Assembly: GCA_017499595.2 (NCBI GenBank) | Contig: CM039001.1 | Coordinates: 2,728,001 to 2,792,000, forward strand | DNA length: 64,000 bases | Reading direction: 5' to 3' | DNA from: Psilocybe cubensis | Taxonomy: Eukaryota | Shown: piece by piece, positions 1 to 64,000 of the stretch | Layout of the letters: each line of letters starts with the position of its first letter | How positions within the stretch are numbered: position 1 is the stretch's first letter | Notes under the pieces: generated by a model | Database searches by the model: none | What the model saw: only the letters and a program-made list of their open reading frames with translations | What the model was told of the DNA's origin: nothing | Translations under genes and position numbers: made by a program

Positions 1-1061
1 AGAGAAGATAGGAGACGTGCGATGTTAGGCATTTGGATGAGTTGTTGGTCAAGAAAATTGGCTAAATTTGCAAGAGCTTGGAGTCCGGCCTGATATTGGA
101 GCTTTGCACCATATGATGTCGGAGGATTCGCTAGATAATCGTCGGCCAAATGGCAAATATCTGCGACGTGGGCATAAGTTGGCTTAGGGGTTTCCAGAGC
201 TTCGTTCGCCTGAGCATGGCGAGCCTGACAATCCCTGATAAGGACACCAAAAAGGAGGGATGCAAGAATGATTTCCCCATTGATAACGCATAGAGTTATG
301 AGAAGCTTGAACATTCTGCTAGAGCGACGTTGCCTTGACTGTCGAACCAGCCCTAAAAGGCGAATTGCAAAGCCGGTACGCTTGTCAAGCGCCTTAGAAG
401 GATCCAAGTGGAGGATGCCGGGACTTTCCAATTCTTCACGAGAGGGCAGTTCTTTTAAAGCTGACTGCGTCTGAGAGGCATGAATAAGCCCCGAATATAT
501 CGCTTCTATCGTACGGCATTGCACTCGTATTCCAGAGGAGACCATATCACTGGCAAGCTTTGAGGCCTTATCAGCCATCCCTAAGCGTAACAAACCATGA
601 AGAAGGGTGTGACAAGGAAGGCGAGGAGATACGCCAGGTGAAAAAGCGAGGGCGATTGAATCAAATTCCTTCATGGATGTGAAGCTGCCGAAAAACTTGT
701 CCGCAGTTTTTGGTAAATCTGCATACCGAATAGAATTGATGATAACATACGCGTCGGCGACGTTCTTCTCGTGAAGTAATTGACGGATGGCAAACGCAGC
801 AGCACGTCCCTGTGCAGCAAGGGTCAATGGGATATCAGAGGATGGTCCCGATTCTGCACGGTGTTCCGGGTTGGCCTCGTCAGAAGAAAGTGGCGATGGA
901 GCGTTCCGAGAAGATAATGCGGTAGAAATGGCTTGAAATTGGTGACGGATTGGGGGTATTATAGGGCGCGCCCTTGGAATTATGTTCCGGGGTGTTGAAG
1001 GCCATGGTCGAACGACCCCTCTAAACGCGAGCCCTGCTAATTTTTGCAAGGTGTGCTGCAT
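1..1061 (-). CDS. Hypothetical, probably mitochondrial protein (helical repeat/PPR-like); 3' end runs off the window
   Basis: Manual translation gives an open frame from ATG 1061 to the window edge (MQHTLQKLAGLAFRGVVRPWPSTPRNIIPRARPII...). The N-terminus is Arg-rich and acid-poor like a presequence. HTLLHGLLRLGMADKASKLASDMVSSGIRV resembles a PPR motif. Confidence 0.55.
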   Translation of the reverse strand, partial: MQHTLQKLAGLAFRGVVRPWPSTPRNIIPRARPIIPPIRHQFQAISTALSSRNAPSPLSSDEANPEHRAESGPSSDIPLTLAAQGRAAAFAIRQLLHEKNVADAYVIINSIRYADLPKTADKFFGSFTSMKEFDSIALAFSPGVSPRLPCHTLLHGLLRLGMADKASKLASDMVSSGIRVQCRTIEAIYSGLIHASQTQSALKELPSREELESPGILHLDPSKALDKRTGFAIRLLGLVRQSRQRRSSRMFKLLITLCVINGEIILASLLFGVLIRDCQARHAQANEALETPKPTYAHVADICHLADDYLANPPTSYGAKLQYQAGLQALANLANFLDQQLIQMPNIARLLSS

Positions 1062-1672
1062 ATGAATTTATGCATAACTAATAAGAATGAATGAGGAATA
1101 TATCTGATGTTCAATGAAAAGACAAACCAGGCGTTTAGGGAAGGGACCTCAGTATATAGCCTGTGGACACTGCTCGTGGTGAAAAAGTATCATGCGCGGG
1201 CTGTTCCGGGCAGACCGATGTGGCGTAGACGGTAGTTGTTAGTCCACGTGACGAACACTATATCAGTTATATTCGACGCGGCGTCGCGTCCAAGTCGCGT
1301 CTAGGCTGGCGCCACCGAGATGATCACCCTCTCCTGGAAAAATACCGTGCTTTGCACGGAAAGTTGGGAGGCAATTTATCTTGATATTTTCCAAGTGTTT
1401 TTCAGCCTCGATTACAATGTTTTCAGGCATATTTAAAAATTTTTGGGTGATCGAAAAAGCAATGTTGCTTTTGTGTTGCTTTGATTATATTGATTATTAC
1501 ATGAATGCCAGTATTATATTAGAAGTAGCACTGTTATTTGTAAATTATGTGAATGTATTGTTGGTCACGATCTCGTCATAGTACAAGTAAGTATTCGTTA
1601 TTGATTTGACGCAGGGTGAATAGGGGAAACGGTTGGTTTAAATTCCATCATTGAATGTTCATCTGTAATTGT

Positions 1673-4404
1673 TTAAAGCAAATCGTGGAGAACGCGATCA
1701 TATTGGTGAGGCATGTGAGCACTAAACGATTTGAAGAATGTAATCAGCAAAATATGTCAGATGGACGCATGGATACTAACGTTAACATGTCTCGCGCAAA
1801 AACAATCTGGGAGAAAACTTTCTCTACATCAAGGACTTCGAAGAGACGGAGTTTGCCTTTGTCCGTCCGGGCGGCGCCCTTATCTTCTGAAATTTGTTGT
1901 AACTGGTGCGATGGGTGAAGATCCCCTTCCCGCATAGCCCATAAAACACGTCCTGGAGGATACATATCCGCGTTTTGCATGTTGGCTTCCAAAGTTTTAC
2001 GTACTGAAACAAGCTAACTCCACGGTAAATCTTGCTGAACATTCCAAAGATAAAACAAAAACATACCCAATCCATATCGTCTTGCGATCCTTCACCATTC
2101 TTTATTTTCTTCGCGCGCGCGGTGACAGCAGACCACCCTTCGACCGCGTTTCCAGACTCAGCTTCACATAACCACATCGCCGCATTTTTTAGGTCCCGGA
2201 CGGAACCCAAAGAAAGACGCGAAACGATATCATGGGAATAGACAAGAGATACAATAAGCTTGTCGGATAATCGCGAAAGAGCGGCATCCGTTAGTGCACT
2301 ATCACCTATGATGAATAAAAAGTGTCGATAGCTAGAGTGAGTAAAACATACGGTGGTGCGAAAGCATACACGGAGACCCGTCTTCCAATGGGAAGACCAC
2401 TTGATCGAACAGTCAAGCAGGTCTTTGGATCGGCCCAGATCTATGAAAAATTCGTAATTGGGAATTAGGCTCAGAGTTTGACACAAAAGACATACCATTC
2501 CTAAGATAGCGGCAACGCCTGCACCTAAGCTATGACCACAGAGCACGAGATCTAAAGGCGTGATAAGATAATTCCTCGGTGCAGAGGAGAAATGGCACAA
2601 ACCATATTCCGGGTTGTTATAGAGAGCCTGTAACACAGCTTGATGGACGGGTTTGCCGACGTCGCCCATGGCTTTAGCCAACCTCAACATGCCGCCATGA
2701 ACATGATACTTGTGGTCGGAAGAGCTTTCCTCTTTCTCCGAGATTTCTGGGAACACAAATTGACCAGGCACGGGATTTTCGTCGATGTCCGAAGACGACG
2801 GCGTAGTCGCGGGCTGGAAAACATCGGGTTCGCAAGTCAGATCAACAGCAATCTCGTTTAGCGACATGGTTCCTAATTAAACACGATCAAAACCTGGAGT
2901 TATATGGCGGCTATTTAAAAATAGAAACCTCTGATGACAAGAACAACTTGTCCGCGGCCATGATCCGTTAAAACCCAAAACCGAGGCATTAAGTGCTCTT
3001 TGCCGAAGACCTAGATCAACACAAGTTATCAAAAAACGATTTCGAAATAAAGACGATGATAATCACTGCTGTGGCCTTCATTGTGTTCTTCTTCGACCTC
3101 ATGTGCGCAGCCTCCTTGTCCTTGGCCGTATGTGAATGAGACGTTGACTGTTCAAAAATTTCTTGATCGTGCTTGCCGAGCAAAACATCCCACCACGAAT
3201 ATTGCAAAAAGATTTGCGCACTCCCCAACGCCTCGGGAACATCCCCATCACCCGCAGCTTCAGCCTCAGCTGCATCCACGGCGTTTGCCAGTTGCGTTTC
3301 CTCCAGCTTCTTTTCTCGCGCCATTGAAGCTGATAACGATGTTGACGGTGGCGAAGTAGAACGTTTGGTTTCATTGCTACCCCCGAAATAACTGGTAGAA
3401 ACACCAAAGAACAGTAAGCTAGCACCACCGTACCCAGCTAGAACCATCTTGGAAAGGCGCCTCATTGTGGCTTTGAGGTCTTCATTGCTCGGCGCCAAAG
3501 GCGATATGTCGACCGGCATGCCCGCACGCGAGGGTCGATGACGATTTAAAGATATATTGGACTTGGTCCTCGACAAAAAGGCAGATTGCGCACGCGACCG
3601 TGGCTCAGGTTCCCCAATATCGGCCGCAATGATCTGTGGGCCTTGTTGGCCAGGGAAGATAACATCGGAAGTGACTCGAATACGAGATGATCTACAGGGT
3701 GCGATTGAATACTGATGGGTTGTGATGTTACGGCATATACGGAGTACCTCAGCACGTACCTATGTGTCAGGGTCCTATGTGTTTTCGGGGCAATCTTTAC
3801 ATCCATTTCTCTCAAGTACTTAAACCAGCGCTTCTCTTGCCATTCTTGGGTAACACCTTGGAGAGAGACCCAGCCGACGATTGCCCGCGCAACTTGTGTA
3901 AGTCCATACTGGTTTCCGGGCACAGTCCCATCAGCATTCTGCACCGTCCACTCCCGACGTACAAGGTCGATGAAAGAAGCCAATGAAAAGGATGCGTCGC
4001 TACTTCCTGGAAAAATTACGGCTAGTACATTGATGGAGCTATGTGCCGCCAACAAAGACGTGGATGTGATGTATTCGCTTAGATGGATGGGTGCGAGGGT
4101 AATTTGCTCTGCGATAGTCAGAGCGGTGGAAACGGCGTATCCAAATACTGGTCGAGTTACGGTACTTCCTCCAAACAGTGCTATGTCGAGAACTGTCGAG
4201 GTCAGGCCGACAGTTGCTGCGGCAAGACCTCGAGCTATAGAAAACTGAAAAAAAATAGATGAGGGACTTCGATGCTTCAGTGCGCAAAGGACATGAACTT
4301 ACTCCTAACCGAGTTCCAGCCTTGGCAGCAGAAAATCCAAAGGAAGAGGCAGAATGAGCGAGATCGATGCCCTGTCTGCTATAAGTATCCCAGTTCTTGG
4401 CCAT
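1673..4404 (-). CDS. Lipase class 3 / diacylglycerol-lipase-like alpha/beta hydrolase (multi-exon)
   Basis: Motifs VHGGML, LVLCGHSLGAGVAA (GxSxG nucleophile elbow), YSHDIVSRLSLG and C-terminal HMPHQY; GT-AG introns; start MAKNWDTYSRQ. Confidence 0.85.
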
Positions 4405-4911
4405 GCAAGTCTGAAGAAAGAAAGCAGGATGATGAAGCGCAGGTGAGCCAGCTATAAATACTTGCAATTGGCGCGTGAATTTCGAGTTCACCATGGGTTA
4501 GGGTTAATAAACGTTATAAACGTTGATTTGTTGTGACTGCAGATCAGTTGCCTCACTTGAATGCATCCACCAACTTCTGGCCAACAACAGATCAACCTCA
4601 CGTATAACATCCATTGTTCTTTGGGCGCTTCTGTTGAGCATGAAACCCTATAGAACCATGCTAAGTGAAAAGGGGCTACACTTGTGCGAGGTGTGCGAAA
4701 CAGTTCTCCAGGACATGTTTAAATCTCCTTTCCTAATTGTATATGAATACCGCGTTCGAGAACGCACATGAAAAATTGGAAAGTCTTCTCATTCTAACCT
4801 CTGATCGCTGGCTTGATTCTAATCTGTCGACCAACTTGTCAATCGCTCAACATTCGCTCACTTTTACTTTCCTTCCGCGACTGGAACATCTGACATAAAT
4901 CCTTGACCACA

Positions 4912-5804
4912 ATGAGGATATCTGCAAGAGCACAGGGAACAATCCCTGTCCCAGTGCCTATGATTAGTGCACCTCCGATAATCGACACTACACCCTACTC
5001 CCCTGCTGGATTATTGGCCGTCAAAATCTACGTTTTTGGAGGGCTTGCATTCATGATTGGTGTGGTGTTAACCGCTATCGGCTTTTGGATATACACCGTT
5101 GTAATCAGAGGTGAATATGCAGATTCACCTCCGTGGCTCGACCTGCACCCAGAGGTACGCACAGCTACTTACAAGCGGTATGAAGACTGCTCATTGATTG
5201 CTAGCGTATGCGAGAGAAAGAAAAGGCTCGCATAGCTCGTCTCAAGCAGCAGAAGGCAGAAAAAATAGAGGCCAAGAAACGCAAGCAGGAGGAAAAATTC
5301 ACTCCTCCACCTGTGCGCTATCAGCAACGTAAGGACGGCAGGAACCGTGCTTACTCGCTACCGGCTAAGCCTGCTCTACGCAAGCCGTCGGACTCTTCTT
5401 CTACCACACTCCAGATGCGCAAATCCAGCATGTCGTCCAGTCCCACTAAAGGCAAACGCGTCAGTTGGGCATCATCTACATCTACCCTTGATGTGAACGG
5501 CTGTGCGTCTGAGAAACCGATTGAGGAGAAAACCGTCGCCAGCAACCCTCGCCGACGCCGTTCAACTTCGCAATCGCAAACCTCTCTTCCTCCCCTTCCT
5601 CCTTTACCCTCGTTATACGAAATCATCCACCCCCTGCCAGAAGCGCACACATACGTTTCTCCGTCTGTCGAGCTTCGTGCCCGCCGCGGGAGACAAATGA
5701 TAGCTATGACTACACCTGAAATAGCGGCTCGATGGGCCATGCCAAACGAACCCATCACTAGCAATCAAGTTGACCCACTGGATGAATTTAAAAATCCTTG
5801 CTAG
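4912..5804 (+). CDS. Hypothetical single-pass membrane protein with basic/Ser-rich tail (two exons)
   Basis: Hydrophobic segment IYVFGGLAFMIGVVLTAIGFWIYTVVI; intron GTACGC...CTAG at about 5155-5204 joins ORF 4903-5235 to ORF 5208-5804. Confidence 0.6.
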
Positions 5805-7262
5805 GTAGAGTTGTATGACACATCAAAAATAGTCTTTTCCGTTGTGTACAGTTCTCGAAATTCCGCGGGCGAGAATATATTATATAGCCGACCTTTTTTT
5901 GCTAAAGGGAACTTGTGTAAAGCAAAGATAATCAAAATCAAAATGCAGAGAAAGTCATTATCAGACAATTTACATATCATCGGCCCGCAAAGCAAACCTT
6001 CATGGATGCAGAGAACCTTCAAATTTAAGAAGTCGATTGAAACTTCGAAAATTCCCCAAATCCGCTGAACCCATCTCCATTGTCTGTTCTACGACTAAAC
6101 GAAGGCAGAATTATCATCTTCATTCATATTCCGTCCCATCGTTGCTCATTTTGCGACTGTGATTACTCAAAACACCAAGTGTAATTAGAAATACAATCCT
6201 CAGTAACATGAGCGAGTTTTAATTGCAGTGACGGTTGCATCAAAGTTGTATTTGACTAGAACAACAATCATTCAGTTTGACACCACGCTCCGCCGATGGT
6301 TGACATTATCATCATGTTATTGGCCCGCATCCTCCGTGTATAAACCCACCTAAAACTTACTACCACTATGTTTGCCCGTCATTGTTAACTTCGGCTTTTC
6401 CCAGATTATGCGCGGCACTTAGTAATTCTAAATAGTATCAACCAGTCTACTTTTGGCTTGACACACAATCCAAGTTAATCAATATAAGCAAGTTGGTTGT
6501 ATCGAACCGCAAATACATTCCGCGGCGCATCTGACGTCTTCCTTGCACAAAGTGTCGTATCTATGATCACTATAAAAAGCCTCGACTTGTTTTGCAGGGA
6601 CGCGATCCCGTGAACGAGCCATCAATTTCTCCACCTGGCGAAGCACGATGATGCTCTAGATGAGATATATACCACTGCACCCAGGACAACCGAAGCAATC
6701 GCAGGATACGCGATCGCTTGGTTTGACTGTGGCTGGATTATGATAGCTGATTGCCAGTATTTATCAGCTTTCCAACCATATGAGTCTCCGTAAGGCAAGA
6801 CAATCCTACAGTTGGTCCGTATGCCACGGGCGAGCCTCTCAAATGTCCGATGAATCCAGCGCTGCTAGGAATCAACGAAATTTTGAAACATCCATCATGG
6901 TTTGTAGTTTAATGTCTCCGCGAAATGGTTGACAGTTGAGACTCATCACGTTGCTCTTGCCTATCACGCGCGGAGAGCGGGTCACTATCTGAACTGCAGG
7001 ACGCGTTGTTACAAACTAGATGGATGTTTGTTAATTATAACATGGATTTGTTTTCTGATATTATTAGCGATGAGAGGTGAAGACTGAGTTGGGTTGTTGT
7101 GCATCAACACTTATTAAATTAAGTCTTAACAGAATCGAATGACAAGCAAGATAAAATAGATCAAAGAGTTAAGGCATAAACTGAACCTAACTACATAAGG
7201 AAGATCAAGCAAAAATGGTGCGTCACTTGCTTTGGTGCCGTTACCTCAGCTTCTGTATTAAG

Positions 7263-9696
7263 CTAGTCATGGTGGTCACTAGTCTCTTCATCTTCCGTAG
7301 AATGCAATGCCTGCAAAATTTGTTCTTGACGGAGCCACTTCTCTGGTGGTGTGAAGTACCAACAACAGACGGCGAAGATAGTGATGCTCCCAAATATGAC
7401 ACATGCCTACGTTCAAGATCATAAATGTGAATCAAATAATTCAAAGAGAACACCCACGAAGTTGAAGTTCTCCGCAGTGACAGGGAAGTAGAAAGGGGAG
7501 AGCATGACCTAGACGAAAACTAAGACGCAAAATACGCGTAAATAAATGTGGTACTTACGGATACAACCAAAGCATTGAACAGAATGGTTACAAGATAGAA
7601 TAACTTTCTATACTTGCCAAGGTAGAAATAGGATGTTTTAAAACTGTTCGGGGTCAGGGTAAATCGCAAGAGAGCAATTAAACCGTAAGCCGCAATCGTT
7701 GGGACACCACCAGCAGAGACGAGCGACGTAAACGCGACTTGACTAGGCAGAATGCTGCAAAGAAGTGTAGCTGCAAAAAGATAGATGACCGTGACCGCAT
7801 GTTTAGGTTGCCCTTTTTCATCGACCTGCCCGATCCATTTCGACATCGGAAGCACACCATCGCGAGCGACTGCAAATACCAAGCGAGAAGCTGCCACAAT
7901 GGCGATGCTGGTGTTCTAAAAGGAAATTAAGTCACCAAAGGACAAAAAACTGGCTCGTATTTACCAAGATCAGGCCAATGACAGCAATGATAGTCATGAA
8001 GATGCTGGCCCTCTTTCCCAAAGCAACAGCGTAAAGCTGAACAAAAGGCTGAGGAGCGTTGGTAGCAAAGAAGACATCGAGGCTGGGAGTACAGAAAAGG
8101 AAAAGTATTGCTGTTACGAATCCCAAGACGCCAGTAGCGATGGCGCTTGACAAAATACCCTTTCCTGCTATGACTCTGATTATATCGCTGAGTATCTGAA
8201 TTGTAACGAAATTAAAAAATGCATAAATACCTTGCATTCTTGGTTTCTTCTGCGATGTGACCAGAGGCGTCAAATCCGGTCATTGTCCCAGCAGTGAAAA
8301 GGCTAAGTTACTGGTCATTAAGGTGAACAGTTGAGGCAAACAAAACACACACAAAGATAAAATCCAATTCCAACCAGGAGGGGCACCAGTTTCGTTAGCT
8401 GTACAAATTATGAGATCGTGATTTCTAAGTTAGTGTCTGTCCACATTACCTGTCTGGAGGAATACATCATGTGCAGATCGGAAACCGTACGTTTTCGACA
8501 CCCCAATGGGAAGCCAGATCAAACAAAGGAAAAAGTCCAGCATCATGATAAAGATAGACGCTCGGAAGACAAGAGAGTATACCCGTGGCGGGAGATAATT
8601 GATGGCAACCGCGAGTAGCAGCAGTCCTTCCGAAATGACCCAGATCAAAGACCGCCACTTGATGTTGTCGTTGCCGACACCTCCAGGATAGTCAACGTCC
8701 CAAACAGCTAGTTGGGAAACGATATAGTTGGCAGTTGTCTGGGAAAAAATTCTTAGCACAGAGTCAAGGCCAATTTCAATTGCGCTGGCAGACCTGACAA
8801 TTTCCAGCAACAAATGTCATCCAGGCGGTGCAAGACCACCAGGCAACTGTAAACCCAAAGAACCTAGCGTATTTGGGACCAGCACTCTCAGCGGCCCAGA
8901 TATAGATAGACCCGCTGAGTGGTAGTGCCGAACATATCTCAGCCAAAACGGCTGCTGTGATTGTCATAAATACTATAGTGATCAGATAAGAAGACCTGAG
9001 CTATATAAGCAAGGGGGTGGTAGCAAACAAAAAACACTGTCACCATATTGCAGCAGGGCCACCCGCTGATAAACCAAGAAAAATAGCCGATCTTGAAGGC
9101 AAGATAAGCGCCTGAAGCGTTTCCTAATAAGGGATATATCCATACCTAACTCCCCCAATAAAGTTTAAAGCACAGAAACTCGCAGCAAAACTCTCGACGA
9201 TGCTCCATGTACGATGAAGTTGCTGCAAGTGCATATTGTAAACTGGGGAAGAGCACTCGATACTGTGACAACATAACTTACTTGTTTGTATCCAAGGCTT
9301 TGCTATCAAAACCGCATGTTAGTGGTCCATGAACATCTTCGAGAGGGTAAAAAAGAACGATGACACTAGGAGGCTTCCCTACGCAGGTATAAGCGCTGTT
9401 CAGGTTCAGGCGGTATGATCTCAATCGTCCTGTGATTGTGTCTTGCTCCAAAACGTATGCGTTTTATCATATCGTTACTAGTTTAGAACAACACCAATCA
9501 CAGTCGGATACCCGCAGCCATGCCAGTGATCACCAGTTGAACGTTACCGTTGAAGCAGCTATCTTTCTCGTAGGTCATCTCCCAGGCACGTCTTTAGCAC
9601 AATTACCAATTGAAGCTCGTCCTGGTTTGTGGGAGGAGTTGAACCTGTTTCTTGACCTGCAGCCGACGCGGAAAATTTTGTATCAACGGAAGACAT
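7263..9696 (-). CDS. APC-superfamily permease (GABA/choline permease-like; probable thiamine or thiamine-precursor transporter, Thi9-like)
   Basis: DELQLQSLGYKQQLHRTWS, VLAEICSALPLSGSIYIW, GFDASGHIAEET, AASRLVFAVARDGVLP; many TM segments; TPP riboswitch in intron 1. Confidence 0.9.
9361..9532 (-). promoter_or_regulatory. TPP (thiamine pyrophosphate) riboswitch in intron 1 of the APC permease
   Basis: Minus strand reads GGCT-GCGGGT...TGAGATCATACCGCCTGAACCTGAACAGCGCTTATACCTGCGTAGGGA-AGCC. P1 GGCT/AGCC (extended by CACTGG/CTAGTG), P2 GCGG(G)T/ACCGC, long P3 CTGTGATTG/CAATCACAG, UGAGA junction, P4 CCT/AGG, P5 CAG/CTG. Confidence 0.93.
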
Positions 9697-9766
9697 GGCA
9701 CTTAGGCCGAGAGCGGTAGCAGTAGAAGGAAGAAATGAGTGAAATGGGATAAAACAGCATCTCCCC

Positions 9767-9772
9767 TTTATA
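9767..9772 (-). promoter_or_regulatory. TATA box of the APC permease gene
   Basis: TATAAA about 70 nt upstream of ATG 9696, followed by a CT-rich stretch. Confidence 0.5.
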
Positions 9773-10077
9773 TCACGGAACATTATTTGTCAGCACAAAG
9801 AACCGCGTGGGACCGTGTGGCGGTTGGAGCTAGAAAAAAAAAATCAGCTCCCCACTTCCACTGCCAGGTACACAAGGCACCGTGCCTGTGTTCTACATGA
9901 TTGTAGATAGCATTCGGATGGATCAAAGTAATAAAGGCAGTGATATAGTTGATGTGAATATATATATGAAACAAGCGGGGAATATCTGAGGCACATTCGA
10001 AAACAGGCAATTTTTTGCGATTTTACATTAAAGATCGAGTGGCACTAACGCGCACTGACTTACTGACACTCCTGAGT

Positions 10078-13000
10078 CTAAGGGATTCCAAAGCGCTAAA
10101 TAATCAATTATTAGAAACAGACGGAGATGACACTGCACATGAAATTACATACAGATTTTAATCCACGGATAAGGAGCCATTCCTCGTTGGAAACATCAGC
10201 CTTGAAAGATGTCTGCAAACAAATAGTAAGATAAGGAGTACGTTGAAGCATAGAGCCAAGTATACCTTCAATACGTCAATACTTTGGCGAGTGATATGAC
10301 TCAGAATTTCATCCTTTTCGTCGAAGTGACGGCCGAACATCTTTGCGGATTGATAAACAGCATGCTCGATTTTAACAGCAACACCAGCTCCAGCCTGAGA
10401 TTTTTTAACAATCTAGAGAATATTTTTTGTAAGGTTTCAGAAGGCAATATCGAGGAACAAATGCCACTTGCATCATAGGTCTTGTGGTTGATTTCCAACG
10501 ATGTACTAAAAAAAGTCAACAATTAGTCAGTAATTTGTTTCATAAGGGCGTACATCTTTCCAAGGTCAATGATATCTTTCTTCCCGGTAGTAGGATCGAT
10601 CTTCACGACACATAACGGTGTACCAATTCGCAATGATCCATCGAGAATGTCGACTCCAAGAATGATCGGATCTCGCTTACAAAACGCAGCGATTACTTTT
10701 AGACGACAGGGCCAAACGGCCTGAGGAGCAGCGTCTCTTCTTTTGGCTTCTGTAATTTCTGCGTTATATGCTTTGAAGGAGTCGAACAAGTGATAGATAA
10801 TATCGGCTAGTTGTAATTTTAGCACGCTTGTACCGCTACCAAGCGATAAACACAAAGTCATACCTTTGAAGAGACGGATACCCATTTCTTCGGCCAAACG
10901 CTCAGCTTCTTTGTCGATAGGAACGTCGAAGCAGAGAATACAAGCAAGTTCTTTGGCCTTTTCTAGCATGGTTGAGGCGCGCATGACATCTCGTTTAAAC
11001 ACGGGACCGATGTTGATTCCAGATACGGGGATTTTGCTGCTCTTTAAGAAATCCAGCAGAGCCTCGAGCGAACCCAAAGTGGACGCCTGTACACAAACAC
11101 CGCGGCCCGACTTGTCGATGTTTTCAAAGAGCGTAGTCAGATCAGACATGACTTCCTCCTTTAGTTCATCCTCATCGTCGTCTGGCCCAACGACAAGCAG
11201 GCGAGAACCAGCAATTGCCTTTTCCAAGTCCGGGGCGGTAATCTTGACACCAAGAGCTGCCTTAACCTCTTTATGATGAACGTACGCAGACTGAGACCAA
11301 GGTCAGAATAATCAGCCATATTACGATATCTCATGCTTACTTTAATACGAAGTTCGCGCAGGGGTTGCGGTGTCAGCAGTGCCCTGACTTGCGTTACGAT
11401 AGGTCCGTTAAGACCACAGACAACAATTTTATCGCCTTCGCGTAAGATGCCATTCGAAAGGACTACATCAATTGTTGTGCCAAGACCTTCAATGACCTTG
11501 ACTTCCAAGACAGTACACTCCAGCTCGGAGAGGTACATCAAACGATCGCTCATACGTTGTTGCGTCAAATTGACGAGGAGCATAATCATATCTGGCACAC
11601 CTTCTCCTGTGATAGCTGAGGTAGGCACCAAAGAAACATTGCGACCAAGGTTCTTGTTTTCGTAGTAAAGGCAAGCGTTGAGACCTTCTTCAGCAAAAGC
11701 CAATATGGTTTTAGACACCCGATCTTCAAATTCACGCTGCACAGAGCGGGACTGTTTGGCCAAAGACTCCTGGAAAGCACCGTCTGGTGTGGCATCCCAG
11801 CCATAAATACGATCGATCTAAAGAATAAAATGAGACCTGAAATTCGAGTTCACAAGGGAATTCCATACGCACTTTGTTGAGCGCAACTATAAATGGAGTT
11901 TTGCGATCTCGCAGAAGCCGCAGAGATTCGAGCGTCTGAGCTTCCAAGCCATGCATGATATCAACAACTAAGATGGCAATATTACACAAAGAACTTCCAC
12001 GAGATCGCAAGTTAGTAAACGACTCGTGTCCCGGTGTATCAATAATCAAAAGACCGGGAATCTTATATTCTTGTTGATTTTCCTATAACCGATGGCCTCA
12101 GAAGAAGATGCGATAACAAAAGAACAAAAGAATAATATATACCCTGTTGAGGACAGCAGTCTTCGTCTTGATTGCATCAACGGGGAAGTACGTAGCACCA
12201 ATCTGTTGCGTGATACCTCCCGCTTCGCCTTCTTGGACGTTGGTTTGACGAATCTGTTAGATAGGGTTAAAATCAGAAAATTTTCAAGTTACAAATTCTT
12301 ACTTTATCCAGCAATTTAGTTTTACCCGTGTCGACATGACCCAAAATACAACAAATAGGGCTGCGTAGATTGTCTTTACTCCTAGCGGCCAAAGCTTCCT
12401 GGTGTGCTTTTGCACGGCGGGCGGCTGCCTCGGCCTTCTTCTGCGCAGCCAACCTTTGGGCAGAGGTCAACTCGTCTTCAGACGAAGAATCATCGGAGTC
12501 AGAATCAGAATCCTCGTCAGAGTCTTCCGAGTCTTCCTCTGAAGAAGATTCTTCTACTGGTGGCTTAGCAGACGGAGCAGGCGGTTTAGTGGAAAGGCCT
12601 TTGACAGTTGTAGATGGTGCAATCTTTCCAGAGACAGGTTTTTCTGTCTTTGGAGCAGGGGCAGATATTTTCGATACGGGAACTTCCTTGGGTGCAGTTT
12701 TCGCTGCTACTTTCACAGTGATTGATCAGCGAAGTCAAGTAAGCAAAACTTTTACAACTTACCAGGTCTCTCATCCACTTCCTCTTCCTCACTTGTTGCA
12801 TCCCAGGAGTCTTTGATGTTGGAAGCTACAGGAGGCGAAGGCTCTTCGTCAGAGCTTGCTTCCCAGTCAGATTTTGGGGCATCATTAGTTTCTTTTGCCG
12901 CCGCCGGCGTAGATACTCTGGCCACCATAGGCTCTGGCGATCGCGGCCGTGAGTGAGTTGGAGATTGATCCTTAGCTCCAGGCCCTTTTTTCTTGCGATT

Positions 13001-14492
13001 GCCATAAACAACCTTCTTTGTTGCCGCCGGAACGCTCCCTGAAGCTTGCTGCAAACCCTCAATTTGTACCCCGGAAGCTAAAAGAGCTTGCTTGCGGATT
13101 TCAGCCATCTGTTTCTCCTCTCGTTGTTTCTTTGTAAGTAGGCGTCCCTCTTTCTTTGCTAACTCGCGCTTGGCCTGTGCATCCCATTAATACTACCCTG
13201 ATTAACGGCGAACTGCGAATGAAACATACTTTCTCTTTGTCTTTTTTGCGTTGCTTTTCTTCCTCGCGCTTTCGTTCCTCCTCTTCTGCACGGCGCTCTT
13301 CCTCCTCAATTCGTTTTCTTTCCTCTTCCTGTATACGCCTGGCTTCTTCCTCTAGCCTTTTCTTTTCCTCCATAAGAGCTTTCAGGGCACCAATCGCACC
13401 GCCTTTCTTTTTAGTAGTGGCGGATGGTGCGGGGGTCGGCTCTTCATCTTTCTTTGCGGCCTTCTTTTTCTTCTTCTTCTTAGAGTCAGGTTTGGCTTCA
13501 GTAGCATCATCTCCGTCCTCTTCATTATTTTCTCCAGCAACAGCTTGCGTAGGTGCGAGAGTTGTAGATTCTGGAACGGCCGGTGGAGAAGGAGCAGCAT
13601 CGCCTCCTTCTGCTACCTTTTTTGCCGCTGCCTGGGCCTTCTTCTTGGCCTATGAAAACCTGATGAGTTCCGTTAATTCGTGAAATAACCGATATGAATT
13701 TCAGACCTTTTCCCTCTCTTTCTTGAGCTTTTCCTTCTCCTTCTTACTCAAAACTTTTGTTCCTGCTTCATTTTGTTCTTCATCGTCCTCTTTAGAAGCA
13801 GGTGTTTCGGTAGCAGCGGTCGGCGCCGTATCGACTGATTGCACTAGGTGAAACAGTGCCCAAGAAAATAATGCACAAAGCTGAACGCACTCTGCTTGCT
13901 ATCTTGCTCGTCTTCTTTTCCTTCCTCTTCATCGTCCTGTTGTTTAGCCTTCTTACCCTTCCCTTTTTTGTCCTTCTTCTTCTTGTCTTTTACTGAACCC
14001 CATTCCTCGTCTGCCAGCTCTTCCGCGGTGACTTCAATCGGTTTCTTAGATTCGGCCTGCGCAGGAGACTCTTCAAGGTCATCCAAATCGATTTCAACTT
14101 TATTTTTTTTCTTCTTGTCTTTGGTTCTGGCTTTCCCAGAACCCATCAATGACTAGAAACCGCGAACACAGTCAGAAAGCATTACATGGAGCCCTAAAGT
14201 TCTTACCATCAAGCCTCCCGCAGGGCCATCGTCGTCGTCTTCCCCAGGAATATCATCCACAAGACCAACTGCTGAGAAGGCGGAAAATCCTGTTTTCTTT
14301 GGTTTTGAGCTGAATGCATCGTCATCGGCGGCATCTCCGTGAGAGGTGTTGTTGGGAGCAATTGCTTCACCTGCCTTATCCCTAAAATCCACATTTTGAT
14401 CATTATCTACATGCGATGCTAAGGCTTGAGAAAACGTACCAAAAGTCGTCATCGCCCTTCTTTCCCTTCTTTCCCTTGCCTTTTGGTGCCAT
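10078..14492 (-). CDS. FUN12: Eukaryotic translation initiation factor 5B (multi-exon)
   Basis: [74 protein letters not shown]; charged low-complexity N-terminus. Confidence 0.97.
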
Positions 14493-14779
14493 ATTCTATA
14501 GATTTTCAATCAGGTAGAAGAGAGGTTGCACAATTTGAAGACTGACGTTGCGATCGTTCAAATGTCAGCGATTGGGATAATTATCAAAAACTTGTGGATA
14601 AGTCAGAACATGAACAAATCGGTACCGGCAAAATGATTGGTTCGGCTACCGTTCGGCTAGCACAGATAGAATGGATGGCTAGCAACGTGACTTCGAGGTC
14701 GCCATCAAGGCCCCTAGAACTGCATTCAATTCTATCCTAACCACCTAGCCTTCAAATCCAGCAATTCATTGCTACCACA

Positions 14780-15739
14780 ATGGGTCTTCTTACAATCATT
14801 AGGAAAAATCGTCAAAAAGAAAAGGAAATGCGTCTACTTTTTCTGTAAATTGCACCTTCTACACAGTTGGATCCTACTGATCATCCTAATCCGTCCAGTG
14901 GACTCGATAATGCGGGGAAGACCACCATCTTGAAAAAGCTCAACGGAGAGGATATTAGCAGCATAAGTCCCACGTTGGGTTTCAATATCAAGACATTTGT
15001 CCATGGAAAGTTCGTAAGTTTGAGATTCCCAACGCCTTTGTTAACCTGATTCTATTCCTTCCTTCTTGGAAGTTATACTTTGAATATCTGTGGGTTTACA
15101 CGTTTCCTTTGGGTACTCCGCCACTGACAGCGAAATTTATACTTCTAGGGGACGTTGGTGGACAACGGACTCTTCGGCCTTATTGGCGTAATTATTTCGA
15201 GCAAACGGACGCATTGGTGTGGGTGGTAGATTCAGGCGACAGAACTCGCATGCAAGATTGTAAGGATGAATTGCATAGTCTGCTAACCGAAGATGTAAGT
15301 AAGCTTTTATTCAGCGGAGTACCCCTTTCTTACTCAATTTCGGCTGTTACTTTTTAAATTATAGCGTTTAGCCGGCGCCTCTCTGCTCGTATTTGCCAAC
15401 AAACAGGATTTGCAAGGTTCCATGACCGATGCTGAAATCCGCGACGTAAGATCCGTCCTTGCGTTCGTGCGTCCAATTATATGCTCATAATACCTGGGAA
15501 TTATTACAGGTATTGGATTTAACTTCCATTACAACACATCGTTGGAGAATTTGGCCTTGCAGTGCTGTAACTGGGGCTAACCTCGTGTCTGGATTAGACT
15601 GGGTTGTGAATGACGTGGCCGGAAGGCTATACTACAGTACAAAAAATCCGGAAGTTCAAAGGAAAACAGACTCAGCCGTGAGTCTTAAATGAATCTATTG
15701 GTTTTGTGCCACTTCTGGAAGCCTGTTACCATAACCTGA
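14780..15739 (+). CDS. ARL2: ADP-ribosylation factor-like protein 2 (Arl2/Alp41/Cin4)
   Basis: [65 protein letters not shown]. The 3' end is 15692, or 15739 if a final intron starting at 15678 is spliced. Confidence 0.95.
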
Positions 15740-18644
15740 AAGCCAGGACCTTTCCGATTTTTACTCAGTCAGACTTTCTGCGACCAGCTTTCTGACTGCA
15801 GCGTTTATTCTCGCCGATGCCTTCCTGCCACTATTGTGTATCATATCGGCAATTCAATTACTGAGAATTGAAATTGTGGCTCCTACAGGTATCGGTAAAT
15901 TCGCTATGCTTGCCTATGGCGAACTACCAGTTGTGAAATACAACCCAATCTCAACTACGGCTGGCGGATTTGGTCATGAGCCTCTGCATCCGGGCAGACC
16001 TTGCCTTTCCCCGAGATTCAGTCGGTGTGATTGACCACCATCACTATCCAGCATTGTAACGTCAATGTGAATGCCCGTTCTAAGATCCTGGGACGCATTT
16101 GCTCATTGCCCCAATGCCAGTCGCTACCATCTGTATGAGCGTTGTCCGATTTTTGCTTTTTGCCCTGCTCAACCCCAAAATATTTGAATGGATGCATGTA
16201 CAGGTTGTCTGAAGCTAAAACACGTTATAGGGGGCAAAACTCGATTGGTATGTCTTCCTGTTTCTGATATTTGAATCTGATTCCCAAGACCTACTTAATC
16301 TTAATAGCAAGAACCTGTAGCTCGGTCAAATCTTTTCAATAAGTCATTTTATCTTCCAAGTTCCGAACAACGCCTTTCTTTCTCAGTAAGCCCTGATATG
16401 TATATCTTGTTACTTCTCATGTCCAGCAAGCATTATTTGATACACGTTCTTTGACAAGAAACTTGTATATGCCTTGTCGAGTATAAGCCTATTGACCCGA
16501 GATTGAATGCACAACCTGCGGGGATCTGGCTGGAATGTACTCGTATATGACAGAATATGCTCGATAGCCTCCAGTGTCTCGGCATCGCCCTAGGTGAGTA
16601 ACTTCAGTAGCGTCATTCATGCGTATCTACAAAGTCAATCACTAGACTTTGCCCTGAAATTTACTTTTCGCTTGATTTATATAATCTATTTGGACATGTC
16701 ACACTTAATGCTATATTCTGTTTCAGAGCGACATGCGTTGTTGTGGCACTTTTCCTATCTATTGGTATAAACTAAGCCCAAGCACGATCATCCACTCATT
16801 TGGGACTACCGATTCGTCCGTCGAGCGCGCAATATCTTCCTGTTCATTGCGGCTCTTCAGGTTGCAATCGCCAATAAAATAACCAAGGACTTATGAACAA
16901 CACCTCGGTTCAAATCGATCACACAATATTTGAGGCACGATGGATGTCATTGCCGAGGAGTAAGCCGAGGACGGTAGAAATGCAATCATCTCATGTTCGG
17001 GACAACCGTAGAATGCGCGGCGATACATGGCACCAACAAGGATAACGAGAGGCTCCGTCTATTTGACTGACAAATGACTGACTGAATCTGGACTCGGAGG
17101 CTCCGACGATTTCTTAGGACCTCTTTCCATGTGCAGTAGTAGTCAGGGTCGAACTTCTATAAACAATCCCTCGGTATCGTCATGGACTATTCCCATAATT
17201 GAAAAAGGTCGGACGCAGAAGGAGACTAACAACACTTCAAAGTCTTTCCGCGGTTTTGATGGACGCTAACGCCGAACGCTCAACAATTTGCAATTGCTTT
17301 GAAGACCGAGCGCTACGCTACATTGACGAATGTCCTTCCTTGCGAAGGCCACGCTGCAACTTGATGTATCCACGAATAGACAACAACACTCCTCTATTTC
17401 TGAATGATGTGACTCCAATTATAACAACCATCTACTAGCTGAGAAATCAAGCGCACTGGCCGCTTAATGGTTTTTCTTGGATTATTGGAAGGGATGAAGA
17501 AACGGATGCGAACGCCAAAGTACTACGGGGTCTTTACGTTGACGATCAACATGGAAGGAAAACGAAAACTACTGAACAGTTACAAAGTGGTTCCATGAAA
17601 ACCGAGTCTCTATCAAATGAGCCTTGTATTATCATTGGAGAGCGGGCCAGAGGAACATACTTTCGACGCTGGCAACAGTGACGATCAAAGGACCTGCTTT
17701 CGACGGACCACAAGACCCTGCCGATTTGGGGGCCGTTTAAAACTAGCAGAGTTTCCGTATGATGTTTGTGGAACGGCCAATTGATGAGTTCCTGTGTTGG
17801 AGAAATATGTCTGCTGGAGCGGAGGAGTCAAAAGGCTATCGAGATCAAGGTATTTTTGGTGGCATCTATGCCGAGAGGTTGTCGGTGGTTTTAAAGATCT
17901 GATGGGTATGGAATCTTAACATATTCACGAGGTAAACCCCAGTGCAATCTGGGATTCTGATTGGCATCGTGGGTGTTGGTGACTTATTCCTCCAAGATTT
18001 CAGTTTTATCAAAGAGGAAGTCAAACCTGACAGCCACGTGGAAGTAATTGTGAGTGCACGATTTCTGTTCTTGAGACTAATCTAGGAGACCGTGATCTCA
18101 GTTGACGAGGACAGTTCCAGCAGACCTGTACACAGAAGCGAGGTTCATTCTCGCAGCGCCCTTCCGCAGGCTTTGAACACTTTCTATTACGCCGTGCTGT
18201 CGGGCGCTGGGAGGCAACTCTGCGGAGGGGATCTGGAAATTCTATGTTCTGCTGCACTGAGAGCCTGTGATGTGATCAGGTTCGCGTGTGGAAGGCTTCT
18301 GTTGTGAGTACAAGCTTCCTTTCCACGGTGGTGTCCCCATTAAGCTTATGACCCATATCGAGAACTTAGATAGAACGACCCTGTAGGATGCGCAAAGCAT
18401 ATCCACGCTTTCATGCATTTCCATTCGCGTTGATTATGATTCATCGCGAATCCTCCCTCTTGGTTTGACACAGATTTATCTCCAAATTTGCCGATCTTCA
18501 TCCCTGGCCAAGGGAAGATGTCCAATTCTATCCGTCGCGCCGTTGACTCCCAGCATATAAGGTCCACTGCTTTTTCCACTTAACTCATTCTCCATCCCGC
18601 TCCGCAGCCTTTTCGAGCTCCCCGCACATTCAACTCATTTTGCA

Positions 18645-20619
18645 ATGTCGTCCACGCAGTCAACTACTTGTGTCCACTTCGCATCCCCGTCTAAAAACGG
18701 GTTTGCATCATCCTCATTGCTATCACTATCGACCTTCAGTCCAAGATCATGGGCTGTTTCATTCGGTAATTTGATACTATATTTCATCATCATTTGTGCA
18801 CAATTTCCAACGCACACTACACAGCACGCTCCTCAATACTCGCCGTCCTCGAAAACGCTATTACTGTCGGACATCTCACAATCTCCGACTCGGAAGGGAC
18901 GTACTATTATGGGAAATACCATAAAGGTTGCAATGACGTTCACCTTCATATTGTGAACGACAATTTCTGGTTCCGTATTATGCTGTAAGCGCCCATTCAA
19001 TAATTAAGCTCTGAGTTGTTTTACTTACATTGCATTCTAGTTCAGGTGACCTCGGATGTATGCTTTGCTTTTGTGTCCACGTATTTCAGTTCACTTACCT
19101 GATGATTTTATCCCAGTCAGTGAAGCTTACATGATTGGAGACGTACAAGTATCTTCGTTGAAGGGTGCCATGGATGTAAGCAGGTCTTTCTCAGTGTCGC
19201 TTTTGAATTGTAACTCACAGTTCTTCCGATTGGCAGATCTGGCTTCAAAACCAATCTGGCATGGAAGATACACTATCTTCGACCATAGCAAAAATTTCTT
19301 CGGCAGTCTCCAGCTTATACAATAACCTCCTTGGTCAAACACGATCACAAGCACGGTTAAACGCCATCGCTAGCTACGACCAGTCGAATGAGCTATTCAA
19401 AGTACGTTCTTCAAACGTATTTTTATCGCATTGTTTATTTATCATCCCATTTAGGCTTTCCTGAGTAAAGAAATGATGTACTCTTGCGCCTTGTGGAGTG
19501 AGGCAGAAGGAGGCGTACGCGGAGATCTTGAAATGGGACCCAGTCCTGGTGACCTCGAAACTGCACAGCTTCGAAAAATTAGACATGTTCTTCGGGCTGC
19601 TAGAGTTAAACCTGGCCATCGTATTCTTGAGTTTGGTAGTGGATGGGGCGGCCTTGCAATTGAGGTACGAATTTCAAAATCATGTCAGAATTGCTTTAAA
19701 GTTCATGTATACTCTTAAAGGCTGCAAAATCTTTCGGCTGTGAAGTCGATACGTTAACGTTATCGATTGAACAGAAAAAGCTCGCTGAAGAGCGTATAAA
19801 AGAAGCCGGCTTGGAAAGCCGCATCCGGGTGCACCTCCTTGACTACCGCGAAATTCCCGCCGAATTCGAGAAAGCTTTCGATGCTTTTGTCAGTGTTGAA
19901 ATGCTGGAGGTAAGCTTTGATGAATTCATGGATCTGGGGTCGACGTTGATCAACTTCTTTAGCATGTTGGGTCTAAATACTATAATCTATACTTCAAACT
20001 AGTGGACTTTGCTCTCAAATCAAAAAACGCTACTGCCGTTGTTACCGCATCCACCTTCCCCGAATCCAGATACTCTAGCTACCAGTAGGTTCTGTTCAGA
20101 ACTAGTAAAATGGTCTATTTGCTGATCGGTCCTCAAAGAGCTGAAGACTTTATGCGAAAATACATGTGGCCAAACTCGTGCCTACCGAGTGCTACCGCCC
20201 TCATTACCGCTGCACAGACCGCATCGCAAGGTCGCTTTACTTTGGAGGGCGTAGAAAACCATGCAGCTCGTGAGTAATATTTGACAGGCAAGCTGAATAT
20301 ACTGACTGATACGAGTTTGAATAGATTATCCTCGAACTCTACGAGAGTGGGGAAGAAGATTGGAAGCCAATCTTACACAAGATATGATTGCCAAAGACTA
20401 TCCATCTCTACATGATCAATCCGATTATGCAGCTTTCAAACGGAAATGGCAGTACCTGTTCGCATATGCCGGTGCTGGATTTTCAAAAGGTTACATTACA
20501 TGTCATATGATTACTTTTATCCGTGATGTCAGTTCTAAATCACTTTCTTTTGCATGTTCGAGAGACTTACCCTTCCACCTATTATCCAGAACGACGCCCC
20601 AATTCTCCAATGCGATTAA
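18645..20619 (+). CDS. cfs1: Cyclopropane-fatty-acyl-phospholipid synthase (SAM methyltransferase)
   Basis: YDQSNELF, MMYSCALW, ILEFGSGWGG (SAM motif), TLSIEQ, DYREI, FDAFVSVEMLEHVG, FMRKYMWP, YPRTLREW. Confidence 0.93.
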
Positions 20620-21420
20620 AAGTCTCTAGTATTGACTGGGCTAGTTTACCAGCCCCGAAATATGAAGAGGAGAGCAGTATAACAACAACTCAACACTGTA
20701 TTTTTATCACTATACTGTATTGGACTTATTATATTCTATTAGACATTTTAGAGTATTTAGCGCATAACATCTAGGGAGGAACCGCATTTAGAACCACATG
20801 TAACTTTACTATCATATGCAATGGAACATCATATTTTTTCCACTCTTTACAAGCTGTGCCAACTGTCAACTTTTGTGAAAAACTTACTCACAAACCTTGG
20901 ATATTAAGTTTGTCGCCATTTTTGGGTGCTTCTTTCTTGATTGGGATATATCTTCCTGCCTTTGCGGAGCTATGCAGAGAATATCCGAACAGGAAATCAA
21001 TTTTTGTGAGAATCGACATATAAGACTCGGTATTGTGTCTGGTTCCGATAGGCTGTCATTGAGTACTGATTAAATGATCTCTCCTCGGTCATATGATGTC
21101 ATGTCTTTTTTTGGCAAGTCTCTCGTCTTTTATGGTATTGCAAAATAAAATGGAGGTGATTTTCTCCTAACTATTTGCATGCTTTCGGTGATAGGGGTCA
21201 AGCAATATGGAAACAATTTTTTATTGATTTTCCTATTATCGGATGATCAAGGGTATCTTTCCGGGTAAAACGACACAACAGACACCGTGAGGGGTGCCAG
21301 ATAGAATGTACATGATGGGGTAGATGTCTACTAATGGATGAATGAAAGGACATGTTTGTAACGACACAGCAATAGGAGATAATTAACATTAGAGATATAG
21401 GCAGTGCCATTGGCACGCAG

Positions 21421-24400
21421 TCAAGTTTGAGGCAATCGAGTGGGATCTAACTTGGTTATCCACGACTGTAATTCCTTAGGGGTTGGGGCGGCGAGAGCAT
21501 GGGAGTTCGAAGACGTGAATAGAGTAAAGGAGTTAGGCTTCTAGAAAATGGTAACAGTGAGAATGTGTATTTGATACAGCGCCACTTTACTCACCCCAAG
21601 CAACGACTCTTTATGAGGGTCGCTTTCAACATTAACTCCTGTTAGGCTGATTATACCTGTTTCTTCCAGCTCGTTGGAGTGAGCAAAAATGTGAAGGTAG
21701 GGCCTGATAGATCGATCAGAAGGGAAATCAGATGACGAGTAGATATTGTTACCTCTTCAAAACAAACCACTTTCGTTCCCAGATATCCTGACTGGCATCT
21801 GTGAGGATCATCAGATGACCTTTTTTCGTTGAGCCGTCGCTGTGTGTTCAAATGAATTTCAAGCGGAAGACGATGCAGTGGAACGCAAATACCTCCGGGG
21901 AACAACTTTGGTTTCGGAGGTTAACTTTAAACCATCAGGTACTGGTCTGTCCGGCGTTTGTTTAGATGTACCGTTTTCCTCAGGGTCGGCAGGGTCTTGA
22001 CTCAAAATAATCTGATAAGGATAGACGATTAGTAATGCCACTGTATCGGATGAACAGAACTAACTTTTCCACGGTGTCCAAATTGTTTCTGCCACAAAGA
22101 AACGGATTTTCTCAGCAGGTCGTTTGCTCGCCATGCGAGTGTATCCTGAGCGATGGGTTTAGGAGGCGAGGCAGTCAAAATGACTCTAATAGCCTGAACA
22201 TCGGCCGCCCGTCTTTCTGTTGTAATCAATCTGGAATAATCTTCCACAACAGATATCCCCCGAGGTTTCCAGATACCAAGACTTTCTTCTCCTCTGACAT
22301 ACTTCTCCGATGTATCTAGCCGCCATAAATCTTTCGCAGAACGCGTTAAAGGTGGCGATAACCGCACAGTGAATAGAGTGCTAGTCTTGGACAAGATTTT
22401 GCTGGATCCGAAAAACGTGAGAATTTTTGAAGGTGGACCAGCGTCTCGAGTCTGCATGGCGACTGCAATGTCCATACTAAATTGTACGGGATCACTGCAG
22501 ATTTCGACCGCAATTGCCCATGTAATTTGCACCATGACACGCTGATTAGATGCAGTGACACGGTTGAGAAGAACAGAATCGTGTACACTGGAATCCCAGA
22601 GAGCTTCACCAGTAAGTGTACCTGACCCGTCGGGTTTAAATTCAACAATTTGATCTTGGAGCAGCGGCAGTGTGACAAGTGCCTTCGAAGACGAATCATG
22701 GATGCGGCCTTTAGCATCGAGGAGGCGAACGTTCCCAATGCGAACCTTTGTAAACTCCTGCCATGGAAGCTGCTGACCAGAGTTTGACGACAATGAAATG
22801 ACGATACGCCTCTGCAATCCTTGATGTAATGAAAATACACCCGGGTCAAGGTTACCCTGCGAAAGAACTGGAACTGGAATATAAGAGCCTTCCGGCCCAA
22901 GTTCACATATCTGCAACCACGCGACTACGTCATGCACCTGCTCTACCACAAAGTCGGTTTCAGAACGGCGCATTAGAGGTAGGGTGGCCGGCCGTGGTTC
23001 TGGGGATGGTGAGGTCGAATTGGGACGTATGAACTGTTTTTGTTCCCTCAATTCATCCCATCGCTCCATCCGTTCCAGATAGGTGGGTTTAAGAGCGGCA
23101 AAAAATTCAATAGGAGCATAACCCTGTCGCAGGTGGTTCAGGACCCTGGACGTTGTGATAACAGAGAAATTGCGCCTAAATTTGAGCTCGGAGAGAGAGG
23201 ATACATCCATGTCCAAGGCCGGTGATGGAAATACTTCTTCAGCGGTGACTGATGTGCCTACAAATGAAGACAGCCGCACTTGAAGATGTACACCTCGAAA
23301 ATCATGTGAAGATAAGCCTCTGACTTGATCAATAGTGAGGAAAAAAGTCAGTTTGCTTCCTGGGGGGACTGTTCCAGGTGCTGGTGACGATGATCGGGTG
23401 GGTGGAGACGAGTGATATTTGGAAGAGAGCACAACATTGACGATCTTGATGTCAACTCTACATGAGCCGATGGCTTCAGATGTGTAGCGACAGAATATGG
23501 GTACTGTAGAAGTCGACGATAATTTCCGAGAAAGTGTCGCCAATGAAATGAGAGCATTTCCAATGAAGGAATACTCTGGGGGAGGGGAGTCAAAGAAAGG
23601 TTCGTCGGAGGAGAAATGTTGTGTGTACGAAGGCCGGTCAATATACGTCGTTAAATTTCGCATTCGTTGCATTTGCTGCTGCATACGGTCCAAAGACCAT
23701 GCATAAATGGCATTATGTCTTTTATCGAGTACTTTAACAGCAACAGATGGTTGAGTTGCAGAAGCCAATATGGGGTCCGCGACGTCACCGAATTCACCAA
23801 GACCGGCTATAGTATCCACAGCCGACGTTGGGGCAGCTAAAGAACCTCCAGATGCGATGGTGAAATTATATGATACCTCTTTCCGAAGCTCCTTGCTTGA
23901 GTAAAGATTAATATACATCGTAGAGACAACAATAAAAACTGCACCTGATAACGTTGGCCTCTTTGATCATGACTGCGTTTGTTAAAATTATTTCCGCCAT
24001 CGAGAACGAGCGATGTGCTCTCCATCGATCTAGCACCTTTCTGATCAACCTTAGCTGGCGTGCAGAAAAGACGACAGGTTCGAAGTCCAATCCGACTACG
24101 TCGTTGTCGCCTCTAGCTCGGGCTTCGATGAGCCGTTTCATTTGCGTGCGGACGAGCCGCAGCTGGTGCTCCATATGCTCCTTCTCGATTTTGAGATCTT
24201 CGGCTTCGTTAGTCTCTCCTCCAATTTCCTGCAGCCTATTTTCTAACTGATCTTGAACCTCTTTGAGATCGCCATCGACTGCTGGACTTCCAGTGTAACT
24301 CGGTCCCGCATACAGGCTAGTGTCATCCGTATTAGCATCGCTAGTTTGTGGTCTGCTAGTTTCACTCCAGATGTCGTCAACTTGACTCAGACTACTCTCC

Positions 24401-27400
24401 GGACGAGCTTTCGAATTATGATCTCGCAGAGTCTTGACTTTCGTGATTTTCTCGAATAGTTTATTCAAGTCCTCATCAGGAAGGTTGTCAAGAGCAGGGT
24501 CCAAACCCAGTTTTGCGAAGGCCGCTTCACGCTTCGCAAAGTTCCAATCGACGTCGAATTGTTCATCAGTCGAGGATGTGGGTGATTGTGGGCGCGGTGA
24601 ATTCTCGCTGTCAATGTCGCCAGCGGAGACGCTTAGGTGCATATTTGTTTTCATGGTAGCCCTATCCCGCTGCCTACGCACTTCCTCTGGATTATTGAAC
24701 CTGAATACATGATTATCCCCTGCAAGCCAAAGTGTCAGAATCGAGGTTCAAGCCTTGTAAGGTCAATTTCGTATACGGACCGAGAATGATCCGGAACCCA
24801 GAGCGAAGCTTATGAGGCTGAGCAACGAAAGAAATGAATACGTTTTTTCCTTCTTCCATATTTTGTTTATGCGCTTACTTGTCCTGGCTCAAGCTGCTTG
24901 CCATTTAAAAACTGCAAACGATATGAAGTATCAATCATACTTTCGTGCAGATTGTAAAGGAAGATCTTACTGTAACGCTGTTTGGCATGCACACGATCGT
25001 AACCTTGCCTTCTGTGTTCTCGAAATAGCAGTGCTCCTCGAGGATGTTATCTCCACTCAGCCGAATTGCGGCAGGGAGTTCACTATCAAGTCGGCCAATC
25101 TACATAAAGCAGCATCAGAGTCAAAAGAAAGAAACGCAAATCAGGTGTCGTGCCGTAAGGAAAACGCAAGTCTGCAAGGAAGGGATACGTACCATAGTCT
25201 TTCCTGGTTTAAGCTGGTAGATTAAGCACTCGCTCATAAGTGGATCTTGGAGCAAAGTGAGTCAGTTAACATCGGGATTGCCGGAGAGCAGTCTTTTGCG
25301 ACTGCAGCGGCGTGGGCGTACCTTCATTCTACACAATATTAATAGTTAATTTAGATTATTGACACCGCAAACACGCAATGAAACATAACGCAATACGCAC
25401 TAAATTAACAAGATGAGGCATCTAATATCCCGGGTTATTAGTCGTTGGCACTTATTGATGAAACTCCAGTAAAATGACCCGGACTCACCTTCTTTGGTGT
25501 ATGGACACCGACGAGATTCTTTTCCACCGTAATGCCCAGTTCCTCGAGAGCCTTCTCCCGTTCCTTCTGCACCTCTTGAGTTCTTTGCAGTTTCTCTTCC
25601 CAAGTCTCATTCAAACTCTCCATAAGTTTCTCGCTCGCCTCCATTTGCTCCTGGAGCTCTGCTTTCGTGACTGTCTTGATCCGACCGTCCTTTGTTTGGT
25701 ATGTTACTTTTTGCTTTTCTGGAGGTACACTAGGATCGTATGTAGATTCCGAAGTTGCACCGGCAACGCGCGCTATTATTTGATAGCAAGAAACAAGGAA
25801 AGAAGATAAAAACGGTCGGCATCGTACGGATAGTTTTTTTTTTTTGCAAGTGCGTTGAAATCGTACCTTTCAGCATCTCGAGCTCTTCTTTGAGTTCACG
25901 CACGAGCTTCGCGTTCGGATCCTCGTTCACCACCGCCTTGTTCTTGATCTTCTTCGCCTGATCGGCATACCGCAGCGTACTCAATGTTTCCTCGTAATCA
26001 GCTGGTGCGATGGCCGCAATCATAGCCGTCTTCGAATTACCACCAAGACTGTCCTTGAGCAGCCAGGTGAGTACCTGAGGAGACGAAGCAAAGACACAGA
26101 TTCCAGTACGTCAGCGATCAGACAAGGGACCGAAAGAAAAGAAAGAAAAGAGATAGTTGCGACAATCACGCACGGAATCGCGATAAGGGACGAAGTCCTC
26201 CGCTTTGCCCTTCTTGCCCTTCTTGCCTTCGTTCTGGCTCGCCATCGCCAGCGACGAGATGACCTTACCGAGAGTGGTCAGCGACTTATTGATATTGGCA
26301 CCCTCTTTTAGCCGCTGGCCCGTCGCGCCCGTTGAGTTTGCGCGTTCAGATCCTGCCAGATCGACCAGGCTAGGAAGAGACAAAAATGGTTGAAGCGCGT
26401 TAATTGAGGTGCATGTGGTTGGTGAAAACTCGTGCAGCGATACTCACCTGATGCGCGAGACTTTCTCTGTCTCTAAGTTTGTGGCCTCATCTCGTTTTTT
26501 CATCGTCAGAAGAAGCGTAAATACGGCATGAGAACGGGAGGAACTGAACGAAAAGAAAGAAATGGTGCAAGAGTGCCATGCAAATATGAGAATCAGAAAG
26601 TTGGTTCTGCAAAGAGAAACGTACGTTTCGTTCATGTTTGTTGCGGCCACCGTACGTGCCTTATTACCCTCGTCCATGAGGGTCATCATTTCATCGTAAC
26701 TTCCAACGACCAACTTGCTCAGATCCTCGACGTAAGGTCCTAAGCTCGGATGCTCACGAACCCTGAGGTTTCCTGTGTTCTTTGGATTGAGCAAGTCCCG
26801 TACTTTCTCGTTGTAGATCTAGGGGTTGTAACGGTTATTTTTAGACGTGAATAAACGGGGTGCATCTGCGCACTTCGATATATGAAACTTCAACAGTGAA
26901 GTTGAGATTTGGGTCATCCGCTTTCTTGTTGTTCACTCGTTCGAACAATTCAGAGCATGTGAGCGGAATTATCCCCTTGTCGGCACCGTCTAAAGGTAAT
27001 AGGAGGTTGTGAACATTGCAGATGGTGAAACAATTGTCGACTTACACCCCATCATACTAATTCCTTGATCAATCAGCGTCTATAAACCAATTAAGCTCTA
27101 TACGTGCTCACCTGTAAGATTTTCCAGACCCTGAGTGCAGCACTCTGTTTTAGTCCCAACATGCAACGCTGACTGATGGGGAGGACATACCAGTTTGACC
27201 ATCTTGAGTCAATTCGTGACAGTCAGTACAGCAGTACAGCATGAAAAAGTACCACTTACAAGCAAGAATGCAAGCATTAAACCCAGAAAATCCATGATCT
27301 AAAAGTTCCTTTCCCAAGTCGTCGTACAGAGTCTGTTGTGAGCAATACCCAGGATCGTCTCGAGGACCAGCTGACCAGTAACTCTTGTCAAAGCTAAAGG

Positions 27401-27691
27401 CCATAGATTTGCGTTCCGTCGCTCGTTTAGAGTCCTGGGCGGAGCCTGCTTCAGGAGGGTCGATGATAGTTTGGTTTCCCTGCATTCGAATAAGGCACTT
27501 TGCTCCACGAGCCAGCTCTGCATGAATTAACAACAAAAAAGCGACAGGGCAGATAATTCCCAGAGGCGAATAAAGAGATAAGTTTGAGTGAGATTTAACG
27601 TGTGCCAGAGCAACCTTTGCGCACCTCGAGAATTGAGTGGTCGACATCGCACCACGACCTTGATGTTCCCAGAATCCCCTGCTTCTGCCAT
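21421..27691 (-). CDS. kin3: Kinesin-3 (Unc104/KIF1A-like) with motor, FHA and C-terminal PH domains
   Basis: [54 protein letters not shown] (leading into FHA), PH-like C-terminus. Confidence 0.96.
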
Positions 27692-28372
27692 TGTTCAATC
27701 AATGCCCGAGAGCCAGCACAGTGCTCGCAAGCGAGTGGGGGTACGGAGAAAAGGCTGGAGAACGGACTTGGGTTTACGGAGAAAAGAGTCGATAGGTTGA
27801 TGTGGTGAAATTACAAGGAGCGGGACGCGAGCTTGACAACTGTAACTCACGCGTAACGCGCTGATTAGGAAATCTCATAAAAAGATCATCACATGCCCGA
27901 ACTTCGAAGACTCTAACATTAGTAGGTAGTAGATTCAAAGCAAAATGTATTCAGAGAAAATTCTATGTTAGTTTATGCTAGTGCATGCTTTGTACATACG
28001 ACGCGTGCAAGGCAAACGTTTTTCTCAACATTGACAAATAAAATGTCATTGTTGCTAAAAAATTGCTCGTGTTCGACGATCCATTTAACGATAAATTTAC
28101 CGAGTAATCACCTGTGTATCTGTATGTTAACAAAGAAAATCCTTCGCACACCATAAATAATTAACTCGACATACCACTGATCATCGGATACAGCTATTCA
28201 GTATTGCAAAGTTCTCGAAGAACAATGAAGTAGAAAGGCCGCAATGACAATGTAATCCAAGTTGGGCACGAACTGGGCCCAGCGTCCGTATTATTCGAGT
28301 AGTAATACAATGAAGCTATATATACTTTTGCTAGGTGATACAAATGGTCGTGAAGAAAATAAAGTGATGATC

Positions 28373-29189
28373 TTAGAGAAGATCAAAGTCGTCGAGCTGC
28401 AAGGGGTGATTTTAGTTGGGATCTGATCAAGGCCGCGAAGACGCATAGCATACCTCATCATTATATTCCATGATCGTCCTTTTGAGTTTGGAGGAGTCTA
28501 CCCAAGTGACAAAGTCCTCCATGTGTCTGGGGATGGCACACCGTCAATTGACCGACATACCAAAGACGGACTGCTTCTGTTTACCTCGTAACCAGGTAAG
28601 CGGGGTCTGTGATTGCATCGGGACCGACGCGAACATGACCTTGCTCTATGAACTTGACTGCCTGTACATGAGAGAACATGAGAGACAAGATGCGGAGAGC
28701 AAAGAAAGAGACGGACTGCGCTGACAGTCTCTGCCATCTTGGACATGCACATGAAGACGGCGAGCCTTCTCCTGCAAAACGCAGAGACGGTAAGCTTATT
28801 TTCGATGTCGCTTAGTTTCGCCGAGGAGTTTAGGACGCCCATATCATAGAGCTTGGACAAGAGCTGGGCCTCCATGCGACTGCGAAAGGGATCCTGGGCG
28901 GGGAGGAGAGCTACCCTGTGGGCAAAGGCGCGGAGAGAACCACAAAGCTTGTTGTACCTAGACTGTGTGAGGCAAAAAGACTCGATAGAGACGCGAGGAG
29001 ACACACTTGTGATAGTCTTCTCTGTCCTGAATATGATAGCGACGCATAACCTTGATTTCGCGGAGATTTGCATCCTGCTTCCACTGGGAACAGTGAGGGC
29101 GAGGCTGAAGTGGTGAGGAGAGGACTTACATTGAGGAAATCGACCTTTTTGAGGAGCTTTTGCTCGTGGTACTTGAGTTTCCTGACCAT
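28373..29189 (-). CDS. IMP3: U3 snoRNP protein Imp3 (S4 domain)
   Basis: [55 protein letters not shown]. Confidence 0.97.
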
Positions 29190-29441
29190 GACTGAAAAAT
29201 TCCCGTTTGAGGTGGGTGGGGGAGGGAAGCCACGTGTGGGAGAGTGAATGACTGCAACTCGTCCACACGCCATCTGCCTTTTCTGTTCCTCCCTCTTTTA
29301 TCTGTCTGCCCCCCGCCCAGCGCGCCCGTCCTCTCCCTCGCCGCCGTCGCCCTTCTCGTCGTCGTCGCCCCCATCTTTCATGCCCCCCATCTCTCTCGCT
29401 CCCCAACGCACTCTCGCGGCCCCTCTCTAAATCCCTGTCCC

Positions 29442-32400
29442 ATGAACGGCCCTCTTCGTCAGAGTATGCATCCTGCCCCAGGTCTGGTTCCATCTACCGC
29501 CAACATGCTCGCCATCGGCAACCCACCTTTCTTGCAGAACCCCGCACACATGGTCCAGCCGTCACTCAGTCAGGGCATGGGGGTCCCTCCGAACATGAAC
29601 CCCTCCAGTGCGCCTATGGGTATTCTCTCCAATGGCCAAGTGCCTCCAAATGTGACCCCGCGCTATGGCATGCAGTCAAACCCGATGATGCAGCAGCACT
29701 CCGCCCAACAACAGCGTCCGCCCGTCCTTCGCCAACCCCAGAACCCTCCTCATCTCGCCCCCGGAGCCAATCCATCGCTCCAGATGCAGATGCAAAGCGC
29801 CCAGTTTCCGGGGATTATGCAGCAGCAGCCGACTCCCAACAATGCTGTTCGTCGTGTGCCATCTCAACCGCAGCCAATGCCCTTGGGAGCAATGCAGAAC
29901 CCAGCGGCCGCTAATATGGGCATGAACGTGAACATGTCGGGTCTGGGCATGCAGTCCAATATGCCAGCTGCGATGCGCCAGCCTCAGCATCCAAATCAGC
30001 AAAGTATGCGCATGCAGCAGCAGCCGCCATCCATGCAGATTACCGACATGAGAAACCCGCCCCCAAATCAAGGTATGCAGGGAATGCCCCGTGCCCCATC
30101 CACACCGCAAGTTATGAACAGTTTACCACAACCACCTTCTATCGGCTCAATGCAACACAATGGTATGCAGCCTCCTCTCCAACAAAATTCCTTTTCGAAT
30201 GGAGGCCCCATGCCTTCGCAACAACTCTCCCAACCACTCTCTTCCTCTCCCCGGCCGCCTCAGAATCATACCCCCAGCTTGTCCATGGGCACTCCAGGTC
30301 CATCGCAGACCCCTCTCAGTCGCCCACGAATGACGCCGGAAAATTCGTTCATCGGCTATCCACAATTCCCTACCAACCCCTCCCGTATCAACCCCAATCC
30401 ACTAAACTACCCCAACTTTGCCCCTCCTTCGACGCCTCCGGTTCCAATAGATATACCGCAGACCTCGCCGGGCATGATACACTCACAGGGTACTCCGACA
30501 CGGTCATTTCCCACCTCACAACAATTCGAGATACCGATGGATATCTATCCGCCTAATTTCGGCTCTATGCCGCCGCCTTCCTCTGTTCCTCATCCGCGAC
30601 CTCCATCGCTCACTAATCCGCACCCATCTCCGCAACAGCAACCTCCGAATCAACAGCAGCAGCAGGCGTCCTCGTCTCAACAGCAGCAAATGCAACCGCG
30701 TCATCAATCGCCAACTCATATTGATCCTTTGAACCCTCCGCATCCGCAGAGGCCGCAGTCTCAGCCTCAGCAAGGGCCCGGGCGGCCACCATCGCAAACT
30801 GCGACGCACACGCCGCGTTCTTCCCAGATGTCACTACCGCAAGGCCAGGGTTTGAGCAATATGCAAGGGCCGTTAACAGCCATGGGACGGATCCCCACAT
30901 CCCAGCAGACGCACGTTCTTCCTGTAGCAACTCTTCCTACCATGCCATCGAGGCCGCCGATTATCTCAGGCGGTGTACCTCCGCTACCACCATCCGTAGG
31001 CCCTTCCGTGCCAATGCCAAACGACGTAACGCCATCTAGCCAAGCCGCTTTACAGCGAACAGCGGCCCTCAATTCAAAGTGAGATTTTCTGCCTGCTGTA
31101 AGGTATTTGATAGTTTATTTTACTTCCATTTTTCTAGCAATACACACAGTGGCATCTTGAGATTACTTCAGTTTAGTAATGTCCTGTCTGGAGATGCGCC
31201 AAAAGTGAGCGTTTCATTAGTATTAGCCAACATGTTTGCTTATGTCACAATGACAAGAATCAAAAATTTCAGCTGCACTTTTGGAACGAAGTTGTGAAGG
31301 AATATTTCACACCCAAAGCAGTGATGAAGCTCACTTTGTGGAGAGATAACCTGCGGACTGAGGCCAAACCTTTTGGTAAGTCATTGCCCTCCTATCGTTC
31401 GTCGTAGCTGAATTTTTGGGTAGAAATTGGTGTGCCGATCTTGCCCCGATTTTTTCTGGTGACAACGCAATCTGGTGTCAAGTCGATGACATTGACGTTA
31501 GACGGAGCACGCGAACGACCTGTCCCGCCTTTCCAAGGTCGTTCATTCGTTGAATGCATGACTGCTGTATGGACGTACAGATACACCAATGGATACATTG
31601 TGATGTTGAAGGGCCCACTAACTGTTAATGCTATTCTGACCCAGGTCACTCCGCCAAACAGCACATCCCAGGCCCCACAATACATCTGGAAATTTGACGA
31701 CTTTACCTTTGACGCGAACGCGCACGAAAAGTTTATTTCGCTGGAGTACATTCTCGGCAATCGCGTGATCGAATGGACGCCCCCGAGCTACGCGGCGTCG
31801 ATGCCCGGGATGAGCTCGCAAGCGCAGATGCAACAACACCACATCGAAGAGGACAAGCGGTGCGAAGAGCCCAGAGTGTTGATCGACCACGGTTCGATAC
31901 CTGGTGAGCCAGTGAACGCGTTTGGTATTCCCCAGGCGACGATGCGATGCCTCGAGCTCGCGGAAAGCGTCAGTTCCATGGCGGACCTCATTGCGTTTGT
32001 AAACGACACGCAGCTGGGGCCATTAGGTGAGCGTTTTTCCGTCTTCTGTGTGTTGTCGTATATCGCTTCAACGTATTGCATCCCCCACCATCTGCTCTCG
32101 TTTCCCCTTGCTCGCCTCGTACTGAAACAGACGCCTTTTCCCAGATGCGTTGAAAGCATATGCAAATAGAATCCGAGAAACAATGGCGGCGACCGGTGGT
32201 GGGCCGATGCAGCAGTCGCAGTCGCAGTCTATGAACCCACCCCTTCCTCAGACTATGATCACAAATCAGAATACCAACCAGAACAACAACACCAATAATG
32301 GCAATAACAATAACACTGGTAACAGCAACAATAATACATCTCTAGGTCCCCCATATTCGAGTTATCCGTCAACTACTACTATTGGGCAATCGCCCTCTGT

Positions 32401-32746
32401 AACATTATATTCCAGTGCTCCTTCATCTGTTACCAACCCTCAGCCCCCGAACCCCCCATCTTCTATGAACTCGCCACAAAATACCTCATCTTCGTCTTCT
32501 GTAAACTCGCCTGAAAAACAGCTGAAGACGATTCTTCAGCAGCAGCAGATCGGCACTCCAGGTCAGTCGGGGTCTGCCTCATCGCCAGCCGTATCCACTG
32601 GTGGTACGACGAACAACACGCCTGCAATGTCCAACACATCTCTCAAACGGAAGCAGGGCGACGCGTCTTCACCGACTGTTGGAAATTCTGAGCAACAGCC
32701 TGCGAAACGCGGCGCTCGGAAAAAAGGACGGACGGGTACAGGCTAA
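29442..32746 (+). CDS. LIM-domain-binding (LDB/SEUSS/PtaB/Mfg1-like) transcriptional co-regulator
   Basis: Long P/Q/M-rich N-terminus, then GILRLLQF...FWNEVVKEYFT...KPFEIGVPILPRFF...FGIPQATMRCLELAESVSSMADLI (LIM_bind-like), and a basic NLS-like tail. Confidence 0.85.
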
Positions 32747-32865
32747 GACTAAGTTTGAGTGGTTGTTTTCGGGATTTCATTGTTTTGTATGCGCTGGAGT
32801 TTTCATTTTCTATTTTATTTGGTTACTTGTTTTTGCTGACCCCCGCATTCCCCATTCTTCACCCT

Positions 32866-32892
32866 CTTGTTGTTGTTGTTGTTGCTGCTGCT
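32866..32892 (+). repeat. (TGT)n/(TGC)n microsatellite in 3' flank
   Basis: Run of ttg repeats followed by ctg repeats. Confidence 0.8.
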
Positions 32893-33844
32893 GTGTGTGA
32901 CTGAATTAGTATATGAAGTATCTTGCTTTCCGTACCCAATGGCGCTCGTCGACTTTGCTTCTTACATTCTTTTTTAAAAATTGCTTCCTCTTTATGCTTG
33001 AATCATCACTTTTAGATTGTACCCTACTTACGCCACTTGGATCTCTATCTCTTGCTCAGATCTTTTTTTTTTCATTTTTTATTTTCGGCGAGCCACCATC
33101 ACCCACCTAGTTTCTCCTCCCGCTTTCTTATTCATCTTTTCTACGAATTCTCTCTCTCCTTACTTTGTACTTGTATATCCAAATAGCTTGCTGATGTGTC
33201 CAATATTTCTTTCTGCATGATCTTGACATGGACCTGTGTTTATCTCAGTACTCGACGCCCCGAAGAAACGGCGACGTGGAAAATTGACAGGTTGACAGCA
33301 AATCCTAGTCTCGACACTGGTCGGATGCCGAGGCGCTGCATCTGATTGCCAGAAAAGACAGCGAAAATGGAATCGCTTGAACTGCAACCTGGGTTCAGTA
33401 TACATAAGCAGTGATATTATTCCAGCATGTAAACGGAATGTTGGACGTGTTCTGGCGGGAAAAGCGCCAGAGTCGTTCGACCTCGTTCGAAATTCACTTA
33501 GACTCTCTACGGGAAAGATGGATGCGAATCTGGCGCTGCTGAGTATGCTTGTGGTCGAGGGCGTTCCGGAAGGCGTGTATGAAAGTATGGAACAGATGGG
33601 AATGGGACTGAGGCGGTGGCGCCAAGCTCTGGATCGGCAGTGCGGATACAAGTTAGCACTAGTGCAAGAACTTGGAAAAGCGGATTGATTGATAGGTTTT
33701 TTACTGTATTTACATGGCTGATTGGGATGTCCAGCAAGCTCCTATGTACATGGGATGAGAGTTAATTACCACAGAAGAGCTCTGGGGACAAGATATAATA
33801 ATGGTGAATGAATAAACTACGGTATACAGGGATTGCTTGCAATG

Positions 33845-36800
33845 CTAATTGGGGTTCGGGTCATGCGAGAAGTCACACTGGTCACCGTATTTGCATCTGT
33901 TGATTTTGAACGACATCAGTCTCGCGCTTATTTTCAAATTTAGATTCAGATGATGCTCGCCTGCCTGCTGCAAAGAAAGTGCATGGTTTTCTTTTCATAT
34001 ACGGTCTAAAGCCTTCTTCTGCGCGCCCGCGCCCTCGTCCTCGTCCGCGCCCCCCGCGCCCTCTGCCATCTCCCCAGCTGCCACGCCCGTGCTGCGCCTG
34101 CTGCTGCTGCTGCATGTCCGTGTCCTCGTGATACCCGTTTGCACTTCCGTAATCTACCCCATATGGGTTGCTGCTGCCTGATGCCCACCCGGACCCTTCA
34201 GTGCCATTTTGGGCTCCGGCCATGTTGTTTACATTGTACACCGCCAGCTGCTGCAACAACTGCTGGAGCTGGTCCGGCGGCACGGTCTGATACGAGGTGT
34301 AGTCGACGTTCGGGGTAACAACGGGAGGTACATTCGGGGTGATGCCGATCATCGCGTTCGGATCGGCGGGGCCCAGCTGGCCGACCAGCTCTGCGACGGA
34401 CTGGCCGGCGGGGACAATGCCGGTGGTGGGGATGGCGGGGGCGGCATGGACGGCAGCGGGTGGATTGGGGGGCAGGACCGGAGGCTCGGGAGCCCAGAAT
34501 ACGGCATCCATCTCGCCGACGGTCATGTGGGTGATACGTTGCTCGCTTTCGTCTTCGGACATCAGGTTCGTGGGTTCAGCTGGGGAATCAGGGATCTGAT
34601 TGGCCGACATGTACATCGCACTTAGAGCCGTCTGTTCCCTCTCCTCCTGCGTTTTCTTCTCCTCACTTTGTCCGCCCCGCTCTGGCGTCTCCGTTGACAG
34701 CGCCAGTGCTGTTGGTGCATATTCGCATTCCATTTATGATTTGTTTGGTTCGCAGCATCGTTTTTTGTTTGTTTTATAATAAATGACACATATACAAAAG
34801 GGGAGAAAGCAGACATTGTCCGTCAGTTCATTTCGGTGCAAAAATAGTGTGTTCGAGTGATGGATGTGCTTACGCATCGGTTCGGCCCAGTCTCCAGTCT
34901 CTTCAAACAAACGTGAGTGCAGTGCTGCTCCCTCTCCTCGGTCCAAATCGCGAAGGCTGTGCGCAAAATGCGTACCCTAAATAAACACAGAGTTTTCACA
35001 CAAGTCAATGTACTGTACACAACACAGCGCGGAAAGAAAAAATGGCTGACATCTACGGGATCGTCATCATACACCGCGCGCTCAATGAGCTTTATTGACT
35101 CGAGCTGGTCATCGTTCGCCCACGTCACTGTTTTCTTGCGTTTACCGTTCTTACCGAGGCCCGGCTGGCCACCTCCACTACCCCCTTCGCCCGCGTTGGG
35201 GCCCGTGCCAGAGCCTGATCCGGTTGCGGAGGGCGGCGTAGATACAGCGGGCGAGTCTTTCCGCCGATTCATTGACTTCAGCGCCTCCTGGAAGGCGTCG
35301 TACGACGACGACGCCGTCGCGCTCACCGTGCTCTGTCCCATCACACCCATCCCCGAGTCCTCCTTCTTCACCGGCGGCGCCTTTTTAAACGATGGCAACT
35401 TGGCCTTTTGTTTCGGTGCGGAGAAAAAGGACGAGTCGGCTTTTGCGGCGTCTTTGGATGAACCTGCGCCGCTGCCACTGCTACTGCTGCCGGACTGCGA
35501 GGACGACGAGGACGACTTTGAGCTCGATGCAACGGCGTTGGGCTCACGTTTCATGCCTTGCGGTTTGCTCGCCGACGAGGAGCCGACGGCGGCTTTCTTG
35601 GAGGCTTGAGACGGCTTGGGCTGCGCACCGTCCGCGAGCTTCCTCTTCTTCGTCTTCGCATCTGTAATTTAAAAACAAATGCAATTTAATTATATTATTT
35701 CGGACGATGGACTGACATGACTGACCCTCGTTTCCTTTATTTTCCGGGGCTTTCGCGTTGCCCACATTGCCTTCCGCTTCGTTGAGCATGGTTCGCCATC
35801 TCCGCTCCAGGTTGGATGCCATGTCCTTGATCGCTGCATTATGAAAAGAAAGTTTCGTAGAGAAAACGAAGCAAAGAGGGTATGTTAGATACATGTTTAT
35901 TATTTTATACAAAAGACTTAGGGAAAGGGGTGGTGAATGAAAGTATAAATGATCTGTGCTTTTTTTTGTTTCCTGTTTGGTCCATAGATTGGGGCAGATA
36001 GAGTGGAATTCTCTCTTTCTTTTCTGATTTTTGTTTGTAATAAAGAAGCATACCAGACAGTTGTATGTCAAAAAGACAGGCAGGCAAGTGTCTTGTCTCA
36101 GGGGAACCCTATGTGAGTGGAACGTGCGGTGTATGCATGGCTGGCCAGCAGCTGCAGAAATCACGACAGGCAACCTGCCTGCAGATTGTCGATCGCAGAA
36201 ACGGAAGCGACTTGGATACTGTATCACATTGCGACATACCAAGCCGTCAAATTGCCAACACCGAGTCCCATCCAGGGAAGCAAAAGAAAGAGGGGAGATA
36301 GAGAAAACGAAACAACTCGGCTCACCTGGAGAAGGCTCATCCTTAACTAATTTTAAGATGATTTTACCAAGTTTCGATGCTATCAGTGATTCAAAAGTTA
36401 GTGGCAGGCGATCGATGAGCTATCGGAAAAAAGAGGGTGTCAAAAATTTTAATCGATGCCCAGAAAGGAGACCATCTCACGTGTAACAAAGGCATGGTTG
36501 TGTCTACAAGCGTAGTGTTGCCCGTCCTCGCAGAGGCCCTGAGCCACTCACGCGTAATGTCCATCGCGGTCGTGTTCTCGGACCAGGCGCGGTAATAGTG
36601 ATTGCCGGCGCCATCCCGAATGCGCGCGAGAATTTCAAGCCGCATGGCGGCGTCCACTTCGCTCGCGCCGTAATCGGCGATGAGCGATGTGAGCGTGTTG
36701 ACGGCTTGTGCACCGCTGAAAGCGTTGGGCTGCAGGAGAGGTCGGATGGATGCCTCGAACGCGCGTGTGCGCGATTCTCTGGCTTCTGTAGTCAGGCCTT

Positions 36801-37955
36801 GTGACTGTGCGGGGGGTGTCTGACCCTGCACCTGTAGGCCATCGGTGGATGTCGGGGTCGCAGAGCTCGATGCGGCGGAAGTAACTTGCTGTTGAAACTG
36901 CCGTTGTTGGGGTTGGAGTTGCGCTGGCTGCTGCTGTTGTTGTTGTTGCTGGTGTTGGGGAGGTGGGGAAGTCTGTATGGGGGATTGTATTTGGTGTGAC
37001 AAAAAAGTCTGGGGGATCAAGGACGACATTATGGAATTTGTCGGGGAATGCAGTGCCTGAGGGGAAAGCGTGCCTTGCGGAGCGGACGGTTGTGGGCGAT
37101 AATACGAGGAAGCGTACATGAGGTGGCCGTAGAATGGAGGGCTCTGCTGCTGCTGCATTTGTTGCTGCTGCTGGGTCTGCTGAGCTTGTTGCTGTTGGGT
37201 CTGCGGTTGAGAGGGGGTGAAAGAGGGTGAGAGGGCAAAGGAAGATTGCATTGAGCTGGAACTGGGGCCATTGTGAGTCAGGGCTGGGCTATGTAGATGG
37301 GCCCGCCGGTCAGCATATGCGCCAACCGAAGCCAGGAAAGAACGGGGGGAAACGTACTCTATCATCATGTGAGATGTGTTGTTTTGCATCTGGACGGTCT
37401 GGTGGGGAATTTGGGGAGATTGGTGTTGTTGTTGGGGTGACTGCTGCTGCTGCTGCTGTTGGACCAGAGACTGCTGTTGTTGCGACGGTTGAGACTGCTG
37501 CTGCTGCGATGGCTGTGACTGGGATTGCTGTTGTGGTTGTTGTGGTTGTTGTTGCTGTTGCTGCTGCTGCTGACTCTGGTTCTGGTTCTGGTTTTGAGTA
37601 GAAGAGCTGGTGGTGGCACCATTGAGACTAGAGTAATTGGAGAGAGGCACCGACGAGTGCCACGGGGTGCCATATGCCATTGTGTATGGCGAGGAGAGAT
37701 AGTAGCCCGCATATGTCGGGTAAAAGGACTGGGAGACAGAGGCGGGTGCTAGGGGAGAACGGTTAGAAGAGAGGGCACATGATGGGTGGACAACATACCT
37801 GTGAGATCGGTGAGGGTGGTGAACTCGCCGAGTTCGTTGGTGGTGGCGATGGCGGCGAGGTCGACGGGGACATTGTCCTGGATGGGGGACTGTACCCACT
37901 GGTTGTACATGCTCGAGTCCATCGCAGACGCAGTGGGTGTCTGGCGCAGGGACAT
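33845..37955 (-). CDS. PP1 regulatory subunit, PNUTS/Ppn1/Ref2-like (TFIIS-N-like domain, RVxF motif, RGG, CCCH zinc finger)
   Basis: Q-rich N-terminus; helical domain (ITREWLR...PLLHLIDRLPL...SKLGKIILKL); RKKTVTW PP1-docking motif at 35120-35140; RGG box; terminal CTFFAAGRCKYGDQCDFSH. Confidence 0.8.
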
Positions 37956-38076
37956 GCTACTGCCAATTTTTCAGACTCCGCCTGAATCTGGTGTTCCCAC
38001 GGTCACTGAGACACGAAGGTTACAACAAAAGAAAAGAAAAGAAAAAAAGATCAGTCTAGTTGCTTTTGTTTTCGCA

Positions 38077-39120
38077 ATGTCCGCTCTTGCCAACTTTGAG
38101 CGCTCCCGCACAGAGGCACGTTTTCTCTTTTCTTCTCCCTCCCTTGCTCATCTCCCTCCAGTTCACAGCCAGTCTCCACGCCGTCGCAGACTCTCTGCGC
38201 AGCTGTGCCCACATCGCAGAGCACTTTGCCAAGCAGCTCGCAGACGCTGAGTATTCTCCAGAGCTCGCTGACTTTATCAATGGTCCGTGCTTCTCTCCAT
38301 TCTTCCCTGACGCGTCTCATCGCGTCCCCAGACGAGTCCGCAAAGGGAAAGCGCAGGGCCCAGCTCTCCCCAGAGGAGGATGGTGTCAAGAAGCGCAAGC
38401 GCAACTCCAAGCCCAAGGACCCCAACGCCCCAAAGCGTCCCCCTTCGTCCTATATTCTCTTCCAGAATGAGGTCCGCAAGGAGCTCAAGGAACAGCATCC
38501 CAACCTTTCAAACCAGGATCTGCTCACCCTGATCGCTGACCAGTGGAAAAACATGTCCGAGGAGCAAAAGGCGGCAAGTCGCGTCGTTTGTCTTTTTGCT
38601 CCTGCCACTCGTCCTCATCTCTTTTTCTAGGCGTACAACAAGGCCATGCAGACCGCGAAGGACCAGTATACTGAGGAGAAAAAGGCATATGACAACCGCA
38701 CTCCGCAGGAGATAGAGGCCGCAAATGCTGCTGCTGCCGCCGCCGCCTCGGTACGTATCCATGTCCCTCATGCCTGTTGTTTGCGCCCTGGTGCACATTA
38801 CTGACGCTGCCTTCATTCAATTCAAATAGCTCAAAAAGGCAAAGCCCCGTGGTCCGAAACCCGCTGCTCCTCCCGCTCCGGCTGTCAAGGCCCGTTCCCC
38901 ACCTGCTGCACACCAGATGCCCCCAAGCAGCCCAGACACCTCTTCTGAAGAGGAATCGGATGAGGACGAAAGCACTGCACCCATCTTGCAGCGCCCTCCC
39001 GACAGCGACTCGAGCGACGACGAGTCGGAGCCAGAACCAGTTCACAAGAAGCGTCGAGCCGCGTCGCCCCAAGCCAAAGCAGCAACCAAAGTCAAAAAAG
39101 AAAAGGGCATGACAGTATAG
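38077..39120 (+). CDS. HMG-box protein (HMGB/Hmo1-like)
   Basis: KPKDPNAPKRPPSSYILFQNEVRKELKEQHP...IADQWKNMSEEQKAAY; acidic and basic tail; includes a GC-AG intron at 38574-38630. Confidence 0.9.
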
Positions 39121-39674
39121 TGGGTTGTACAACAATTTTTATTTAAACTTCACGACTCCTCAGTACGTGACGGATATCAGATTAGGAAGGATAACTCGGC
39201 GATGCTGGCAAACTCGGAATCATCTCTGGAGGTGGGAGCTAAAATGCACTTTTTGCACTTTGCTTTTTTTGGTTTGGTCTCTCTCTCTTTTTGTTGTTTA
39301 TTTTATCCTCTTGTGTTGCTTCGTTATTTTATCGTCTTTTGATATAATGCCTGTCTCACCAATCCTGTTTCTATATTACTGTAGGTTTTATATGTCCACC
39401 GACCTACTACCATCCCATATTTTTTTCTTTATTTCTTGGCGGTGGTCCGGCTTGGGCACCGATAATCATAATTCAGTGCATGACGATAGCATTAAATAAC
39501 ATAGCCTCGTAATGAGCTTTTTTGAATTCTCGGGCGGACAAGAATCACGATGACAATTACGCCGAACCGGCAAAAAACTGCGTGATCCTGTGCAGAATAG
39601 CCTGTATAATAAGCCTTTACCAAGCTTTTACCGTCCTATCAACCGTTTCTTTCTCTCTTGCCATTACACACGAC

Positions 39675-40844
39675 ATGTCTGCGCCTCCACCATACGAAAC
39701 TAATCCAGATACGCGAACTTTGCCCGATGGTTGGATATCTCAGTTTGACAACAAGTATGTGGTCTTATCTCGTCTGGATCCGCGTTAGATTGACTTAGAT
39801 GGGATTGGATAGCTATAAAGCCTGGTATGTGTGTTTACGACGTTTGTACCGGTAGCTTACTGAGATGGGTACAGGTTTTATGTGAACACCAAAGCTAACC
39901 CGCCTGTGACGACATGGACACATCCTCTCGGACCCCCGCCCCCGGCACCCCAGCCACAATATGCACCTCCTCCCAATCCACCCCCGGTCAACTCCGGGTA
40001 CAATGGTGGTGGGCCGTACAATAACAACGGACCGAATCCAGGATTCCCATCCGCTCCAGGAGGCAGTGGATATGGGTATAATAACAATCAAGGTGGATAT
40101 GGAGGATATGGTGGCGGGGGATATCAGCAGCAGCAGCAGCAGCCTCCATATGGAGGTGGAGGTGGAGGGTATGGCGATCAGAGAGACTATGGGTATAGTC
40201 AACAACCACAGCAGGGAGGAAGCACAAAAACAGGCAAGCTTCTGGTTCCTTTCTGCTTTGATCTCGCATGAAACTGATGGGAGGTACTACACAGGCCTGC
40301 TAGGTAGCTTATTCGGAAAGAACAAGATTAGCGGTGGTGGTGGAGGCGGGTTTGGAGGTGGAGGTGGTGGATATGGCGGTGGAGGATATCCTCAACAGTA
40401 CCCTCAGCAGCAACCCCAGGTCGTCTATGTGCAACAGCAAGGAAGGCCGCAGAAATCTGGCGGCGGCATGGGAATGGGCGGGCTAGCGTTGGCCGGTACG
40501 TACTTGTCTTGGTCTTCTGACTCCTGTTCTTCTACTCCTGTCCTTTGGGCTTCTGGATTGCGTCCTTGCCTCGAATTGTCTGTGTTCTGGCTTCTGGGCT
40601 ATGCTTGGTGTTATATTTTTCTCTTTTTCCGGTGTCGATGTCCTTGTTTGTACTACTCTGAACTGACATCACGTTTATTTTTTAGGTGGTGCTGGTTTAC
40701 TTGGAGGAGTGCTGCTTGCGGACGCTATTGATGATATTGGTGACAACGGTATGTTTTGCGAAATCTAGACAACGATCGCTTAGGCTTATCTGCTTTCTCC
40801 GTTTAGACTATGGAGGTGATGATTTCGGTGGCGGTGATTGGTAA
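39675..40844 (+). CDS. Small WW-domain, Gly/Tyr/Pro-rich protein (Wwm1-like)
   Basis: LPDGWISQFDNNYKAWFYVNTKANPPVTTWTHP is split over exon 1, a 12-nt micro-exon (39813-39824) and exon 3; GAGLLGGVLLADAIDD...DFGGGDW* tail. Confidence 0.85.
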
Positions 40845-42350
40845 AGCGAAATATCGCTTTGCTAGACTCTGTTCAACTTTGAAGTTATAGTCTTGCTTTT
40901 CTCTTTGATTTTTGCGGTCATTTTTAGTTGCTGATGACCGTTGTACGAATTATTTTCTCTGTTTCACGGTTTCTGTCTATCTATCCAATCTATCGATTCA
41001 TGTCATCAATGGTACTACCTGTTGTGTTGTATTCTGGGCTTGTTATTTCCTCCTCCCATTTATTCTTGCTGCTTTCTTTATTTAGCTGATACCTACTACT
41101 GCAACGCCTTTATTTTTAAGGACCATCTGCATCCCTCGCTTTAGCTATCTTTCTCACAGTGTGCCGTCGTATGCATAGGTTGCATCCTTATCCATCATAG
41201 CTCTGCCTCATCTTTAGCAATCATCTATGACATTGGCCCTTCATCTTACATTACTATCTCTAGTTTGAGACACTTGGGATTGTGTTGAAATTGATATCAA
41301 AGTGATTCAAAGCATCGCGAACCGTGAGAAAGCAATCATCAATGCAACCTGTGTAGGTTGTCAATCTTCGTCTGTCCATCTGTTATCATCATCGTCTGGA
41401 CCAATGCGCCAACGCAATAGCATCTCTGCAAATTCTCCTTGCCGTCATGGTAACATCGCACATCTAGACGTGGTTTATCAAACACTGTTCTCTGTTCGGC
41501 GCCTAAAATCGCGCTGCTTTGCTATAATTGTAACGTTAATCAATCCGGATGGGGTCTTGGGCGGCGGCATGTTGGCGGACATGATCTTACACAGCACTCC
41601 CCCGGTTCCTGGCGCGTTTTTTTTTTGAAGGTCAATCTTGAAGCTCCGAACTGTGAGCCCCGACTCTACCTTTCGTGATTATTTGCGCGGTCTGCGCAGG
41701 GCGAATTTGTAGGAACTGGAGGCGACGGAATGTTAACGGAATGTGACGATAACATTAAATCATCCGTGTCGCTCCACGCTTGCCTGTCGATAAATCCCCG
41801 AGTGTGCTTTCTTATTCATCACGTTAAACTTAGTTCTAATTCTTGAAACTGAGTTTAAAGTTGTTGGTGGTCCTAGAGGCTTGTTGGCAGTGATGTCTTT
41901 TCATCCCAGTGCAGACTCAGGCCTCTTTTTACATGGATTGGTTTTGATAAAGGGATACTTGTTCGCATCTCAGGATTGAGGCTGACAGCAGGTCAGGTTC
42001 ATCATCGACAATTGACCGGCTAGAGACTGCCGATTCAATTGTATGTACCAGGCTGCAACATTGCCTTGCTGTCGGCGAGACATGGACAGGAACATCATCA
42101 CGGACAGGGCAAGACAGATAGGCATCTGTCCTTTGATCCTTTTTAATCTCATGATCTGCCGGGGGATATACTTCGATGAAAGCGGGTTATAATGGACAGC
42201 GGGGGTATCAAGCTTTACTTAAAGAAACGGATTGGCGTGTCTGTCTAGTTGTAACCTTCCCTGCTGCTTTTTTCTCTGGTGAGCGCGCTCTTGGTCGATT
42301 GTTTAAATTATCTGGAAAGAAGCTAATAACATTACAGACATCAATTTGAG

Positions 42351-45300
42351 ATGGAGACTGTTGTTGAAAATCAAGATTCGAGAGCCCTCCCTGAGGGATG
42401 GGTGCAGAATTATGAACCATCGTGAGTACTCCGGTGACTGTTCAGCTGCTAGTAGAATCTCATAGTGTGGATGCCTATAGGAAGCAACTCTGGTAAGCAC
42501 CGTTTCTCTGTACGCAAGGAAACAATCATTGACGCTGTCGTTTCCCAAGGTACTACGTCCAGATGAATGTCATGCCGCCTAAAGTCAGCTTCACCCACCC
42601 TGCCGATCTCGCACCGGCAGGCAAGCAAAAGTCGGCGTCGCCTTCGTCGTCCTTGGTGTCAGAGTCTCGCTCTGGGACCTCCGCTGCCCCATCCCCCCAC
42701 TCATCCCCGGTCCCGCTGGCGAACGTATCTCCTCAGCCCAAAGGACGTACCTCTGCGCAGGAGTTGTATGCCAGTTATTTGAACAAGACAATGCCGCCGA
42801 TGATCAACGCGTCCGGTCTGACCAGCCTGGCTGTGGCGTCCGGGACATCGCAAGCACAGGTGCAAGCGCAGATGGACGAGAGGCGATTTATGAGGACATC
42901 CCCTCCTCCCGTGTCGTCTGTCAATTGGGTGGGGCAAACTTCTGCATCGCCGCCGTTACGCGCACCGATTCCTCGGCCAGTCCCAGGGTCGAGACAGTTG
43001 CCTACGCCCCCTCATTCCTCAGATGAATCTCCTGTAACATCGCCGGCCCCATATCTGCAAACGAATTCAAACACTTCGCCGAATGTACAAACAACTTTTG
43101 GAAATGTGTCTATTAGGAATGGTGCTAACGATAATACTTCCAAACCCACTTCCCCTTTACCCAATGATGCTAATTATCAGCTGCATCGAGCTCAATCTCT
43201 GCAGACAGGGTCTTCGGTGCCAGACCATTTTCAACACGCGCACCAACGTTCACAGACCTTTGCTCCGGGGCAAACGCGACAAGTTGGGCATAATCCGAAT
43301 AATGTGGTCAGTAATGAGATTCCTGTTAATGGGTTGCGACAAACACCGGCCTTGGTCACACACGCTCGACTGCCTAGTCAATCCCCTAGTTTTACGACGG
43401 TTGCCACAAATCCTGTCGCGTCCACTGCACAGTCCCAACCCAATCGATCTCGCCATTATACAACTATCGCCACAAATCCAGTAGCATTTGAGGCCCAACC
43501 TCAGGGCAACCAGTCTACCAATTTTACCAACATGGCCACAAACCACGTAAACCAAATGGGCGCTTCACCGGGTGCGGTGTCTGTTGGTAATACAGGGGTG
43601 CAATCTCTCCCTACCATCCCTTTTTCGCAGACAGCAAGAGCCATGGGTCCACTGCCTTCCCCTCCGATGTCCCCTCCGAATAACACCTCTCCCACATTCA
43701 CTGGCACAACATTTGCGAACCCTACATTCAGTCCACAGATCAATTCAACCGTGGCTCGCCCAAAGAATCAACTCACAAACAGCATGGGTAAAATTGCCAC
43801 TAAATTGGCGGTCGGGGCCGCTTCTGGTTTAATATCGCAAGCCACTGGTATTCCCACAACAGTTGTGAGGTCTGTTTCAAATATAATCACCGATCCAAGA
43901 GTGACTGCCATGTTCAAACGGGCGTTTTCGAGGCAGAATGGACCTATTGGAGACAACGATTTACAAGCTGTTTTACAAGGACACCCCAATGCGAACTATC
44001 AAGGAGTTATTGATGCTTTGATAAAGCAACAACAGGAGTTCAACACTATACAGATGCAGGCTAGTATGGCGTATAAGCCAATTCCCCAGTCACCTGTCGA
44101 TTATCCGGCGTTGATTGCGGAGGTGCAGAGGTTGCAACAGCAGGCACGGGTACAAGCTCAGGCGGCACAGACTCAGGCTCAGATCGCGGCTGCGCAGGCA
44201 GCTGCCTCGCAGAGCACGTTAAATAGTCAATATCAGTCAATTGCAAACCAGTTAACCCAACAAATCGCCCAGCAGGGAATTCAGGCAGTGGCTACGAATC
44301 AGTCGGCGTATTTACCACTCCTGCAGGCGTATTTGGCAGCGCAGGGACAACAGTTGCCGGGTGGGGGGTTGCAGCAAGGACAACAGCAAAATGTACCGCA
44401 GGCACAGTCTCAATCGGCCACACAACAGCAAGTTCAAGTTCATGGTGCACCTCAACAACAACAGGCAGGTCAGCAGCAAACCCAGGCCGCTAACGGCACA
44501 ATTCAGCCGCAACAGCATCAGTCTCCGAACACATTTGTTGCCAATGTACCTCAGAAGCCTGTTCAGCATTTGTCCGTCACTGGTGGGACTTCGTTTGCTC
44601 CCGGAAGACCGACTGCCATTGGAGGAGGGCAAACTGCGGTATCCTCTGGGGGGCAGAGCCACCCACCTGGTGTACAGATACATGCACCTGTTAATCAACT
44701 CGCTGGCGGACAACCGCAGACCTCTGGAGTTCCGCCCCACGTTTCTGCAGGTCAAATTCACTCCGGTGCGCATACGTCTCAGAGCGCTGGGCAACATCCT
44801 TCGAATAACGGCCACCAGCAGCAAAATTCTCCCGCCGGTGGTCAACCTCAGACCAGCCCCACCCAGCAGAACAATGGGGGTCAAGGTGAAAACCCGTATA
44901 CGAAACTGTATGACCAGATCCAGGACGTGTACCAGCAAGTTCAGCAGCAGCAGCAGCAGCAACAACAACCATCTTATACTGACATGTCCAACTCGCTTTA
45001 TAATGGTGGAGTACAACAAAGTCCGCAACAACAACCGTCGTTCACTGATATGATTAACTCTGCATTCAATGGGAATGCACAACAATCGCAGCAGCAGCCC
45101 TCTTTTACGGATATGATCAACTCTACCTTGAATGGGGGACAACAACAGCCACCATTGCCCGATATGCTAAACTCTGTCCTTAATGGAAATGGTCAACTAC
45201 AGCAACCCTCACTGACAGATATGATTAACTCTGCTTTCAACAACGGCGGACAGCAGCCATCCTTCACCGACTATTTGAATTCAGCTTTGAACGGAGGTTC

Positions 45301-45595
45301 AGCTTCTACTCTTCCGGTATATGATACTTCGCTCCTGTACAACGACCCATCATCCGGTGGAAGCAGCAGTGGAATAATGGACAATCTTGTCCAGTCCTTC
45401 GCAAATACCTCTCTAGGGGGAAATGGCTCTTTGCAGACTGATACTTCGGGTTTGAACGGGTTTGTCAATGGTCTTACCCAGGGCTTTTCGACTGATCAGA
45501 CAGACCCTTCTGCCTTCAGTGCTGGTTTTGACCTTGGGTCGCTTGGAGATAGCATTGCATCTAGTATCACCAATTCCTGGTCAGATTCTTCATGA
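42351..45595 (+). CDS. Large (~1040 aa) WW-domain, Gln-rich protein with C-terminal QQPSFTDMINSxxNG repeats
   Basis: METVVENQDSRALPEGWVQNYEPS|KQLW|YYVQMNVMPPKVSFTHP (exon 1, 12-nt micro-exon 42481-42492, exon 3) leads into the 1010-aa ORF 42563-45595. Confidence 0.85.
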
Positions 45596-45793
45596 ATTTT
45601 TAGAAGAAATTCTTTCTTTTCGAAACTTCGCTCACGTTTTATAGTATTATTTGTGGATTCCATGGTTATTTTGGGTGTCTCTTTATTATTTGAAATCTTT
45701 TTCTGTAACAACCTATTACATTTTCCGAAATAAAAGAACTAGGTGCTGGCGTTGGACCAATCACGCTGCCTGTAAACATGACTCGATGCGGTC

Positions 45794-46132
45794 GTCTCCG
45801 CGACGCCGTCCTCCGACAGTGTGATAATAGTAAGATGAACCAGAAGACAATAAGCTGGAATATGAGGAAGACGAAGCTCTGGAAATTGCTGAATCGGACA
45901 AAAGTGACTTAGAATCTAGGATATCCGATGTAAATGAACTTGAAGAAAAAGAGGACCAGGAGATTATGATCGATGACGTATAGTGTGCATGTCACCTTTA
46001 AACATTTCAAAACAACGGTGCAGGTTCATGTTCAAATCGCGCCTTGGGCCCCAGAACTTCATCCATGTTGCGTACTGCAGCTGCAGAGCGTCAGTTGGCA
46101 CGTCAGCAAGATTGAATATTTCCAGGACCTGG
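45794..46132 (+). pseudogene. RAD16 exon-2 relic
   Basis: Aligns by eye to 51410-51734 (e.g. gctgcagagcgtc(a/g)gttggcacgtcagc); has indels and a stop; exon 1 is deleted. Confidence 0.9.
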
Positions 46133-46147
46133 CCCTCAGGATTTCCC

Positions 46148-46295
46148 GAACTGACATTACGTTTGTTCTTTGTAAGGCGTGCTGGTTTACTCCACCATAT
46201 GTTTTCCGAAATTTAGACAATGATCACTTAGGCTTATCTGCTTTCTCTGTTTAGATTACGGACTCGGTGATGATTTCGGTGGCCGTGATTGGTAA
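46148..46295 (+). pseudogene. Relic of the 3' end of the small WW gene
   Basis: Matches 40660-40844 (last intron plus ggtgatgatttcggtggc-gtgattggtaa) with an internal deletion. Confidence 0.88.
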
Positions 46296-47589
46296 AGCGA
46301 AATTTTGCCGCTTGCTAGACTCTGTTCAATTTTGAAGTTATAGTCTTGCTTTTCCTCTTGATTTTGCAGTCATTTTTAGTTGCTGATGACCTTTGTACGA
46401 GCTATTTCCCATGTTTTCCAGCTTCTGTTGTCCAGTCTTTCGATTCATATCATCAATGGTGTTGTTGTGTTTTATTCTGGGCTTGTTATTCTCCCCTCCC
46501 ATTTATTCTTGCTCCTTTAGCTGGTAGCTACAATGGCAAAACCTATGCATTTAAAGGCCATCTGCATCCACCGCTTTAGCTCATATCTTTCTCACAGTAT
46601 ACCAGGTGCATAGGTTGCGTCTATATCTATCATAGCTCTGCCTCATCTTCAGCAATCATCGATGACCATGGTCTTCCTTGTTCTTATTTTTGCTATCTAT
46701 ACGCTGAGAAGCTTCATCGGATTGTGTTCAAATTGAATTCAAAGCGATTCAGAGCATCGCGCTGGAACCGTGAGAAAGCAATCAACAAACAAACTTCGCG
46801 CCCTCTGTAATTGTCTATCTTTCTCTGGCCATCTATTATTATCATCATCTGAACATATTCCTGCACCAATGTGCCAACTCAAAAGCATCTTTGTAAACTC
46901 TTCCTGCCGTCATAGTAGCATCGTACGACAAGACGTGGTTTATCAAACGCTTTTCGCGGTTCGGCGCCTAAAATTACTACACGGGTGCAAACTAAATCCG
47001 GATGGGGTATTGGCTGGGTATTGGATTTGGGCGGCGGTATGTTGGCTAAAAAAGTTCCTGATTTCACACACCACTCTTTCCGGTTCCTGGCAGGACGAGA
47101 TGGTTCAAAGCTACAAACTGTGAGCCCTAGGAAGCGACGGAATATTAACAAAATATAACGATCACCGTATTAAATTATCTGTGTTGTTGCAAGGCCATTG
47201 CCCCAGCAATATATCCCCAAGTGCGCTTCTTTATTCTTCGTGTTAAGATTAGTTCTAAATTTTGAAACTTGCCTTGAGTTAAAAGGGTTCATCAGCGATA
47301 TTTACCCACCACTGATGTCTGCGGATTCAAACATATGCATTATGCATGCTGTAACATTGCCTTGCTGTTCGCAGAAACATCATGACAGACAGGGCAAGAC
47401 AGATACATCTGTTCTTGGTCCTTTTTAATCTTCATATTCCAATGAAAGCGTACATATATCAACTTGAAGAACCGTATTGAGGTGTCTGTCTAGCTGTAAC
47501 TTTCCCTGCTTTGCTCTTTTCTCTGGTGAGCGCTCTTGGTCGACTTTTATCCGGAAAGAAGCTAATAACAATACAGACATCAATTTGAG

Positions 47590-50500
47590 ATGGAGACTGT
47601 TGTTGAAAATCAAGATTCGAGACCCCTCCCTGAGGGATGGGTGCAGAACTATGAACCATCGTGAGCACTCCGGTGACTGTTCAGCTGCTAGCAAAATCTC
47701 ATAGTGCGCATGCTTATAGGATGCAACTCTGGTAAGCAGCGTTTTTATGTACGCAAAGAAGCAATCATTGACGCTGTCGTTTCCCAAGGTACTACGTCCA
47801 GATGAATGTCATGCCGCCTAAAGTCAGCTTCACCCACCCTGCCGATCTCGCACCGGCAGGCAAGCAAAAGTCGGCGTCGCCTTCGTCATCCTTGGAATCA
47901 GACTCTCGCTCTAAGAGCTCTGCTGCCCCATCCCCCCATTCATCCCCTGTCCCGCTCGCAAATATGTCTCCTCAGCCCACAGCGTCGTCTGTAATTTGGG
48001 TGAAGGATAATTCTGCATCGCCGCCTTTATGTGCGCCGATTCCTCAGCCAGTTCCAGGGTCGAGACAGTTGCCTGCACCTCCTCATTCCTCAGATGAATC
48101 GCATGTGACATTGTCAGTCCTGTACCCGTCAGCGCATGCAAACAATGCACCGAATGCACAACTAACTTTGGGGAATATGTCTTCTGGGAATGGTGCTAAT
48201 GATAATGTTTCCAAACTCACTCCTCCCTCACTCTATGATGTTAATTACCAGCTTCATCAAGCGCAAGCTCTTCAGCCGTGGTCCTCCTTGCCAGACCATC
48301 TTCAACACGTGCACCAACGTTCACAGACTTTCGCTCCGGGGCAAACGCGACAAGTTGGGCATAATCCAAATAATGTGGTCAGTAATGAGGTTCCTGCCTG
48401 TGTTAATGGGTTTCAACAAACACAGGCCTTGGTCACACACGCTCGACTGCCCAGTCAACCCCCTAGTTTTACGACAGTTGCCACAAATCCTGTCGCGGCC
48501 ACTGCTCAGTCCCAACCCGATCGATCTCGCCATTATACAACTATAGCCACAAATCCAGTAGCATTTGAGGTCCAACCTCAGGGCAACCAGTCTACCAATT
48601 TTACCAACATGGCTACAAACCACGTAAACCAAATGGGCGCTTCACCGGGTGCGGTGTCTGTTGGTAATACAGGGGCGCCATCTCTCCCTACCTTCCTTTT
48701 TTCGCAGACAGGAAGAGTCATGGGTCCGCGGCCTCCCCCTCTGAATAACACCTCTCCCACATTCACTGGCTCAACGTTTGCGAACCCAACATCCAATCTG
48801 CAAATCAATTCGGCCATGACTCGCCCAAATAATCAACTCGCAAACAGTATGGGCAAAATTGCCGCTAAAGTGGCGATTGAGGCCGCTTCTGGTTTTGTAT
48901 CTCAAGCCACTGGTATTCCGACGACAGTTATGAGGTCTGTCGGAAATTTCATCACCGATCGCAGATTAATTTTCATGTGGAAAGGGATGTTTGAGAAGAA
49001 GAAAAACCCCATTCAGGCCAAAGTCTTACAAGCTGTTTTAGAAGGAGACCCCAAAGCAAATTATCAAGGAGTTATTGATGCTTTGATAAAGCAACAACAG
49101 GAGCTCAACGCTGTACAGATGAAGGCTAGCATGGCGTATAAGCCAATTCCCAGTCACCTATAGATTATACGGCGTTGATTGCGGAGGTGAAGAGGTTGCA
49201 ACAGCAGGCACGGGTACAAGTTCAGGCGGCACAGACTCAGGCTCAGATAGCGGCTGCGCAGGCGGCTGCCTCACAGAATATGTCAAATAACCAATATCAG
49301 TCCATTGCAAACCAGTTAACCCTTCAAAATTTTCAACAGGAAATTCAGGCAGCGGCTACAACTCAACGTGCCTATTTGCCTGTCTTGCAGCAGGTCTATT
49401 TGGTAGCGCAGGGCCACCAGTTGCAGCAAGGACAACAGCAAAATGTACCGCAGTCAGCCGCGCAACAGCAAGTTCCAGTTTATCTTGCACCTCTACAATT
49501 GCAGGCAAGCCAGCCGCAAACCCAGGCCGCTAACGGCGCAATCCAGCCGCAACAGCATCAGTCTCCAAACACATTTGTTGACAATGTACCTCAGACACTT
49601 GTTCAGTATTCGTCCGTCACTGGTGAAACTACGTTTGCTCCCGGAAGACTAGCCGCTATTGGAGGAGGGCGACCTGCGGTATCATCTGGGGGGCAGAGCC
49701 ACCCACCTGTTAATCAACTCGCTGGTGGACAATCGCAGATCTTTGGAGTTCAGGCCAACGTTTCTGCTGGTGATATTCACCCCGGTGTGTATACGTCCCA
49801 GATCGCTGGGCACCATTATTCAAATAGCGGTCACCAACAGCAAAATTCTCCCGCCGGTGGTCAACCTCAGACCAGCCCCACCCAGCAGAACAATGGGGGT
49901 CAAGGTGAAAATCTGTATACGAAACTGTATGACCAGATCCAGGACATGTACCAGCAAGTTCAGCAGCAACAGCAACAGCAACAACAACCATCTGATACCG
50001 ACATGTCCAACTTGCTTTATAATAGTGGAGTACCACAAATTCCGCCACAACAATCATTGTTAACTGACATGAATAACTCTGCATTTAACGGGAGTGTACA
50101 ACAATCGCAGCAGCAGCCTTCTTTTACGGATATGCCCAACTCTAGGAATGGGGGACAACAACAGCCACCATTGCCCGATACTATGCTAAACTCTGTCTTT
50201 TACGGAAATGGTCAACAACAGCAATCCTCACCAACCGATGTGATCAACTCTGCTTTCAACAACGGTGGACAGCAGTTATTGTTCACCAACTATTTGACCT
50301 CCCCTTTGAACGCCGGAGGTTCAGCTTCTAATCCTCTAGTATATGACACTTGGCTTCTTTACGACACACCTTCGCCCGGTGGAGGCAGCGGTGGAACAAT
50401 GGATAATCTTGTCCAGTCTTTTGCCAATACCTCTCTAGGGGGAGATGACTCTTTTCAGACTGATACTTTGGGTTTGAACGGGTTTGTCAATGGTCTTACC

Positions 50501-50617
50501 CAGGGCTTTTCGACAGATCAGACAGATCCTTCCGCCTTCAGTGCTGGTTTTGACCTTGGGTCGCTTGGAGATGATATTGCATCTAGTATCACCAATTCCT
50601 GGTCAGATTCTTCATAA
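47590..50617 (+). pseudogene. Second copy of the large WW/Q-rich gene, frameshifted at about 49150 (recent pseudogene or sequencing error)
   Basis: Same exon structure as 42351-45595. ATTCCCCAGTCA in copy A is ATTCCCAGTCA in copy B (-1 C), splitting the ORF into 47802-49163 and 49175-50617. Confidence 0.8.
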
Positions 50618-50819
50618 CTTTGTTAGACAAAATTCTTTCTTTTTGGGATAAAAATTATACGCGCATTCTGTATCGCCTGTGGATTCAATGTCTCGAATGT
50701 TTCTTCCTAATTTCATTTTTCTGATGTTTTTGTAACCATCTATGTAATTTTCCAAACTGTTGGCGTTGGACCAAGTACTACTAGGTTTACAGCAGTCATG
50801 CCGTGTTAAATATGACTCG

Positions 50820-50839
50820 ACGCGTCAATAATAGCGCGT
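50820..50839. promoter_or_regulatory. MCB-like elements (ACGCGT, GCGCGT) upstream of RAD16
   Basis: Two CGCG boxes about 140-155 nt before the ATG; the first is mutated to ATGCGG in the duplicated dead promoter near 45786. Confidence 0.5.
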
Positions 50840-50975
50840 TACCATCAGCACTGCACGGTCCCGTGACGTTACATCCTCATTTATTAGTCACCTCTTCGGT
50901 TGGACCCCTGAAATTTGTTCTTTGTTCTTTCCCCCATCATTACTAGTATTGACTTTTTTCCCGCCTCTTCTTATT

Positions 50976-53900
50976 ATGAGGACTACTCGCTCTTCGGCGA
51001 GGATTGCTTTGTCGTCTTCAACAGCGACTTCCATTTCCAATCCTTCTCCAGCATTGAGTTCTAGGGCTGAGTCCATAAAGACAGAGGCTGAAACGCCTAT
51101 GACTTCTGACCTTGAAGAAGATTTGGTCCCTGTCAAGACGCGCAATGCAAGTGCGCGAGGAAGCAAAAGGGGGGCCAAACGCTTTACTGAGAATGACGAT
51201 GAGGAAGAGTCGATATCTGTCGCCCCTGCGCCTAAACGAAGACGCAGTGCTACTGTTACCCAACAAGTTTACGTGGCAGTCCCAACTGCGAAAATCAAAG
51301 GAAAATTACAGGTTAGGAAGCTCTTTGATGAAAAGTAGACCATCTCCGTGAATGATATTTACAGAAAGAGACTCCAAAGACTAGGGGAAAGGGCAAGGCC
51401 AAAGATGTTGTCTCCGCAAGGCCGTCCTCCGACAGTGAGAATGAACCAGAAGATAGCGACCTGGAATACGACGAAGACGAAGCTCGGGAAATTGATGAAT
51501 CGGACGAAAGTGACTCAGAGTTTAGGATATCTGATGCAGATGAAGAAGACGAGGAGATTATGATCGATGACGCAGTGCGCCTGTCACTTCAAACATCTCA
51601 AGCCAACGGTGCCGGCTCATCTTCGAATCGTGTCGCGGGCCCCAGCCCTGCCGCCATGTTGCGTGCTGCAGCTGCAGAGCGTCGGTTGGCACGTCAGCGA
51701 GAAGCTGAGACGGTCGAAAATTTCCAGGAACTGGACAGCGACGACTTAGATGAATTTTCTTCGGAAGATGAGCCATTAGCAGACATTTTATCCAGCGAGG
51801 GGAAAGGAAAAGGAAAGGAACTCTTTACTTCAACTCCGACGAGGATGATTTCTTCAAAGAAGTCCATGACATTATCTGAACTGAAGAAACTAGCTAAGGA
51901 GCGACGCTCGGCGTTTCGCAATGCTCGCATTGCAAACAAGAAAGAGGAACGTGCACTTGTGAAAGAGCTTGGCAGGAGATTGACCCATGTAAGTCCTTGC
52001 ATTCCTGAGCGCCTCTTTTGCCAACATCAACGTTTCTTTTAGGCGGAGAGAACGTCCCTTGCTTTGCGCAGGAATCACCCTGAATTGAGGGATGTCTGGG
52101 GTGATCTCGAAAAGGATATTCCCATCATTCAGCCCAAGAAAGCAGAACAGCCTACCAATCTCAAATTAACATTACTTCCCTTCCAAAAAGAAAGTTTGTA
52201 TTGGATGAAACAGCAAGAGAAGGGTGTTTGGAGCGGTGGTATGTTAGCAGTAAGTCTTTTCATACCGTCTTGTTTATGTCATACCTTTAACATATCTCGT
52301 AGGATGAAATGGGGTATGATTTTTTATAGTTGCATGACCACCCTGCTGATTCATAATCTCAGAATGGGGAAGACTATTCAGATCATATCGTTGTTCGTAT
52401 CTGACGGTTCAAAACCCAACCTGGTCGTTGCGTTAGTTTCTACGAGTTTCTTTCTCACACGTTCATTTGCTGATCAGGTTTTAGCCCTACCGTGGCCATC
52501 ATGCAGTGGAGAAATGAAATTGAGGCCCATACGGATGGTTTGAAGGTGCTTGTATGGCACGGGAGCTCTCGTGAATCCGATGCGACTGAATTAGCCAAGT
52601 ACGACGTTGTATGTGTTTTGATCGATTCTATAATTCTTTCTCGTTCTGACGTTTTCTAGGTGTTAACAACTTATGCTGTCCTCGAAAGGTACGTTTGAGT
52701 TGGCTTGTTCAATATCAATCGCTAACATCTTTGATTTTAGCTGCTTCCGTAAGCAGCACAGTGGATTCAAACGAAAAGGCTTAATTGTCAAGGAGAAATC
52801 GCCTGTACATCAGGTTGACTGGAACAGAGTTGTTTTAGACGAAGCTCATAATATTAAAGAGCGATCAACCAACACGGCAAAGGCAGCATTTGAACTCAAA
52901 TCTAAATTTAGGTGGTGTCTTTCGGGAACGCCTCTCCAAAATCGTGTCGGAGAACTTTACAGTCTCGTTCGATTCTTAGGAGGAGATCCTTTCTCATATT
53001 ATTTTTGTATGTTCCCATTCTTATGATTCTCGGTAGTGTATTGACCCGCATCCTTTAGGTAAGCTGTGTGAATGCAAATCCTTGCATTGGACTTTCAGCG
53101 ACAAGAAATCCTGTGACGGTGTGTTTCGCTTATAAATACACTCATCTATAATCCTTCTAAATGTCCCTATAGATTGCGGACACAGTCCCATGCAGCATGT
53201 TTGTCGCTTCTCGTCCCAAAAGCTTGGATTGTTTAAACTAACGCACACTCCACAGACTTGTTTTTGGAATACCGAAATTCTCACACCGATTCAAAAACAT
53301 GGCATGATTGGCCCTGGCAAGAACGCTTTCAAGAAACTCAAGATTCTATTGGATAGAATGATGCTTCGGAGAACCAAAGTCATAAAATCTAACCTTTTAA
53401 TTTCCACAGTTGCTGATATTTCATCCGTAGCTCCAAAAAGCAGACGATCTGGGTTTACCACCGAGAACTGTGCTCGTTCGACGTGATTATTTTAGCCCCG
53501 AAGAAAAGGAACTTTATTTATCTCTCTTCTCGGACGCAAAACGACAATTTAATACGTATCTTGATCACGGAACCGTTTTGAATAGTTCGTATTCATCTTC
53601 TGTTGAATCTTGTTGGGTTGAAAATGCTCATGTTGTTTTCCTCATGTACAGATTACTCCAATATTTTTAGTCTGTGAGTTCACATTTATTTCTCATTGAA
53701 TGTGGGACATTCTGATCCTTGTGGTACCAGGCTCACTCGAATGAGACAGATGGCGTGTCATCCAGATCTTGTCCTTCGGAGCAAGACGAACGCCACTCAG
53801 TTCGTGGCTGATGTAGCTGATGACACTACCGTTTGCCGTATTTGCAATGACATTGCGGAGGATGCTATTCAAGCTAAATGCAGACATATTTTCGATCGTG

Positions 53901-55072
53901 AATGCATCAAACAGTATCTGGAAATAGCCAACGATGACAACGTAGGTTTTCTGATCATCTGCACCCCACGAATGATCTGAATCAGATATTCCGAAGCCTG
54001 CTTGTCCAGTCTGTCACTTGCCATTGACAATTGACCTTGAAGCACCAGCGCTTGTCCTTGAAGAAAACATGGCCAACGTTCGTCAAGGCATTCTTGGTCG
54101 TTTGAACCTCGATAACTGGCGTTCTTCCACCAAGATCGAAGCTTTGGTGGAAGAGCTCAGCAATCTTCGCCTGAAAGATGCCACAACAAAGAGTCTCGTG
54201 TTCAGCCAGTTTGTCAACTTTCTGGATCTTATTGCCTACAGGTTGCAGCGAGCCGGTTTTAATGTAATATCATTCTTCTTTTGGACTAGTCACTCCGGGG
54301 CTAACTCATTTCTCTCTAGATTTGTCGTTTAGAAGGTACAATGTCTCCACAGGCTCGAGATGCTACCATCAAGCATTTCAGTAAGATTTAACTCTGCAAT
54401 GGATTCCAAGATGTTATTAATAATCGTCAGTGAATAATGTCGACGTCACTGTGTTCCTCGTCAGTTTGAAGGCTGGAGGTGTTGCCCTAAATCTCACCGA
54501 AGCTTCTCGTGTGTATCTCATGGATAGTTGGTGGAATCCTGCGGTAAGTTCAAATCGTGTATCAATGCAAAACGTGTTATTCACTTGTATCTAGGTTGAA
54601 TATCGTAAGTTTCAACAATCAGATTCACATCTTGGCGTTGAATCGATGTCATTACAGAGGCTATGGATCGTATTCATCGTCTTGGCCAGCGCAGACCCGT
54701 TCAGGCCATCAAACTTGTCGTGGAAGATAGTATTGAGAGTCGCATCGTACAGGTAATGCACTTATACTTGTATTATGAACATGCCTATAATTCTTTTTCA
54801 ATCGCAGCTCCAAGAGAAAAAGAGCGCCATGGTTGATGCCACATTGTCAGCCGATGATTCTGTGCGTATCCGGTCCAATTTTACCTATACTTATACTGAA
54901 CAATACATTCAGGCTATGGGTCGCCTTACCCCTGAAGATGTATGTCTTTCTTTGCCCGTGGGTTTTCATGCTCTAACTTCTGTGTTTTGTTTTATCAGTT
55001 GGGTTTCTTGTTTAGAGTAAGTCGGCTTCATTATCTAGTATTTCAACCCACTGACTTTTTGTTCAGTTGTAA
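50976..55072 (+). CDS. RAD16: DNA repair protein Rad16 (SNF2 ATPase with RING finger)
   Basis: [55 protein letters not shown]...CRHIFDREC...[42 protein letters not shown]. Confidence 0.96.
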
Positions 55073-55683
55073 AACAGAAACATCATTTACCATATACCTT
55101 GTATAAAATTTGTCTAACTATCATTTCCATCATTTATTCTTTGCCACATGTATATCCCTTCTATGCATCCTTTGGATTGTGTCATAATTTTCATTTGTAT
55201 CCCAATTATCTCAGTCATACTCGGTATCTTTACAATCGGAATGCGTTCTTACTATTATTTGTTTGTTCTTGGTAAATGCGGGGTACTGGGGTTTCAACTC
55301 CCAAGAGTTCGAAGAAAGCACAAAACAATCGAGTGTGATTGGCGCCTTACATTTGTACGGTTTGTAGGTAGCCCTTGATGTCTTTCCCCACAATGCTTTT
55401 TAATTTTTCAAAAGCCCTGCAAAAATGTTTGCCTTCTATTCTCAATACCTCTAAAGCAATTGGTTCAGTACAATCTAGTCACCATTTTACTAAATATTGT
55501 TGATGGATGTCAGGCACTCCAAGGTTACATTTGGGGAAACAAAATAAACACATGCGAAGTTGCCAATCGGGAAGACCGCATTTGAGTTGCCGACCCCGCA
55601 TTCACTTCCCCGGTCTCATTTCTGATTTCTCCAAATCTTGCCTCATACCTTTTCTTGAATCTACTGTACACGTTTCCTCGAAA

Positions 55684-58089
55684 ATGGCTTCAACTTCGAA
55701 ACAATACACTTGGGAGGAAATTGCACAGGTTTGTCCATTGTATATTGTTTAATCTTCAATTGTTTTTCTGAGCACCCGCGTTGGTAACAAACTACAGCAT
55801 AACAAGGAGGGGGATGTGGTGAGTTGATAGCCAATGAACTCTGGGACAGACTCTCAGTGTGGCTTTAGTGGGTTGTCATAGATGCTAAGGTCTATGATCT
55901 CACCAAGTTTGCCAATATGCATCCTGGTGGTCCCAATGTAATATACGCAGAATCTGTTGGTGCGTCTTAGCTCATGATTCTCCACAGGTTCGAGAGTTAA
56001 TTAGCTCTTTGGTTAGCTGGGAAGGATGCCACGCAAGTATTCTTTGGTCTGCATAGACACGAAGTGTTGCTACGTCCACAATACGCACGTCTTCAAATCG
56101 GTACGGTGCAAGGCGAGACGGAACAGATCAAAGCCCCCGTTCCGGGGGCGCTGAGCAAAGTACCATACGGTGAACCAACGTGGCTCAGCCAAGGGTACTT
56201 CAGTCCTTACTACTCAGAAAATCACCGTAAATTTCAAACTGCTGTGCGAGAGTTCTTTGAGACGGTTGTCAAACCTGAGTCTGTGAGGTGTGAGGAAAGC
56301 GGGAAAAGGATATCGCAGGAAGTTGTGGACAAAATGGCGTATGTCTTGTTTTCTCGTTCAATGGGAGGAGCCGCGTGTTTTATTCAAACTCCATATCTAG
56401 TGAAACAAACATCATTGCCATGAGGATGGGCCCAGGGAAGCATTTGAAAGGGCGTACTCTGATGGGCGGAATAGTAAAACCAGAAGAGTTTGATTATTTC
56501 CACGAAGTACAATTTTATCTCTTAAAACGTGGACTTCTTTTAAAGCATTTTATTTTAGGGTATTATCCATGCGGAGCTTGCTCGTGTCAGTAGCAGAGCA
56601 GTGGTTGACGGTCTTTTGGCGGGTTTGGTTATTGGTTTACCGCCAATTCTAAACTATGGCAATCCTGAGTTATACGATAAAGTTGTAAACGAAGTATGTG
56701 AGACAAATGTTTTGTCGATCAGCCATCCTTACAAAGATATACAGACTCTTTCTGGCAAGAAATTCCTTGCTCTTGCTATCAGCGAAGCATTTGCAGGCAG
56801 CGATGTCGGAGGTCTTCAAACCACTGCTGTACGTGATGGAGATTACTGGATTGTCACTGGAACCAAAAAGTACGTGCATAAATATCTAAATCATACAATC
56901 GTTGACATGGAGCCACGAAGATGGATTACAAATGGGACCTTTGCAGACTATTTTACAACCGGCTGCAAGACAGAGGTGAACATATATTTATAACTTCTAA
57001 CAGTTGGATTCTGACTACCTGCAAAAGACCGGATTCACTGTCATACTGATCGAAAGAGGACCTGGGGTGGAGACAAAGCCCATCAAGACCGCATATTCGT
57101 CGGTAGCTGGTACAGCTTATGTGACTTTCAACAAGGCATGCCTGGATTCTATTAATTGTGGAGAATTTCCGTGACGTCGCATGTTCTAGGTCCGAGTACC
57201 TGTTGCCAATACACTGGGCAAAGTTGGCGCTGGCATGTCGGTCATTCTATCTAATTTCAACCACGAGCGATGGATGGTGTGTGGGACTTCGATCGCGGCT
57301 CAGCGACTGGCTGTCGAAGAATCTTTGAAGTACGCGAATCTTGATTGACAAAACCTAAAGCCACATTGTTGACTCCGTTATCAGGTGGTCAACACAGCGC
57401 ATTGTTTTCGGCAAACCTTTGACATCCCAAGCAGTGATAAGAGCCAAACTTGCAACCATGATTTCTAGAGTAGAAGCATGTCAGAATTGGTATGAAAGCA
57501 TAACATACCAGATGAACCAGGTACGATTCCTTTTGCCGAATATTCCACTAAGTTCGCAACTGAGGTGAAACCGTCGTCTACAAGATGACCTATGCTCAAC
57601 AATCTGATAAATTGGCGGGTCCTATTGGTCTGCTCAAACAGTGCGTTCTTTCTCACCGATATCGAGTATTTTGGTGACATTCGGTTCACTATCCGACTCC
57701 AGATTCATCAGCAAAGCAGGGCGCGAGACGGCCGAAGGTATTTAGTCTGAACTTACTGGTGTGTACTGTTGCTGATATTATCTTTTTGTAGATGCAACCC
57801 AGGTGTTCGGCGGACGGGCACTGACTGTAACTGGAATGGGTAAATTCATCGAGAATGTAAGTTTATCCTTGCGGGGTTGCCTGAGATATATTTGCTCAAC
57901 TTGTATTTTTTTTGCAGTATCACAGGACATCTGGATTCGATGCTAGTCAGTACCTTATCGCGTCAATATGCTTTGAATCTTTAACTGATATTCTTTCTTA
58001 ATACAGTTTTGGCTGGTGCAGAAGATGTACTAGGTGACCTTGGTGTGCGGCAGGCGTTGAAGAAAATGCCTCGTGACGCACGACTATAG
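55684..58089 (+). CDS. Cytochrome b5 domain-acyl-CoA dehydrogenase fusion
   Basis: YTWEEIAQHN...WVVIDAKVYDLTKFANMHPGG (cyt b5), then LAISEAFAGSDV, GTKKWITNG, FNHERW, QRIVFGKPL, QVFGGRA, LAGAEDVL. Confidence 0.93.
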
Positions 58090-58370
58090 GGATGCTTCAA
58101 GGACAGTGCCTACGGCACGGTGGGAGGCTGTTCTGTTATGATATCATTTTTTTAAAACTGGGAAGAAAGAATTGTTAGTAGTTTAGTCAGAATTTTTGAC
58201 ATGGACAATTTCGTTGTATTGCAAATGAGAGCTTCAGTAAGGCGAGTCCAGGTACGCGTCTCTGTGAGTCGAAAGCAGCCCAACTGTGCCAAGCCCTGTT
58301 TTATAAGTAAGGTTAGGGCTTGGAGAGATCAGTGGTTAGGGTCTAAATTTCTATCTTGCTCCATGTCTCC

Positions 58371-60568
58371 ATGTTCAATTCTTTCCGACGTGCAGGATCT
58401 CGCTTTGGCACGAGGAGTCTAGCTACGAAACCTTCGGAATATGGACAACCTACGACTATATCACATCCTCACCTAGGTGCGCCCTTTTTGCCATATCTTC
58501 TGGCGGGTTATTCAAACTGTCTCTTGGGTAGTTCAACGGAATGACCTCACGCCCGGAATCCCTATCTCGGAGTACGAGCAACGACGCCGGAAACTCATGG
58601 ACCTTCTGCCTGATGGAAGTGTTGCGGTAGCAGTGTCCGCTCCCATAAAATATATGTCTGCAAGTGCGTGTCGTCATTGTTTCTGTTGCTGAAGCTTTAG
58701 TGTTCTGACATCGCTGTAAGATATTTTGTATGTTTTGTTTTGGATTTCATGCAGGTTGTAAAGGCTTGACGGGGAACATACAGTTATAAGTACAGGCAAG
58801 CCTCCGACTTTTGGTATCTGACTGGGTTCGAGGAGCCGGACTCTGCGGTCGTTCTCGGTACGTTGTATATCGGGTGACTCGGGTCTGCTTGATATGGCTA
58901 ACGAGATTCAGAGAAAAATTCATCCCAGAAGGGATATAAAATGACGCTCTTTTCGTCTGGTAGAGATCTCGCGAAAGAAAAGTGGGATGGTGCCAGGTGA
59001 GATACGCTTCACTTGCTCCTGTCTAACCTTCTTAATATCTCTCCGCTAGAACGAGTCTGGCTCTGTCCAAAGATTTGTTTCATGCCGACGACACGATGTT
59101 GATCGACAAGTTCAGCTCGTATCTCAAGTCTCTGCTTCCGAAATCTTCGCATGTCTATGTGGACCTTCCTAACGTGACACACAATACCTCGCGCAAGAAG
59201 TCGAAATCCTTGCTCAGATACCTCACTGGAACCCCCGCAACAGAACATGAAGATATTTTTGAAAGTCTGTCTGGCTCTTCGCGACGGCCGCTTGCAGCAC
59301 AATTGGGAAAGTTGCGCGCCATCAAGAGCAAGGCAGAACAGCAGATTATGCGGGCAGCGGCAGATATTAGTGGGCGGGCGCATGCTAAGGTATTTAATTG
59401 TTCTTTTTGACAAGGTACAAGTTGACCAGAATTGATGTAGACTATGAGGTTTGCTGAGCCTGGAAAGTCAGAGGGTGCATTGGCAGCCCATTTCGAATAT
59501 ATGTGCGCTCTCGCAGGGTCTCAGCGACCTGCATATGTGCCTGTTGTTGCTTCTGGGTAATTTTATGATTTTTTCACAAATCGGAGAGCTAATGATATTC
59601 AAAGACCTAATGCTCTTATTTTACACTATACCGCTAATAACCAGATAATCACCGAGGATGAACTCGTGCTTATTGACGCTGGATGTGAATACAAGTAAGT
59701 AGTTAATTCAATGAACCGACTCCATTCTGATTTCTTTAAAGCGGATATGCATCGGACATCAGTATGTTTTTTCGTGGTTTTTTATCATAAAAACACTCAT
59801 GGCTTCTGTAGCTCGCACGTTCCCGGCCTGTGGTACATTCTCTGCCCCTCAGCGCGACCTGTACAGCGCAGTACTCTCGGCACAGAAACAGTTGATTGGG
59901 TTGTGTTCGGCACAGCACGGATATTCTTTACAGGAACTTCATAGGAAATCATGTACTCTCTTGAAGTCGGAGCTTAATCAAATTGGGTTCAATCTTGGGA
60001 ATGAGGGTGACCTGGAGAGGGTGCTTTACCCCCATTATTTGAGTCATCCTATTGGAATAGGTGCGTGGGTGTTCAGGAATTTTCGTGATTTACAAACTCA
60101 ACAATCCGTAGATTTGCACGAGTCCTCGCATATGGATAGATCAGCGCCGTATGTTTTTAGTTGCCTTTCCTCATGAGTCATTCTGATTTTTTCGCCGTTA
60201 GTCTACAAGATGGGATGGTTATAACCATTGAACCTGGTAGGTAGATGAAATTATGAGTAGGCGAGCTTGAAGTTGACAAAATTCTAGGAATCTATGTTCC
60301 ACCGACTGCCAATTTCCCCAAACACTTCCATAATATGGGTATACGCATTGAGGTGGGTTTCAGTGTATCCATAAATCACAGTATTTGACAAGATATTCGT
60401 AGGACGAGGTTCTGGTGGGAGCTAAAAACGCGACAATACTTTCTGTTTCGGCGCCTAAAGAGGTGAGTAAAAACCTGCATTTCCACTGCCGTCGTTGACT
60501 GATTCCTGGAAAAGATTGCGGATATTGAAGGTGCCTGTCAAGGGTTACTTGGGCTAGAGCCGTATTAA
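58371..60568 (+). CDS. ICP55: Mitochondrial intermediate cleaving peptidase 55 / Xaa-Pro aminopeptidase (M24B)
   Basis: Presequence-like start, YGQP..HPHL, YRQASDFWYLTGFEEP, LIDAGCEY..YASDI, HYLSHPIGIDLHE, ITIEPGIY, GIRIEDEV. Confidence 0.9.
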
Positions 60569-60706
60569 TTACAATTACACTATGTTATGGATGTATCTAT
60601 AATCTCTTGAGAGCAGCAAGAGTAGATTTTTAATGGTACAATATTCCGAGGTTTGATACGAATAGTTCATATCGGAAGCGCGAAAGCAGAGATGCGAGAG
60701 TTGAAC

Positions 60707-61180
60707 TCAATCCTGGTCGCTCTGGTCTCGTGGGCGGTACTTGATGTTTCTTCGTTCGAGTTCCATTTCTACGTCCTCTGGTATACGACCTGACACGCGG
60801 ACTGCGTACATTCCCCGAACGTATTTGGCTAAAGTGGAGGTTAGCTTGGAAAGGCACCCGGAGAAGAATGATGGAGAGCGGCACCTGTGCGCTGCCACCG
60901 CGCCACCCAGCTGTTATCTGGGTCTATCACTGCGATGATACCGTCGAACTGGGTAGTTGTGCATGATGAGATACGATCTGGAGCGCCTTTCATCTGTTGC
61001 GTTTACACCAAAAAAGGTCAGTTTTGAGGGATAAAAGAGACGGGGGACCCGGACCTGGAGGATCTCTTCGCAGTTTGGACAGCCGTGTTTTCTGAAATCA
61101 CCGGGGAGCTGGATGACGGAGCAGAGGAGACATGCGCGGAGAGATTTTGAGCGCGCTTGTGGGGGTATGGCTGCTTGCAT
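60707..61180 (-). CDS. SPT4: Transcription elongation factor Spt4
   Basis: LRACLLCS...GCPNC, CTTTQFDGII, SWVARWQR, GMYAVRVSGRIP, YRPRD; two introns. Confidence 0.97.
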
Positions 61181-61327
61181 TGTGGTGGTATCGAATGAAG
61201 GCGCGGGTAATTTCAAATTGTTGTTTTATTATGAGACGGTCACGTTTTGGTCTCATTCATGCTTTCCAGTATTGGGGTCAGACGTCTATTTAGGTATAGC
61301 AAATCGCTACAGGTCAGATATCGCTCG

Positions 61328-63020
61328 ATGAAGGTGAGTGAGTGTGTGTTTTAGTACGGTATGTTTGTTTTATTGTGTTTTATTGACTATGCGAATGTGT
61401 AGATTGCAGTTGAAGGATGCTGCCATGGCGAGCTGGACGCCATTTACAGTCATATCGGGCAGCTGGAGAGAAAGAACGGGTATAAAGTCGACGTGCTCCT
61501 CATCTGCGGCGACTTTCAGGCGGTGAGGAATCACCAGGATCTGCAGTGCATGTCGGTGCCGGCAAAGTACAGGCAGCTGCAGCATTTCTACAAGTAGGTG
61601 GGGCTGTGAACAATCAGTTTTGTTGGTGCGTTTATGATGCGATAGGTATTATACGGGCGAGAAGCAGGCGCCGGTTTTGACGCTTGTGATTGGAGGGAAT
61701 CATGAGGCGTCGAATTATATGTGGGAGTTGTGAGTGTCCTGTTTTTTGTACGGGGTGTTTGGATGATGAAGGGTGTGTAGGTACCATGGTGGATGGCTTG
61801 CGCCCAATATTTATTTCCTGGGACATGCTGGGTGCGTCCGAGTGAATGGTGTGTCTATCGCAGGCGCGTCGGGGATATTCAAGGCTAATGATTTTAAATA
61901 CGGTGTGTTGATTTACATTTACATTCGATGAAGAGAGACTGGATGGTTGTGTACAGGGCACTATGAAAAGGTACCGTACGACCAAGGCTCCATGCGGAGT
62001 ATCTACCACATCCGCGAATACTGCGTGCGCAAACTATCACTTGTGCGTCTACCCATCCATCCATCCATCCATCTACCCATGCAAGTGTATCAACGCGCGA
62101 CAGCTCTCAGAAACCCGCATCTTTCTCTCGCACGACTGGCCGCAGTCGATCGAGCACCACGGCGACCTCGCCGGGCTGCTCCATCGGAAAACGTTCCTTA
62201 GGGCTGATATAGAGAAGGGCGCGCTGGGCTCGCCGCCGCTCATGGGGCTCCTGCGCACGCTTAAGCCGGAGTGGTGGTTCGCGGCGCATTTGCATACGCG
62301 GTATGAGGCGGTGGTGGTGCATGAGCCGGCGCTTGCGTCTGTGCCTGGGACGGCGCCTGTGGCGAATCCTGATGAGATTCGGATTGAGGATGAGGAGGGG
62401 GTGGAGAGGGAGGGGGAGGGGGAGGGTGGGAGTGGAGGAGGAGGGCAGGCGGCGGCGGTGAGTAGGAACCCGGATGAGATTTTGTTGGAGGATGAAGAGG
62501 AGACGGTGGAAACTCCTCCCTTACCCCCTCCCCGCGCACGCGAAACCAAATTTCTAGCTCTCGACAAATGTCTCCCCCGCCGTCAATTCCTCGAGGTGAT
62601 CGATATCGACACACCCACACCCTCACCGGACGAGGGCCCAGTACTCACCTTCGACGAGGAGTGGCTCGCAATCACCCGCGCGTTCCACCCGTGGCTGTCG
62701 ACGACGCGGCACCAGCCCCCCTTCCCGGACGAAGCGGACGCGCGCGGGATCGTCGCGAGAGAGCGCGCGTGGGTGCGCGAGAATGTGCGGTCGTTGGCTG
62801 TGAGTGAGTGTCAGAGCTTTGCGAGGACGGCCCCTGGGCCTGGCCACGAGGGCGGAAACAAGTTTAAACAACGTGGGTTCAATGTTACTTTTTGTGTAAG
62901 GTTCTAGGTTGGCTGAGTGTTTTGGATGCAGCGCCGTGGTATACGAATCCGCAGACAGAGGCGTTTTGTAGGATGTTGGATATACCTAATAAAATCAACC
63001 CGCCTCCGACGAACGTGTAG
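61328..63020 (+). CDS. DBR1: RNA lariat debranching enzyme
   Basis: [79 protein letters not shown]. Confidence 0.97.
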
Positions 63021-63236
63021 CAATATATTTTTTTTTTTTGGTAGCTTAATGGAATCTATGACGACGAGCGAGCGAAAAGTGCACATTTTTGGGGTGGGGT
63101 ATAGAAAAATTGCAATTGCATAAAAAACGACGCGTAATTAAACGACGAAACACAAAAAAAAAGTGAGTAGGTATGGTATGGTATTAGACGTAGACCCGTA
63201 TGAGAGGAAGAAAAAAACAGGCGTTGTTTTTTTTTG

Positions 63237-64000
63237 TTACGCGGTCGCTGTGGCAGAGGGTGTGTCTCCGGTGCTGGGTTTGTTGGCTCCTGCATCGCCA
63301 TTACCGGTCGTACCACCTTGTTGTCCCTGCTGATTTTGACCGCCACCGCGACCGCCGCCCCTGGTGAGTCCAGCGGCAGAGAGCCCGCGCGCAGCAAAGC
63401 CGCTTCCTCCAGGCCCGCCACGGCCTCTCCCACGCCCTCCAAATCCGCCGCGGGTGTTGGTGTTGTTGGTGTTGGTGTTGGCGTTTTGGGTGGTGGGTGA
63501 TTGGTTGGGTGCGGACGCGTTGTTGAACGCTTGTTGGTTTTGGTGCTCGGCGGTGCGCGATTCGCGGTCTGTCGCTTGTTTCACGTCGGGCGTAGTATCT
63601 TTAAGGGTCTATAAAGGGTATGAGAAAATGAGTAGGGAGAGAGAAGGGAAAAACGCACCTCGGCGTGCTTTTCAAGACCGAGTTTCATAGCTTCCTCATC
63701 GCCAAACTCGACGTACGCAAGACGCGCTTTGCCCGCGAACGGGTGCGGGAGGTTGACGCGTGTGATCTGTGGATTGGTTAGCGGAGCAGAGGTGAGAGTG
63801 AGGGAATACGCACGCCGGCCTTGGCTTCGTTGTAGAATTCGCGAATGTCGGCTTCGGTGACCTGGATGTGGGGCGCCATGCGCATAAAGATGGTCCAGGG
63901 GTGACGCGGGGGTTTACCTGTTTTGGGCGTGCGCGCGCCTGACACGGGTGCAGCGGCGGGGGCGGGGGTGGGTGCAGGTTCCGGCGCGGCGGGTGCGGCG
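63237..64000 (-). CDS. RRM + RGG RNA-binding protein; 5' end outside the window
   Basis: TIFMRM..VTEADIREFY...ITRVNL...LAYVEFGDEEAM (RNP1-like), followed by RGGFGGRGRGRGG. Confidence 0.8.

Follow-up and report, generated by a model that had tools for sequence, protein, structure and literature searches.

A TPP aptamer and a probable splicing riboswitch in the first coding intron of an amino-acid-type permease gene of Psilocybe cubensis

Results

The permease gene

This study analyzed a 64-kb stretch of Psilocybe cubensis DNA (the window), which carries a permease gene on its reverse strand; the coordinates of the gene and of its features are collected in Table 1. The spliced open reading frame was rebuilt from contig joints, and Pfam AA_permease_2 (PF13520) was matched on three of its exon ORFs, with E values down to 9e-13. 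The host gene is an APC-superfamily, amino-acid-type permease (APC/AA_permease_2) of a basidiomycete. The exon of P0001, which is named 'putative amino-acid permease [Psilocybe cubensis]', was 100% identical to the window, and relatives are named gamma-aminobutyric acid transporters; both names bear out the GABA/amino-acid permease annotation anticipated in a preliminary description of the locus.

Runs X1 and X2 were treated as RNA-derived because the ten introns kept in X3 and X4 are absent from them and because they give no cover on the intergenic stretches compared with them. The join DELQL|xSLGYKQ between exons 1 and 2 agreed with the full-length relatives P0005, P0070, P0041, and P0057. 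The other ten introns measured 48–59 nt, each backed by a contig joint in X1/X2 that is missing from X3/X4, so that the first intron is indeed far longer than the rest, which the preliminary description had put at about 55 nt. The borders proposed there for intron 1 (GTAATT from 9606, CTAAC at 9322–9318, an acceptor TAG ending at 9303, and a length of 304 nt) all hold.

Gene models in this family contain several faults, which we regard as annotation errors. The deposited P. cubensis protein model of the permease is missing 88 N-terminal residues, a Cyclocybe gene model translates the aptamer as protein, and among the 120 relatives listed, 35 are fusions with eIF5B. A search for models in which the aptamer is translated, with residues 1–62 of P0002 as the query, returned P0002 itself as the sole match. 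An assignment of the aptamer to the eIF5B gene upstream, as part of its 3' end, was also considered and rejected: X1 and X2 gave no cover at 9789–9895, and exon 1 lies on a separate contig.

Table 1. Features of the permease gene and of its first intron in the window
Feature	Position	Strand	Remarks
Permease coding region	7263–9696	−	12 exons, 535 aa; ATG 9696–9694, stop TAG 7265–7263
Exon 1	9607–9696	−	30 codons, C-terminal ...NQDELQL
Intron 1	9303–9606	−	304 nt; houses the putative riboswitch
First donor S1 (GTAATT)	9601–9606	−	Required for productive mRNA
Alpha-like element CUGGGAGAUGACCUACGAGA	9566–9585	−	Complementary to the 3' strands of P4, P1, and P0
In-frame TAG	9559–9561	−	Met when S1 is unused
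Second donor S2 (CGGTAACGT)	9541–9549	−	GT 9547–9546; 59 nt past S1
P0 5' strand	9523–9538	−	Helix lengthening P1; duplex −13.7 kcal/mol, z −2.78
TPP aptamer, P1 to P1'	9372–9519	−	Canonical helices, motifs, relatives-only model
Extended P3 stem	9424–9509	−	86 nt; hairpin fold z −4.53
Alpha'	9367–9387	−	P5-3', P4-3', P1-3', and start of P0-3'; claimed by the alpha-like element versus P0/P1 5'
P0 3' strand	9356–9369	−	
Branch-site consensus ACTAAC	9318–9323	−	ACTGAC/ACTAAC kept in relatives
Intron 1 acceptor AG	9303–9304	−	
Exon 2	9282–9302	−	Micro-exon, 21 nt, QSLGYKQ

Two donors in intron 1

The 535-aa ORF was obtained only by splicing from S1 to the acceptor, and both splicing from S2 and retention of intron 1 led to the stop at 9561–9559. 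P1 could be located in 59 sequences, 54 of which contain the S2 motif; three aptamer bearers (L036, L057, and L080) lack it. In all 51 sequences in which S1 and S2 could be placed, use of S2 spoils the reading frame, with an in-frame stop in 39 and a frameshift in 12.

A TPP aptamer in intron 1

Intron 1 contains a canonical TPP aptamer that is conserved at the same place within one orthologue group, and the claim of the preliminary description that the first coding intron of this APC-family permease houses such an aptamer is confirmed. The span it gave for a complete aptamer with its motifs and P1–P5 (9372–9519) proved exact, and all canonical helices form. Standard pairs make up P1 (9519–9516/9375–9372), P4 (9404–9401/9381–9378), and P5 (9398–9394/9387–9384), and P2 (9515–9510/9416–9410) comprises five pairs plus the consensus unpaired G. 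UGAGA of J3-2, next to the pyrimidine-sensor helices P2/P3, lies at 9423–9419, and in the pyrophosphate-sensor helices P4/P5, with ACCUGA and GCGUAGGGA, every conserved letter matches. The aptamer core pattern occurred once in the window and in none of 100 shuffles.

A significant match to Rfam RF00059, the check that the preliminary description had named, was not reached: the aptamer scored 23.4 bits against a gathering cut-off of 54.3 (E 0.031 over 701 nt and 2.8 window-wide), and the window held no match at the gathering threshold. The score is this low because P3 is 86 nt long; cmscan jumped this stem in the window aptamer and chose a false P1/P2, and long fungal P3 stems have been reported to defeat the generic TPP model (ACS Omega 2024). 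Of 20 relatives scanned, all 20 gave RF00059 as their sole match (26.4–51.4 bits, best E 3.7e-07), none of which reached the cut-off, and these matches, including those of L043 and L009 obtained with cmscan, share the P1–P2–P3 register with the window. The generic Rfam cut-off thus misses all 21 copies scanned, and surveys need fungal models. A score below the cut-off makes Rfam alone insufficient to establish the aptamer. A covariance model built from 35 relatives with the window left out scored the window aptamer at 140.4 bits (E 7.2e-38), and the runner-up in the 64 kb reached 5.9 bits.

Conservation of the aptamer among relatives

The aptamer was found in 61 of 80 related metagenome loci, in the same place and always on the gene strand. 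In a tree of 58 rows, every bearer fell inside one group of 50 rows; L042, which is nested among the bearers, has a plain 60-nt intron without an aptamer at the intron-1 position, where introns of 284–409 nt are found in relatives. P3 in relatives ranges from 55 to 144 nt with unrelated sequences, yet of 49 distinct copies, 47 formed a stem closed over its full length, and the mean z was −4.19. The alignment of 35 relatives contained 46 invariant columns against a mean column identity of 58%. Compensated changes were seen in P1 of L043 and in P2 of L040. In the covariation test, the core helices were 97.6% paired and only one pair was changed on both sides (covariation 0.071 versus 0.064, with 16 of 500 shuffles as high); the core helices are compatible with the fold without covariation because they are nearly invariant.

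The P0 helix and a putative competing element near S1

The helix P0, which lengthens P1, was retained in distinct relatives with a mean z of −2.51, and 39 of 41 lay below −1 despite different sequences. The duplex between the alpha-like element and alpha' was weak in the window (−18.9 kcal/mol, z −1.54, equaled by 7.3% of shuffles). The element lies 21 nt past S1, and it starts at S1+20 to S1+25 in 27 of 39 relatives. Against the aptamer 3' strand, the upstream element of these 39 relatives gave a mean z of −1.24, with p<0.05 in 10. It best fitted the tail of its own clade in 29 of 35 loci, a result matched in 0 of 2000 permutations and equal to the P0/P1 positive control, with the qualification that the permutation tests overstate independence because the loci are related.

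Broader tests of the whole S1–S2 segment against three partner regions were weak (mean z 0.0, −0.31, and −0.96). The modelled accessibility of S1, S2, the branch site, and the acceptor showed no consistent difference between free folds and folds with the aptamer enforced (p 0.65, 0.64, 0.21, and 0.59; n=32). For S2 with its flanks, complementarity to the 3' half of the aptamer did not exceed that of shuffled sequences (mean z −0.02, 0 of 33 below −2). On these computed pairings, the tests favour a long-range pairing switch like that of Neurospora crassa NCU01977 over the masking of S2.

RNA forms of the permease message

Three RNA forms (S1-spliced, S2-spliced, and retained) all occur in nature when the relatives and P. 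cubensis are pooled. Among RNA contigs of relatives, L001 was fully spliced. L021, which is 100% identical to the genomic L061 up to the base preceding GTAACG, was spliced from S2 and carries a premature stop, and L002, compared with the genomic L051, retained intron 1 with the remaining introns gone. In P. cubensis, one X1 contig spans the acceptor up to 9467 and another spans S1 down to 9558, with the ten other introns removed; retention of intron 1 was the only form seen in this species, in one run of unspecified growth conditions. The P. cubensis contigs carry neither an S1 nor an S2 join, and with cover gaps at 9468–9557 in X1 and above 9222 in X2 they cannot show absence. In the aptamer-less relative L004, the first intron, which is short, is likewise retained in an RNA-like contig, and intron retention alone is therefore no proof of riboswitch control.

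Discussion

Our main reading, to which we assign a probability of roughly 0.85, is that intron 1 houses a functional TPP riboswitch of the published basidiomycete THI9/amino-acid-transporter group in a Thi9-like permease, with a predicted donor switch and thiamine as the likely cargo. The riboswitch probably decides whether the permease message is spliced to a usable form, and we infer that it does so in response to TPP. Schizosaccharomyces pombe Thi9 is reported to be a thiamin transporter and kin of amino-acid transporters (Donovan et al. 2018), in agreement with the preliminary description, and its basidiomycete orthologues are reported to bear riboswitches (Donovan et al. 2018, citing Moldovan et al. 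2018). The same paper calls the THI9/amino-acid-transporter group the commonest in Basidiomycota and one that 'remains to be experimentally characterized'. The riboswitch link and this literature point to thiamine or one of its precursors as the most likely cargo.

In the proposed mechanism, the element at 9585–9566 would pair at low TPP with the 3' strands of P4, P1, and P0 (9387–9367). This pairing would loop out S2 together with the aptamer and move S1 near the branch site, and productive mRNA would result. At high TPP, the aptamer would close with P1 and P0 and free the upstream element. S2 would then lie at the foot of the closed stem, separated from the branch site by the length of an ordinary intron, and splicing would move to S2 or fail; the message would contain a premature stop, and less transporter would therefore be made.

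A more specific form of this mechanism is a toggle between two helices, in which one 3' strand (P4-3'/P1-3'/P0-3') is contested by the element on the S1 side and by the P0/P1 5' strand on the S2 side, and TPP would thereby pick the donor that lies at ordinary-intron distance from the branch site. We advance this form tentatively, at slightly less than an even chance. If it is true, the loop-out logic, known only from NCU01977, would reach a second, unrelated transporter family in a reporter-sized 300-nt form, and a class only predicted so far would gain, through the metagenome RNA contigs, its first evidence from natural transcripts.

The donor switch can also be read in other ways. The switch might chiefly gate S1, that is, set removal against retention of the intron, with S2 as a constitutive minor or fail-safe donor as in Candida parapsilosis DUR31. 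The form observed in P. cubensis and in L002 is retention, thiamin raises unspliced DUR31 RNA in C. parapsilosis, where the second donor is used whether or not thiamin is present (Donovan et al. 2018), and three bearers lack the S2 motif. However, S2 is conserved in 54 of 59 sequences and really used in L021, and its location where the covarying P0 stem begins to close suggests a tie to aptamer closure. We consider this reading unlikely on balance, and it overlaps the preferred mechanism, which allows both outcomes. The masking of S2, as in NMT1 and in the 'Type III' model, is very unlikely in our estimation. Without TPP, the P4–P5 strand would pair with S2, and TPP would unmask it. The architecture matches the published Type III, with a 200–400 nt internal intron, two donors, and a stop between them, and masking by P4–P5 has been validated for NMT1/THI4 and plant THIC (Li & Breaker 2013). 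A near-invariant S2 would fit with an invariant aptamer strand as its partner, and a small duplex of CGGUA..GUC with GAU..UACCG recurs; yet the complementarity of S2 and its flanks to the aptamer 3' half is that of shuffled sequence, and loci with ACACCG instead of AUACCG have no compensating change in S2.

Two further alternatives concern the function of the gene and of the aptamer. The riboswitch may be real and the physiological cargo not thiamine, namely a pyrimidine or thiazole precursor or an amine (GABA, choline) tied to B1 status. The family names in the sources, amino-acid or GABA transporter, are consistent with this, as is the statement that such transporters may be multifunctional (Mukherjee et al. 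2018); but all tested fungal transporters linked to TPP riboswitches (DUR31 and Thi9's own family) are reported to move thiamin (Donovan et al. 2018), and we rate another cargo as distinctly unlikely. It is scarcely credible that the aptamer plays no part in regulation in P. cubensis, as a relic in decay or a resemblance due to chance: the Rfam score below the cut-off could be cited for this view, and L042 shows that the gene can manage without an aptamer, but all binding-site motifs are intact, and the 46 invariant columns, the score of the relatives-only model, and the equally conserved flanking platform elements argue against decay.

Comparison with known systems

In the validated N. crassa NMT1 and THI4 systems, the TPP aptamer likewise sets the choice between two donors. 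Those introns are reported to lie in the 5' UTR, with upstream ORFs and masking of the proximal donor by P4–P5, whereas the intron described here interrupts a coding region and masking is unsupported. In the C. parapsilosis DUR31 intron, validated by Donovan et al. (2018), thiamin raises unspliced RNA, but that case differs in its transporter family, in its ascomycete yeast host, and in a second donor reported as non-consensus and unregulated.

The riboswitch of the N. crassa gene NCU01977 (Li & Breaker 2013, validated) works by alpha–alpha' long-distance pairing. It is described as having a conserved element less than 60 nt past the productive donor that is complementary to the P1 3' side, for which the element at 9585–9566 is a candidate counterpart, and internal donors that would be looped out; as in P. 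cubensis, its intron splits the coding sequence of a transporter gene. Its host is of the DUR31/urea type, with an intron of 550–900 nt, partners approximately 530 nt apart, and several alternative donors; the P. cubensis gene is an APC permease with an intron of 304 nt, partners approximately 200 nt apart, and one alternative donor, and its proposed contested strand also takes in P4-3' and P0-3'. The P. cubensis switch may therefore work like NCU01977 but stands outside that family, given its 304-nt intron and APC permease host.

The Type III of Mukherjee et al. (2018) shares with our locus an internal intron of 200–400 nt (here 304), two donors with an in-frame stop between them, and a single acceptor past the aptamer. 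That model assumes that the aptamer sequesters S2 at low TPP. The computational pairing test was negative on this point, and our data point instead to pairing of the S1-side element with the P1/P0 3' strand.

The preliminary description had stated that riboswitch-linked transporters were predicted earlier in basidiomycetes, and this class is in print as the THI9 group or TPPsw-AA, 'Type III' (Moldovan et al. 2018, cited by Donovan et al. 2018; Mukherjee et al. 2018; ACS Omega 2024). As described in these sources, it likewise comprises a TPP aptamer in an intron of a basidiomycete APC-type 'amino-acid transporter', with a long P3 and predicted splicing control, and the P. cubensis intron carries such an aptamer on the gene strand, conserved in orthologues. 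The main texts on the TPPsw-AA class compared here do not name the P. cubensis locus, and the literature pairing Psilocybe with riboswitches yielded only an unrelated review. The class is a computational prediction, to which our analysis adds three isoforms in RNA contigs, the invariant S2, P0, and a putative competing element upstream; some of these features may already be in print.

Few riboswitches are known from eukaryotes, and tests cover only a handful of them. The P. cubensis locus and its relatives offer a complete, compact, and testable map of two donors, a stop, the P0 stem, and a putative competing element. The gene is likely to encode a vitamin-B1 importer, in a fungus that currently attracts biotechnological interest. 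The P. cubensis riboswitch is a well-supported further example of a described basidiomycete switch type, not a new kind.

Gene structure of the permease

This study rebuilt the permease gene as 12 exons, and excising intron 1 at its donor and acceptor yielded an unbroken 535-aa open reading frame. The remaining ten introns measured 48-59 nt against 304 nt for intron 1, in agreement with the preliminary description, which had placed the donor at 9606, the branch at about 9320 and the acceptor at 9303, with other introns of about 55 nt. Each of the ten short introns showed its CT..AC joint in contigs of sequencing runs X1/X2, and the joint was missing from the full-length contigs of runs X3/X4. 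The full-length X3 and X4 contigs carried A>G relative to the window at 8211, within intron 8.

Pfam AA_permease_2 matched three exon ORFs (E as low as 9e-13), and the largest exon was 100% identical to a deposited protein named 'putative amino-acid permease [Psilocybe cubensis]' (P0001); Agaricomycetes relatives carry the names amino-acid or gamma-aminobutyric acid transporter. Four full-length relatives (P0005, P0070, P0041, and P0057) read DQDELQL-xSLGYKQ-QLHRTW over the first two junctions, with which the rebuilt model agrees. P0005 must represent an intron-free message, as its contig is 1,801 nt long.

Features of the locus and its surroundings, in window positions
Feature	Position	Strand	Remarks
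eIF5B gene	9936-11000 and beyond	minus	directly upstream, same strand
Intron 1	9606-9303	minus	304 nt; donor GTAATT (S1) at 9606, acceptor TAG ending at 9303
In-frame stop TAG	9561-9559	minus	
Second donor (S2)	9547	minus	
P0	9538-9523 with 9369-9356	minus	
TPP aptamer	9519-9372	minus	
CTAAC of intron 1	9322-9318	minus	
Exon 2	9302-9282	minus	21-nt micro-exon (QSLGYKQ), flanked by the riboswitch intron and a 59-nt intron; kept in relatives
snoZ103 (C/D-box snoRNA family)	56334-56421	minus	sub-threshold; 27.3 bits, cut-off 44, E 0.5

Identification of the aptamer

A complete TPP aptamer with pairable P1-P5 had been proposed in intron 1; its position proved exact, and all canonical helices form with standard pairs. 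For verification, the preliminary description had pointed to RF00059, the Rfam TPP riboswitch family, which gave no gathering-level match (23.4 bits, cut-off 54.3; E-value 0.031 on 701 nt and 2.8 window-wide). The cmscan alignment skipped the 86-nt P3 and picked a false P1/P2; a 2024 ACS Omega survey states that generic models are defeated by long P3 stems. Rfam alone would not establish the aptamer.

The evidence independent of Rfam is strong. The core pattern occurred once in the window and in none of 100 shuffles, and a covariance model built from 35 relatives without the window scored 140.4 bits at 9540-9343 (E 7.2e-38), the runner-up reaching 5.9 bits. RF00059 was the sole match in all 20 relative loci scanned (26.4-51.4 bits), and its two best alignments (L043, E 3.7e-07, and L009) showed the P1-P2-P3 register originally proposed. 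The TPP aptamer in intron 1 of the permease is confirmed, and its interpretation as a TPP riboswitch in the first coding intron of an APC-family permease is supported, relatives carrying the aptamer at the same site.

Helix structure and covariation

The core helices were 97.6% paired, compared with 40-60% when the partners were slid. A single pair changed on both sides, covariation was 0.071 versus 0.064, a level that 16 of 500 shuffles attained, and isolated changes were wobbles or compensated (P2 in L040, P1 in L043). Judged from the aligned sequences, the core helices show compatibility and not covariation, real covariation being in the length-variable parts, such as P3. In relatives, P3 comprises 55-144 nt of unrelated sequences; of 49 distinct copies, 47 closed from end to end, and the mean z was -4.19 (42/49 below -2). 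The flanking helix P0, which extends P1, gave a mean z of -2.51 (below -2 in 29 and below -1 in 39 of 41) and clear strand swaps between relatives (for instance AGUGGAAA/UUUCCACU and AUGGCGA/UCGCUAU).

In most relatives, a hairpin of variable sequence lies between P0-3' and the branch site (for instance CCCCGUU..UUGGGGG, CUCCUUACGAGGAG, GCUCCUACGGGAGC); the window shows a weak version of it or none (about 9355-9325). The free minimum-energy fold of the window pairs the P2 5' strand (GCGGGUAU, 9515-9508) with the P5 3' strand (AUACCUGC, 9389-9382), replacing the canonical partner, at -47.5 versus -43.0 kcal/mol for the canonical fold. This modelled fold is a possible ligand-free conformer.

Conservation and evolutionary distribution

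Metagenome contigs were scanned with an alignment of six relatives, which yielded 80 loci related to the permease gene (L001-L080). The core regex matched 60 of these, always on the gene strand and 62-195 nt ahead of the protein match; the opposite strand of the 80 loci gave no match. The relatives-only model matched 61 loci, all on the plus strand, including 26 outside its training set. The 19 loci without an aptamer comprised spliced RNA-like contigs (L001, L003, and L021), contigs ending too close upstream (L008, L012, L035, L051, and L054), distant intron-less homologues of 23-36% identity (L045, L046, L071-L076, and L078), a relative with a short first intron (L004), and L042 (817-1260), whose first intron follows ...DELQL, sits at the same codon position and is a plain one of 60 nt.

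In a tree built from the largest exon, with 58 rows, every aptamer bearer fell within one group of 50 rows. L004 lay just outside this group, the distant homologues occupied very long branches, and L042 was nested among the bearers, an apparent clean loss of the entire riboswitch insert. The tree and the plain intron of L042 indicate that the riboswitch is an insert in an otherwise ordinary intron, ancestral to the orthologue group, within which at least one loss occurred.

Second donor and natural transcripts

Outside the aptamer, relatives keep the first donor, sited after ...D-x-L-Q-L, an ACCU-GC-GG element approximately 21 nt past it, a nearly invariant AUCGGUAACGUC, the P0 strands, the variable-sequence hairpin, the branch site ACUGAC/ACUAAC, and the acceptor. 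The GGTAACGT-type motif of S2 was present in 54 of 59 sequences with a locatable P1 and missing from two truncated contigs and the clade L036/L057/L080. This clade has a shorter S1-P1 distance and GGTGAC/GGTGAT in the P0 5' strand in place of GGTAACGT. In the 51 sequences with both donors placed, use of S2 always disrupted the frame, by an in-frame stop in 39 and by a frameshift in 12, the L047 values in this survey coming from a mis-picked motif.

The present analysis adds natural-transcript evidence for three isoforms. L001 was fully spliced. L021 read through the first donor, remaining 100% identical to genomic L061 until the base before GTAACG and continuing with the LGYKQ exon; this joint indicates that the second donor was used, with a TGA within the retained piece. 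Compared with its genomic counterpart L051, L002 had lost all small introns and kept intron 1 whole. In P. cubensis, a 1,730-nt X1 contig crossed ten spliced junctions and then ran unbroken from exon 2 through the acceptor to 9467, and a second X1 contig spanned the first donor, extending from 9713 to 9558. The RNA label of X1 is a guess, and the run was taken as RNA because its contigs are spliced and intergenic stretches are uncovered. The P. cubensis transcripts come from one run of one study, and homology is the basis for the productive join in P. cubensis because contigs cannot show absence. The RNA-like contig of the aptamer-less L004 (1-300) retained its 83-nt first intron with the other introns removed; retention alone is therefore no proof of control.

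Annotation and gene neighbourhood

The analysis also adds a list of annotation errors caused by the riboswitch intron. The deposited P. cubensis model P0001 (447 aa) begins within exon 5, at an internal Met that is residue 89 of the rebuilt model, and lacks the first 88 residues, the LGYKQ micro-exon among them; transcripts retaining intron 1 are the likely cause. In P0002 (Cyclocybe aegerita, 587 aa), the N-terminus RIEIIPLEPEQSSYLRREAS is a translation of the aptamer core; this model is thus mis-called, and it shows that a named genus conserves the aptamer. The search that followed P0002 found no further protein models translating the aptamer. The upstream gene eIF5B, a translation initiation factor, is expressed (X1/X2 contig depth 59-79), and 35 of 120 listed relatives are deposited as eIF5B-permease fusions of 1,490-1,800 aa, so that Agaricomycetes share this gene order and gene callers merge both genes.

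Relation to known riboswitches and the proposed switching mechanism

The locus is a further member of a known, predicted riboswitch class. According to Mukherjee et al. (2018), amino-acid transporter genes under TPP-riboswitch regulation are widespread in Basidiomycota; their 'Type III' control, 'not experimentally observed', involves two donors separated by a stop within an internal intron of 200-400 nt. Donovan et al. (2018), citing Moldovan et al. (2018), report riboswitches in basidiomycete Thi9 orthologues as uncharacterised so far, and the ACS Omega survey names the group TPPsw-AA, most prevalent in Basidiomycota. A literature search for 'Psilocybe' and 'riboswitch' returned one unrelated review, Moldovan 2018 and supplementary species lists lying outside its reach. 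To this class, the present analysis adds an invariant second donor, the P0 stem, and a candidate long-range switch.

The validated fungal precedent with two donors is NMT1, the proximal donor of which is masked by P4-P5 (Li & Breaker 2013). Masking of S2 by the aptamer received no support here: S2 and its flanks paired with the aptamer 3' half no better than shuffled sequences (mean z -0.02, 0/33 below -2). Modelled accessibility showed no consistent shift.

A conserved element after S1 could pair with the invariant 3' strand (P5-3', P4-3', P1-3', and the start of P0-3') with a mean z of -1.24, 22 of 39 loci falling below -1 and 10 of 39 reaching p<0.05. It begins at S1+20 to +25 in 27 of 39 loci, and its sequence varies among clades. 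The window duplex, 9585-9566 with 9387-9367, reached -18.9 kcal/mol, a value that 7.3% of shuffles attained. In 29 of 35 loci, the element fitted the tail of its own clade better than those of other clades (positive control with the P0/P1 5' strand, 25/35), and none of 2000 permutations reached the observed mean, the loci being related. Broader tests of upstream pairing were weak. On these sequence comparisons, we consider the odds about even that an upstream element competes for the aptamer 3' strand.

The logic of such an element would resemble that of N. crassa NCU01977, in which, according to Li & Breaker (2013), the 3' side of P1 base-pairs without TPP with an element that lies <60 nt past the productive donor, so that internal donors are looped out and donor and acceptor are drawn together. 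The candidate long-range switch would differ from the mechanism assumed in print.

Follow-up and report, generated by a model that had tools for sequence, protein, structure and literature searches.

The window analysed here, a 64,000-nucleotide stretch of Psilocybe cubensis DNA (contig CM039001.1, positions 2,728,001 to 2,792,000), carries a gene for an APC-family permease that adjoins eIF5B. The gene and all of the features described below lie on the minus strand. Three of the four exon open reading frames tested against Pfam matched AA_permease_2 (PF13520), with E values of 9.1e-13 and 7.6e-07, above the curated cut-off, and 8.3e-4, below it; the fourth had no match in this search. PF13520 was common to all the permease homologues found, and the closest homologue of the permease exon was a Psilocybe cubensis permease with 99% identity over the exon. 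By analogy, the permease probably belongs to the Thi9-type group, a link that we draw from the report, in the portion of the paper available to us, that Thi9 orthologues in Basidiomycetes carry riboswitches (PMC5997356).

The coding part of exon 1 (9607..9696) is an open frame of 30 codons that starts at the ATG at 9696-9694, ends in ...DELQL and closes on a whole codon, TTG (9609-9607). Intron 1 (9606-9303; 304 nt) then interrupts the coding sequence. Its productive 5′ splice site, GTAATT (9601..9606, with the G at 9606 directly after TTG; hereafter referred to as donor 1), and its sole acceptor, the AG at 9303..9304, flank a candidate branch site, ACTAAC (9318..9323), 15 nt before the acceptor, whose function we assign from its sequence. 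Joining 9607 to 9302 preserves the frame and yields the ...LGYKQ... N-terminus seen in the full-length orthologues P0008, P0081 and P0047. The residues ..LGYKQ are encoded by microexon 2 (9282..9302; 21 nt), the 3′ end of which is set by a 9222/9282 joint in the contig set X1 (see below). For comparison, we used a set of 80 orthologous loci from metagenomes. In the orthologue proteins, exon 1 likewise closes on ...DE(L/I)QL and the microexon residues come next; the exon-1 end with its GT was located in 48 loci plus the window (49/65 sequences examined), an AG precedes the microexon in 35/35 loci where our script placed the microexon, and ACT(G/A)AC aligned across the orthologues at the candidate branch site.

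Intron 1 contains a predicted TPP aptamer (9372..9519), based on a match to RF00059 and on helices placed by hand. P1 (GGCU 9519-9516 / AGCC 9375-9372), P2 (9515-9508 / 9416-9410), P4 (9404-9401 / 9381-9378) and P5 (9398-9394 / 9387-9384) were obtained by enforced pairing, in which 19/19 of the hand-placed pairs were canonical, and P3, a long hairpin at about 9503-9428, folds by itself. P1 to P5 can thus be formed, and the conserved core is present in the window: UGAGA within the J3/2 UUGAGA, ACC in P2′, and ...GAACCUGA...GCGUAGGGA in P4-P5, with core letters that agree with the RF00059 consensus at high posterior. The model put P1-P3 of the window aptamer in the wrong place, and its score of 23.4 bits (E 0.025) is below the RF00059 gathering score of 54.3 bits; accordingly, an Rfam search of the whole window at gathering gave 0 matches. 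No Rfam family other than RF00059 matched in the region. One orthologue with a short P3 (L041) passed gathering with 55.0 bits, and the other 19 of the 20 orthologous loci scored did not. Generic models are reported to detect fungal TPP riboswitches poorly because P3 varies (PMC11683625, in the text available). The aptamer core is near-invariant across 64/80 loci, the same number in which the aptamer 3′-half motif lies upstream of the conserved exon, and the conserved microexon was found downstream of the aptamer in 53 of these 64. Among the 16 loci lacking the motif, 12 have less than 450 nt of upstream sequence, 2 carry the motif in variant form, and in 2 the aptamer has decayed. Judged from these sequence features, the RNA of 9519-9372 would be expected to bind TPP.

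A second candidate 5′ splice site (donor 2; ACG GTAACG) follows donor 1 by 59 nt, which is not a multiple of 3. It lies in a conserved block, ACGGTAACGTTC (9539..9550, with the G of the donor at 9547), and is preceded by an in-frame TAG (9559..9561) located between both donors. An RNA read through past donor 1 encodes 15 sense codons before the TAG at 9561-9559, 45 codons from the ATG, so that this codon would stop translation of donor-2-spliced and intron-retaining RNA alike. An earlier note on this DNA had claimed that donor-2 use truncates the protein. The orthologues bear this out: donor-2 splicing would lead to a premature stop in 24/24 modelled loci, while 19 of 43 could not be modelled. 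An in-frame stop is present ahead of donor 2 in 30 of 40 orthologues, and in the other 10 the extension is a frameshift, its length not being a multiple of 3; all of the in-frame extensions from donor 1 to donor 2 (8/8) carry a stop. As read from these sequences, donor-2 use would always be disruptive.

The segment around donor 2 is complementary to the aptamer. The upstream strand GGGAG...CCUACG...GCUG(C)UUCA...CGGUA (9544..9585) was delineated from RNAduplex, MFE and centroid predictions, and its target is the aptamer 3′ half (9366..9420), comprising J3/2, P2′, P4, P5, P4′, P1′ and 6 nt beyond. Three complementary pairs are evident in the sequence, namely CCTACG (9574-9569) with CGTAGG (9383-9378), GCTGCTTCA (9559-9551) with TGAACAGC (9402-9395), and CGGTA (9549-9545) with TACCG (9415-9411), and they nest in the correct antiparallel order. 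These segments, as well as the two donors and the TAG, had been pointed out in the earlier note, and all of them are in place on the minus strand. RNAduplex, given the upstream strand and the aptamer 3′ half, recovered all three segments together with GGGAG:CUCC just 3′ of P1 (-28.8 kcal/mol). The unconstrained MFE structure of the whole intron is the anti-aptamer fold (-100.6 kcal/mol; enforcing the aptamer gives -91.3), with CCUACG:CGUAGG paired exactly and the register shifted around GCUG and donor 2, and the centroid structure too pairs the 9544-9585 strand with 9366-9420. When the aptamer is enforced in the window, the donor-2 GGUAA pairs with a downstream UUACC. The candidate branch site of the window is unpaired in both predicted states. 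Intron 1 is predicted by folding to be bistable.

Could the complementarity and the second GT have arisen by chance, with the upstream segment having no structural role and the aptamer working otherwise or being inactive? The statistics of the window by itself are weak enough to accommodate this idea. The duplex z was -1.84 against 100 dinucleotide shuffles, which is modestly better than chance, and the intron MFE z was -2.13, with 3/100 shuffles as good. Shuffled strands, too, pair with a large part of the aptamer in RNAduplex (paired fractions of 0.45-0.81 for native and 0.37-0.69 for shuffled strands); a clear excess over the shuffles was confined to J3/2, P2′ and the tail beyond P1′ and was modest for P4-P5, and the P4 5′ strand was paired less often natively than in the shuffles (0.45 vs 0.61). 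Since the column-wise paired fractions are modestly above those of the shuffles, we do not use them as primary evidence, and since the z values of the window are no more than suggestive, we base our case on the orthologues.

The orthologues argue against coincidence. The z value of the upstream-strand duplex was below 0 in 40/40 orthologues (range -0.45 to -4.78, mean about -2.1) and below -2 in 19 of the 40. The sequence GGTAACGT is exact in 35/43 unique introns, with near variants in 6 and absence in 2, and this conservation sits inside otherwise fast-evolving intron sequence. Two loci with a decayed aptamer (L066 and L078) have lost the donor-2 block too. RNAalifold, run on MAFFT-aligned sequences spanning donor 2 to the 3′ flank, yielded -13.1 kcal/mol and fragments of P2 and P5 only; because the P3 region cannot be aligned, no usable consensus was obtained in this way, and co-variation was therefore tested by partner swapping. 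When the partners were permuted among the 40 orthologues, the native value of -1469.2 compared with a permuted mean of -1423.0 and was reached in 4/10,000 permutations. With 14 clade representatives, whose upstream strands are less than 70% identical to each other, the native value was -505.1, compared with -471.2, and was reached in 2/20,000. By these sequence-based comparisons, every upstream strand is better matched to the aptamer variant of its own intron than to exchanged ones. At aptamer columns that vary, changes are seen on both sides (A-U 5 and U-A 20; C-G 27 and U-A 5; U-A 9 and G-C 12). The co-variation across orthologous introns that the earlier note had named as a check on its proposal is thus found, with the own partner favoured, and a coincidental origin of the complementarity is now highly improbable. 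Both the donor-2 motif and the complementarity of the anti-aptamer strand, as predicted from sequence, have been conserved in many Agaricomycete orthologues and change in step with the aptamer, in line with the role of TPP riboswitch expression platform that the note gave to this segment. The underlying observation is real.

Taking these results together, we consider it probable that intron 1 is a TPP riboswitch that controls splicing through two mutually exclusive folds. At low TPP, the 9585-9544 strand would zip onto the whole aptamer 3′ half, from J3/2 to just past P1′. This helix would bury the donor-2 block, loop out the aptamer 5′ half and P3, and bring donor 1 near the branch site and the acceptor, so that donor 1 would be used and the full permease mRNA made. 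At high TPP, the aptamer would close on its ligand and the long helix could not form; donor-1 splicing would fall, and the RNA would be spliced from donor 2 or keep the intron. Both of these forms would reach the TAG at 9561-9559 after 45 codons, and no permease would be made. We infer the dominant non-productive product and, by analogy with the precedents of NMT1, THI4, NCU01977 and DUR31, the direction of regulation.

The role of donor 2 in this scheme is less straightforward. In the predicted duplexes, its CGGUA pairs with the UACCG of P2′, and its +6..+8 bases, GUC, pair with the GAU of J3/2. The earlier note held that the aptamer masks donor 2 and that TPP frees it. The masking pairing is conserved; the freeing by TPP did not emerge from our modelling, as equilibrium accessibility in 37 orthologues revealed no systematic opening of donor 2 with the aptamer closed (mean P(unpaired) of 0.44 unconstrained vs 0.40 aptamer-closed, and higher when closed in only 14/37).

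RNA contigs give some indication of the actual products. The assembled contigs X1 and X2, presumed to derive from RNA runs, carry splice joints; they come without growth-condition information and show presence, not absence. In record 1 of X1, the five downstream introns are spliced, and the sequence is unspliced from 9282 to 9467, through the 9303-9304 acceptor. Record 2 of X1 covers 9713-9558 and passes donor 1 without being spliced. Intron-1-retaining RNA therefore exists. X1 has no cover at 9468-9557 (donor 2, P0-P2 and the 5′ side of P3), so its two contigs are unlinked and nothing can be read from the gap; the cover of X2 is confined to 8916-9222. Neither a donor 1-to-9303 nor a donor 2-to-9303 junction occurs in the RNA contigs of this organism (X1, X2). 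The productive donor-1 junction is present in a fully spliced transcript contig of a relative (L011). Two further contigs, X3 and X4, were set aside as independent support: they are unspliced, near-identical, span the whole stretch and are probably DNA, possibly the source of the window itself.

Given the retention seen in the contigs, donor-2 splicing may be minor or absent. This raises the alternative of a switch acting by retention only, of the DUR31/NCU01977 type, in which the helix would merely promote donor-1 splicing at low TPP, while at high TPP the intron would be kept, translation stopped at the TAG and the RNA probably degraded; donor 2 would be unregulated, its block being conserved as a pairing partner of the invariant J3/2-P2′ segment or as a U1 decoy. 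Several observations suit this alternative: the sole RNA contigs keep intron 1 at both of its ends with the downstream introns spliced, an orthologous locus (L057) keeps intron 1 with the aptamer though all other introns are absent, and the accessibility modelling predicts no opening of donor 2. The block is conserved past the splice consensus to positions +6..+8, which pair with the GAU of J3/2 in 21-25 of 40 loci, and two loci (L021 and L046) keep the aptamer without GGTAACG. In addition, in C. parapsilosis DUR31, the one transporter intron of the same layout studied by experiment, more unspliced RNA is present with thiamin whereas the second donor does not respond to it, according to the available part of PMC5997356. 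However, wherever the block is present (41/41 unique introns), it forms a bona fide GT donor preceded by G at -1, and a minor donor-2 isoform is compatible with the contig data. In no locus is the extension between the two donors open in frame, as expected for non-productive donor-2 splicing, but this pattern is weak evidence because retention needs stops too. We regard regulation by retention only as rather unlikely.

A hybrid platform is another possibility, which we put forward tentatively. Here, one Agaricomycete-conserved, full-length anti-aptamer, reaching from J3/2 to beyond P1′, would both mask the proximal donor and clamp donor 1 near the branch site; the main OFF product would be the retained intron, and the near-invariant, sub-consensus donor 2 (GUAACG) would serve chiefly as a pairing partner or U1 decoy and not as an alternative site for productive splicing. 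Such a platform would combine donor masking as in NMT1 with donor-1 clamping as in NCU01977, and the hybrid itself may be undescribed.

The splicing riboswitch that we favour for intron 1, with its two exclusive folds, has close precedents. In the work of Cheah et al. in 2007 on Neurospora crassa NMT1, P4-P5 reportedly pairs with the flank of the proximal 5′ splice site in the absence of TPP, and the distal donor is the productive one. The present locus would follow the same logic as NMT1 (and THI4), with P4-P5 predicted to pair with the proximal-donor flank and the distal donor giving the productive mRNA. In NMT1, however, the intron lies in the 5′-UTR and acts through uORFs, whereas here it is a coding intron with an in-frame stop, and the complementary strand here also covers J3/2, P2′, P1′ and beyond. 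Masking of a 5′ splice site by P4-P5 in NMT1 and THI4 is described in the accessible text of PMC3597705, as is the action of an α-α′ helix in the splicing control of NCU01977.

NCU01977 and Candida DUR31 provide experimental examples of premature stops in riboswitch-bearing coding introns, as far as the excerpts of the two reports go (PMC3597705; PMC5997356). They are described there as coding-region introns of transporter genes with premature stops in the non-productive products, in which a strand near donor 1 forms a long-range helix with the 3′ side of the aptamer and so promotes use of the distal donor; the present locus is predicted to share these features. A major OFF product in DUR31, as those excerpts describe it, is the unspliced RNA, and retention is likewise seen in the contigs here. 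In contrast, NCU01977 and DUR31 are DUR3-like, urea-type transporters with introns of 550-900 nt, and their α element pairs with P1′ only, by the same accounts; here, the gene encodes an APC permease, the intron has 304 nt, and the predicted helix, while including P1′ and the 3′ flank, extends further to span the whole aptamer 3′ half. The platform thus works partly like the NCU01977/DUR31 family and is not a member of it.

The arrangement corresponds instead to the ‘Type III’ mode of the TPPsw-AA/THI9 group. Two candidate 5′ donors lie ahead of an intronic aptamer, and one 3′ splice site follows it; splicing from the proximal donor is predicted to give a non-functional mRNA through a stop or frameshift; and an aptamer strand is complementary to the proximal-donor flank and conserved, with a modest excess over shuffles for P4-P5. 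The basidiomycete THI9/TPPsw-AA riboswitches of this type (PMC5882874; PMC11683625; Moldovan et al. 2018 as cited in PMC5997356), as the available parts of these sources present them, belong to the same gene family and phylum; their aptamers lie inside internal coding introns 200-400 nt long (304 nt in our case), each with one acceptor downstream of the aptamer and two 5′ donors separated by an in-frame stop. There is no difference in kind, and our locus adds one more species. The use of a coding-region stop instead of uORFs, which the earlier note had set apart from NMT1, is accordingly not new: it is that of Type III, with precedents in NCU01977 and DUR31. In the text available to us, Mukherjee et al. 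(2018; PMC5882874, section 7) give the Type III mode as predicted and not observed experimentally, and the Type III literature, to the same extent, describes it generically, without a base-pairing scheme for the TPPsw-AA/THI9 group. The pairing scheme found here may already have been published, and the orthologues may already figure in published Type III lists; a literature search combining Psilocybe cubensis with riboswitch or thiamine returned no paper naming the species, which leaves absence from print unproven.

The locus leaves the general understanding of eukaryotic riboswitch action unchanged. Its significance lies in the transporters of basidiomycetes, for which Type III control has been predicted and, going by the available portions of the literature, never tested. 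The locus and 40-odd orthologous introns yield a model at the base-pair level, specifying the anti-aptamer nucleotides, the co-varying positions and a near-invariant donor-2 block; the stops or frameshifts in every orthologue are a part of the model that makes the mechanism directly testable. The contigs add a first RNA hint that intron retention is a real output. The riboswitch intron also explains why permease gene models are frequently cut short, run on into eIF5B or include a translation of the aptamer.

The permease gene, on the minus strand, starts with an ATG at 9696-9694, and its first exon comprises 30 codons, the last of which is TTG (9609-9607). This exon is followed by the productive 5′ splice site, donor 1 (GTAATT, G at 9606), and, 59 nt further on, by donor 2 (ACG/GTAACG, G at 9547), with an in-frame TAG (9561-9559), the sixteenth codon past exon 1, lying between them. 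The intron ends with an AG at 9304-9303, ahead of which stands an ACTAAC (9323-9318), and a microexon of 21 nt (9302-9282) comes next. Read from the minus strand, the two donors, the TAG and the segments complementary to the aptamer were all found where the earlier note had placed them.

When four downstream exon-sized ORFs were compared with Pfam, three matched AA_permease_2, two above the curated cut-off and one below it, and the fourth had no match. Of 656 candidates from a search with a single exon, 267 proteins had E ≤ 1e-5, headed by a Psilocybe cubensis ‘putative amino-acid permease’ (99% identity), which assigns the window to this species or one very closely related to it. The P. cubensis permease model (447 aa) is devoid of the N-terminus and begins inside exon 5. 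Full-length orthologues (P0008, P0081 and P0047) start with an exon-1-like ...DE(L/I)QL that is followed by ..LGYKQ, the residues of the microexon, and by QLHR...; because their N-termini thus join the exon-1-like end to the microexon residues, they confirm 9607>9302 as the productive junction. The junctions of exon 1, microexon and exon 3 are also visible in L011, a relative's transcript contig of 1818 nt with all introns spliced. Public permease models are frequently wrong at the riboswitch intron (P0001, P0013 and P0005, for example), and in P0013, from Gymnopilus, the aptamer itself is translated (..IEIIPLEPEQRSYLR..). Next to the permease, upstream and in the same orientation, eIF5B is encoded (10158-11817, minus; PF11987 IF-2, E 2.7e-16, and EF-Tu domain 2). 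Dozens of Agaricomycete models fuse eIF5B with the permease into proteins of 1270-1800 aa with IF-2, GTP_EFTU and AA_permease domains, and the occurrence of such fusions in many genera implies that this synteny is conserved.

At the gathering threshold, Rfam reported nothing in the whole window. In E-value mode, RF00059 (TPP) was the sole match within 9200-9750, scoring 23.4 bits against a gathering threshold of 54.3; its 3′ half was aligned perfectly and P1-P3 were misplaced. Placement by hand gave 19 canonical pairs in P1, P2, P4 and P5 around a long P3 hairpin. Among 20 orthologous loci scanned, one (L041), which has a short P3, passed the gathering threshold (55.0 bits). Variability of P3 is described in PMC11683625 as defeating generic models for fungal TPP aptamers. 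We treat the element as a putative TPP aptamer by its core motif and orthology, rather than by its Rfam score. A further helix, ‘P0’, lengthens P1 (9524-9537 with 9355-9369, minus), CACUGG and GGUGA pairing with CUAGUG and UCAUC beyond an internal loop; its ACUGG...CCAGUG recurs in the orthologue alignment. The 5′ strand of ‘P0’ includes a third GT (CUG/GUGAUC, around 9533).

Orthologous introns were retrieved from metagenome contigs with an alignment of the conserved fifth exon as query, which gave 237 matching stretches and 136 relatives, with 80 loci kept. The motif of the aptamer 3′ half was present in 64 of these loci, where it stands some 400-480 nt ahead of the matched exon. The 16 motif-negative loci comprised 12 with less than 450 nt of upstream sequence (the spliced transcript L011 among them), two with variant aptamer motifs (L048 and L049) and two in which the aptamer is visibly decayed (L066 and L078). 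We located the microexon in 53 of the 64 loci, and the end of exon 1 followed by GT in 49 of 65 sequences (48 loci and the window), which represent 43 unique introns. The stretch from donor 1 to the aptamer is poorly conserved save for one block, (A/T)CGGTAACGTC. This donor-2 block is exact (GGTAACGT) in 35 of the 43 introns, occurs as a near variant in six (GGTAACCT in three, GGTAATGT in two and GGTGATGT in one) and is absent from two, L021 and L046, where the GT within ‘P0’ is the sole proximal donor candidate. Where the aptamer has decayed, in L066 and L078, the block too is lost, which points to a joint function of the two elements. In these loci (L066:1330-1880 and L078:580-1130) the intron is kept, with UGAGA and GCGUAGGGA mutated and the GGTAACG block gone, and the microexon residues are altered to ..LG(I/V)KP; they may represent a paralogue or a lineage that escaped from TPP control. 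Another locus, L057 (3563 nt over its whole length), encodes each of the six downstream junction peptides without interruption, meaning that those introns are absent, and yet intron 1 is present with its aptamer and donor-2 block. It is either a metatranscriptome transcript that retains intron 1 or part of an intron-poor genome that keeps the riboswitch intron alone.

The truncation that the earlier note had predicted from donor 2 and the TAG would extend to the orthologues. An in-frame stop precedes donor 2 in 30 of the 40 unique motif-bearing introns, and in the other 10 the length of the extension is never a multiple of 3; in the eight introns where it is such a multiple, a stop is always present (8/8). 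We modelled the donor-2-spliced form as far as 75 nt into exon 3, microexon included, in 24 of the 43 introns, leaving out 19 (three without the motif, five without a detectable microexon and 11 without a detectable exon 3), and found a premature stop in all 24.

The complementarity proved to be conserved. RNAduplex pairing of the upstream strand (9585-9544 in the window) with the aptamer 3′ half (9420-9366) was more favourable than the average over 100 dinucleotide shuffles in all 40 introns, with z from -0.45 to -4.78 (mean about -2.1; 19 below -2; -1.84 for the window itself). The predicted layout is the same in all introns. A G-rich, GGGAG-like start faces the C-rich tail directly 3′ of P1′; next, a segment resembling CCUACG, CCUGCG or CUUACG pairs with CGUAGG, which is invariant, and GCUG pairs with CAGC in P5. 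Within the donor-2 block, CGGUA is matched by UACCG in P2′, and GUC at +6 to +8 by GAU in J3/2. The three segments noted earlier are in place and nested in antiparallel order. Since RNAduplex optimises, co-variation was assessed by exchanging strands between introns. For the 40 introns the native energies added up to -1469.2 (permuted mean -1423.0, sd 13.8), a value reached by 4 of 10,000 permutations; relatedness of the sequences inflates this test, as it does the one with 14 representatives, one from each group with upstream strands less than 70% identical between groups (-505.1 against -471.2, sd 8.8; 2 of 20,000). Variable aptamer columns showed two-sided changes: A-U 5/U-A 20 (a J4/5 position), C-G 27/U-A 5, U-A 9/G-C 12 and C-G 28/U-A 5. 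The paired fraction clearly exceeded that of the shuffles at three sites only (J3/2, 0.59 versus 0.37; P2′, 0.73 versus 0.49; tail, 0.80 versus 0.40), and the P4 5′ strand was paired less than in the shuffles (0.45 versus 0.61). The covariation check that the earlier note had proposed came out in favour of the pairing, and a structural switch is well supported by this comparative evidence.

The unconstrained MFE fold of 9625-9285 is the anti-aptamer fold (-100.6 kcal/mol), with CCUACG:CGUAGG exact, the GCUG piece in a slightly shifted register and G9547 of donor 2 paired. Folded alone, the intron gave -88.4 kcal/mol (z -2.13), with the long helix in both MFE and centroid. Enforcing the aptamer yielded -91.3 kcal/mol, a cost of 9.3 kcal/mol, which could be of an order bridgeable by ligand binding and co-transcriptional order. 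The earlier note had further held that TPP frees donor 2, and the modelling gave this part no support. With P1 enforced and its interior blocked in 37 orthologous introns, donor 2 was not systematically opened (mean P(unpaired) 0.40 closed versus 0.44 free; higher in only 14 of 37), and donor 1 (0.43 versus 0.38) and the branch motif (0.47 versus 0.49) were nearly unchanged. Equilibrium secondary-structure modelling therefore fails to show that TPP frees this site. When the aptamer is enforced in the window, donor 2 has its GGUAA paired with a downstream UUACC (9350-9346), and TTACC occurs within 50 nt past the aptamer in 21 of the 43 unique introns. As UUACC or ACUUACC it is found 20-40 nt past the aptamer, for example in the L018, L038, L044, L053 and L041 groups, and resembles the 5′ end of U1 snRNA. 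The motif may mask a 5′ splice site in the holo state or may be a chance occurrence in a pyrimidine tract.

Contigs with GT..AG joints were found in two sequencing runs, X1 and X2, neither of which is recorded as RNA. One X1 contig (1730 nt) has five introns removed (8399-8449, 8739-8793, the gene's fourth intron at about 8994-9041 with boundaries uncertain by 2-3 nt, 9092-9145 and 9223-9281) and then continues without splicing from 9282, past the acceptor, as far as 9467 within the aptamer. A second (156 nt) covers 9713-9558 and crosses donor 1 without a splice. RNA containing intron 1 thus exists in transcripts with other introns spliced, or the longer contig may come from a transcript start inside the intron. 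Neither 9607>9302 nor 9548>9302 was seen among the X1 and X2 contigs, which show presence only. These retained-intron contigs, combined with a closed aptamer that does not open donor 2 in the modelling, keep alive a switch whose OFF output is retention of intron 1. A regulated use of donor 2 is a putative OFF output that competes with such retention. Overall, the observation of the earlier note is confirmed and its interpretation partly supported.

TPP riboswitches in amino-acid-transporter genes are described as widespread in Basidiomycota (PMC5882874), and riboswitches are mentioned in Basidiomycete Thi9 orthologues (PMC5997356, citing Moldovan et al. 2018). The ‘Type III’ mode, an internal intron of 200-400 nt with two donors, an in-frame stop between them and one acceptor, had no experimental observation as of the account of it in PMC5882874; PMC11683625 ranks it second in frequency among modes and names the group TPPsw-AA, predominant in Basidiomycota. 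A Candida DUR31 intron likewise has two donors with a stop between them; its unspliced form becomes more abundant with thiamin, and its second donor is unregulated (PMC5997356). In NMT1 and THI4, P4-P5 masks a 5′ splice site, and in NCU01977 a long-range α-α′ helix has been demonstrated and the alternative products carry stops (PMC3597705). A coding-region stop in a riboswitch intron is hence not new, and the permease locus adds one more member with the Type III layout to the TPPsw-AA/THI9 group. The pairing scheme from J3/2 to beyond P1′, its co-variation and the near-invariant donor-2 block may be additions to the literature.

Follow-up and report, generated by a model that had tools for sequence, protein, structure and literature searches.

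A 12-nt micro-exon inside a WW-type domain is shared by a Wwm1-family gene and two tandem genes for large Gln-rich proteins in Psilocybe cubensis

A stretch of 64,000 nucleotides of the Psilocybe cubensis genome (assembly GCA_017499595.2, contig CM039001.1, positions 2,728,001 to 2,792,000; hereafter the window) contains three genes on the same strand, g1, g2 and g3, each of which opens with a WW-type domain. The first encodes a short protein and the other two encode large ones. The explanation that we consider best overall, and probably correct, is that g1 belongs to the Wwm1 family and stands beside a tandem pair, g2 and g3; that the WW-coding part is split by a micro-exon in each gene; and that the large proteins carry a derived WW domain without its second signature tryptophan (Trp-less in the following).

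In all three genes, two phase-2 GT..AG introns interrupt the WW-coding part at the same places and enclose an exon of 12 nt, as the preliminary description had proposed. The micro-exon starts at 39813 in g1, 42481 in g2 and 47720 in g3, and the six introns that flank it are 50-59 nt long, each starting with GT and ending with AG. In every case exon 1 stops after the second base of a codon and the micro-exon supplies 1+9+2 bases, which means that both introns are in phase 2 in all three genes. The protein alignment of g1 to g3 is free of gaps, so the introns occupy matching residue positions behind the GW motif. Very small exons that are missed by gene prediction, and whose inclusion changes a domain, have been described in plants (PMC8831610, in the part available), and inclusion of a micro-exon likewise alters a domain of Xlr2 in Trichoderma (PMC11121469, likewise in part). 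The exon described here differs from these cases: judged by the contigs it is constitutive, it sits within a WW domain, and two gene families have it in common.

g1 (39675-40844, + strand), as defined by its gene model, translation, contig joints and orthologues, has six exons (39675-39754, 39813-39824, 39875-40233, 40295-40495, 40686-40748 and 40807-40844). Its micro-exon, 39813-39824, lies between the phase-2 introns 39755-39812 and 39825-39874. The product of 250 aa comprises a PPPY motif (residues 4-7), the WW domain, a Gly/Pro/Gln/Tyr-rich region, a hydrophobic Gly/Ala/Leu segment and an acidic tail; it is hydrophilic and Gly-rich, with 26.8% Gly. A homologue search gave 47 matches, which have in common a PPxY motif, the WW domain, a Gly-rich region, the hydrophobic segment and the acidic tail. 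One of them, P0037 from Trichomonascus, is named Wwm1p by its source and was found with part of the Panaeolus orthologue as query (E 6e-9), as were Aspergillus and Daldinia proteins with the same C-terminal segment. g1 itself scores 89.3 bits on a profile of 17 family N-termini. By its sequence, g1 is thus a Wwm1-family protein.

This assignment agrees with what is known of S. cerevisiae Wwm1 (YFL010C) and its fungal orthologues, which, like the g1 orthologues, have one N-terminal WW domain above the Pfam cut-off and a PPxY motif ahead of it. PPxY is reported as conserved in Wwm1 orthologues in the available excerpt of PMC1557994, matching the PPPY of g1 and the PPxY found in many of its orthologues, and the Gly-rich, hydrophilic composition of g1 recalls that of Wwm1, which the excerpt of PMC3306391 counts among the yeast hydrophilins. 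The former source also states that yeast Wwm1 "interacts genetically with Mca1", a link to the metacaspase that comes from the yeast literature only; the part in cell death or signalling raised in the preliminary description would be speculative. The basidiomycete Wwm1-like proteins differ by an NPDxRPLPxGW lead-in and by a loop before the last strand that is two residues longer, neither of which occurs in the four ascomycete sequences compared, a set that lies outside S. cerevisiae. A further difference is the micro-exon that splits their WW domain.

Transcript evidence for the micro-exon comes from the RNA-like contigs of two runs, X1 and X2. Both contain the g1 micro-exon: 39758 is joined to 39874 with 7 letters in between, and these letters, together with 4 aligned on the intron start (1 mismatch) and the final G, make up the exon. 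All five introns of g1, one of them GC..AG, appear as joints in X1/X2 contigs and are absent as joints from the DNA runs X3 and X4. In g3, one X1 contig (every X1 contig is at least 99% alike) is aligned from 47788 and has 8 loose letters in agreement with the end of the micro-exon of g3, which is a weak hint at a joint between micro-exon and exon 3. The RNA check suggested in the preliminary description thus bears out the micro-exon of g1 and gives this hint for g3.

The public gene models tell a different story. P0001, the model of g2 (1038 aa), skips the micro-exon, and both P0001 and P0005, the model of g3, are without exactly the four residues that it encodes, which the orthologues of g2 carry. 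An exon of 12 nt can be left out by a predictor with the reading frame preserved, 12 being divisible by three; the four residues at the start of strand 2 are then lost and the WW domain is hidden in the public models of g2 and g3. The LPxGW motif was followed through 131 collected proteins, 91 of which contain it, with 112 instances in all. The full spacing of 11 is found in 98 instances. Eight have a spacing of 7, the exact loss of four residues (five in the large clade and three among Wwm1-like proteins), two have a spacing of 28, which we read as intron read-through, and the remaining four have a spacing of 10, 9 or 3, or no downstream match. The four-residue losses in mis-predicted models of both families point, at the level of sequence, to one and the same micro-exon.

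An alternative would be that the exon is optional and that the proteins shorter by four residues exist as isoforms in their own right, with the WW fold switched off and the frame left unchanged. Skipping does leave the frame intact, predictors chose the skipped form in at least eight models, and a micro-exon switch is described in the available part of the work on the Trichoderma gene (PMC11121469). We nevertheless think this improbable: the g1 contigs of both RNA-like runs hold the exon, and the skipped joint of exon 1 to exon 3 of g1 is not listed in X1/X2 contigs, although contigs drop rare variants. Moreover, the 98 motif instances of full spacing include the residues, and the skipped form would lose the beginning of strand 2 together with an invariant Trp.

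g2 (42351-45595, + strand), placed by its exon map, translation and public model, encodes a large Gln/Ser/Pro-rich protein of 1042 aa from three exons, 42351-42421, the micro-exon 42481-42492 and 42550-45595. Its micro-exon encodes the start of strand 2 of the WW domain, including two bases of the codon of the invariant Trp. Inclusion of the micro-exon, which in g2 is backed by the four residues in the orthologues, lifts the score on the family profile by 23 bits, from 76.9 to 99.9, and in g3 from 82.2 to 101.2 bits. When the profile is made from Wwm1-like sequences alone, g2 scores 49.2 bits.

Several lines of evidence indicate that the N-terminus of the large proteins is a WW domain, as the preliminary description had claimed for the two large reading frames. 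Profile-profile comparison (hhalign) of 13 large-family with 17 Wwm1-like N-termini gave a probability of 99.2% (E 6.2e-20) over 47 ungapped columns. AlphaFold2 models the N-terminus of an orthologue with three strands (residues 22-27, 32-37 and 44-46) at a mean pLDDT of 79.5, with means of 89-94 per ten-residue block over residues 11-50 and values above 90 in the core. Among the best 50 Foldseek rows for this model, all are WW or WW-like domains, many with an rmsd of 1.3-2.4 Å over 34-42 columns; their E-values of 0.14-0.72 are weak in absolute terms, which is to be expected of a domain of 35 residues. A PDB profile search with the large-family N-terminus returned mostly WW-domain proteins (WWP1, Itch, KIBRA, NEDD4L and YAP chains). 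On the basis of these models, the N-terminus of the large proteins is predicted to fold as a three-stranded WW-type sheet.

The large-family domain nevertheless departs from canonical WW domains (PF00397, such as those of NEDD4/Rsp5, YAP and Pin1). With these it has in common the LPxGW motif, the aromatic pair of strand 2, the closing Pro and the predicted three-stranded sheet. The first signature Trp in its LPxGW context and the aromatic pair are kept, and the columns L, P, G, W and W-Y-Y are invariant in 13 of 13 sequences and present in spliced g2 and g3. The second signature Trp, expected about 20-22 residues past the first and followed by xxP, is found in none of the 30 rows of the clade; the closing Pro is kept. 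Its place is taken by Phe in g2 and g3, as had been noted before, and by Phe, Tyr, Leu, Thr, His or Val across the 30 rows. The large family has, in addition, an invariant Trp directly before the YY pair, whose codon is split by the second intron.

The departure shows in the Pfam search that had been proposed as a check, with scores that refer to orthologues and family members rather than to the spliced proteins of g1 to g3. Three Wwm1-like proteins pass over the full profile 1-31 (P0006 with 29.2, P0008 with 28.5 and P0037 with 42.8 bits), whereas none of 11 correctly spliced large-family members reaches the gathering cut-off of 26.9 bits. The best of these, P0076, scores 26.0 bits; eight of the 11 lie at 13.2-26.0 bits and match only profile positions 1 to 19-23, and P0003 scores 12.9 bits. 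A failed Pfam match and a missing Trp might suggest that the N-terminus is no WW domain at all and resembles g1 by chance or composition. This is very hard to reconcile with the hhalign E-value, the mostly WW matches in the PDB, the confident three-stranded model, the WW or WW-like nature of every row among the best 50 of Foldseek and the identical intron positions, and we regard it as highly improbable. Other WW-like domains without the second Trp exist: the "meta-WW" domains of yeast Set2, Ssm4, Aus1, Vid30 and Alg9, to which we liken the domain by the description in PMC1557994, sit in other proteins and architectures, and according to the available part of that source (Hesselberth et al. 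2006) they fit none of its ligand classes.

Beyond the WW domain, the conserved central region of g2 (43766-44200, + strand) was modelled by AlphaFold2 from a 23-row alignment with a mean pLDDT of 77.4. Helices are predicted, with pLDDT above 90 for most of residues 60-145, and residues 73-145 form a predicted helical hairpin that runs into the Gln-rich part. A Pfam search with the region assigned it to no family, and comparison with the PDB gave generic helical matches only. Proteins of the g2/g3 type are large, mostly disordered and Gln-rich, and belong to an uncharacterised fungal family.

g3 (47590-50617, + strand; exons 47590-47660, the micro-exon 47720-47731 and 47789-50617) is the tandem paralogue of g2, as its exon map and comparison with g2 indicate. 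The two lie in a tandem segmental duplication of 5.4 kb, whose copies, 40750-46111 and 46198-51702, were delimited by self-BLASTN and alignments and are 78-84% identical. Copy 1 comprises the end of the last g1 intron with the final g1 exon, the DNA between the genes, g2 and a downstream-gene relic (45791-46111). In copy 2, a relic of the last exon of g1 (about 46255-46295) precedes g3, and g3 is followed by the 5' portion of the downstream gene in its intact form. The junction is bridged in two further DNA runs, by record 16 of X3 (45564-47601) and record 23 of X4 (45960-47178). g2 and g3 arose by this single duplication event, in which the final g1 exon and a portion of the downstream gene were copied as well.

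g2 and g3 share 738 of 937 aa (dS 0.24, dN 0.11), and the dN/dS of 0.47, a sequence-based estimate, does not amount to strong constraint. g3 reads as 482 aa, X and 487 aa over a one-base frame break, and it is without 56 codons that g2 has, a stretch holding the motif AQxLYASS that is conserved in orthologues. The public annotation splits it into two models: P0005 (481 aa) ends at the break, and P0059 (445 aa) corresponds to the second half of g3 wherever compared by eye. Together with the modest constraint, these features would fit a decaying pseudogene copy, with g1 and g2 alone functional. The break, however, sits at a run of three C (49149-49151, + strand) where g2 has CCCC at the matching place, and an extra C behind 49148, which restores the frame, is read in both other DNA runs (61.1 of 61.1 in X3 and 25.4 of 25.4 in X4). 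The frameshift is a difference in run length, CCC against CCCC, and either an assembly error or a strain allele. Apart from this base, about 970 codons have stayed open at the observed dS. Among the 12 alignment gaps between g2 and g3 in exon 3, one is a coordinate end artefact; of the 11 others, 10 have a length divisible by three and the last is the single C. The RNA-like contig on exon 3 of g3 that starts with the tail of the micro-exon also speaks against a pseudogene, which we consider unlikely; both copies appear to have been kept in frame since the duplication.

When 1.84 billion representatives were searched with a profile, 82 proteins were recovered at E<=1e-3, of which 29 reached E<=1e-10. 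In a tree of WW domains rooted on ascomycete Wwm1, the large-family domains form one Trp-less clade (SH-aLRT 91) of 30 rows, with 12 of the 12 rows that have the central motif, inside a group of NPD-type WW domains. The tree comes from a quick search on 41 columns, with 47 of 90 inner branches unresolved, and its rows were collected by similarity to two queries, leaving out the Rsp5, Prp40 and Ess1-type WW domains of the same fungi. As judged from sequence, the large-family WW derives from the basidiomycete NPD-type Wwm1 WW and has lost its second Trp. In Panaeolus cyanescens a Wwm1-like and a large gene are neighbours in the same order (fused model P0002), and in Agrocybe chaxingu the two types are probably adjacent, given consecutive locus tags and a shared contig of 4468 bp. 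Adjacency is known from no more than three related genera, Psilocybe, Panaeolus and, by inference, Agrocybe.

The preliminary description had derived the large gene from a Wwm1-like gene by an old local duplication, followed by a second one. The recent step is borne out by the tandem copies, and the older one is plausible: identical intron positions and phases, the profile E-value of 6e-20, the placement of the Trp-less clade and the neighbouring genes all fit it. It falls short of proof because only the WW part can be aligned, a multi-WW family is an equally possible source, and the tree has so few columns; the proposed look at synteny and phylogeny gave the adjacency and the placement in the NPD-type group. 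Both gene types and the multi-WW proteins might instead go back to an NPD-type WW gene of greater age in which the micro-exon was already present, with adjacency secondary or lineage-specific. In line with this, proteins with three or four NPD-type WW repeats have the NPDxRPLPxGW lead-in in common and, like the large family, an ending of the THPA[DE] type, the Trp-less clade is sister to no particular Wwm1-like group, and g1 and g2 resemble each other in the WW part only. Against it stand the adjoining genes of Psilocybe in the same order and orientation, the fused model of Panaeolus, the probable adjacency in Agrocybe and the exact four-residue losses in both families. We regard this alternative as a real possibility, though the less probable one.

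Composition and predicted structure suggest that the large protein could act as a multivalent scaffold. Its N-terminal Trp-less WW domain may dock a proline-containing ligand, the conserved short motifs in the disordered part could serve as further sites of binding or modification, and the helical hairpin and Gln-rich helices may drive self-association. A far bolder version, to which we give very little credence, holds that the Trp-less WW proteins stem from a basidiomycete tandem duplicate of Wwm1 and still act together with it, that their altered domain docks the PPPY of the neighbouring Wwm1-type protein, that the helical hairpin and Gln-rich helices bring both into stress-responsive condensates, and that the 12-nt exon is a splice switch turning the WW domain on and off in both families.

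Taken together, the locus corrects annotation and traces the history of a gene family, and is not a new kind of system; the understanding of WW domains is unchanged by it. Two public gene models, and probably a third, are corrected: four residues and a domain are restored to both g2 and g3, and the two fragments of g3 are united in a single gene of about 970 codons. The 12-nt exon, conserved inside the WW domain of two fungal gene families, is a point at which gene predictors fail repeatedly, and its eight exact skips and two apparent read-throughs in 112 instances make it a useful test case for annotation pipelines. The work also defines an uncharacterised family, with Wwm1 as its likely parent, whose proteins combine a Trp-less WW domain and a helical hairpin with conserved short motifs and a Gln-rich tail. 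This family offers a concrete start for asking what the little-understood Wwm1-type proteins do in mushrooms.

The small Wwm1-family gene (g1) and the two large, glutamine-rich tandem paralogues downstream of it (g2 and g3) have a common start architecture and lie on the same (+) strand. Reading of the DNA and scripted borders place the exons of g1 at 39675-39754, 39813-39824 and 39875 onward, those of g2 at 42351-42421, 42481-42492 and 42550-45595, and those of g3 at 47590-47660, 47720-47731 and 47789 onward. All six introns around the 12-nt second exons are GT..AG and 50-59 nt long. In each gene, exon 1 stops two bases into a codon, and the micro-exon adds a single base, three full codons and two further bases, with the last base of the Trp codon contributed by exon 3. 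Both introns are thus phase 2 in g1, g2 and g3, and a protein alignment without gaps puts them at the same residues in all three. The preliminary description had placed the micro-exons at 39813, 42481 and about 47720, which is exact, and had correctly read the flanking introns as phase 2 and the second signature Trp as Phe in g2 and g3. This shared micro-exon within a WW-type coding sequence lies well beyond chance.

The micro-exon of g1 is included in the transcript. No run in our search was recorded as RNA; two runs from one study, X1 and X2, were treated as RNA-like on the ground that six GT..AG or GC..AG intervals are skipped in their contigs but not in those of the DNA runs X3 and X4. In each of X1 and X2, seven letters separate 39758 from 39874 in one contig. 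Together with four letters on the intron start (one mismatch) and a final G, these spell the 12-nt exon, which is therefore transcribed. Further introns of g1 are seen in the same contigs at 40234-40294, 40496-40685 and 40749-40806, the first being GC..AG, the sole canonical reading of a joint with a 6-base ambiguity. The contig joints give g1 six exons and 250 codons, ending at 40844. For g3, an X1 contig is aligned from 47788, and the eight loose letters before it are the end of the g3 micro-exon. We count this only as a hint of micro-exon use: just one contig end shows it, and g2 and g3 do not differ over roughly the first 100 bases of exon 3. Each of the nine aligned X1 contigs matches the window at 99% or more, X1 has zero depth over the corresponding part of g2, and the contig in question is estimated from bin depths to extend into g3-specific sequence. 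Contig cover of X1 and X2 is absent over 41535-42815, where the g2 micro-exon lies, and over 48367-50928 of g3.

Public gene models of the large genes lack the micro-exon. JR316_0005117 (P0001, the g2 model of P. cubensis, 1038 aa) is 100% identical to the long ORF at 42536-45595. In this model and in P0005 (JR316_0005118, 481 aa, covering the first half of g3), exon 1 is joined straight to exon 3, so that the four micro-exon residues are absent, and neither model has a Pfam WW match. The four residues are present in the models from Panaeolus papilionaceus (P0003), Panaeolus cyanescens (P0002) and Agrocybe chaxingu (P0004). Restoring the micro-exon raises the score against profiles built from orthologues from 76.9 to 99.9 bits for g2 and from 82.2 to 101.2 bits for g3 (large-family profile), and from 70.5 to 89.3 bits for g1 (Wwm1-like profile). 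We further measured the spacing from the LPxGW motif to the aromatic pair in 112 motifs, found in 91 of 131 collected proteins. The full 11 residues are kept in 98 motifs. A spacing of 7, the exact loss of four residues, occurs in eight, five from the large clade (P0001, P0005, P0074, P0110 and P0117) and three from the Wwm1-like side (P0023, P0033 and P0045). Two (P0041 and P0043) have a spacing of 28, which we read as putative intron read-through, and the remaining four have a spacing of 10, 9 or 3, or no downstream match. The micro-exon is therefore kept beyond Psilocybe in both families, and its loss from models is a recurrent failure of gene prediction.

Whether the large proteins carry a hidden N-terminal WW domain, as had been proposed, depends on the test. 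The Pfam WW cut-off of 26.9 bits is reached by none of 11 correctly spliced large-family members. In eight of them the match covers no more than positions 1 to 19-23 of the 31-position profile and yields 13.2-26.0 bits; P0003 has 12.9 bits. By Pfam's criterion the proposal thus fails, but the profile, structure-model, Foldseek and hhalign tests speak for it. Searched with a profile of 13 N-termini, the PDB yields 49 sequences at E<=10. Most are WW-domain proteins, and WWP1 ranks first, with a whole-chain E of 1.5e-9. AlphaFold2, given the P0003 N-terminus and the 13-sequence alignment, predicts three strands with block-mean pLDDT of 89-94 over residues 11-50. Among the best 50 Foldseek matches, every one is a WW domain or the WW-like dimerisation domain of DGCR8; the E-values are weak (0.14-0.72), with rmsd of 1.3-2.4 Å over 34-42 columns in many of them. 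Aligned by hhalign with a profile of 17 Wwm1-like N-termini, the large-family profile matches over 47 columns without gaps (probability 99.2%, E 6.2e-20). The likeness between the two families exceeds the general WW consensus: both have the NPDxRPLPxGW lead-in, a Trp directly before the aromatic pair, PP in the second loop and an HP ending. By every test other than Pfam's, the large-family N-terminus is thus a predicted WW domain, its WW-like fold being a prediction. A classification of yeast WW domains names Trp-less WW-like domains 'meta-WW' (PMC1557994); these are without the second Trp, as is the large family of g2 and g3. Pfam searches of unspliced window pieces found no family in the g2 ORF, the first g3 ORF, g1 exon 3 or either exon-1 piece. 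A SLATT_6 match in the second g3 ORF is at chance level (E 0.43), and nothing else was found there.

An old local duplication of a Wwm1-like gene had been put forward as the origin of the large protein, and we consider this plausible. In its favour are the identical intron positions and phases and the strong hhalign profile match. Neighbouring genes point the same way. The P. cyanescens model P0002 is a fusion in which the large protein follows the Wwm1-like part; both genes are therefore neighbours, in the same order, in that species. In A. chaxingu, the large protein g10995 and the Wwm1-like fragment g10996 have consecutive tags, both on 4468-bp contigs, from which we infer that the two genes adjoin there as well. 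A tree of 93 WW segments (41 columns, quick search), rooted on four ascomycete Wwm1 sequences, unites segments with the NPDxRPLPxGW lead-in (NPD-type) in one group (SH-aLRT 95). Nested in it is a group of 30 (SH-aLRT 91), to which all 12 segments of central-motif proteins belong and in which no member has Trp at the second signature position. The Trp-less domains thus fall inside the NPD-type group, in a tree that leaves 47 of 90 inner branches unresolved and whose rows were gathered by similarity to our own queries, leaving out unrelated WW genes of the same fungi. Against the proposed origin also stands that g1 and g2 do not align outside the WW domain. Moreover, a third family carries three or four NPD-type WW repeats with the same lead-in motif (P0014, P0067, P0068, P0071, P0087 and P0127) and would be an equally possible source of the large-family WW domain.

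The second, recent duplication, which gave rise to g2 and g3, was rightly recognised. A self-BLASTN comparison aligns 40750-46111 with 46198-51702 as four blocks that are 78-84% identical, and the junction is spanned by X3 and X4 contigs. Because the duplicated segment starts inside the last intron of g1, copy 2 opens with a relic of the last g1 exon at ~46255-46295; because it stops inside the downstream gene, copy 1 closes with part of that gene, a relic at 45791-46111. The orphan g1 exon carries a 3-base insertion, and the other relic is a truncated exon. The downstream gene itself (50931-52200, (+)) is acidic and Asp/Glu/Ser-rich, appears in RNA-like contigs with introns at ~51306-51358 and 51989-52042, and gave no Pfam family in either tested ORF. 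Just upstream of g1 lies an HMG-box protein gene (38103-38630, (+); Pfam HMG_box 57.5 bits, E 1.9e-15).

Between g2 and g3, 738 of 937 aligned residues are identical (dS 0.24, dN 0.11, dN/dS 0.47). The exon-3 DNA alignment has 12 gaps, one of them a coordinate end artefact; ten of the other 11 are multiples of three. The eleventh is a single base, CCC in g3 at 49149-49151 vs CCCC in g2, and splits g3 into one ORF ending at 49163 and a next starting at 49142. The DNA runs X3 and X4 have the extra C at this run throughout their depth, so we attribute the break to faulty assembly or to an allele of the strain rather than to general decay. The g3 gene is the more derived copy; 56 codons are absent from it, including those of the AQxLYASS motif. 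Across 39400-52200, X4 has many intergenic differences from the window; within g3 it has an in-frame 3-base deletion at 47892 and, in part of its depth, a 2-base deletion at 47740 in the second intron. These differences indicate strain diversity at the locus. The 1411-aa P0111 carries one Trp-less WW N-terminus at residue 7 and a second at residue 806. It resembles two tandem large-gene copies of another species merged into one model, and tandem duplication of the large gene may thus be recurrent.

Members of the large family have in common the Trp-less WW, short conserved motifs (AQxLYASS, RPTPHLxTxARPP and SPPxSSxLFS) in a Ser/Pro/Thr-rich disordered region, a central conserved region and a Gln-rich tail. 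The g2 protein has 1042 aa, with 14.2% Gln, 11.9% Ser and 9.5% Pro. A three-member profile found 82 matches at E<=1e-3 among 1.84 billion representatives, 29 of them at E<=1e-10; searching a word index with the g2 ORF retrieved no more than three proteins. Besides the sub-threshold WW, Pfam detected no domain. The central region (window 43766-44200) contains the motifs SDLQAVxQGxPxANYQAVINAL and DYQALIxExQRLQ. AlphaFold2 models it as helices, with a hairpin at residues 73-145 (pLDDT ~90). Foldseek returned no match for it at E<=0.001, a wide VIA-align search gave generic helical hairpins (best Z 7.2, within the noise range for helical models), and Pfam on 23 rows found only WW, in seven of them. 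A literature search found nothing on this family, which is nameless and so offers no family-specific search term; for Wwm1, yeast papers only were found.

The g1 family extends across Agaricomycetes and, in a shorter-loop form, into ascomycetes (47 matches, one named Wwm1p by its source). Its architecture is constant: a PPxY motif, the WW domain, a Gly/Tyr/Gln/Pro-rich stretch, a hydrophobic segment (KKSG...GAGLLGG...DAIDD) and an acidic Asp/Gly/Phe tail. Yeast Wwm1 reportedly retains a PPxY motif (PMC1557994) and is included among the hydrophilins (PMC3306391); g1 likewise has a PPxY-type motif, and a Gly content of 26.8%. It would act like Wwm1, as a small hydrophilic adaptor that combines a WW domain with a PPxY motif of its own. 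For the large proteins we propose a possible role as multivalent scaffolds, in which the Trp-less WW would dock a putative proline-containing ligand, the short motifs would give further contacts, and the hairpin and Gln-rich helices would self-associate. We offer this scaffold picture tentatively, as possible rather than probable. A predicted complex between a Wwm1-like N-terminus and the WW of the large family, modelled with alignments not used, gave an uninformative score of 0.02. Taken together, WW-domain genes, tandem duplication and annotation errors are of an ordinary kind; a micro-exon kept across two families and an unstudied family with a Trp-less WW domain add modest interest.
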